Origin: Scyliorhinus canicula
Taxonomy: Eukaryota
Assembly (NCBI RefSeq): GCF_902713615.1
Contig: NC_052155.1
Span: forward strand, 77,448,269-77,512,268
Length of the DNA: 64,000 nucleotides
Reading direction: 5' to 3'
Shown here piece after piece: positions 1-64,000 of this stretch (position 1 is its first letter; each line of letters opens with the position of its first letter). A model generated the notes under the pieces. That model saw only the letters and a program-made list of their open reading frames with translations, searched no databases and was not told where the DNA came from. The position numbers and the translations under genes were made by a program.

Positions 1-12339: not shown

Positions 12340-15300
12340 TGAATAGCCCCCTGATTCGGCTGGTCACATGGAATGTAAGGAGGCTGAATGGGCCGGACAA
12401 GCGGGCCCGGGTGGTTGCGCATTTGAAGGGGCTGGGGGCGGATGTGGCTATGCTCCAGGAGACGGATCAGATAAGGTTGAGAAAGGGGTGGGTTGGGCAA
12501 GTGTTCCATTCGGGGTTGGATGCGAAGAACTGGGGGGTGGCGATTTTGGTGGGGAAGAGTATGTTGTTTGTTGTGTCGAGTGTGGTGGCGGTTAGTTCTG
12601 GCAGATATGTGATGGTGAGTGGTAGGCTCCAGGGGAGTGGGTGGTGCTGGTTAATGCGTACGCCCCAAATTGGGACAATGCAGGCTTTATGCGGTGTATG
12701 CTGGGCCGGATTCCAGACCTTGAGACTTGATAATGGGAGGCGATTTCAATACAGTGCTGGACCCAGCACTAGATCGCTCCAGGTCCAGGACGGGTAAGAG
12801 ACCGGCGGCGGCCACAGTGCTGAGGGGGTTCATGGACCAGATGGGAGGGGTGGATCCTTGGAAGTTTATGAGGCCGAGGGGTAGGGAATTCTCATTCTTC
12901 TCCCATGTCCATATGGCTTACTCCCAGATTGACTTTTTTGTCTTTAGCAGGGCATTGATTCCGAGGGTGGTAGGGGCGGAGTATTCGGCGATAGCCACCT
13001 CGGATCACGCCCCGCATTGGGTGGACCTAGAGCTGGGGGAGGGGAGGGACCAACGCCCACTGTGGAGGTTAGAGGTGGGGCTGCTGTCGGACGAGGAGGT
13101 ATGCGGGCGGGTCCGGAGGTGCAACGAGGGGTATTTAGAAACTAATGATAATGGGGAGGTGCAGGTGGGGGTGGTCTGGGAGGCGCTGAGGGTGGTGGTT
13201 AGGGGGGAGCTGATTTCCATTAGGGCACATAGGGAGACGGGGGAGAAAAGGGAGAGGGAGAGGTTGGTGGAAGAAATGGTGAGGGTGGACAGGAGGTACG
13301 CGGAGGTCCCGGAAGAAGGGCTATTGAGGAAGCGTCGTAGTCTCCAAGCTGAGTTTGATTTATTGACCACCAGGAAAGCGGAGGAGCAGTGGAGGAAGGC
13401 GCAAGGGGTGGTTTACGAATACAGGGAGAAGGAGAGTCGGATGCTGGCCCACCAGCTCCGGAAGCAGGAAGCGGCAAGGGAGTTAGGGATGGAGGAGGGA
13501 GTCTGGTGTGGAGTGCAAGGGGCATTAACGGAGTGTTTAGGACCTTCTATGAGGAGTTATACCGGTCAGTGCCCCCTGGGGAGGAGTGGGAAATGGACCA
13601 CATTTTGGACAAGCTAGAGTTCCGGAGAGTAGGGGAGGAGCAGGTGGAGGGTCTGGGGGCGCCAGTTGAGCTGGAGGAGCTGGTCAATGCGATGGGGAGT
13701 ATGCAGTCAGGGAAGGCACCGGGGCCCGATGGGTTCCCGGTGGAATTTTATAAGAAGTTTTCAGACCTGCTGGGCCCGCTGCTAGTGAGGACCTTGAATG
13801 AGGCAAGGGAAGGGGGGGCTTTGCCCCCGACGATGTCCAGGGTGTTAATTTCATTGATTCTGAAGCGGGATAAGGACCCCCTTCAGTGTGGGTCTTACAG
13901 GCCGATTTCGATTTCAATGTGGACGCGAAACTGCTGGCCAAGATATTGGCCAGGAGGGTGGAGGATGTGGTGCCGCAGGTTATTCACGCGGATCAAACGG
14001 GTTTTGTGAAGGGGAGGCAGTTGAACGTTAATGTGCGGCGGCTTTTCAATGTCATAATAATGCCGGCGGTGGACGGGGAGGCGGAGATAGTGGCGTCGAT
14101 GGATGCAGAAAAGGCCTTTGACAGGGTGGAGTGGAGATACCTTTGGGAGGTTTTGAGGAGGTTCAGGTTTGGTGAGGGATTTATTAGGTGGGTGAGGTTA
14201 TTGTATGATGCCCCGGTGGCGAGTGTGGTGACGAAGGGGAGGAGGTCGGAGAACTTTTGGTTGTACCGGGGGACGAGGCAGGGGTGCCCCCTGTCTCCCC
14301 TGCTGTTTGTGTTGGCGATCGAACCCCTGGCCATGGCGCTGAGGGAATCGAGGAACTGGAGGGGGATAGTGCAGGGGGGGGGGGAGAGAGGAGCATCGGC
14401 TGTCGTTGTACGCGGACGATTTATTGTTGTATGTTGCAGATCCGGCGGGGGGGATGCCGGAGGTAATGAGGATTCTTGGGGAGTTCGGGGACTTCTCTGG
14501 GGTATAAGCTCAATGTGGGGAAGAGTGAGCTGTTCGTGGTGCATATGGGGGACCAGGAGAGAGAGATAGGGGAGCTTCCGCTGAAAAGGGCAGAGAGGAG
14601 CTTCAGAAACCTGGGGGTCCAGATAGCCAGGAGCTGGGGGGCCCTGCATAGGCTAAACTTTACAAAGCTGGTGGAGCAGATGGAGGAGGAGTTCAGGAGA
14701 TGGGATGTGTTGCCACTCTCCCTAGCGGGCAGGGTCCAGTTGGTTAAAATGATGGTGCTCCCGAGGTCTCTGTTTCTCTTCCAGTGTCTACCCATCATGA
14801 TCCCAAAGGCTTTTTTTTTAGGAGGGTCAGTAGGAGTATCACGGGGTTTGTGTGGGTGCAGAAGACCCCAAGGATGAGGAGGGTATTCTTGGAGCGGGGG
14901 AGGGAAGTGGGCGGGTTGGCGTTGCCCAACCTGTGTGGGTACTACTGGGCTGCGAATGTGGCAATGATACGTAGGTGGGTGATGGAGGGGGAGGGGGCAG
15001 CATGGAAGAGGTTGGAGGCGGCGTCCTGTGTGGGCACGAGCCTAGAGGCGCTGGTGACGGCGCCGTTGCCGCTCCCCCCAGCAAGGTATTCTACGAGTCC
15101 GGTAGTGGTGGCTACCCTCAAAATCTGGGGGCAGTGGAGGCGGCATAGGGGGGAGGTGAAGGCTTCAGTTTTCTCCCCGATACGGGGGAACCACCGGTTT
15201 GTACCAGGGAGGATGGACGTAGGGTTTTTGAGCTGGCACAGGGCGGGTATCAGGCGGCTCGGGGTCCTCTTTCTCGATGGGAAGTTTGCGACCTTAGAGG

Positions 15301-16211
15301 AGTTGGAGGGGAGGTGGGGTCTCCCCCCCAGGGAATACCTTCAGGTATATGCAGATTAGGGCATTTGTTAGGCGGCAGGTGGCGGAGTTTCCACTGTTGC
15401 CGCCAAGGGGGGTTCAGGGCAGGGTGCTTTCGGGGACGTGGGTTGGCGAGGGGAGGATCTCGGCAATCTACCAACTGATGCAGGAGGGGGAGGGGACGTG
15501 GGCGGATGCCCTGGGGAGGGTGAATTCCTCCTCCTCTTGCGCACGGCTTAGTTTAATCCAATTAAAGGTGCTGCATAGGGTGCATATGACGGGGACCAGG
15601 CTGAGCCGGTTCTTTGGGGGAGAAGACAGGTGCGGCAGGTGTTCGGGGAGCCCAGCAAACCACACCCACATGTTCTGGGTGTGTCCTGCGTTGGAGGGGT
15701 GTTGTGCGGACCCTGTCAGGGGTGGTTGGCTCCAGGGTGGAGCCAGGCTGGGGGTTCGCAATTTTCGGGGTAGCATCGAAGCCGGGAGTACAAGAGGTGA
15801 AAGAGGCCGGGATCCTGGCCTTTGTGTCCCTGGTAGCCCGGCGCAGGATTCTTTTACAGTGGAAGGATGCGAAACCCCCGAGCGCGGAATCCTGGATCAA
15901 CGACATGGCTGGGTTCATCAAACTGGAGAGGGTCAAGTTTGCCCTAAAGGGGTCGGTGCAAGGGTTCTTCCGGCAGTGGCAGCCATTTCTCGACTTCCTG
16001 GCGGAGCATTAGAGGGTGGTCAACTTCAGCAGGAACACGGGGGGGGGGGGGGTTACTTGTTTGTTATGGGGGATGGGGGTGTGGTTTCATGGCTCCATAT
16101 GTTGGTTATTTTTGTTAATTTATTGCTTTTGTATTGGGGGGGTTACTGTTTCTCTTTGTTGTGTTGGTTAAAATTTGTTGAAAATTTGAATAAAAATTAC
16201 TTTAAAAAAAA
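10766..16211 (+). mobile_element. Full-length L1-clade LINE, inactivated by stops and frameshifts
   Basis: 18-bp TSD aacatttgttgaagctgg (10748-10765 and 16212-16229). ORF1 ~10860-11758 (ENRSRRKNLRILGLPEG, IYQDWSAEV). ORF2 ~12340-16010 with APE (TWNVRRLN, SDHAP), RT (DAEKAFDRVEW, QGCPLSP, YADD) and C-terminal CCHC (CGRC...HMFWVC). aataaa plus A-tail. Confidence 0.96.
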
Positions 16212-16334
16212 AACATTTGTTGAAGCTGGTTAGTTGGTGGCGCAATTTTCAGGTTTTTGCTGACAGGAAAGTAGGAAAGACCTATCCCTTGAACAGTTGT
16301 TGTTGCAGCTCCATTTGCTCTGTAACATGAGCAG

Positions 16335-16560
16335 GACATGGGAAGGATGAGGCAGAGAGAGAAAGCTCTATGAGCAGGAAGAAGGAAGGCTTTCGATAGA
16401 ATTTCATGCCCACAAACGGTGTGCAGGGAGCATAACTGCTACATAACATTGAGCCAACAGCAGGGCCTCAGCGAGTTATGAATCACAAAGGAGGTTTTCA
16501 TAGAGTTGTACCACCTCCTTCGCACTGACCAGAAGCCTCAAACCAGTTTTCCTACTGGCA
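16335..16560 (+). mobile_element. Harbinger (HARBI1-like) transposase relic, N-terminal part
   Basis: Degenerate translation resembles ...VCREH.CYITLSQQQ.L..L.ITKEVFIELYHLL..D.KPQT, similar to Harbinger transposase N-termini. Confidence 0.45.
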
Positions 16561-17479
16561 TGAATGTCACTACTTGCCTTACAGTCCCTGACATTGGCGT
16601 ATTACTTGGCCACTGAAGGACCTCAGTTGGTCCACAGATAAGGAGGACGCCTGATGCCTCCCCCACATTCCCCTATGCTGGTGAAATTGCAGCCGAGTGG
16701 GTGAGGAAGAGTAGGCAGTGGGAATACCTTCACTAGCATGATGCACAATTTTATGCCCCCTCCCCCACCTGCCATTCCACTCTTGGAAAGTGTAAAATTT
16801 GGGCCATGAAGATGAATATTTGGGCCCATCAATGCTTGGGAACAGAGATGGGGAATGGGAGTGGATTGTTGAAAACCAATATTGGCCAGCATGTCACTTT
16901 TAGGATTGCATTCCCAGCACCTGGACTGTTAACTTGGATGGGGGTAGAACAAGATAGTGATCCCCGCTCTGCTTTCTATTGAGGACAATGAAAATATTTA
17001 AAAGTTTGTTAGGAATTTTTTTGGGGGGAGGGTTGCCATGAGAAAGTGGAATTTTGAAGGGACACACAAGTTTCAGGAGGCTTTTGTTCCATATCTGAAG
17101 GGTGTTAAATTTAGAGTGAGGAGCCAGTCACGGTTGCCCATGGACATTAGAGTTAACTCTTAGCCGGAACATGTTTTAAAAAGCTTTTAATTCAACAACA
17201 GTCAGAATTGTCACTTTAAAATGCACTGTGAACAGGTCAACACCGAGTCAACGCCTGAACATCTGGCAGCCAAACACGCTCCGATCAATAAATAAATAAT
17301 AAATCATCGACAGTTAAAAGACCGAGGAAATGCCAGGAAACAGTGGTTTCAGGACCAAAAAATATTTTGATACGTCGGGGAAGATTCAGAAATGTTGATC
17401 CAGGTAGTCACTGTTAAATATTTAAAATACAGAAATCATGACTGCTATAGCAATGTGAGCCTGCCAAAACCAGCAAGTA

Positions 17480-19576
17480 TGGGAAACCTCATTCAGAAGA
17501 AGCTTACTGCAATGCCATCTTGGATTTTCTTACAGCATTTAAAACTGTACACACTTTTAATTTTAAACAACTATGGATCAAAAGTCTACCTTACCAGACC
17601 ACTTTTAACTTAACCAAAGCTAGTCGAAAAAAAATTGATGCTTTGGATTCCTTAGATACATGATTGCTTCAAGTCGAGACAAATGACATAAGCTGAACAG
17701 GTTAACACGCTGCTTTACTTTGTAGACCCAATAGTTGAAGATGTAATAGCTAGCCAAGGAATCAATGAACCCTCAATAAAATTTGACAAGGTTTTGAAAA
17801 CACTTGAAACTGCTGTCTGAGCAGTAACAGGACCCTTGAAAGAACAAAGTTTAACAAACGGGTCCAACAGTCAGGAGAGCTTGTTGACTACTTCATTAAC
17901 AAGCTGTACAGAATGGCTGTAACCATGGCGATGGTGGCCTGAAATCAGAGTTAATCAGCAACACAATTGTTGTTGGGGTGTCAGATGGTGCACTGTCAGA
18001 CATACTTTAAGCTAAGGAAGATTTGACCATTGAAAAGCCCATTCAAATTGACAGGAAATCAAAATCTGTTTACAGCACAGATCCATCTTAAGGGACGAAA
18101 GAAAGCCACGGTACAGAGCAACCTTCACTGTGCAGCAAGGAAAACAGGAGAGAAACAGGGACCCTCCATGCCAAGGGAAGGAATACACTTACCAACCAGT
18201 AGAGGATGCGTGACCATGCCAGCACTGTGAAGCCAAGTGACACCACAGGCATGATTAATGTCCGGCAGTCTCAGCATAATGTTTTAATTGCAACCACAGA
18301 TGATGCTTTTGAAAGTTAGACATTGCTAAAACAACCAAACACACAGAGGATCCCAAGATAATTCAGGAGGCCAAGGTACCACACCAAGCGGAGACACAAT
18401 GATGCTTCATGGGTGAGGTCAAAGATCATGGATTTTCATTTGTGAACAGAGGCACCTCGGTTAATGGTTATCTGATCATCTCACAAATTAAGTTAGATGT
18501 GGGAGCCAGTGTTACGATCCTCTTGGACAAGGAACCATGGCTGGTGACTCAATTGCTGATTCCACCCACAGCTCAGCTGTATGAAGCTGGTAGCATCAAA
18601 CCCCTGGTGAAAGGCGATCTGCAGGTGACACTCAGGTACAAAGACAAAAATACAAGAGACCTTGTTCACCGTCCACAACCAAGAAGGCTCCCCTTTCAGC
18701 TGAAATGCCTGTTCCGACCTCAACCTCGTCCAGAAAATTGACAAGGGCATCCAGCAAGAACCTGGTTCAAAATTTACAAATGAATACCCTAAACTCTTTA
18801 TCACATTGGGGATACTGAGGACCACATACAGGAAAACAGTGAGGAGGTATGATAAGCCCATGTGCCTGTTCACACGATGGAAAATATTCCATCCACTCAT
18901 TAAGCAAGTGCAGCAACAACTGGACAAGATGATCAAAGTGGGTGTCATCTCTCTCCCAGCCAACCCAGTGGTGTTCCAGGTTGGACCCGGTCCAAAACAG
19001 AATAGGTCCATCCCTATCTGCATTAATTTGACACAGCTCAATAAGTCCATGGAGAGGGAACTCTACCTGATGTCCTTGGTGGATGACAGCTTGGCCAAAC
19101 TCTAAAAGTACAGTGTTTTCAAAACTTAATGCTAATAAAACTTTTGTCAATTTGCACTGACAGAAATTTCAAATTGTTTACCATATATATCACTCCCTTT
19201 GGCAGATTCTGCTTCAACCATTTACTGTTCAGAATATCTCTTCATTGGAAATCTTTCAACGCACGATGTTGGACATTTTGAAAGGCCTAAAGAATGTCAT
19301 CGGCCATGATGTCTCGGTCCATGTCACAACAGCAGAAGGTGATGTGGGGTTCAATACAATACCACCCACACTGTGATGTAAAGGAACACATGACCTGAGT
19401 CTTGGGAGCAGCCTTAGACTGGACAGAGGCCTGTGTAGAGTAAAGCATGGAGACAGTTCCTGGATTGGACCTTTAGTGCATATTTTGAGTGGTTAATAAA
19501 CTCTTATTAACTAAAATTTTAAACTATTCAAAACTAGTTTTTTTGTGAGACCTACAAACTGCCGCATCCTGCAACA
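17480..19576 (+). mobile_element. Decayed Gypsy (Mag/K02A2.6-like): gag-PR-partial RT joined by deletion to a putative 3' LTR (19343-19576)
   Basis: Gag remnants (EQVNTLLY, two CCHC relics near 18215-18310), protease KLDVGASVT, RT ICINLTQLNK...ITPFGRFCFN; tg...aataaa...ca LTR-like end. Confidence 0.7.
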
Positions 19577-19799
19577 GCTAATAAGGTCAATGCAGCAAAT
19601 GGGTATTTGGAATTTGGTAAGGAAGTGTGCTTGGCACTGTCCAGGTGTTAGGATGAGAGAAAATACAGACCTCAGGCATTGAATTAGGTGTCCTCCCCTC
19701 CATTGCAGAGAGGCAAAGCTACTAAGACAACTGTGTGCTCAGGTTTCTCCTTCATCCTCTGCCAATCAACATTTTCTCCGATCTTCTGTCTAACCCGTG

Positions 19800-20050
19800 T
19801 GTGAATGGATCCTTGGGGACAAGGAATATCTCTTGACGGCATGGCAATTCTCCCCTCTCAGGGAACCCAGAAAGACACAGCCAATGCCACCTACTCACTA
19901 GAACAACATTGAGAAGGCCATTGGGTTCTGAAGATGCAATCCAATGCCTGGCTCAGTTGGGCGGTTCCCTCTAAAACCCTTCTGGAAGGGTCTCAATCAC
20001 AGTGGAGGCCTCCGATGTTCTCTCTAACTTGGTCCTATATAGCAGTGTGG
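19800..20050 (+). mobile_element. Harbinger transposase relic, DDE C-terminal part
   Basis: LGDKEYLL..W...PLREP...TRTTIEKAIG.LKM...CL..LGGSL...RVSITV pattern of HARBI1-like nucleases. Confidence 0.6.
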
Positions 20051-20700
20051 ACCTGAAGCAGAGTGAGGACCAGGAAGGAGACAATTCATCGGGGAAGGAG
20101 CAGGAGGTGAGAAAAGAGGAGGAATTAGAGATATAACAAAGAGGTGGGTGCCCCTGCTGCAGGGTGAGGTGACCACCGCCCACCACCCTCCAGGAAGTGA
20201 GAACCTTTTTAGCCTTTTTATTCCCAACATTAGATCCAGGTCAGCATCGATGTACTGAGAGCAGTCCGGCTCCTAGTGCCTGGCCTCCAGCTCTCCTGTG
20301 ACATCTCACTTCCTGCTGGTGCTATGGAAGACCATGGCACAAACCACAGATTTCTCCATTAGGACTGCCAGCAGCCTCAGTGATGATTGCCATGGGAAGT
20401 CTAAATCAGTTCCAAAGTTCATCTGGCCCACCTCTGCTTCCATTCCCACTGGCTCTAAATTGGGCAGGGAACCCACCTTATCAATTAAGCACTCACCACT
20501 GTGGAAAAACTTAACTTTAATCAGTTGCCCATCAAAACTGGATTTTTGACCCAAAAATAAACCAGGTATGGACTCGATGGGCTGAATAGTCATAATGACT
20601 CTATGATTGTATTGCTCCTGTTTCCTGCTTCCGTGGTGAAAATTCCTTCATGGCCTCTCTCTCCTGGCCTCTCTCCATTTATGACAATTTCATCATGGAT

Positions 20701-20826
20701 AAAATTACTGCGGATGCTGGAACCTGAAACAAAAACAGAAAATACTGGACAATCTCAGCAGGTCTGACAGCATCTATGGTGAGAGAAGGGAGCTAATGTT
20801 TTGAGTCTGGGTGACTCTTTGTCAAC
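20701..20826 (-). mobile_element. Penelope-like 3' terminal fragment with degenerate hammerhead motif
   Basis: Reverse complement aligns with 63825-63950. Confidence 0.75.
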
Positions 20827-21182
20827 GCTTCAACTTGGATGACTTCGCTAAAGCAGAAAAACCTTACCACAGCGTGGTGCGACAACCTCTTTGACCTTGT
20901 GTGTTCAAAAATAATGACCCAGAAGTCATCGCTGCCGCTTCTCTTTTACTTGGTCTGTGCCTTAAACAAGGGGAGGCTGCATGGAGCACATGGTTAGTTC
21001 AGAAAGCTAGTCAGCCCTCTGTGGGATGCAGGGGACATTGGCAGCACTACAGAGAACAGGTCAGTGTGGGGTTATTCAATAAGAACAGAAAATTGTCTAA
21101 CCTGTATCAAAGGGGAACATGGAAATTACTGACTAGCTTGTTATCGAGGACATACTGCTCCACAATCTGTACACTTCTTTCA

Positions 21183-21498
21183 CAGAATCATAGTCATAGA
21201 ATTTACAGTGCAGAAGGAGGCCATTCGGCCCATCGTGTCTGCACCGGCTCTTGGAAAGAGTACCCTACTTAAGCCCACACCTCCACCCTATCCCCGTAAC
21301 CCAGTAACCCCACCTAACCTAAGGGCAATTTAGCTTGGCCAACCCACCTAACCTGCACATGTTTGGACTATGGGAGGAAATAGGAGCACCCGGAGGAAAC
21401 CTACGGAGACACAGGGAGAATGTGCAGACTCCGCGCAGACAGTGACCCAAGTTGGGAATCGAACCTGGGACCTTGGAACTGTGAAGCAACAGTGCTAA
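21183..21498 (-). mobile_element. V-SINE with second CR1-type tail
   Basis: V-domain and B-box on minus strand; tail ...ccttctgcactgtaaattctatgactatgattct. Confidence 0.85.
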
Positions 21499-22414
21499 CC
21501 TTTCTGCAGCACCGTTTGATGCTGGGTGGTGGATGGGCTGTTTGACTCCATTCTTACTCCGAAATGTTTCAAGCTCTCCTGATGTTAACTGAAACCATGA
21601 TTTGACACCAACACTTCTGCAAATCATTCAACATTTGTCCACTTTATAGCTATCGACCAAAACAAGATTCTCTTTTCCTTCAACTTGTTCTCTTTCCTAC
21701 AGTTTTCTTGTGTTTGACCACAGAATGAAAGGAGCTCTGGGTGCATCATTTGCCATTCGGGAGACACACCTCACGATTCTTTGCTAATTCTTCAATTCAT
21801 TTATTTACCTTTGCATACCAAAAATAGCTACTTTGTACTGCTTTCATAAGGACTATGTCTGTGTGCACTTGATGGAGTTCCTCTAACAATCTCTCTCTAA
21901 ACCATGGTGGAATAAAGACTTTTAAACCACATTGGAGACAGGCTGGATCTATATTCAGTTAATTTCTGTCTGCAAATATCCCTGCAATTTCTCATCATCA
22001 CACTCTTCAGGCCAGGTATTCATGACATAATTGAGCACTTTACTAAGCATCACATCCTTATGAGTTTCTGGACTAATTTCTCTGGGAGACACTAGCCTGT
22101 CACTTGTGTATGTCGTGATTCACTGGTAATGCAGCAGCTAAAAATGAATTGGATTCATCAGAAATCTTGAAGTAATATCTGCATTTGTATGATCGGCTCA
22201 CATATGGCATTGAATCGCACACTGATCGGCCATCACAATAAATGCCCATCTCTGAAGCCATGTTGCCACGAGAGGTGGTACTTCCTTCTTAGAACTAAAT
22301 TATGATCATACAGACTTGGTGCTCATTAACAAAGTGAGCGGCTTACTGTACAAGTATTGTAGAACTTAGCAGCACCATTTATGATTGATAATGCCTCTTT
22401 CTCAGCTGGTGAGT

Positions 22415-22640
22415 TTAAAAAAAAATTTTTTAGAGTACCCAATTTTTCAGTTTCCAATAAAGGGGCAATTTATTGCGGCCAATCCAGCTACCCTGCACAT
22501 CTTTGGGTTAGGGGTGTGAGACCCATGCAGACACGGGGAGAATGAGTAAACTCCACACGGACAGTGACCCGGGGCCGGGGTACAACCCGGGTCCTCGGCG
22601 CCATGAGGCAGCAGTGCTAATCATTGCGCCACCGTGCCCC
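22415..22640 (-). mobile_element. Short V-SINE with poly(A) tail
   Basis: Same subfamily as 6100-6330; flanking duplication ctggtgagtt. Confidence 0.85.
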
Positions 22641-22861
22641 CTAACTGGTGAGTTATTTTGCTCTGATTTTGTTAAAATACATGAAGGATATGCTACATGC
22701 TTCTCCACACTACCTTCCATAATGTGGTGAGGCATTTCATGCTAAAACCAATTGTTTCTTGGGATCATAGTCGATCAAAACTGTTCTTCACTTCAAATGC
22801 TTTCTGACACTCTACAGACCGTTTACACATCTGCAGTACTGTGGATATAGTATTATTAAAT

Positions 22862-23375
22862 GAAGGATGTAAATGCATTTGGAGAAGTTCCGAGAAGGTT
22901 TACCAGACAAATGCTGGAATCAGAGGGTTGTCTTATGAGGCAAGGTTGGACAGGTTAGGCTTGTACCTCTGGAGTTTAGAAGAGTAAGTGGAGACTGGAT
23001 TGATATAAGATCCCAAGGGTTCTTGACAGGGCGGATGTGGGGAGGATGTTTCTTCTTGTGAGAAAATCTAGGTCGAGGGGTTACTGTTTAAAAATAAGGG
23101 TCCGGCCATTATAAACAGAGAGAAGGCAAAATTATTTCTCGCAGAGGGCCGTGTTTCTTTGGAACACTCTTCATCAAACAGCGGTGGAAGCAGAGTCTTA
23201 AAATATTTTTCAGGCAGAGTGGATAGGTTCTTGGCCAGTAAAGAGGTGAAAGATTATCAGGAGTAGGCAGGATTCAGATTTTTGGTTACAATCAGATCAG
23301 CCATGATCTTATTAAATGGCAGAGCAGGCTCAGAGGGTCGAATGCTACAGTTGTTCCTTGTTCATATGTTCGTAT
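22862..23375 (+). mobile_element. CR1 LINE 3' fragment
   Basis: End of ORF2 (RRFTR...GLSYEARLDRLGLY.LEFRRV.GD) plus CR1 3' UTR ending catatgttcgtat. Confidence 0.8.
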
Positions 23376-23458
23376 CTATTTGAACTTTGAGCAGTAGAAA
23401 TAGTGGACCAAATGTAATCGCTCAGTCGGGGATGAACTTTGAATAATATAGATCATTT

Positions 23459-23690
23459 CATAGAAACATAGAACTTACAGTGCAGAAGGAGGCCATTCTG
23501 CCCATTGAGTCTGCACCGGCCCTTGGAAAGACCACCCCACCTCAACCCAGTAACCCCACCCAACCTTTTTGGACACTAAGGGCAATTTAGCATGGCCAGT
23601 CCACCTAACCTGCACATCTTTGGACTGTGGAAGGAAACCGGAGCATTCGGATGAAACCCACGCAGACTCAGGGAGAACGCGGGACATACA
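23459..23690 (-). mobile_element. 5'-truncated V-SINE with CR1-type tail, abutting a MITE fragment (~23690-23865)
   Basis: Tail catagaacttacagtgcagaaggaggcc and V-domain; MITE end ggtgaatcccggc. Confidence 0.75.
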
Positions 23691-24324
23691 CCGGCCGTGT
23701 AGGGCTAGCTTTCGGCGTTGGAGCAGTGCACAACACTCTGGCGCCATTCTAGCCCCCGAAGACGAGGAGAATTACTGGGCCCGGAGGTCCGTTAACGCCG
23801 GTGTCGCTCACGCCGGTTTTGACGCCGGCGTCAACACTTGGCTGCGATATTGGTGAATCCCGGCTATTATCTTTGATGCCTATTCCTGAAGTCAACCGAG
23901 GCGTTCAACCTTGCAATATGTTCTTTCTCTGGCTGGGATTTTCTGGGCCCCCTGCAGCAGATTTTCCGGGGCAGATGTGGCTTACCATTGGCCACCAGCA
24001 GGTTCTCATTCGGTATTCTAAAAGAATTGGGGACTTGGCCGTAATCCTAACACGTTGTTCTTGCTCTCTGACCGAGTACAACCCTGGATCTTTCCTTAAA
24101 CTAACTTCCTGTATGTGCCCTGCTGACAAGACCAACATTTATTGCCCACCCCTCATTGCCCTCGAGAAGGTGGCGGTGAGTGGTCTTGAGCCCCTGCAGT
24201 CCCTATGATGTACGAACACCCAGTTTTGTTAGGAAGGGAATTCTCGGATTTTGACCCCGCGACAGTGAAGGAAGATATATTCCCAAGTCAGGATGGTGAG
24301 TGGCCTGGAGTGGAAATTCCAGGT

Positions 24325-24500
24325 GGCAGGGTTCCCCACTGGGCTAAATCACTGGCTTTTAAAGCAGGCCGAGGCAGGCCAGCAGCATGTTTCGATTCCC
24401 GTACCAGCCTCCCCGAACAGGCGCTGAATGTGGCGACTAGGGGCTTTTCACAGTAACTTCATTGAAGCCTACGCGTGACAATAAGCGATTTTCATTCATT
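24325..24500 (+). mobile_element. Short tRNA-SINE lacking the V-domain, sharing the tail of 2573-2857
   Basis: gtttcgattccc B-box immediately followed by aacaggcgctgaatgtggcgactaggggcttttcacagtaacttcatt. Confidence 0.7.
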
Positions 24501-24872
24501 TCCTACATACCTGCTGCCCTTGCCCTTCTAGATGATAGAGGTCATGGGTTTGGAAGGTGCTGCCTAAGGAGCCTTGGTGAGTTTCTGCACTGCAACTTGT
24601 AAATGGTACACATGGCTGCCATTGTGCAGCGGTGGAAGAGAGCAGCCAATCAAGTGGGCTGCTTTGTCCGGGATGGTGTCGAGCTTCTTGAGTGTGGGTG
24701 GAGCAGCACTCATCCAGGCAAGTGGAGAGTATCATATCACAGTCCTGACTTGTGCCTTATGGCTGGTGGACAGGCTTTGGGGAGTTACACACCACAGGAC
24801 TCCTAGCCTCTGATCTGCTCTTGTAGCCACAGTATTTATATGGCTAGTCCAATCCAGTTTCTGGTCAATGGT

Positions 24873-25158
24873 TGATGCGACCGTCAATTCACACGAAACC
24901 TGGAGTAGATGTAAACTGTGGCTTTAATCAACTAGAACAGTGCCTGCCTGCGACTGATCTGTTAGTGGGAGCCGCCTACAGGGTGACTGCTCTTTATACC
25001 TCCCCTCAAGGGGTGGAGCCAGGGCCGGAGCCCACACAGGCCCCAGCATGCTACATTATAGGTAATACCATACAATGGTCCATAAGTGGAGCCCACATGG
25101 GCAACAGCGTAATACTGATAAGCACATGGTGAATTGTTACAGCAATACATTCACCACA
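24873..25158 (-). mobile_element. Solo LTR
   Basis: TG...CA ends; 5-bp TSD atggt/ttggt; TATA (tataaa) and attaaa on the minus strand. Confidence 0.75.
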
Positions 25159-25646
25159 TTGGTAACCACATTGATGTTTATAATGGGGGATTCAGCGATG
25201 GTAATGGCATTGAATACCAAGGGATGGTGGTTAGATTCTCTCCTGTTGAAGGTGGTCATTGCCTGGCACTTGTGTGATGTAGAATGTAACTTGCCACTTA
25301 CCACCCCAAGCCAGGATATTGTCCAGGTCTTGTTGCATTTGTCCATGGACTGCTCCATATCTGAGGAGTCGTGAATGGTGCTGAACATTGTGTAATCATC
25401 AGCAAACATCCCCACTTCTGACCATATGATGGCGGAAAGATCATTGATGAAGTAGCTGAAAATGATTAGGCCTTGGACACAACCCTGAGGAACTTCTTCC
25501 CGCTTGAAAACATCAACTCTGTTTCCACGTTCAATTTATGCTCATTTGAGGATTTCCAGGCTCCTGGACTGGCTGTAGATTTACCACAGCCTCAACCTGG
25601 TGCATGACTGTGACCTGGTGCTTTATAGTGACCTGGAGTACGACTG

Positions 25647-25875
25647 TGTGGTGATCCACTGTGTGCACCTGTATTAGGGGATGTAAGGTAGGACCTGTAC
25701 TACAGGTTCGCCGGTAGCCCCTGCCGGCTAGCTCCGCCCACAAGTAGCCGTATAAATATGCATGACCTCCTCCTGATCAGCCATTTCACCAGCTGCAGCA
25801 GGAGGCCACGCATCTGACTGTAATAAAGCCACAGTTGTACCAATCGGAGTCTTTCGTGCAATTGATCGTGCATCA
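25647..25875 (+). mobile_element. Solo LTR
   Basis: tgtggtg...gcatca; TSD gactg/tactg; GC box, tataaa, aataaa. Related to 43970-44145. Confidence 0.8.
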
Positions 25876-26017
25876 TACTGTTTACTTTATTCCTGCATGT
25901 CCTTTGGATGTGACAACTGTCCTGCAGGTGCATCACTTTTACTAGTAATAGAGGCATTTAAATGGTTGGCAATTAGCACGACAAGGTAGCATATAAATTT
26001 CTCACTCAAGAGACTGT

Positions 26018-26648
26018 GGGCTGGATTCTCCAAGCCTCCTTGCCGAAATCGTGATCGGCGCGGTGGGTGGGGGGGTGGGGGGAATGGGCGGTTACGGTAA
26101 AATCCGGTCCGATGCTGCTCCCACAATTATCAGCACGAATTGCGCACCCGCGGTCTATGCCGCATGGATAGGGGGCCATTGACAGAGGCCCCCGCGGCGA
26201 TTCTCCCAGGAAAACTGGCCGAGTTCCCGACGGCGTGGTTCTAACCACGTTTTGCCTGTTGGAAACGGCCGGTGGCGGCTGCGGACTCGGTCCGTGGCCG
26301 CACTGGTGGGGGGCGGAGGGATCCTTTACCAGGGGAAGCCTCACAGAAAGCCAGGCAAGCGATCGGGAGGCACCGATCCGTGGGCGCGCAATCTCAGGGG
26401 GACCTACTTCGTTCATCATTGTCTGCGGTGTGAGTCCGCCGTGTCACACGGGGCCGCCGCCACAGGCCTCTGCCGTGCGCATGCGCGGACCTACGACCGG
26501 AATGCAGGGCTCCATATCCGTAGCCAGAGCTGTGAGGAGCACTCTGGAGCCCTGCAAGCCTCCTGCTTTCTTAAGGAAAGTCCAGAGTGAAACACCCGCG
26601 TTTTGACGCCGGCGTGGGGACAAACCCCATTATTGGAGTATCCCGCCC
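26018..26648. mobile_element. GC-rich MITE, probably PIF/Harbinger-related
   Basis: TIRs gggctggattctcc / ggagtatcccgccc; 3-bp TSD tgt. Confidence 0.75.
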
Positions 26649-27049
26649 TGTGAATCTGGCTACTGTGGTCTGAATCTCACTAAAATCAGATTGACCTCCC
26701 CTACTGATTCAGGAAAATAACTCTCTTTCTCTTTCTGTCATTTCATTGGCCGTGGCCTCAAAACAAGCTTCCTCTCAAGGCAGCTTGTTGCCTTTGTTCA
26801 AACGCCTGGCCTGGATTTCAATGTTCTTTCGGCCTCTTATGAATTAGTCTCTAAGCTTTATTTCTAAACTTGGACCATACCCATAGCGATGAGAGAGATC
26901 CTTTAATTCAAGAATGTAATCTACTACAGTCTCACTCAGCAACTGCTTCCTTTCGCGGAATGCAACTTGCAAGGCAGAATAATATGTATGTGATATCACA
27001 TTATGATTACACCCAAATTAGAACTGTAGTGACATGTACGAACGACTGC

Positions 27050-27840
27050 TAGAGAGGGCCGACACTGAACTGGACACGACAAGGAGGAAATGGAAAGAAG
27101 GCCTGGGGTTTGAAATAGGGTAGGGACGCAGGAGCGAAGCACTGCACAGGGTCAACTCCACCTCCACATGCACAAGGCTCAACCTAATGCAGCTAAAAGC
27201 GGTACATAGAGCCCACTTGACCAGAACCCGAATGAGCAGGTTCTTCCCGGAGGTGGAGGATAAATGTCAACAGTGCCAAGGAGGCCACGCCCACATGTTC
27301 TGATCTTGCCCTAGAATTGCTGGGTACTGGACAGCCTTCTTCGAGGCAATGTCCAAAGTGGTGGAGATGAGGGTGGAGCTATGCCCGAAAGTGATGGTTT
27401 TCGGGGTATCAGACCAGCCAGATCTCTTCTTGGGGAGGAGGGCAGACACCCTTGCCTTTGCCTCCCTGATTGCCCACCGTAGATCCCTGGTCAGCTGGAC
27501 CACCTAAAGCTGCAGACTGGCTGGCCGACCTATCACAATTTCTCCAAATGGAGAATATCAAATTCGCTATCCGTGGGGCGGGAGAGGGCTTCCACAAAAT
27601 ATGGGAGCCATTCACCCGACTGTTCCGGGACCTGTTTGTGGCCAACACATAAATAAATAAATAGCCGATAGCCAGGGGGAAATAGCCAGGACAAGATAGG
27701 AAGAGGAAAGGGAGGGAGGACCTGGGAGCAAGGCGAGGTAACAAAACCCAGCAAGAAAGAATGGGGGGCAGCAGTGAAGATGGGGGGGGGGGGGGGGGGG
27801 GTGGTAAGGGAGGGCAAGGGAACAGAGAAGAGGACCAAGA

Positions 27841-27874
<34 letters not shown>

Positions 27875-28065
27875 GAAGAGCACTGGGGAAGACAACAGCG
27901 GCAGCAACCACAGCTCGGCAAGAGGATGCAAAGAAAAACGCGAAGGGGAAACGAGCAATGGCCGATGCGGAGCAACTGCACAAAAGAATGTAAAGAGCAT
28001 GGTGCCCCCTCCACCTTAGTTAGATGATCTGTAAACAGGAGGGAATAGAAGAGAGGGGAGGAAAG

Positions 28066-28100
<35 letters not shown>

Positions 28101-28175
28101 GGGTCTGGTTATCTTTGCAAGGTATATATACCTGCATTTATAACTTGTACAAAACCCAATAAAAAACATTTTAAA
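27050..28175 (+). mobile_element. L1 3' fragment with poly-G-rich 3' UTR
   Basis: CTRLNLMQLK.VHRAHLT; C..C...HMF.SC; WEPF ORF2 end; aataaa near 28159. Confidence 0.85.
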
Positions 28176-28246
28176 ATAATTATTAATCTGAATTATTTGT
28201 GTTCATAATTTAATTCAAAGGATTGTGGGCATATTTATGGACCAAC

Positions 28247-29074
28247 TGTCATGACAGCCTGGGCTAGTGAATGATCAATTCTAGCCCCACTTGACAACAC
28301 AGGGGAAATTAGATTTTATTTAAAATATCCAAGGTCCTTGGTGGAGCCCAATAAACTACAATTTTCTCTGCCAATATTGTCTACTTTCGCTGCAGACTCA
28401 GCATCATTTTATAATAATCTTTATTGTTGTCACAAGTATGCTTGCATTAACACTACAATAAAGTTACTGTGAAAATATTGTAGTCACCACACTCCGGTGC
28501 CTGTTCGGGCACGGAGGGAGAATTCAGAATGTCCACTTCACCTAACAGCACGTCTTTCAGGACTTGTGGGAGGAAACTGGAGCACCTGGAGGAAGACCAC
28601 GCAGACATGGGGAGAACATGCAAACTCCGCACAGACTGTGACCCAAGCTAGATTCAAACCTGGGAACCTGGCGCTCTGAAGCAACAGTGTTAACCACTGT
28701 GCTACCGTGCCGCCTTGACAGCAAAGGATGTACTAGGCACCCACTGCTTACAGAACAATAGAGCAGTTCTTTCACTTCAGCAATGAAGGAGAAAGAGAGA
28801 CAGAGTTCCTTTCAGTCCAAGAGCTAAACACATCTGCTAATTTCTCTCAATCACTGACCGTTGTCAGGCAGAACACTATCCCTAGCCAACTCAAGGGCTG
28901 CCAGTTAACCAATCAAACCGACTCCCTCCAAATCTGGTACTCAAGATCGACTCGGTGCCAAAGAGTCTGGCTTTCATTTCCAAAATACAAAATCTGGGAA
29001 CACAGTCTCCTGGCAAGCAGGGCACTTTTGATACTTCTGTTTAAAGGCACATCCTGATTATGGGTTCACAGACA
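28247..29074 (-). mobile_element. Probable solo LTR interrupted by a SINE
   Basis: tgtcatg... ...cagaca ends and minus-strand aataaa; no clear TSD. Confidence 0.4.
28410..28714 (-). mobile_element. V-SINE with (ATT)n-type tail
   Basis: Reverse complement matches 2573-2857 including the tail. Confidence 0.8.
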
Positions 29075-29874
29075 AAAATATTTTTTTTTAAATGAAAGAA
29101 ATGGGAACAAAGGAAATAAACAGAAAGGACTCTTACACAACCAAGAAATCCATAGAGTAATATGGTCTAGTTCATTGAGTATCTCCTCAAATGCAGACAG
29201 AATTCTCCCATCTGGGACTAAGTTGCATGGTGGGGCAGGGATGGGGAGTATTTCCCCACTGTGGAGGCCAATGGGAAACCACACCATGTCTTCTGGCCCC
29301 AAACTCATTAATTTATCCATCCGGGGGTATGGCACGTATTTCATTGCAGGGCAGGTTTGATTGCGTGTCCTACCGTCACTTCTGTATATGTAAAAGGCAC
29401 CCAACATCACTGACCCACCATTGAAGAAAGACGATGGACCACCTCAATGACCTTGAAGCTGAAAGATCCACCTGATATGTGCTCTCCACCATCCACTGCT
29501 GTGGTGTTCCAAGGTAGCTGGCGGCCTCCATCCTGAATTCCGGTGGCAGCCCCAAGCATTCTGCAGGTAAATCACGATTTCTGCACGCCATCTTGTTCCA
29601 GATGTGTTCTGGGCTGACATGTTTTCCCTCTGGCATCGCAGAGAATCGGATGTGGAGGCAAGATTCTGGTCAGGCCTTCACCTGAATCGCATTAGCAGGA
29701 TGCAAATCAGTTTCACGCCAGCCACCTGCTGGTTTCTTGATGCGCACCAATGGAAAATCCCATGGGAAATTTGCGCCAGCGTAAAACCTTTTTCCACCTC
29801 CCACCAAATCCTCCTCCCGCCCACCAGTTCAACCACCAGTGGAAGCATGGGAGAATTCTACTCAGAGTTTCTTA

Positions 29875-30098
29875 TTTTTATAAATTTAGAGTAGCCAATT
29901 ATTTTTCTTTTCCAATTAAGGGGCAATTTAGCATGGCCTATCTACCCAACTTGCACATCTTTGGGTTGTGGGGGGTGAAACCCACGCAAACATGGGGAGA
30001 ATGTGCAAACTCCTTCGGTCAGTGACCCAGGGCCGGTATTTGAACCCGGGTCCTCAGCGCCGCAGTCCCAGTGCTAACCACTGTGCCACATGCCGCCC
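29875..30098 (-). mobile_element. Short V-SINE with A-rich tail
   Basis: TSD agagtttctta (29864-29874 and 30100-30110). Confidence 0.85.
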
Positions 30099-31314
30099 TA
30101 GAGTTTCTTAACTTACTCACACCAGTTAGGGTTGGTGACTGGAAAGAAGATACGTCCTCAGAAATAATTCAAAGTTCCAAGTCCCAAATCATGGGTGGAA
30201 TCTTCCATTGGCAGTGAGGTTTTACCTCTGAGCTAGAGAGCCAGTGAGAGACACATGTTGCCTCTTTTGGCCCACCCGGTCTAATGCCATCAGGCAGCCT
30301 TCCTTTAGAATCAAGTCCCCGGAGGTGAAAGTTCCACCTGTTAAGTACTGCTGACAAATCAGAGGCCGGGAATTCTTGTGATTGACAGTGCCATTCAGAG
30401 GGATGTTGCTGATGTCAGAACACCATCATCCTGCAGTCCTAGGACCAAGGAGAAAGGTAAGTAAATGCCTGGGGGTTGGCGGGGGGGGTGTTGTCAGTGC
30501 AGAAGCTGTAGGGAGAGCGAGGCAGTGGAATCTGAAGCAAGGGCAAGCAAGCGTTGGCTACCAGTAGCCGTCCCCCCCACCCCATGTCTATTCCCTCGGT
30601 CATACACAAATTAGTGGGATTGAGGAACCCCCCCCCCTCCAGCTGACATGCAGCCTGCACAGTTTAAACAGTTATGCAAGCCACATGTCAGCAGGCCTGC
30701 CAGGAGCAGAGGATATTGCAGTGGAAGTGGGAAGAGGCCCTTAAATGGTCAAATAAGGGTCTCAAGTGGAGGCAGGGTGGGAAGATCGACCATGGGCCTT
30801 CCATTCAGAACCTAATTCAGATGAGGCAGGAAGCTGTTGGCTATTGACCCTGGCGCAATACTGTCTTTTTCAGGCCCTTTCACCTCCTTTCTTGCCTCTG
30901 GCAGGGGCAAAAGATTTTACCCCATACTTCTTCACCTTACAGTTCAGAATAAAATTGTGGTCTCCATGAATTTATCAAAATGGGGAAAGAAACTTAAATC
31001 CCTGTTAGTTCAGGAATGATAATTTCCCAATGCACAGCACATGAAAAGGGCAAAACAAACCCCTTCAAAATGGGGTAGGAAAATTGGCTGAAGCAGAAAA
31101 TGAGTTTCAGTCAGTTCCTGGTGGTTTCTGAGGTACAACCTGGCCCAGAGTGTTAGGATTAGTGATTATTCTCTCTGGTAGCAATGTGAAATTAGTTTGC
31201 CAGTCTTCGTTTCCAAGTGCTGTGAGTTCACTGTGCCAGCAGCCCATAAATTGGAACAACCAGCAGGTTCAGACAGGCCACAATGAGGGCTGTTTTAGGG
31301 AATGGGAACACCAT

Positions 31315-31475
31315 GGGGCGGGATTCTCCATCCCGCCACACCAGCATTTTGGTATGACGCGCCCCCGGGATTCTCCGTCTCGCCAATGGGGTTTTCCATT
31401 GTCGGCATCCCCACGTCGGGAAATCCCTGGGCTGCCGGCACAATGGAGACTCATGATAGCGGACAATCCAGCCCC
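31315..31475. mobile_element. 160-bp MITE
   Basis: TIRs gggcgggattctcc / ggacaatccagccc, flanked by cat. Confidence 0.7.
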
Positions 31476-31711
31476 ATGCTTGGTCAGTAGAGTCTGCTAT
31501 TTTTAAGTTTAATAGGAACTTTATACCAACTGGCCATAATGTAGACTTCCATAAAATTATATCATAATATACATTTAGTCTAAATGTCACCAATAAATAA
31601 CATCAAACATCATAATTACGACAAGCACTTTATCTGCTTGCATGGCTTTCCTTTAACAGTTGATTTTACGTGGGTTAACATCTTTTAAAATAATGGATGA
31701 GAAATATCATA

Positions 31712-32200
31712 TGAATGGAAGTACTGCATAGAGATACTGGAGTGGTTCGGGATTAGAACAGCGTTCATCGCCTGGGTGAAATCCCTGTACAACGCTCCCA
31801 CGTGAGCGTACAGACAAATACCACTAGCTCTAACAGTAGCTCTCCCATCCCCGCCCAATAAAAATTCGACAAGCCCTGTGGTGTGAGCAACACACTGGTC
31901 ATGGAACCATCTGCGATTGCATTTTGGACTAACCAAAATGTCCGACAAAGCTCCCATCTGCAACAACCACAGGTTCACGCCGGCGACTGTGAACGCCACC
32001 TTTAAAAAGGTGGAGACAGGATGGAGATCCCAGTTAGCAGGCTGAAACGTTTGAAGAACTGACAGGAAGATTCCAACTGATGGGGGACAACAAACTCAGG
32101 TATTTACAAATCAAACATTTCCTACAAAGGGAAACAAGGACGTACCCGCAACCACTCCGACAATCACTGCTAGAGGATGTTAAGGGCCTCAATAGGCAAT
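31712..32200 (+). mobile_element. Fragmented L1 ORF2 with multiple internal deletions
   Basis: EWKY.IEILEWFG...FIAWVKSLYNAP; later APICNNHRF. Confidence 0.65.
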
Positions 32201-33452
32201 AAGGGCAGACGGGTTAATGGACACATCACCCACTCACCATATTATGGGGAAGCATCGAGGTGGGGGAAAGATGATGAGCCATCCACCAGTTGTATTTTAC
32301 ATACTCCCTCCCCGCCAAAAACACACCTGCCGGGTGCAGTGAACTTCACCCTGTTAACTCGATTTCTCTCCTCACAGATGCTGACAAACCCGGAGTATTT
32401 GCAGAATTTTCCTGCTTATTTCAGATTCCAAACATCTGCAGTATTTTAGTTTTGCTAAAGTATATGCTGGTCATAATAGTCTGAATACCATTATCTTTCT
32501 TACAGTACTTTATATGCAGCTTTATGCAAATATCCTTTGAAATTATGTTCTATTATTACGTATTCTATTGTATTATGTTCAATTTGCAGCAGTAAATAAT
32601 TCAACACCACTTTCGTAGTGGGACATTAGTAATCAAAAATGAAAATGGCATAATTCCTAGTTTAACAAAGAAAATAATTGTACGAATAGAAAAGCATTTA
32701 GACAGCACTCTACTGATGCTTCCAATGTAAGGCAGTTTCCTGGGACACTGCTCTCCCCAATATCCAAAGCCTTTATTCAGCTAACTTGTTTTTTTGCATG
32801 TTTGGAGGATTTTGTATCAAGGTTAGGCTGACTCACAGCTAAAAACGCTGTGCTTTCAGATGTAGAGCCATTAGAAAAATGACCCCTAACTAGAGGTAAT
32901 GCTATACTGAGAGAATGCTATTAATCACAGATGTAAAGTACACCCATTATCAACGGCACTCTGATATAAAATGCCAAGCTCTCCACTGCTGGATTACATG
33001 AGCTACGGGTCATATTAAACTCCTAATCCACTTACCCGCTAAATGAGCAGAGTTAGTTCCATGCACCAGTGTACTTGCATCATGATCCTGTGTTGTGTCA
33101 TGATGGAAGCATACATAAAATTAAACATTTGAACATTAATATTGCACACAGTTATTTATAAACTAATTCTCTCAGTATAGCATTGATACAAAATCGTCCA
33201 AACAATATTCATCCATTAGCAGATATTCTCATTCTTATGAGGAAAAGCTGTTTTGAATCTTTGCCCCTCACCCTCAGTGAAGGAAGCTAATCTGCACAAA
33301 AAGGGCTAGCAGCCTATTTTGACCATGTGACCAACCCATCAGCCAGTTCAATGTGGCATGAGCTGGTGCAGCTGTCACATTCCAACTAAATTTACTTTAC
33401 AGTCCTTCCCCTAGTGACTGTACACATCAACAGTCACTAGGGGATGCCCTCC

Positions 33453-36400
33453 TGTAATGACCTCCAATTAGCATTATTGGTTGGCCAATTGGAGTATGAG
33501 CTCCCTCAATGATAGCTCATTGAGGGGGCCCATATAAGCACCTGTGTAGGCTTTGTGATCCAGTCTTAAGTTGACTGGACTACTAGTAGCACTGTTGGAG
33601 CTGCTCTTGTATATAGTTATTGGCAATAAATATTGGTGTGGTGACGGGACTCCTGCCTCCTGTGGATTATTACAGTGGCGACGAGGTAAACAAAGAACTT
33701 TGCTGAGACCAGCTGCCGCACTCAGAGGGTAAGCCTTGCTATTTCAAAAATGCCGTTTTTTGGGAGGTTAGATGCATTCGACCTGACTATTGAGGACTGG
33801 TCCCAGTATGTGGAGAGAATGTGTTACTTCTTCCGGGCCAATGATATAACTACGGACGAAAGGAAATGGGTTATCCTGCTGTCGGCATGCGGACCCTCAG
33901 TTTTCGCCATTATACGTAGTCTAACTTATCCCGATGCGCCGGACACAAAACCCTTCCAAGAATTGACGGAATTGGTTAAAGAGCACTACGACCCAAAACC
34001 ACCCCTCATTTTGCATAGGTACAAATTCTACACAGTGAAGCGGGAAGACAGGAAGTCAGTCACAAATTTCTTGACCCGCCTAAGAAGGCTGGCGGAAAAA
34101 TGTGAGTTCGGCCCGACGCTAAATTAAATGCTTCGGGACCGGTTAGTTTATGGCCTAAACGATCTCACAGTACAGAAGTGCCTTTTGGTGGAAACGCAGC
34201 TCGACTGCAGGCAGGCGTTACAGCTCGCACTGTCCCTAGAAAAGGTAGCAAGTGGGGCGCAGGAACTACAGGGCACGCCAATGGAGGTAGATACCTGTGA
34301 GAGGGACTCCCATAACAGGTCCAGCTACCAGATAGCCACTCTCAGGAAAAGCCTGAGGAATAGAGGGCCAAAGGAAAACCCCAGAACTGCCCCCAAGTCT
34401 GCTAGGACTAACTGGAGACAGAGGGAAGTACTGGCTGAGGCTCCCCCAACAGAGAAGGACCATTTCTGGCACCAGACAGAGTGGGGTAACAGCGACAGAA
34501 ACCCTAGAAGGAGGTGGCAAAAGAGGAATAGCAGGTGGGGACACAGGGAAGTACACAACCTAGATGCCCCATCCTCCTCCGAAGGGGAACAATTATATAA
34601 TATTGTGATGATGAAAGCAGAACCTATTAAGGTTACCCCACGGGTGAACGGTCGGCCGACAATAATGGAAATAGACATGGGGGCGGCCATATCAGTAATG
34701 GGAGTGGAAGCATTTTTAAAAAATCAAAGATGGACTCCAGCCACTAACCCTAACAAAAATATCGACAAAACTTAAAACCTACACGGGGGAACCCCTGGAA
34801 GTTCTAGGCAGGACTCATGTACCCGTGGAATATGAGAAACAATTGCTCAGATTACCGTTGACGATAGCAGAGGGCTCCGGACCGAGCTTAATTGGATGGA
34901 ACTGGCTGAAAGACCTAAAATTAGATTGGATGAAATTTTTCAGAGTGGAAGCGGGCAGTTGAGTGGAGTACTCCAAAAATACCCGGAGGTCTTCCAAGAA
35001 GGTTTGGGGGAAATCATAGGTGCCAAAGCAACTTTGCACGTGGACCCAGAAGCCCTTCCGAAATTTTGTAAGGCCAGGGCGGTACCTTTCGCATTAAGGA
35101 AGACAGTAGAGGTCGAAATAGAAAGGTTACGGCACGACGGCATTATCAGACCAGTACAGTTCTCGGAATGGGCAGTGCCGGTGGTACCAATTTTGAAGCC
35201 AGACGGCTCGATACGTCTGTGGAGATTTCAAACAGACGGTAAACAAATACGCACTGCTGGACAAATACCCGATCCCAAAAATAGACGACCTATATGCCAA
35301 ATTGGCAGGTGGGCTTTTGTTCACGAAACTGGACATGAGCCACGCCTACCTGCAGTTAAAACTGGACAAGGGCTCCCAGAAGTTCGCTACGATCAACACC
35401 CTGAAGGGCCTTTTTCGTTATACTTGGATAACCTTTCGGAGGGTCATCAGCCTGCGCTATATTCCAGCGTACGATGGAAAATATTCTGCAGGGACTACCG
35501 CAGGTGCCGATTTATTTGGACGATGTCTTAATCACGGGTAGGACGAACAGGGAACACTTAAGGAACCTGGAGGAAGTGCTCAGGTGTTTCGCAAAGGCAG
35601 GCGTACGGCTTAAAAAAGAAAAATGTGTTTTTCTGGCCCCACAAGTGACGTACCTGGGATATAAAGTAGACGAGTCGGGCTTACGCCCATTGGAAGACAG
35701 AGGAAGGGCAATAAAAGAAGCCCCAGCTCCCACCACGGTCCAGGAGCTACGATCATTTCTAGGGTTGGTAACCTACTATAGCAAATTTATTGAAAATAGG
35801 GCGTCCATCCTAGAACCCCTCCACCAGCTACTAAAAAAGGGGCAAGAATGGAAATGGTCCGCCCGGCAAAACCAAGCATTTAGGGACATTAAGGAACAGC
35901 TGTCATCCGAAAATGTCCTAGAGCATTGTGACCCAAGGAAGGAGTTGGTGGTCACTTGTGACGCATCCCCTTACAGGGTAGGAGCCGTCTTAGCCCATAG
36001 AGGAAGGAATGGGGAAGAACGGCCAATGGCCTATGCTTCGAGGACCTTGGCGATGGCTGAGAGGAAGTACGCCCAAATTAGAAGGAAGGACTGGCGGTGA
36101 TATTTGCAGTAAAAAATGTCACCAGTATCTGTACGGGCGGAAATTCACCATAGTGACGGACCATAAGCCGTTATTAGGGTTATTAAAAGAAGACAAGTCA
36201 ATACCCCCGATCGCATCAGCTAGAATCCAACGCTGGGCGTTGCTACTGGCGGTGTATAGATACGTTCTGGAGCACAGACCGGGAACGCGAGTAGCAAATG
36301 CAGATGCTTTGAGCAGACTTCCCCTCCCGGACACCCCGCCGCTAATACTGAAAGTAGAGGAGACAGTAATGACTCTAAATTTTTTGGACACCTTACCAGT

Positions 36401-38059
36401 GGACGCACAATATATTCGGCTGTGGACGCAAAAATACCCAGTTTTAGCCAAGAAGAAGCATTTACTGCTAACATGGGAACTGGAAAGACCAGGTGAGCCC
36501 CAGATGCACCCATACTGGAGCAGAAGGGACCAAATAATCGTTGAAGATGGTATCCTATTATGGGGAGCCCCGGCAATAGTCCCAGCTCAGGGCCGTCAGG
36601 AAATCTTAACCGAGTTACATCACGGACACCCAGGGGTGTCTAAAATTAAGATGCTAGCTCGAAGCTACGTTTGGTGGCCAGGATTGGACACAGACATAGC
36701 AGCCTTGGTACGTCGGTGCCAGCAGGGGCAAAGAGTGCCACCAGCTGCACCATTGCACCCGTGGGAATGACCAGGCAGACCTTGGACCCGCCTGCATATT
36801 GACCACGCCAGCCCTTTGATGGGCTCAATGTTTTTGGTGATAGTGGACGCCCACTCCAAATGGTTGGGCGTCCACCGGGTAAACACGGCAAGCACAGCAT
36901 CGACAATCGAAAAGCTCAGGGCCTCGTTTGCAACACATAGACTTCCGGAGGTATTGGTGTCTGACAACGGAACAGCATTCACAAGTGGGGAATTTGGGAA
37001 ATTCCTAAAAGAAAACTGAGTCCGCCACATCAAAACGGCCCCTTACCATCCAGCGTTCCAACGGCCTGGCAGAGAGAGCGGTCCAGACACTAAAAGCGGG
37101 ACTCGAGAAGCAGCCGGCAGTGTCAATAGACACAAAGCTCTCCCGCTGGCTGTTTGATTACAGGATCACACCGCATTCCACAACGGGCATACCGCCAGCT
37201 GAACTCATAATAGGAAGGCGGCTGCGAACGAGGCTGAGTCTCCTTTTCCCAAATTTAATGGGGAAAGTGGAGAAACAACAGGAGGCCCAAAGCAGGGGGC
37301 ATGATAATAGTCGGCAGCAGAGACATTTCCAGATGGGGGCACCGGTTTGGGTCAAAAATTATGGGACTGGACCAACGTGGGTCAAAGGCACGGTAGAGTC
37401 CCAAACAGGGCCCATATCCTATGAGGTTTCGATAGGAGGTAAAGTGCTGAAGAAACACCTAGACCAAATAAGGGCAGCGGAACCACACCTGGAGGCAGGC
37501 GAAGCAGGACCGCCTCAAGCTGGGATAGCCCAGACGGAAAAGATACCCACACCCCAGCCCCAAGCAATTTCTCCAGACCCCGTCATCCAGTCGTCAGAGT
37601 CGGAGATGGACACGTTCGACGAGGCCGCCGCGACACCTCTCCCCGAGGAGGAGGAGGAAGAACAACTTCCAAGGAGGTCGTCAAGAAAAAGACGGGCACC
37701 TATAAGGTACACCCCGCCCACATCGGAGAACGACCCGGTGGACGATAGAGGTGACAGACGCGGACATGAAGAGCAGGAAGAAGCTCCGAGGGATGCCAGC
37801 TGGCAGGAATTCCTCAGACCTTGGGGGGAGGGGGTGGATTTAATGACCTCCAATTAGCATTATTGGTTGGCCAATTGGAGTATGAGCTCCCTCAATGATA
37901 GCTCATTGAGGGGGCCCATATAAGCACTGTGTAGGCTTTGTGATCCAGTCGTAAGTTGACTGGAATGCTAGCAGCACTGTTGGAGCTGCTCTTGTATATA
38001 GTTGTTGGCAATAAATATTGGTGTGGTGACAGGACTCCTGCCTCCTGTGGATTATTACA
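33453..38059 (+). mobile_element. Full-length Gypsy LTR retrotransposon (Mag/K02A2.6-like), inactivated
   Basis: LTRs at 33453-33674 and 37839-38059 (about 7 substitutions plus 1 indel by eye); 5-bp TSD cctcc; PBS tggcgacgagg; PPT ggggggagggg. Gag from 33750 with premature TAA at 34125; PR (DMGA), RT (YLDD), RNase H (CDASP), IN (SDNG); several frameshifts. Confidence 0.96.
33676..33686 (+). promoter_or_regulatory. Primer-binding site complementary to the tRNA-Ser(GCU) 3' end
   Basis: TGGCGACGAGG directly after the 5' LTR; matches ...CCUCGUCGCCA as recalled. Confidence 0.75.
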
Positions 38060-38124
38060 CCTCCTAAAGTTCGTCTTCACATCTAAATTTGTCTATATAT
38101 GTTTCTGGAACATACATCTTCATT

Positions 38125-38159
38125 CACCTGAGGATGGAGCAGTGCTCCGAAAGCTAGTG
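38125..38159 (+). ncRNA. Minimal type I hammerhead ribozyme motif within a Penelope-related repeat (~38080-38210)
   Basis: cac CTGAGGA t ggagc agt gctcc GAAA gc TA gtg. Confidence 0.7.
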
Positions 38160-38409
38160 TTTGAAACAGACCTGTTGAACTTTAACCTGGTGGTGTAAGA
38201 CTTCTTATTGTCTTCGCAAAGCGTGAGGCCCAGACTACACATCATGCCAGGTAGTCAGAATAGATCAGAGATATATCATCAGGGAGTGAACATCAGCAAT
38301 TTGATGACACTTCAGGCTGGGAATTACACCGTGAGCATTCTCACTCAGGAGCAGTAGCCCCCATGTAGTTGAAACATTTTTCTCAAAGTTTATTTCTCTG
38401 ATTCGATTT

Positions 38410-38680
38410 CCCAGGTTCGATTCCCTGCTGGGTCACTGTCTGTGCGGAGTCTGCACGTTCTCCCAGTGTCTGCGTGGGTTTCCTCCGGGTGCTTCGGTTT
38501 CCTCCCACAGTCCAAAGACATGCAGGTTAGGTGGATTGGCCATGATAAATTGTCCTTCCATGTCAAAAGTCAGAAGAGGTTATTGGGTTGGGGGACGGGG
38601 TGGAAGTGAGGGCACGTTGGTTGGTGCAGACTCGATGGGTCGAATGGCCTCCTTCTACACTGCATATTCTATGTTCTATG
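38410..38680 (+). mobile_element. 5'-truncated V-SINE with CR1-type tail
   Basis: ggttcgattccc, V-domain, ttctatgttctatg tail. Confidence 0.85.
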
Positions 38681-39369
38681 ATCTATCATTTTTAATTATT
38701 CTCTCCAATCTTTCTTTCAAATGCTGCTGGAATAATGGGCCAATTTTGTTTGTGTCTTACCAGTATTGATCTAAATGTGCATGGGCATGCTGCAAATTGT
38801 AGCCATTGTCCTGAAATATAAGGATATTTCTAGTCCCAAGTCTCTCGTGTTGTTTTAGTATCAGCTCCTTGCTAGAACAATCCATGCTTCCTCAGTCTCA
38901 CTGCAATCTCCTTCCCTCCCAGCAAAATGATCCCGTGATCTGGCCACCCGTCCAACATCAAATGGTGGATGAGCTGAAGTTTTCTACAGCTCAACAAAAA
39001 GTCTAACTGCGCTCTAGCTAGCACCCACACGCTTCTGCCTCTGACTCTGTCAACACCTCTAGCTGAGCTAGAGTCTAACCTCTGCATTTATTCAACCCTG
39101 AATGAACTTTAAAACTCACATCCAATCAGTCACTCTCCAGATTACATAGGCATATCAAGTGACTCTTCATTACACAACAATCCTTGACCTCCAACCCCAG
39201 TGACTATCCCATCTTTCTGTAATGATGTCATGCCAGCACCTGAGGTGAACTGAATGTTGACGGCACATGTTACAGCCTCCTGAGCCTCTGCTACAAGGTG
39301 CTAGCAGCCAGCCTTTCCTTTTTAAAAAATGAGAACACCTTTACAATAATCACTAATGTCGTATGTAAG

Positions 39370-39498
39370 ATGAATGAATTGATCAGGGAACTATCAGTAT
39401 ATTTAGATATCAATCTGTTTGATACCAGGACAAGTTTTCTTTTTGCTTTAGGATGTGGTGCTGTCTACATCTATATTTATTTGTGCTCAATATCGAGG
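39370..39498 (+). CDS. ABHD3: ABHD3 first coding exon (N-terminal membrane-anchor segment)
   Basis: aagATG start; MNELIRELSVYLDINLFDTRTSFLFALGCGAVYIYIYLCSISR resembles the vertebrate ABHD3 N-terminus as I recall it (RELSLYL...hydrophobic...YYLSSIAK). Phase-0 donor AGG|gtaaga joins in frame to the exon at 49013. Confidence 0.8.
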
Positions 39499-40429
39499 GT
39501 AAGAAGATTTATCACCTGCTATTTAATAGGTTTTACGTAACACTTAAGTACTGTATTTTGTAATTTATTTCCTGATAGCGATTTCTGTTCTACATCTGTA
39601 CAATGGGTATTTAATATGTAACAACTGTTTATAAGAAGCGTTGAAAAGCTACAATTGTAATTTTGCACATTAGAAAGCATTTACTTCGATTATTTTTATT
39701 AGGATCTGATCTCTTATGAATATCATTTTATATTTTCAACATATTAACTAATGTTTTCTATGCTGTTTCGTGGTTAAATTAATACCTTCCATAATTTGTT
39801 AATTTACAGTTTGGTTTTGTATTAACTCCATTAAGATCCTGTAAGTTAGCTCACACTGGCCGTCTATAAAAGCATAGCCTTTGCTGAACCATAAAGAACG
39901 AAAAACTCCAGATTCAATGTCTAGTCCACGCTAACAAATTGAAGTTATTGCTGCATACTGCATTTTACTGTATTCATTGCATCATAGTTTTGCCTGAAAG
40001 GTGGATAATTATGATGCCATAATAGGATTGTAGCTGTGGAGATTAATTATGAGACCATAATGAATGGTGGACATATAAGATAGTTTTATCATATGATTGA
40101 GTGATGGACCACAGACAAATATCACGTATGATGTACATAAAGCAAGCAGTAAGACATGAGGCCAGGGATAATCAAAATCACAACATAGCTGAGATGCATA
40201 TCTTGGGGTACAATCTTGACTGCAATACCTTTTTTCAAAATAGTCTACAAACAAAATACAACTTGTATTGTTTTTGAAGGTAGAAGGAATCAAAAAGTGC
40301 CTCATTTTCATTAGAATGCCTGTGCCATGATTATGTTTTTTAATGTGGGGTTGAATTTTCAGGCCCCATAGGAACTGAGACAGATTGGGCCCAAAAATAT
40401 CAGCTTCAACATTAGTTTTCCTGACACCT

Positions 40430-40636
40430 TGTAATAAGCCCCTACACCAGAATTCCTTTTGTTAACAAAACCAACAGCAGTACAACCATATGAATTTAGT
40501 TTGCTGTCTACACTGGGAGTTCAGAGGATCTGACGCTCCCTGTTATATACAAAGAAGAGGTTCCCTGATTGGCCCACTAATCAGGGAACTCCTATTCCAA
40601 TTGGCCAATCTCAAAGGCCTGGTCTAAGTCATTACA
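40430..40636 (-). mobile_element. Solo LTR related to the 33453 Gypsy LTR
   Basis: tgtaat...attaca; TSD cacct/caccc; shared ttggccaattgga motif and hairpin. Confidence 0.8.
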
Positions 40637-41148
40637 CACCCCATTTTCAGCATCAGCCATTTTTGCAGAGGCAGGTTTGGGGTTGGCAGGGCTATCTGTC
40701 CACAAAAGGCAGACAGCCAATCAAGCTCTAAGGGCCTTGGTGAGTGCAATCAAAGGAGGTTGACTGAGATTTTCCGGAAGTGGGCAACCAGCCATAGGCA
40801 GTTAAAATGACATAACCGACAAATGATCTACATTTGAAATGTTAACTTGTCCTTTTTGTCACAGGTCCTGACTGACCTGTTGAATACCACTCTGCTGAAT
40901 ACCATTATGATATGGAATGGAAATCATAGACATATGAAAAAGATATCAATTAATTTGATTTGAAATCATAGCATGAAAAATTGTCCAGTCAAACATTCAT
41001 TCAATTATTCTTTATAAACCAAAATCTTCATATTATTCTACCAAATATATATGTGCTTTATGTTGGATTAATGGTAATTTACCATAATGGGATTAATTGA
41101 AATATTTTCCCAGTAGCTTTCAGAGGAATGATTTTAAAACAGTGAGTT

Positions 41149-41782
41149 TTTAAAAAAATATTTCTTTATTCTCCTCCTTTTTCACATTTTCTCCCAAATT
41201 TACACCCACCAAAAATAAACAATAATCAGGAACAAATATGTCAATCCCCATAACAATAACAACAATCCCATCCTCCCACCAAACCCCAAACATTCGTCCG
41301 CATGCTCACATAAACAAATGACGAAAAGGTTTCAGGAATCACCCATAGCTCCCATTAACACATATCGCACTCCCTCCACCCATCCCCCCCCAACTAATGT
41401 TCGATGTTATCCAGTTCTTGAAAGTGCATAATGAATAATGCCCATGAATTGTAGAACCCCTCTATCCTTCCCCTCAGTTGAAACTTAACCTTCTCAAGAG
41501 TCAAGAATTCCAACAGGTCCCCCCACCACGCCAGGGCACAGGGTGGAGAGGATGCTCTCCATCCCAATAGATCCACCTTCGGGCGATCAACAAGGCGAAG
41601 GCTACAACATCTGCCTCCGCACCCGTTTCCAACCCTGGCTGGTCCGACACCCCAAACATGGCCTCCCGGGGGCTCGGGTCCAGTTTCACACGCACCACTT
41701 TAGAAATTACCCTGAAAACCTCCTTCCAGTAATCCTCCAGATTTGGACAGGACTAAAACATACGAACGTGATTAGCGCCCCA

Positions 41783-41828
<46 letters not shown>

Positions 41829-42015
41829 CAATGTTCACACACATCTTCTACTCTTTCAAAGTATCGACCCATCCTTGCCCTCGTGAGGTGTGCTCTGTAT
41901 AGCATCTTCAGCTGTATCGGCCCCAACCTCTTGCACGATGTGGAGACATTCACTCTCCTACCTCACACCAGAACCTCTTCTCCATATCCTCTCCCAACTC
42001 TTCCTCCCACTTTGC
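41149..42015 (-). mobile_element. 5'-truncated L1
   Basis: ORF2 end (LKMLYRAHLT, LEKVKFQLRG); poly-T at left; duplication cagtgagtt. Confidence 0.85.
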
Positions 42016-42331
42016 TTTGAAGGCAGTGAGTTATATATTGTGAGACCGCAACTAGTGGCCAATAATTCATCTGAAGGAGAGAAAATCACCTCAAATCACT
42101 TAAGTACATAAATCCAATATAACAATATTGAAGATATGAAGCTCCATGGGTTGGCTTATTCCATTTTAATCCCGTTCCGCCATGTCAATGCTATATGTGC
42201 AGTCGATGTGCGATGATATACACATTTTACCACATTATTGAATTTTTTAGTACCATATGTTTGCCAGGTGATGCTTAATATTTGATTACTATGAAATAAC
42301 ACAATCAGCAACCTGTATTATTGGAGATTTC

Positions 42332-42856
42332 TTTTTTTTAAACAAACAATTTTAATGAGGTATTTTTGGCATTACAAACAACAACAATAAAAACAATGTA
42401 CAAAGAACAATAAACATAGTGCAAACACTGACTCCCATCCCTCCAAGACCTGCCTATTTAACCCCCTACTCTACACTACTCTAGCCCCCACCCCCCCGCT
42501 GATGGATTAATTCTCCGTGAAGAAGTTGATGAATGGTTGCCACCTCCAGGCGAACCCTAACACTGACCCTCTCTAGGTGAAATTAATCTTCTCTAGGCCG
42601 AGAAAGCTTGCCATGTCAGTTAACCTGGTCTCCAACTTTGGGGGCTTTGAGTCCCTCCAAGCTAATAATATCCGTCTCCGGGCTACCAGGGAGGCAAAGG
42701 CCAGAACATCTGCCTCTTTCTCCTCCTGGATTCCCGGATCTTCCGACACCCAAAAAATCGCCACCTCTGGACTCATTGCCACCCTTGTTTTTAATACTCT
42801 GGACATGGCGTCAGCAAACCCCTGCCAATATCCCCTAAGTTTTTGACACGCCCAGA
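42332..42856 (-). mobile_element. 5'-truncated L1
   Basis: VLAFASLVARRRILLAW; 15-bp TSD attattg(g/a)agatttc. Confidence 0.88.
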
Positions 42857-42885
42857 ATTATTGAAGATTTCGTCTCACACCTATA

Positions 42886-43234
42886 GGGTGAGATTCTCTG
42901 GCCTCCCCGCAACAGGGAGATGGCCCACCATTAGCCGGTAATGGGAACTTCTGTTTCCACGGCTGTCAGCAGGATTTCCCATTGAATCTATCCCACGTTT
43001 CCAGGAAACCCACGGCCGTCAGGTGGAGCAGAGGATCCCGCTGGTGTGAACAGCCAAAAGATCTCGCTGCAGGCAGGATCTTCCCGGTCCCACCAGCAAT
43101 TTACCCCTCCCATGGGTTTCCTGGTGGCCTGGAGTGGATTCAATGGGAAATCCCATTTACAGCGGTGGGGAAGAGGATCCCACTGCCTCTCACTGCAAAG
43201 AAACACACCACGGGGAGGCAATAAAATCTCGCCC
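42886..43234. mobile_element. MITE with internal duplicated unit
   Basis: TIRs gggtgagattct / aaaatctcgccc. Confidence 0.6.
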
Positions 43235-43969
43235 AGACTCTAAACTTTCACTTTTGCCATTATTTTCATGACTTTATCATATTACTCCTTCTGTGATCAT
43301 CATACATATCAATGTTTGAATTAACATTAGCCACAATCACAGATAGACATAAAGGCAGAGTACGTTCTTTCACCTTCAGCCCTCTGGGTCACTTCTTCCT
43401 TACGTTGTAGCCGATATGTCATTGAAAGCTGCAGCACACCAGAGAAGCAGCGGTTGCACCAGAAAAAAATTGAGGCGAACTTAACTAACCATGACATAGG
43501 ATTTTTAATGCTAACATTTGCTGGACAGTACACTCCTGTTCTATTTCCTCTCGAAATGCACCACCTATTAAGGAGATGGTTGGGCTGGTAGAAAGAAAGG
43601 GGAGAGGGGATGGTGGTAGCAACAGCAGTGTGACATTTGGAAGGACTGCAGTAGACAGCATTCTAAATGAATGAAATAAATATGTAGACAAAGAGACTGA
43701 GTTTGAACCCCTTATCTGCTATCGATAAAATGTCTTTCTCTCCGGAATCTATTATCTACTGCACCTGGGAGAAATAAATGCAAAGCAATGTTTAAATGCT
43801 CCCCATCATCACTACTGTCCCGAGTCGGGCGCAAAGAGGCTGTCGAAACGGGCCGTACATTTTAAATTTGGGAATTCACTGTGCTGATCTGTTTCCAGTT
43901 TGAAAAGCAAAACTGTGGTGGTTGTCTATTCCTTTTTGGTAGAATTCGGCATTTTGGAACTTGGCCACT

Positions 43970-44145
43970 TGTGGTAATCACCACTGTTGTGTATACTGTA
44001 TACGAGGGTATTAAGGTAAGGCCCCTGTACTACAGGTACGGGGGTAGATCCCTGCCTGCTGGCTCCGCCCAGTAGGCGGAGTATAAATGTGTGGGCTTTC
44101 CGAGCTGCAGCCACTTCAGCAGCAGCTGCGGGAGGCTCCACATCT
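43970..44145 (+). mobile_element. 3'-truncated LTR (family of 25647-25875)
   Basis: Shared taaggta...cctgtactacaggt...ctccgccca...gtataaat. Confidence 0.75.
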
Positions 44146-44268
44146 AGAACATAGAACATAGAACAGTACAGCACAGAACAGGCCCTTCGGCCCTCAATGT
44201 TGTGCCGAGCCATGATCACCCTACTCAAACCCACGTATCCACCCTATACCCATAACACAACAACCCCC
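44146..44268 (-). mobile_element. HE1-like SINE 3' tail fragment
   Basis: agaacatagaacatagaacagtacagcacag, near-identical to the tail of the 9277 copy. Confidence 0.85.
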
Positions 44269-47200
44269 TTTTGTTGGTGGTGTAGCCCCTAGCTAACACT
44301 CTCTCTCCCTGATTGAATACTTGCTTTTTAGAGTTTTCCTCCCTCTTAGCAATTTGTGTTTGTCCTTGTTGTTTGACAATGTCTGAAGTATCAGGTTGAG
44401 CTAACAAATCGAACTGTCTGTAGTTTCCTTTTGAACAACATAATTTCAGGTGAACTCTTGAGTGTAGCATGTACAGTGTTCCTGTAAGATATTAAGAATT
44501 TGTTCACTCTTCTAGCCAATGTACCCTGTTTTTTCGATACTTTGATGGAATGCTTTAATAATTGCACAAAATGCTCGGTCCATCTATTCATTACAGGATG
44601 AAACGGAGTTGACTTCAAATAGTGTAAACGTTTCCCTCCAAGCAGTCCTCAAACTCCTTCAAAGTAAACTGAGTATCATTATCACTAATAATCTGCTCCA
44701 GTGTTCCAAATCTTGCACATATTTCATCCAGTTTCTCAATGGTCTGCTCAGTCTTTGTTGACTTCATTATCGTGACTTCTGGCCATTTAGAGTACATCCA
44801 CAATCACTAAGAACATGTGTCCCTGCGGTGGGCTAGTATAATCAATCTGTATTCTCTGCCGTGGCAGTGTCAGCCATTGCCACGGATGTAAGGGTGGCGT
44901 GTTCCTCAGTTTTGCACAGGATTGACATTGCCAAACTTTCTCTTCAATTTGAGCATCTAATCCTGGCCAACAAAAATAACTGTGTGCCAGTTCTTCCATT
45001 CTTACCATACCAGGATGCCCCTCATGCAATGTCAACTTCTGTCTTAGGTTGATGTAGGGCTTGAGGTCTGGATTTTTCCTATGAATGTTTGACAGCATTC
45101 CTTTTTGGACCTTATCTTATCCATCACCTTCCTCATTACTGGATTGGTTCTTGTATATCTGAACTGGAGGAGAAGTCACTGGTACACTATCCACGAGAGA
45201 AAAATACAGGATATTGACAAAATGTTCTTCAGGTTCTTGCTTGACTTGTAACTGCAATTGTGACAAAGCAGCAGTATTTGCATGCTGCTCTGATTGCGAT
45301 ATTGGATATTGTAAGTGTGTGACAACAATATCAATGATCATCTTTGTAATCTGCTAGCCGCCAAAGAAGCTATACCAGTATATGGCCCAAGGATTGTGGT
45401 TGAGGGTTGATGATCCGTTAAAAGTGTGAAATGACGCCCATAAAAGTAATGGTGGAACCTTCTTGCACTGAAAATGATGCTCAAAGCCTCTTTTTTTCTA
45501 GCTGAGCCTAATTCATTTCAGTGTTAGAAGAGTTTGTGAAGCAAATGCTATCAGTTGTTCCTCTCCTGAAGGCATAATGTGCGGGAAAACTGCACCAACC
45601 CAATAGGGCGAGGCATCGCAAGCAAGTTGCAACTTCAGCTAGCGATTGTAAAGAGCCAACATCTCTGACTTATGTAAGGTTCTTTTACCTCAGTGCATCA
45701 TTTTCTACATTCTTCTAACTGATGCCATGCCTGTTTGGCACATAGCAAAGTGTGTAAAGGCTTCAATCGTGTTGCTAAATTGGGCACAAATTGACTATAA
45801 TAATTGATCAATCCTAAAGACGGCCTTAATTATGTCACATTTTGAGGACGTGGTGATTCTAAGATTGCTGACATTTTCTTCGGCCCCTGGTGTAAGCCAT
45901 CTTTGTCGTAGGCAATTTATGGATAGATTGAAAAAGTTGCACTTGGTGTGGTTCTGTAAACTTTTCAGGGTAGTTTCCAAATCCTCCAAGTGCTCCCATT
46001 CACTCGAACAGGTGATGAGTAGGTCACCTGAATAACATTGCACTTCATTTAAACTAATTAGAATTTGATCCAGGGACTTTTGTAAAAGAGCAGGAGCAGA
46101 TGTTATTCAAAAATAAGTCTTCTGTAACGAAGCAGACCTTTGGGCGTCACTGTGTTGAGAAGAGGCTGTTATTTGGCAGCCACATTCATCTGCAGCTATG
46201 CCTGTGAAAGATCAATTTGACTGAATTTCTGCCCTCCAGAAAGCTCAGCCAACAAGTCCTCAATCAGCAGTAGTGCATAATGATCTGCGCACAACACTGG
46301 GTTAATAGTGGTTTTAAAATCTCACACAAATTCTCACTGAGCCATCACATTTCAATACAGAACTATTGGTGTTGCCCAATCACTATAGCAACAGGTTCAA
46401 TAACTCCTGTTCTTATTAGTCTTTCGTTTTTCTTCAACTTTAGGCCTGATGGCATCTGGTATGTCTCTAGCTTTGAGACATTGGGGTGTTGTGTCTGGCT
46501 TGATTTTTAGGTGTATCTCAACTCCAGTCATAGAACCTAGTGAATCTTCGAGTACCTTCTCGTACTTCAGAAGTTGTTGCAAGTTGTTCTTTGAATCCAT
46601 GAATTGATTTACTGCTTACCAGTTAAGCCTAATCTTTGCCAACCAAGCTCTGTCAAATAGAGCACGATAATATCCATGGACAACGTGAAGAGGCAACTTC
46701 ATTGTCTGCCCATTTGCTTCTACTTTCACCATAATCTGTGTCCTTTGGATCACATTTGATGGTTGTAAAGGGAGATGCTTCAGCTTTAGATGATAAATAG
46801 TCTCAGGTACAATAGGGAGTTCCAGGGAGAGGAGCTTTCCACTGTACAAGAGGGGGCTATGTGCGGCCTCGTCCTCGCGTTCCCCGTTCTGGCACCTTAT
46901 TCAACGCAATGTGTTTCTCGACACTCCCGAGTGCCGGGAATCATGTGGCTAAACACGCTTGCTAGAGCACTTTGTTCCCTTTTGGGAAAATCGCGTCCAA
47001 TATTCTTTTTCTTACATATTCTTTGTGCAGGAGATATTTTATAAGCCTAACATGCCTTGGCAATATGGCCCTTCTCGACACAGTTCTTGCTTGTACACAT
47101 TTACTCCAGCATTCCCCTGTTATACATCAGTGACATGGTTTCTGCTCCTTGCTCCTTGTGGTAACCATTTTGTGGATCTTCACTTCGGCCCCCATCTGTG

Positions 47201-47690
47201 AAGCTTGTTTTGCTGCTAGCTCTATAGATGTGGCAAATTCCACAGCAGCTTCTTAAGTTAAATAATTTACAGGAAGAAGTTTCCTCTGAGTAGCTTCGCT
47301 GCAGAGTCCACTACCAGCCTATCATGAAGAGTATCATGTCTTGCACCAAATTCACAATATTCTGCCAACCTTCTTAAAGTCACTACAAATTGTAAACTGC
47401 TTTCATCTTTTTCCTGACTACGTGGTGGAAATTAAACCTTTCTACAATCAATTAACGGTCTCGGAGATTTTCATTAATTCAATGTATGACTTATCTCCTG
47501 GTTTTTACTGGGTGAACTAAATTTTGTGGCAGCATAAAAGTTTTGCGCCCAACTAAACTGAGAAATGTTGTGACCTTTAGATCCTCTGGTGTCTGATTTG
47601 TTAGGAAATAAAATTGGAAACTTTCCTCATAAGAGTTCCATGCCTCAGTCTTCATCAAATGCATCCATGGTGCCCGTTTTTCTTGCCATT
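44269..47690 (-). mobile_element. Decayed Gypsy (Mag/K02A2.6-like) internal region without LTRs, antisense in ABHD3 intron 1
   Basis: Gag start MARKTGTMDAFDE near 47688, CCHC relics, RT, RNase H (CDAS), IN (LHEGHPGMVRM, ISDN). Confidence 0.85.
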
Positions 47691-49012
47691 TCATATCCTG
47701 GCTCCTTGGGTTTACCTTCAAACAACTTCTTCCCTTCCAATTTTTATTGAAAGTATGCACAATGGATCCCCTTTATTATAAGCAACTCAAATTTTTTTCC
47801 ATTTCGACTTTTTCCTCCCCAAGTAGTGGCCCATGGAGAGTCGGCAGATTTTGAAATCTCCGTTCTCCCGCAGCCCATTTAGTTTCGCCACATGCGCGGT
47901 CCCTGAAACTCAGATACTACTCACTCTAATGGCAAGCAAGTTTCCCCTGACTGTTCTTCCCTCTACTGACGTCACTACACATCAAGAGGCGCTTTACCAG
48001 CAGGATACATTTATTCCCTGATTCATAATAGGGAAGGGCAAATACAAACCACTCCCATTTGCTTAAGTTTCTGGGGAATTTTAATCGCTGCCCTCTTTTC
48101 GGTAGACCTGGCCACTTCCTAACTATTGCACGTTGAAAAGTGAAGGTGCACTTAAAATTAAAATTCCTATTTTTCTAACTCTGTGGCATTCCCATTTCCA
48201 TAATTTCAAGAGAACTGTTTTTCATTTCAAAACAAGCTTGTCCATAATTATACTGAAACTAGTTTCAAGTTCATGACGATTTACTCTGGATTCTAATGCA
48301 AGCCCAGCCATTTCATTGAGCTATGATTCACTGAACCTCCACTTTCTCACAATAATCCCCTCACCTTGATCTTCCCTCAGACGGTTCCCTATCTTTCTAC
48401 ATGAAACCATAACCCTTCCCTTAAGCCTTTTAAACAACAGACAATTTTTGGATCACTCTCATTTGTCAAAATCCCACAGCAATGCACTTCAGTACATCAA
48501 TCATACTTCTACTCTCAAATGTGCTTTTAATTTAAATTCTCCCATTTTCCTGACCCCACATCCTCAAACTCGCTGTACAAGGTGCCAGTGCTGCAGCTTA
48601 TTGAAGCTCATTAACTCTTCACAGCTCCACCACGTAATGGCCCACACATTGTAATCCAGCAGTATTTTATAAATCAGGATTGCAGAAATTAGCCTTAAAA
48701 CGTCAACAATGAAATACACCAGCCTTAATTTATATATTTTTTTAAATCAGTAAAACAGGTTGGGTTTTCTACATAAAACTCCGTAGTCACAAAGTGAGGA
48801 TATCGTATGCAGCAATACAGAGGCAAATATAAAATAAAAGCAGAAAGTGCTAGAAGCTCAACTCTGCGGAAACTGGAAATGTAATCATTTTTTTCTTCCA
48901 TAGTTTTATTTTTATTGTAGATCTCTAGTAGCTGCCAGCTGTTGTGCTTTTAACTTCAGTAAATGTCATAAATTTGCTGTCACGCTATAACTGTGAGCTT
49001 GATTTATTGCAG

Positions 49013-49176
49013 AAGCCACAGCTTATCACAGGAGCAACAAGACTATCTCAGTTTCTACAGAGGTATTGTCCTGTGGTAACAGAGACTTATTATCCGACCT
49101 TTTGGTGCTGGGAAGCAAGAGTCCAGACACTGCTCAGGCCATTCATCACAACAAAACCTTATGTGGAATACAGAAA
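49013..49176 (+). CDS. ABHD3: ABHD3 coding exon 2 (164 bp)
   Basis: Acceptor ttattgcag|; KPQLITGATRLSQFLQRYCPVVTETYYPTFWCWEARVQTLLRPFITTKPYVEYR; donor AA|gtacgc, phase 2. Confidence 0.93.
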
Positions 49177-49636
49177 GTACGCGTGACATTTTTTTCTGTT
49201 TATTGTACTGTTAGCATTGTCCAGAATTGATGCTTATTCAGATATCAAAACTATATTCTTTCACATAGGAAATTACTCATTATTTTTCAGTTGGATATAA
49301 TTCAGATTTCAATATACATTCAAATCACTGGGTTTCTGGAAATAAACATTAGAACCAAAATATTCAAACACAGGAACTCTGATTCATCCATTAAAATGTT
49401 CTGCTTTTTCATTGTACAACACATGAAACAGTTATATTCTAATTTGCATTTTAGTCAACAATTTTTTAGAAAATATTGTATTGAGGCATTTATAATTTTA
49501 ACATTTTAAACAACAGAGAGATCCAACATCCGCAAAAAAAAAAAACACCCTACTCCCCCAGCCCTAATATTTTAGTCAACTTTTACAGTTTCAGTGATTT
49601 TAAAATTTTCTTTTGGATTCAACTGTTGAATACATT

Positions 49637-50920
49637 GGGGGCTATTTTCTGTCTGCGTTGCACTCGGTGCTATGTTGGTAGAATTCCGAAAGAGGCCTGA
49701 AATGAGATTTGCGGCGGGCGTAAAACAGTTCTCGATGCCCTGAGGCCTGCCCAGCACAGATAATCAGGTTCACGCAATCAAAGTATGAGCCTGATAACCG
49801 TTAATTTGAATATATTTCAATATTCAAAATCGGTTTAGCGCCAAATATTCTGGGAACATGCTGGACCAGATTCTCCAATTCGGAATCTAAGTAGGGAGGA
49901 TCTCTGGCGTTTTACGTGGAAAAAAAAAAGTTGGCGGCGCCCCCGCTCCAATAGCCGCCGAACCGCGTAAAACTCCCGGTCTCCACAAAATAAACGGCGG
50001 AAGAATGGCTGGGTCCATGGCCACGCATGCGCACGGCGACGACCTGCAGTGGTCACACCATAAAACATGGTGCCAGCCATGCGCGGACCCTGCCAGATAG
50101 TACCCACCTGGCCACCCCCTCACCAGTCCCCCCAGCCCTTGCAGAAACCCTCCAGCTCCCTCCCAACTATGGCGCCGCTGGACGGGTTCCCGCTCGGCTG
50201 AGACCACAAGTGAATGGTACCATCAGGAACTCGGCCCATCAGGGGTGGGGCACGGGCGACGGCCTGCAGGTGACCTGCTGAGGCCATCCCAATGGCATGA
50301 GGTGATACCGTTCAGAGGGTGCGAAGCATATAAAACCTAGGTCAAACAGGCACCGACCCCGATTTTGGCGTCAAAAGGTATTCTCCACCCAATCGCCGAT
50401 TACAAAATCAGCGTCGGGGAACGGAGAATCCCGCCCCCCAATTTTTCCATCGGTTGGGATGACGTGACACCGACGGAAATTATTACTGTTCTCCACAAAC
50501 GGAGACCAGATATGATGACCACACGGGAGGGTGCTCGGAGGTCATTGTAGCTCCTGGGTGCTAGGGGATTGGCAGGGCAGTGCCATAGCACAATGGCAGT
50601 GCCAACACTGCCTGGTTGACACTACCAAGGCAGAGCCTGAGGGGGTGGAGCATATAGTACGACCCATTGGGAGGGCCCGGTGCCAGTGATCTATGTTTTT
50701 GGGGAGGGAACATGCCATTAGTGAGGGGGGTCCCCCATGTCCATTGGGGGAGGTGGGGGGGGGGGGTTAATATCACATCGATCTCTGTGAATGACGGCAC
50801 AATACACGCCTCCCTTGAGAAAAAAAATGGAAAAGTGTCAAAAGATCTCATCGGGAAACCTGCTTGCGCCGGTTTTCTGACTGAACCCAACATTTGTCAT
50901 TTTTTGGAAAAATTCCGCCC
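49637..50920. mobile_element. MITE with a nested GC-rich MITE (~49863-50436)
   Basis: Outer TIRs ggggctatttt / aaaattccgccc with att TSD; inner ggaccagattctcc / ggagaatcccgccc. Confidence 0.6.
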
Positions 50921-51235
50921 ATTATTAAATGTGGGGTGCGTAGAAACAATTTGTAAAATTAGCTTTTTTTTTAAATCTAGTTTTACGAAATCCTGATCTG
51001 ACCTGAGCAAAATCCGAGTCTAAAAGCATTGAATCTGTTGGCAAGCTGGTTGTTCATTCAACTGCATTATCTGCTCAGAACAGTAATAATAATCCAAATA
51101 ATGGATTATGTTTTTACAGTGTCCAGAAATTAATGATTACATAAATTGATAATATCAAAAAAATGAGATTGCTGTGTAAAAGTGTGTTTCAAGAATTAAT
51201 CCATTTTCATTTTGTTTATTGTTTCTGCATTCTAG

Positions 51236-51418
51236 TGAGCTCATTAAAACAGCAGATGGTGGCCATATTTCCTTGGATTGGAGTGATAGCGATGACAATG
51301 CACTATATCCTATTTCTACGACAAGACCGACTGTCCTTATCTTACCTGGACTTACAGGAACGAGTAAGGAATCATATATACTGCACATGGTTAAACAGAG
51401 TGAAATACTTGGATACAG
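51236..51418 (+). CDS. ABHD3: ABHD3 coding exon 3 (183 bp)
   Basis: Acceptor ctgcattctag|; (N)ELIKTADGGHISLDW...RPTVLILPGLTGTSKESYILHMVKQSEILGY(R), the ABHD1/2/3-family motif. Ends at AG|gcaaga (GC donor), in phase with the next exon. Confidence 0.93.
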
Positions 51419-52882
51419 GCAAGAGTTACTTCTAATGATTATTATTTTCATGTTTTTGTTTACAATCCATGCATCATTTTATAGTCAGTGGGATGGGCAA
51501 GCACCATCTCTCATGCTTCTGGCAATTTCTCTCAAGATAAAATATATTAATCCTGGAAAATGGAACTATCCATTTTTGGCACCCCAAGGTAGGTACAACA
51601 TGGTTAAATGTAAATTACAGCTCCCTATACTCTCTTCCAGCATATGTAATAGCACCAACCTTGGAGGATTATTCCCTACAGCACAAGTGTGATACTTGTT
51701 AGATTACCAGGTCTATGATGACTTCAATCCAGGTTTGATCTCAGCATCAAACATCAATAACTTCTGAAAGCAGTTCATATCTATAAATCTCAAAGGCAGC
51801 GGGGTATCAGAGCAGCCAGAGCTACACATGGGAAAGGGCACTGCCAGGCAGGCATTGCCAAGGTGCCAAGCTGTCATTTTTCTCACGGAGGGAGGGAATC
51901 GGGCCCGGTGGTGCCCTGAGCGATTGAGGTGGGGGCCCCGAGGGCCCGTCTATAGGCAGGTGGGGAGGGGGTCCACGAGAGCGGTTCAACATTTTTAAAA
52001 TGGCCTCCCAAACTCTTCCTGCACTGAGGAGATCTAGCAAGCTCCTCAGTACAGGAAACGGAACTAAGTGCGGCCTCAACAGCCATTCCCCGCTGAAGCC
52101 CTGAATTGCAGATAGTGTGGTGTTGTCTACCAGTAACGGCCATGGAATGAGTAGTCACACATTTGGCAGCTCTCGCTCAAGGTGTTTTTTTTTAGCCTTT
52201 TCCCCATTTGCTGGGTGGATGTTTTGGTGGAAAAAGGTGTAGAGGTGACTGAAGAAAATTAAACTCCACTGGTGGATGGATTCACGGACCAGAAGTGGGT
52301 CGAGAAGAAGGGAGCTGTTGGAGCAAGAAATGATTTGTACGCCACAGGTGAATATGGCGGAGGGTAAAGGGTCAGTCCTGCCTACCCAGTGGTCAACTGA
52401 GAAGCTGGTGGACTTGTTAAATAAGAAGTTCAGCCAGCAGAGGAGGGAAGCTCAGGAAGGCCTAGCCAGGGTGATGGTACCACTAAAAGCGGGAATTGAC
52501 CGGGTGGAGCAGAGGCTAGAGACTCAGGGCTAGGCCATTCGGAAAGTGGAGGAGGCAGTGGGGTAGCAGGAGGAGCAGCTTACCTCATTGGCTGCCGAGA
52601 CTGGAATGTTGCAAGAGACGCAGAAACGGCCAGAAGGTGGAAGACTTAGAGAATCACTCCCAGAGACAAAACTTAAGAATCGTGGAGATGTCCAAAGCCA
52701 TTGAGGGAGCGGACACTGGTTCATATGTAGCCAAAATGCTGGAGACATTGATGGGTTAGGAGGCCATTGACTGGGCCCTGGAGGTCAACTGGGCGCATAG
52801 GGTGCTGATGAGGAAGCTGGAGACAAATGAGCCACTGAGCACAATGATGGTGCGGTTCCACAGATTCCTCAATAAAAAGAAA

Positions 52883-53082
52883 TGATGTGGAGATGCCGGC
52901 GTTGGACTGGAGTGAGCACAGTAAGAAGTCTTACAACACCAGGTTAAAGTCCAACAGGTTTGTTTTGAATCACTAGCTTTCGGAGCACTGCTCCTTCCTC
53001 AGGTGAGGAAGGAGCAGTGCTCCAAAAGCTCGTGTTTGAAACAAACCTGTTGGACTTTAACCTGGTGTTGTAAGACTTCTTA
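52883..53082. mobile_element. 200-bp fold-back hammerhead-bearing non-autonomous element
   Basis: 13-bp TSD caataaaaagaaa; ~80-bp inverted arms at 52921-53001 and 53004-53083. Confidence 0.85.
52970..53006 (-). ncRNA. Minimal type I hammerhead ribozyme motif with intact core
   Basis: Minus strand: tcac CTGAGGA a ggagc agt gctcc GAAA gc TA gtga. Confidence 0.75.
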
Positions 53083-54049
53083 CAATAAAAAGAAAGTATT
53101 GTGGTCGGCAAGGCAGACGAGGACGTGCACCTGGGAAGGCAAGGAGCTCCGGGTGTACCAGGGCCTCGGTGCGGACCTGTCGAAGAGGAGAGCCGGGGAG
53201 AAGGGGGTGAAGTTTGGAATGCTGTACCCAGTCCCCCTCTGGATGACTCACAGAATTTTGGGACACCAGAGGAGGCGATGGAGTTTTTAAAAGAGACAAT
53301 GGACTGGCACAAGAAGGTAGACACTTAATTGTGGAGGAGGAGTGAGGAAATGTTCGTTTTCGCTGCCTTTTTCTTTTTTATTGCCTTTTGTTTGAGAACT
53401 TCTCTCCTTTGAGATGTTTGGTTGTGTTCTGTGGTGGGATGTTTGGGAAGTGTGGAGGTGGAGTGCTTCCCCCCTACATTATCGCAGGCGTCCATATCTC
53501 TAATATTAAAGAAGGATAAAGATCCGAAGCAGTGTAGGTCCTATCGGCCGATATCGTTGCTAAATGTGGTCGGTGAGTTGTTGGCAAAGGTCCTGCACTG
53601 GCGAATTGAGGACAGTGTGCCGGAGGTGATGGGGAAGACAAGACGGGGCTCGTAAAGGGGAAGCAACTGTCAGCGAAGTTGAGATTACTAAATGTGATGG
53701 TGATGCTCCCAGAGGGACTGGACTTGGAGGTGGCAGATACAATGGATGCAGAGAAGGCTTTTGATCGGGTAGAATGGGAATAGTTGTGGAATGTGTTAGG
53801 ATGTTTTGGGTTCGGGCAGGGGTTTGTAGATTGTTGTATAGGGCACCGATTGTATAAGGTGCAGATAGCGAGCGAATTGGGTGAGGTTGGGGACTTCGGG
53901 TTACACCGTGGGACAAGGTAGGGGTACCCACTTTCCCCATTGCTTTTTGCCTTGGCAATACAGCCACTGGCAATGGTGCTTAAAGCATCAAGGAGTTGGA
54001 GAGGGATTGTGCTGGGGCAGGGAGGTGTTGAGCACAGGGTATCTCTATA

Positions 54050-54395
54050 TAGAACATAGAACAGTACAGCACAGAACAGGCCCTTCGGCCCTCAATGTTG
54101 TGCCGAGCCATGATCACCCTACTCAAACCCACATATCCACCCTATACCCGTAACCCAAAAACCCCCCCCTTAACCTTACTTTTTAATTAGGACACTACGG
54201 GCAATTTAGCATGGCCAATCCACCTAACCCGCACATCTTTGGACTGTGGGAGGAAACCGGAGCACCCGGAGGAAACCCACGCACACAGGGGGAGGACATG
54301 CAGACTCCACACAGACAGTGACCCAGCCGGGAATCGAACCTGGGACCCTGGAGCTGTGAAGCATTTATGCTAACCACCATGCTACCCTGCTGCCC
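54050..54395 (-). mobile_element. Full-length HE1-like V-SINE with CR1-type tail
   Basis: Nearly identical to 9277-9628. Confidence 0.9.
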
Positions 54396-55737
54396 CTATG
54401 CTGGGACAACCTGTTGCTTTATATCTCGGACACACTGGGAGGCATCGGGGGGAATTACGGGTATCTTGGAGGAGTTTGGCTGGTTTTCCGGATATAAACT
54501 AAACATGGAGAAGAGAGAGGTCTTCCTGATCGAGGCAGGGGGTAGGAGAGCAGGTTGTGTGAACTGCTGTTTAAGGTGGTGGCGACGAGTTTCAGGTAGT
54601 TGGGCATCCAGATGCCATGGGGATGGGAACAACTGCACAAATTGAATCTGGCATGTTTGGTGGAACAGATGAAGGGGGACTTCAAGGGGTGGGATGTGCT
54701 GTCACAATTGCTGGCGGGGCGATTGTAAACCGTGAAAATGGCAGTGCTGCTGAGGCTTTTATTTGTTTTTCAGAACCTCACGATCTTCATCCCCAAATCA
54801 TTCTCTAGGAAAGTTAATTTGTTGTTCTCAGGATTTGTGTAGGCGGATTTGTGTGGTCGGGGGAAACCCCATGGGTAAAGAAGGTGTTGGAACGGGGGCG
54901 AGGCTGGCCTTGCCAAACATAATGAATTATTACTGGGCAGCGAATATTGCTATGGTGAGACAGTGGGTGAGGGGTCAGTATAGGGGCTGATGGAGGCAGC
55001 CTCTTGCAGGGGCAGGAGTTTAGGAGCATTGTTACCGGCGTGCCTGCCATTCTCGCCGGCCAAGTGCTCCATGAGCCCCGTGATAGTAGTGGCCTGGGTG
55101 TGTGGGGACAGTGGCGGCAGCATTTGAGGTTGGAAGGTGCCTCGGTGTGGGCACCGATTTGCGGTAATCACAGATTTGCACCAGGAGGCGTTGGACGCGG
55201 GGCTTCAGAGGTGGCGATGGGCAGGGATCAAGCAGTTTGATGACCTGTTTGTGGGGGGCTGCTTCGCGAGTTTAGAGGACTTGGAGGAGGAATTTGAACT
55301 GCCCACTGGGAACAGGTTCGGGACTTTGTGAGGAAGCAGGTGCCACCTTTTCCAGATTTGCCGCTCCCGGGATTACAGGATAAGGTACTATTGAAGGAAG
55401 GAGTGGGGGAAGGCAAGGTGTCCGAGATATACAAGGAGCTAATGGACTGGGAGGAGAAGTCAAGCGGAAATGGGAGGAGAAAATGGGGGGTAAATGAAGG
55501 TTGGGTTGTGGGAGGAGGCTCTGAGGAGGGTGAATGCATCCTCGCTGTGCCCGAGGCACACTTATCCAGTTTAAGATAGTTCATCGGGCACATATGACAG
55601 TGGCCAGGATGAGCAGGTTCTTTGAGGAGGTGGAGGATAGGTGTGGACGGTGTGCTGGAAGGCCCACGAACCATGTTCCCACAAAGTGAGGTTCTGGCAA
55701 GTGTTCACGGACTTAAACAGAGGGTGACGGTGGCCCC

Positions 55738-56074
55738 TGTGATGTTCTTTGCTTTGTTGATGAGGCTGGCTTCAAAATGTAGTGTCTCTCAAATGAGAAT
55801 CAAGCTATGGTTTAAACAAAGCTAATTTATTAACACAACTAAATGGATTTGAATTACTCACCAAGATATAAATATTACAAAATACACTAAGTCTATGATT
55901 CTTTCTGCAGAGCTTCTGGAAATACGCCTACTCTCTATCCCACCTAATCAACTACTGCGCTGAATCAAGGGTATCACGTGATTCACATGCATGCTCTTGA
56001 TCACCATCTAGTGGTTGGATGTATTCACATTAAATTGTGAACCCTTCATTTACAATATAATATATATTGTCACA
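55738..56074 (-). mobile_element. Solo LTR inserted in L1
   Basis: tgtga...tcaca; perfect 5-bp TSD gcccc; minus-strand aataaa. Confidence 0.85.
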
Positions 56075-58732
56075 GCCCCGAGTCCAGAAGTGATGATATT
56101 TGGTGTGTTGGAAGACCTGGGAGTCCAGGGAGGAAGAGTGGTCGATGTTTTGGCCTTTGCCTCCCTGGTAGCCCAGAGATGGGTTCTCCTGGAGTGGAGG
56201 GACGCGGAGCCACCAAAACCAGGGGGGTGGGTGAGTCACCTGGCAAAGTTCCTAAGGCTGGAGAAAATCAAGTTCTCCTTCAGAGAGTCGGTTGATGGGT
56301 TTGCCTGGAGATGGAAATCGTTCATTGACTTCTTCAAGAAGAATTGTGGTGTCATCAGTGGGGGGATAAAGGGGTTAAAATGAGGAAGACAGGGCGGGAG
56401 GAGGGGAATGGTAGGGTGGTTGGGGCATTTGGGTAGATATCCTCTTTGTTCTTGTGTTGGTTAGTGTTAAATGTTCATACAAAAGCTTCATAGAATTAAT
56501 TGGCATGAAAAGTCTGGAAGAGCAAAGGATGGTTGATGGGAGGACATGAGTTGGCATTAAGTTTGCATGGAAGCTTTAAGGGACCATGGGGCTGGGTGGG
56601 GGTCATGGGATGGCATGGAGAGTGGGTGGGGTAAAGGCTAGAGGGCCTAATATTTAAGAAACCAACTGGGATGAAGTCCAAATGCAATGAGGTGGGCCTT
56701 TTAAACAGTCTCCCTCGGCACTCGACACCCACTGTATGTGACTGCAATATGCAACTGTGGATAGAGGGCATCCTCCCCTCCTGCACTGCCCCATTTCCCG
56801 AGTCAAGTGTTCCAAGCCAGTAAATATTTTTATTCAAGCTACCCATCTCTGGAGTGAAATGCGGAAGATGTTTCATGTCTTCAAAGATTAGATACTTTTG
56901 CATGGTTATGTAGACGTTACACACAAGGAGAATGGCACCTTAAAGTAGAGATGTTTCAAGTAATTCTGACTTTGTGAAACAATGTAAAATGGTCAAGCCC
57001 CTTTTATAACTCAGTGGGTTTGAGGCAGTACTGTAAAATACTGTACCTGCCCTCCAACCCAATTTTACCAGTGGTGGGGAGGCGTTTGCTTATTTAAGGT
57101 CCTTAAGTAGCCAATTTAAGCCCACTTAAGGGCCTCATCCAATCGCCACTGAGACTTAACTATCATCTGGAGATGTCCATGCCAAATTTCCAGCACTGCG
57201 GCTTTCTCTGTATGGGCTGATGTTGTGAAGGCAGGTCGCTTCATTCATAGGGACTTTGCCAGGAATGTCAGCCTGGCCCCTGTGAACCCCCAAGTCTCAT
57301 CTCCGGACATGGCTCTAACACAACACATCTTCTTGCCGATCTCGCTGCAGTACTCACCACTCCTGGTGGTGCTTCCACTACTGGAAAACTGCCATCCTCT
57401 GATTGGCTGACAGCTCCTTGAGGTGGGACTTCCTGTTTCTGAGGAATGGAAGTCCTGCCTCAAGCCAATTAATGACAGTCAACCAACCAGAGAAAGGTTT
57501 GGCCATGGATTTTATGTGGGGTGATACCACCACCTGCAATGTAAAATCCAACCCTATATCAATCTTGATGTTGGCCGGAATTTTCCAGCCTCCCATGCTG
57601 GGTCAGCGAGCCATTGAAATCTCTTCAAACTGCCAGGACTGGAAAATCCCACCGACATGAAGGGTTAGAAAATTCTGGCCTATATACCTGAAAAAAATAA
57701 ACTCTGGCCGTGTATCTATTATTTTCACAGTTAGTCTGTTTATTTTGTACATTCAGTGGAATACACATGTCACGTCGCAATTTAATAATCGTCAGAAAAT
57801 GCCTGAAGTGAGTATCAATAATTGCAACGCAAATTTCCCCCCATACATTCATCCACCTTTACCGCAACAACACAAATACATCTTAAAGAGTTAAAAGATT
57901 ATAGATACTGTGGCTGGCATGAAGATTTTTACAAATACAACTTAAGAGGCGGATTCACAGCTTTGTTGCAGAGCCTCGCCTGTGGCATCATGTGTCATAT
58001 TGTGAAATATTCTCTGTCTCAACACCTGCTTTAATGGTGTTTTAGTCAGATGCTGTTTCTCTTGCAGGAAAAACACATCACTGGTGTGTCTGCTGCCGCT
58101 GAGGTCCTTTTTACTCCAGGGCATAAAGCAGATAAATAAAATTAACCAACAGCAACATCAAGGGGAGTTCATGCTGCTTCCAGTATTTGTAGTCAATCTC
58201 CTGTCGCATTATTAGCTCACAGTAAAACCATCATCAAAACATTGTCCTGATTGGTATTATTCAATAATCAACTGAACCATAAGGTCAGGAATATCCCAGA
58301 TTCCATTCCCAAACGCTTGATTTTCATGAACGGAGCTGCAACCAGTGATAAAAATGCCACAGTTGGCCTCAGTGTCCATAGGTTAGGGAAACTAAATGGC
58401 TATCAGCGGGTTTGCTGCTTATGATGGCCAAAGTTGCTTGGTAAGTAAAAATAAAAGATATGTTAACAACCTCCACCAGTAAAGCCAGCACGTACAAACC
58501 ATTCAATTTCTAGGAAATCATCAAAAAATATTTATTTCACTGTCTACAAAAATTCTCTTAGAATTCCAAACATTTACTCAGGATTCCATGCACTTTCCCA
58601 GCAACCTTTCCTTGCATCAGTGCTACTGTTGACTCTACATAAGCCTTGCCCCCGGAGATCTTCTCGTATTTTTAGAAGTTGAAATTAAACATTGGTGGAA
58701 CACGCTGAAAAATATTTTTGGATTTATTTTAG

Positions 58733-58778
58733 GTGTGTTATTTTCAACAATAGAGGAGTTTCTGGAGAGAAACTTTTG
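58733..58778 (+). CDS. ABHD3: ABHD3 coding exon 4 (46 bp); gene continues beyond the window
   Basis: Acceptor tttattttag|; (R)CVIFNNRGVSGEKLL; donor TTG|gtaagt. Too short to appear in the ORF track. Confidence 0.9.
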
Positions 58779-59426
58779 GTAAGTTTTTTTAAAAATCCAT
58801 GAATACTGTGGGAACTGTTTATCAATGCATATTTAAGCTATGGAGAGGGTCCACAAATTTGGATACTGTCCCTGCATCATAATACTAGGAATGTGGCTTG
58901 TCTGGCAGGAGCATGCATTAGAAATTAAAGGACAAACTGTGTAAAAATAAAATAGTTTGTTCCACTCTCCCCTCTCCCACACACAATAAATAGATTGTCT
59001 TAAAGAGTGCATCACTAACTTGAAACATAAATGGTGAATTTTATGATGGAATGTTTCCCTTGCCCACATCCACCCCTCCACCGCCCCCACAGATGCAAAG
59101 TCAATCGGAATCACACCAACCTTAACCCCACCGCAAATATATATACCCCACCTTCCAGTTTGCCTTTAGCCCATGCAGATTGCCCCTTGCCTCGATAGGC
59201 CTAAGTGCAGATGGCCTCTCTCTCAAATTTATCCCAAAGAGTTCTAAAGTAACAGCTTGCCCCAGCTAAATGACAGGCAGGAAAAGAACAACTGATCCAG
59301 ATTTATAATTCCCTGGTCATCATGAACAGACAGTTCCTGCGCACCAACAGCCATGTAATCACCTAGGATTAAAAAAACTAAAAGCTACAGAGGGGAAAAG
59401 TGAAAAAAAATATGGAAGTACAGTTT

Positions 59427-60248
59427 GGGCACGATTCTCCCAAAGGGGAACAAAGTCCCATGGTGAGTGTGTTTAGCTGCGTGTTTCCTGGTGCACACAG
59501 TGCCAAGCAGCACATGGCTAATCAACACGACTTGCGTTGTACAAGGGGCCTGAATGGGGAACACACAGCTGAGAATGCACATAGCCCCATTCGCCAAAAC
59601 TCCCGGGAGTAGCGAGAGATCAGGGCGCCATATTTAAATGCCGTCCTGATCTCCAAGGCCCCCGCAAAGCTATTCCCGACCTGCCTATCCCCCAGTCCAA
59701 ATGCATTATGGGAGGGTAGGACATCCACGTAGGACACGAGCAGCCCACTCCCAAGCGCATAAAAATGCCAGCTTGGCACTACCAACCTCGCAGTGCCCAT
59801 GCTGGATGGCAGTGCCACCTGGGCAGTGCCAGGCTAGAACCAGGTGGCACCACCAGGGTGCCCAGGTGGCATTGCCAAGGGCATGCCAAAGGGCATGCAG
59901 CTGGGTGCCTCCGATCCCCTGGAAGACTCTCATGAGTGCCATTCCATCTGGAATGGGACTCACCCGAGGTCACTGAGGCCAAGGAGATAAATCCCAAAGC
60001 CTCAGATTCTTTGGGAATCTGCACATTAGAGTGATGCTAACTGCCTCACACTAATATACAGATTTGCTAAAAAGTTATCCTGCTCAAAATGGATGGGATT
60101 TACATCGCAACATCTGCGAGATCGCGTTGGAATTCACAAGGAGTTGCGAGCCAGGTAGATCCTGGGAGCAGGATCTCCCAGCTTTCATTGACCACGCTGC
60201 GTCACGGTGAGCTGGTATTCGGGTGCAGAATGGCCATTGGATCTCACA
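59427..60248. mobile_element. MITE / non-autonomous DNA transposon
   Basis: Left TIR gggcacgattctcc, degenerate right TIR, tggca/tgcca repeat block. Confidence 0.55.
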
Positions 60249-60624
60249 CTTTGTGTTTCAGGGATGCATCACACTTGAAAACATGTCATTAATTTAAAAA
60301 TCCACCCAAATACCCCTTCTTAAAACATACAGGTTGGATTATATGCTGAGGGTGGGATCCCTGCTCACCACTGTAAATGTCAGGGATGAACCTGCCACTG
60401 GTTGGCCAGCTCATCTCCCCCTTAGATTTTCTGCCATTGGGCCTTTAATTATTATGAAGGCAGCCCTCTGCCCCTCTTCAGTGGGCAGTCCCTGTACCGA
60501 ATATTCTGTAAGTATTGTATGTAACTGTCACTTGAAATCTTGAAAATAATTTTTTAAGGTGTCTAAAAGTTAAATAGTTAACTTTGATCAGAGAAAGAGC
60601 TGAAGTAGATCAACAAATTTAAAA

Positions 60625-63600
60625 CGAAAGGGAAAATGCTGGAAAATCTCAGCAAGTCTGGCAGCACCTGTAGGGAGAGAAAAGAGCTAACGTTTCAAGT
60701 CAAAACTAACAGACAAAAAGAGTGGGAAATATTTATACTGTGGAGTGAGAATGAAAGATGAGTCATAGCCACAGAAACCCAGGGAAACCGGGTGCTAATG
60801 GCCACAGATACCAAGGGGAAAGAGTGCTAATGGCAGTCCCCAGAGAGGACAAAAGATGTGAAAGGTCAAACAGCAGGGAAACTAACATCAGAGGATGAAC
60901 TGTCGGTGTGGGGGGAGGGGAACGGGAAGCAAAGAGGTGAAAGGTGCAGGAAAGAAAGAAATGGTAAAAGACAGTTAAAATGAAATGAAAACAAATGGGT
61001 CGAGGTGGGACTGATCATCTGAAGTTGTTGAATTCGATGTTCAGGCCGGAAGGCTGTAGCGTGCCTAACCGGAAGATGTGGTGTTGTTCCTCCAGTGTGC
61101 GTTGCGCTTCACTGGAACATTGCAGCAGACCAAGAACAGACATATGGGCATGGGAGCAGGGTCTTTTGTTAAAAAGGCAAGCAACAGGAAGGTCAGGATC
61201 CTGAATGCGCACCAACCGAAGATGTCCAGCAAAGCGATCACCCAGTCTACATTTGATCTCTCCGATATGGAGGAGACCACATTGGGAGCAACGAATGCAA
61301 TAGATCAAATTGAAAGAGGTGCAAGTGAAACGCTGCGTAACCTGGAATGAGTGTTTTGGGCCTGGGATGAGGGGCCGAGGGTAGTGGCGCGGGAGATGGA
61401 CCGCACACTGTTGAGGGCCCTGTTCACAACTGTAGGTGGGAAATCACGATCGAGAAGAAGGAACACATTTTCGAAGCACCATTTTGGAAAGTGGCATCGT
61501 CGGAACACATGCGACAGAGGCGAAGGAGTTGAGAGAAAGGGATGGAGTCCTTACAGGGTGTAGGGTGTGAAGAGCTGTAGTCCAGATAGCTGTGGGAGTC
61601 AGTGGGCTTGTAGTGGATATTAGTGGATAGTCTATTGCCGGAAATGGAGACAGAAAGATCAGGGAAGGGAAGGGAAGTGTCTGAGATTGTCCAGGTGAAA
61701 GTGATGGAGCGGTGGAAACTGGAAGTAAAGTTGATGAATTTTTACAGGTCCGGGCGAGAGCATGATGCGACACTAAAATAGTCATCAATGTATCAGTAAA
61801 GGACTTGTGGCAGGGGGCCCAGATAGGCCTGGAATAAGGATTGTTCCACATACCCCATAAAAAGGGGTATGTGGACAAAGGGGGTGCTGTTGTCATCTGG
61901 CGCACTGACCTCTACCTCAGAGGCTGTGCGCCAACTCTCCGATACTTCCTCTTACCTCCCCCTGGACCATGACCAGACCACTGAACATCAAACCATTAAC
62001 TCCAACACCGTTAGTGACCTCATTTCCTCCGGATGCCTTCCCCCTACGGCTTCCAACCTCATAGTCCCCCAACCCCGGACAGCCCGCTTTTACCTACTTC
62101 CAAAATCCACAAAAAGGACTGTTCCAGCAGGCCCATTGTGTCAGCATGCTCCTGCCCCACCGAACTTATTTCCTCTTATCTTGACTCCATCCTCACTCCT
62201 CTTGTCCATTCCCTCCCCACCTACAACCAGGATTCCTCTGATGCCCTGCGTCATATTGACAGCTTCCAGTTCGTGGGCCCTAACCGCATTCTATTCACCA
62301 TGGATGTGCAATCTCTCTACACCTCCATCCCACACCAGGATGGCCTGAGAGCTCTTCGCTTCTTTCTCGAAAAGAGGCCCAGACAATGCCCATCCACCAC
62401 CACTCTCCTCCGCCTGGCGGAACTCGTTCTATCTCTGAACAACTTCTCCTTTAACTCATCTCACGTTCTCCAAATCAAAGGTGTAGCAATGGGTACCCGC
62501 ATGAGTCCTAGCTACGCTTGCCTTTTTATGGGGTATGTTCCAGTTTCCACCTCTCCATCACTTTCACCTGGTCCATCTCAGACACTTCCCTTCCTTTCCT
62601 TGATCTTTCTGTCTCCATTTCCGGCAACAGACTATCCACTAATATCCACTACAAGCCCACTGACTCCCACAGCTATCTGGACTACAGCTCTTCACACCCT
62701 ACACCCTGTAAGGACTCCATCCCTTTCTCTCAACTCCTTCGCCTCCGTCGCATTTGTTCCGACGATGCCACTTTCCAAAATGGTGCTTAGAAAATGTGTT
62801 CCCTCTTCCTCGACCGTGATTTCCCACCTACAGTTGTGGACAGGGCCCTCAACAGTGTGCGGTCCATCTCCTGCACCACTACCCTCGGCCCCTCCACTCC
62901 CTCCCAGAACAAGGATAGAGTCTCCCTCGTTCTCACATTTCATCCCACCAGCCTCCGTATGCAAAGCATAATCCTCCGCCATTTTCGCCAACTCCAGCGT
63001 GATGCCACCACCAAACACATCTTCCCTTCACTCCCTCTGTCAGCATTCCGCAGAGACCGTTCCCTCCGAAACAATCTAGTCCACTCCTCCACCATACCCA
63101 GTACCTCTCCCATCACCCATGGCACCTTCCCATACAATCACAAGAGGTGTAACACCTGCCCCGTTACCTCTTCCATGCTTAACATTCCAGGCCCAAAACA
63201 CTCATTCCAGGTTAAGCAGCGTTTCACTTGCACCTCTTTCAATCTGGTCTATTGCATTCGCTGCTCCCAATGTGGTCTCCTCTATATCGGAGAGACCAAA
63301 CGCAGACTGGGTGATCGCTTTGCTGAGCATCTTCGGTCTGTGCGCATTCAGGATCCTGACCTTCCTGTTGCTTGCCATTTTAACAAAAAACCCTGCTCCC
63401 ATGCCCACATGTCTGTTCTTGGCCTGCTGCAATGTTCCAGTGAAGCTCAACGCAAACTGGAGGAACAACACCTCATCTTCCGATTAGGCACACTACAGCC
63501 TTCCGGCCTGAACATCGAATTCAACAATTTCAGATGATCAGCCCCACCTCGACCCATTTGTTTTCATTTCATTTTAACTGTCTTTTACCATTTCTTTCTT

Positions 63601-63954
63601 TCCTGCACCTTTCTCCTCTTTGCTTCCCCCTTCCTCTCCCCCCACACCGACAGTTCATCCTCTGATGTTAGTTTCCCTGCTGTTTGACCTTTCACATTTT
63701 TTGTCCTCTTTCCCCTTGGTACCTGTGGCCATTAGCACCCGGCTTCCCTGGGTTTCTGTGGCTATGACTAATCTTTCATTCTCACTCCACAGTATAAATA
63801 TTTCCCACTCTCTCTGTCTGTCAACTTTGACAAAGAGTCATCGGACTTGAAACGTTAGCTCTTTTCTCTCCCTACAGATGCTGCCAGACTTGCTGAGATT
63901 TTCCAGCATTTTCCCTTTCGTTTCAGATTCCAGCATCCGCAGTAATTTACTTTT
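60625..63954 (+). mobile_element. Penelope-like retroelement (RT + GIY-YIG), 5'-truncated with inverted 5' arm
   Basis: 13-bp TSD aacaaatttaaaa (60612-60624 and 63955-63967). DKGGAVV, MDVQSLYTSIP, GVAMG; GIY-YIG VYCIRCSQCGLLYIGETKRRLGDRFAEH...GLN. 60625-61863 is an inverted copy of the 3' part. Confidence 0.93.
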
Positions 63955-64000
63955 AACAAATTTAAAATGTAAGTTGAGTACTTCCCAGTTACTGAAATGA

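Follow-up and report, generated by a model that had tools for sequence, protein, structure and literature searches.

The short fold-back element that interrupts a decayed reading frame near 53 kb of the window (the whole 64,000-nucleotide stretch of Scyliorhinus canicula contig NC_052155.1 that was analysed) is very likely a by-product of an autonomous, ORF-bearing Penelope-like element (PLE), from whose leader both of its arms are copied. The model that best accounts for its form, and that we consider probable, is twin priming at two internal reverse transcriptase (RT) starts, with run-off of both cDNAs at the start of the mRNA and end-joining of the products. Taken alone, it is an unremarkable dead insertion; what makes it informative is the very large family to which it belongs.

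Positions within the family are numbered from the first T of the stem I sequence TCAC (+1, window position 53006, minus strand), the preceding base being 0; on this scale the tail of the focal element ends at +124 (window position 52883). The features are listed in Table 1. The two copies of the target-site duplication (TSD), CAATAAAAAGAAA, are 100% identical (13/13), and the inverted arms match over 45 nt at 100% and over 38 nt at 89%, with a spacing of 2 nt, as the original prediction had described. That prediction also held that the hairpin could form long double-stranded RNA, which is supported by a calculated fold of -142.3 kcal/mol (z -19), reached by none of 200 shuffled sequences. The 38-nt tail is present on the left arm only. 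The tailed arm is 97.6% identical to the older copies L007 and L010, and the two arms differ from each other at the linked sites 33 and 37, where the tail-less arm has C33 and a deleted A37 and the tailed arm has A33 and A37.

Table 1. Features of the focal insertion and of related elements in the window (window coordinates; signed positions follow the family numbering).
Feature	Position	Strand	Remarks
Left TSD, 13 bp	52870..52882	+	final base also fits the element
Right TSD, 13 bp	53083..53095	+	initial base compatible with the element as well
Tailed arm, pLTR leader +1..+124	52883..53006	-	last base is the A of the ORF start codon (ATG)
38-nt PLE tail	52883..52920	-	between two 3'-end sites, ~+88 and ~+124 (available text of PMC11167929)
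Tail-less arm, +6..+86	53004..53083	+	lacks core C3, has G26A
TGA microhomology, 3 nt, at the arm-arm joint	53004..53006		exact same junction found 286 times
Minimal type I hammerhead	52970..53006	-	CTGAGGA 53002-52996, stem II 52994-52982, GAAA 52981-52978
Decayed host ORF, presumably L1 ORF1-like	52330..53330	+	limits approximate
Single tail-less copy of the focal family	38086..38207	+	~-43 (TATA box included) to +85
Penelope of a different family	60612..63967		13-bp TSD, inverted arms, one-sided tail of ~35 nt, internal rearrangement

Once the insert is removed, the host frame is open through the empty site. From sequence motifs we tentatively take this frame to be L1 ORF1-like and the flanking gene, which has ABHD-like exons on the plus strand on both sides of the site, to be ABHD3; a Pfam search gave zero matches for either label, and Atlas gave leads only. 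As regards function, the insert is most likely inert: its TATA box is lost, and whichever strand is transcribed, the hammerhead would be locked into the 80-bp duplex, because in the predicted fold an antisense arm precedes it on each strand.

The minus-strand unit consists of a stem I (TCAC/GTGA), the core CTGAGGA, an extra A, a 5-bp stem II, GAAA, a palindromic AGCT and a UA site, and would be cut after the UA at 52974 on the minus strand. A scan for CTGANGA plus stem II and GAAA matched at 53002 (minus strand) and at 38128, and gave no match in the plus arm of the focal hairpin. Two earlier claims are thereby borne out, namely that the hammerhead is intact on the minus strand only, and that there is a further unit at 38080-38210. 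The Rfam scan returned no hammerhead match at E ≤ 1. Core C3 is missing from the plus arm because the arms overlap by TGA, so that this arm begins at +6. The CAAAA of the plus arm reflects a G-to-A substitution within a CpG, and this variant (G26A) is found in 16 of 154 arms. The asymmetry between an intact and a broken core therefore follows from junction position and CpG decay, and among 92 fold-backs the core survives in both arms in 12, in one arm in 43 and in neither in 37. The unit at 38.1 kb has a possible degenerate 11-bp TSD (38071-38081 and 38208-38218). A 220-bp direct duplication of 96.8% identity (window positions 33455-33674 and 37841-38059) ends just before it.

The parent family is represented by a copy, L212, which ends in the focal leader sequence and has an open ORF of 905 aa, with an RVT_1 domain (E = 7e-10) and, at its C-terminal end, a GIY-YIG domain (E = 9e-4, under the Pfam cut-off). 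The ORF is fully open in one of the five long copies fetched. Its ATG lies directly downstream of the tail, so that hammerhead and tail precede the ORF, and 13 of the 29 closest other copies extend at least 250 bp upstream into the GIY-YIG/RT frame. The linker before GIY-YIG in L212 reads CQGNLCKTC, that is CX4CxxC, which falls within the CX2-5CxxC pattern that defines the Neptune/Nematis type (PMC8557442, in the text available). On this motif we class the parent as a Neptune/Nematis-type Penelope, and an assignment to the Poseidon clade was dropped on the same ground. A hammerhead within a tandem pLTR organisation is seen in L210, L212 and L168. The last of these (L168:945-8772) is a tandem trimer with a 2,707-bp unit and a 277-bp deletion near the ORF start, while the open-ORF copy (L212:3378-6414) has its 5' end at +36, two bases beyond the predicted hammerhead cut, and a tail-less 3' end.

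The family is abundant. A 16-mer of the leader has 68,079 exact matches genome-wide, compared with one for a control; an exact 11-mer has over 38,000, and a search with an exact 10+10 pattern gave 3,141 short fold-backs. Young copies of the parent family are more than 99.7% alike. The proposed Penelope origin, with insertion by an RT/GIY-YIG protein and formation of a TSD, is thus supported by the L212 ORF, and also by the TSD counts given below. A MITE or fold-back DNA transposon was rejected, given that one end has a 38-nt extension, that there are no symmetric TIRs, and that the parent is a retroelement. The Penelope at 60.6 kb does share the 13-bp TSD and the inverted geometry, as first pointed out, but it is not the parent: its protein is just 32-41% identical to that of L212, and it is unnecessary as a mobiliser of the focal element. 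It has a decayed hammerhead-like motif near 63825-63860, and a fragment is also present at 20702-20825.

The shapes of family copies were examined in a position-ordered sample, consisting of the DNA around the first 100 matches to the 16-mer (66 segments and 118 arms, in 5 Mb of one contig), and in a set of 86-95 fold-backs that was partly selected by pattern. The sample contains 75 insertion events, of which 43 are head-to-head pairs and 32 singles (pairing was automatic, and a few long-range pairs are doubtful). The head-to-head pair is thus the commonest insertion form in the sample, and single tail-less copies are common too. Of 95 fold-backs (2-3 rows of which are duplicates), 88 have a single tail; of 92 scored for a TSD, 54 have one of 11-17 nt, compared with none of 92 controls having one of more than 8 nt. 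The 3' ends of the 118 arms are bimodal: 58 lie at +73..+95, the other 60 lie at +121..+135, and there are none between. These two clusters agree with the pair of RT starts described in PMC11167929. The 5' ends are more dispersed: 24 lie at -3..0, 14 at -50..-4, 43 at +1..+26 and 30 beyond -50. When 34 further arms were added and 14 rows of identical context removed, the pooled set of 138 arms gave a step (26 at the peak and 16 upstream, p = 9e-19). The possibility that all copies are random 5' truncations of an autonomous Penelope is therefore half right: they are truncations of such an element, but they are not random, since they pile up at the predicted RNA start.

In long copies, TATATA is found 30 nt ahead of a TCATT/CCATT initiator whose A is at -1, and it is from this arrangement that we infer the 5'-end pile-up to mark an RNA start at the initiator rather than a ribozyme cut. 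Only four of the 138 arms begin at +32..+36, around the predicted cut, and there is no peak there; the hammerhead cut was accordingly rejected as the origin of the 5' ends, although L212 begins at +36. A non-template letter precedes A(-1) in 4,727 matches genome-wide and T(0) in 3,740, the latter number being inflated by minisatellites, and a purine precedes C(-2) in 1,267. Among the first 100 of these matches, A(-1) is preceded by G in 62. One base further in, G was counted by hand in 12 of 100 (12 of 75 once one minisatellite was collapsed), and one base out, at -2, the hand count was G:A = 39:61. The excess of G before A(-1) is suggestive of cap copying; some of the extra G can be explained by a single-base microhomology with TC/GA, either in the partner arm or in the template. 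When poly(A) single-cell reads (about 1% of the one raw run among four) were mapped to a parent copy, neither their starts nor their ends piled up; they fall on both strands, and 78% run into unlike sequence, as is expected of dispersed copies in host transcripts. Two further observations weigh against the model: the Penelope of D. virilis has an internal promoter that is not of the TATA type (PMC2377424), and the 30 arms of 118 that extend beyond -50 derive from the 3' pLTR or from tandem RNA.

A different account of the pile-up keeps the joining of two cDNAs and attributes their common end to stalling or template jumping of the RT at stem I/II, or to a processed RNA end. The peak does lie within 0-3 nt of the 5' edge of stem I, and secondary peaks at +10, +13, +21 and +26 fall within stem II. 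An RT, however, would meet a stem from its 3' side and should stall there, and the peak sits on an initiator, at the canonical distance from a TATA box and with an excess of G; moreover, few arms end near the predicted cut. We regard this account as quite improbable.

The original prediction placed the focal element in a discrete, non-autonomous, retrozyme-like family of about 200 bp, moved in trans; such a family would have a master RNA of its own. Fold-back sizes do cluster around 200 bp, and the focal junction occurs in 286 exact copies. The sequence is nevertheless the leader of an ORF-bearing parent, a head-to-tail repeat is absent from the focal locus, and 86 fold-backs have 69 different sets of junction coordinates. 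The copies with the focal junction are themselves heterogeneous: of 31 examined (30 and the focal one), 18 bear the tail on the short arm, 10 on the long arm and one on both, with two uncalled, and they span several haplotypes. We therefore conclude that this junction arises repeatedly and not from one master, because a master RNA would fix tail side and haplotype alike. A discrete family is thus highly improbable and largely refuted. Palindromes may occasionally move as such: two 2.9-kb fold-backs lying 1.1 Mb apart (L132:495-3423 and L090:524-3453) are 99.6% identical; they agree in their complex junction and in the side of the tail but have different flanks, and exist in exactly two copies genome-wide. 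Either the palindrome moved as a unit, or there was conversion between two insertions.

Some other arrangements of the family were seen. One locus (L204:3266-4166) is a head-to-tail tandem with a 352-bp period, made of the pLTR and 127 nt of the ORF; it is a retrozyme-like array of the focal family, with its hammerheads on one strand. In two others (L089:713-3873 and L019:1181-1475), fold-back junctions have grown into minisatellites of hammerhead fragments, of 39 bp and 27 bp respectively.

Self-priming, in which a single strand folds back on itself at a short palindrome and serves as its own template, has been proposed for PLEs on an antisense template (PMC3846280, available text), and is consistent with several features: junctions are palindromic or symmetric in L138, L142 and L237, the haplotype is the same in both arms of most pairs, and long arms are often similar in length. 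If a first-strand cDNA snapped back, however, the tailed arm would have to exceed the other in length, and among the 86 fold-backs the longer arm is tailed in 36 and tail-less in 42, the arms being equal in 8. The junctions comprise 30 overlaps (one of them mis-called), 5 blunt joints and 51 with filler of up to 65 nt, and the abundance of filler is again not expected from self-priming; nor is the frequency of single tail-less copies. One filler junction, GGTGAAATGGAAGG, recurs in 4 of the 50 fold-backs listed (L174, L175, L180 and L181), with the tail on either arm, which suggests that the filler is templated.

Self-priming further predicts identical arms. Haplotypes of arms, typed by alignment, differ within 8-16% of pairs, the focal one included, in that the two arms have different subfamily alleles. 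The +37 indel is discordant in 13 of 103 pairs, against a background of 5 in 4,546 column pairs (0.11%), and three transversions are discordant well above their background of 2.0% (17 of 104 pairs for C50A, 8 of 99 for A33C and 14 of 87 for A18T). Discordances at these diagnostic sites co-occur (p = 0.0004). If templates were freely drawn, 47 (+37), 32 (C50A), 42 (A33C) and 34 (A18T) discordant pairs would be expected; the observed numbers are lower, and most pairs therefore share a template or source locus. Gene conversion after insertion could be an alternative source of the discordance. Taken with the filler and the arm lengths, these differences make self-priming unlikely as the origin of the fold-backs. 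The evidence for two templates is the point tested here.

In the twin-priming model that we prefer, the mRNA would start at the initiator A(-1), 30 nt behind the TATA box of the upstream pLTR, and hammerhead and tail would form a leader of about 125 nt ahead of the ATG. The GIY-YIG domain would nick both strands, 11-17 nt apart, and the 3' ends would prime at different places, one near +124 and the other near +88, corresponding to the pair of internal RT starts known for PLEs. With these sites used in the leader and not in the 3' pLTR, the cDNAs would run off the 5' end of the RNA after 90-125 nt; their ends would then be trimmed and joined via microhomology (TGA at the focal site) or filler. 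In a minority of events, probably including the focal one, the two cDNAs would come from different RNA molecules. For the Poseidon element PAc, the available text of PMC11167929 describes cutting and extension of both strands, two internal starts that bound the tail, and a predicted dimer. Held more tentatively, as a reading that could nearly as easily be right as wrong, is a wider proposal: that two-ended priming by a dimer is obligate, with the subunits at different fixed sites and each possibly carrying its own mRNA. The hairpins, in their tens of thousands, would then be run-offs of a capped leader that map the RNA start, record two-RNA events and settle the origin of the inversions against self-priming.

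The family copies bear on a question that the field calls open, namely the origin of Penelope head-to-head inversions and tails. Three signatures separate two-ended priming from self-priming (one tail per pair, either arm longer, and differing haplotypes of the arms), and they also yield a direct biochemical test. For the host, the thousands of near-perfect hairpins of 80 bp that the family has left behind could amount to a load of double-stranded RNA in introns.

A mechanistic parallel is twin priming of L1, in which both target ends prime cDNA, giving an inverted segment, a TSD and a microhomology junction. The segments of L1 copy different parts of one RNA, whereas here a single leader sequence is the source of both, each copied from a fixed site and sometimes on different templates. 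Our literature search, covering few subscription journals, found no published model that explains PLE inversions by run-off or twin priming, which is weak evidence of absence.

The head-to-head architecture itself is already published, and comparisons with it and with the systems below refer to those parts of the cited texts that were available. The signature of EN+ PLEs is an inverted 5'-truncated copy with a one-sided tail of 30-40 bp and a TSD (PMC8557442, PMC3846280). The copies described here share head-to-head arms, the single tail, the TSD, and a pLTR with hammerhead, TATA box and initiator; they differ in that both focal arms are shorter than 125 nt, and in that this minimal form is the commonest product. 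Published models invoke EN resolution or self-priming (PMC8557442, PMC3846280), whereas the present copies favour two cDNAs. As in PAc of Anolis, two internal RT starts would bound a tail at the pLTR-ORF junction, both strands would be cut and extended, and targets are AT-rich; in vitro, PAc does not require hammerhead cleavage (PMC11167929). PAc belongs to a different clade and its ORF begins inside the hammerhead, whereas here it begins at the end of the tail; inversions or run-off products are not treated in the accessible part of that paper.

The hammerhead resembles the minimal hammerheads of metazoan PLEs in its bulged base before stem II and its palindromic remnant of stem III (PMC4209133). 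That study reports dual motifs on opposite strands about 100-700 bp apart, single motifs from truncated PLEs, and no cleavage by monomeric minimal hammerheads; the text available gives no mechanism for the opposite-strand pairs. Its quoted copy numbers are 2,000-9,000, as compared with more than 38,000 here by the exact 11-mer. Finally, the focal element shares with animal non-LTR retrozymes a type I hammerhead, a non-coding character and an origin from a PLE pLTR (bioRxiv 10.64898/2026.07.22.740005). Those elements are defined by a head-to-tail tandem arrangement and by two or more complete hammerheads, whereas the focal element is head-to-head and has one.
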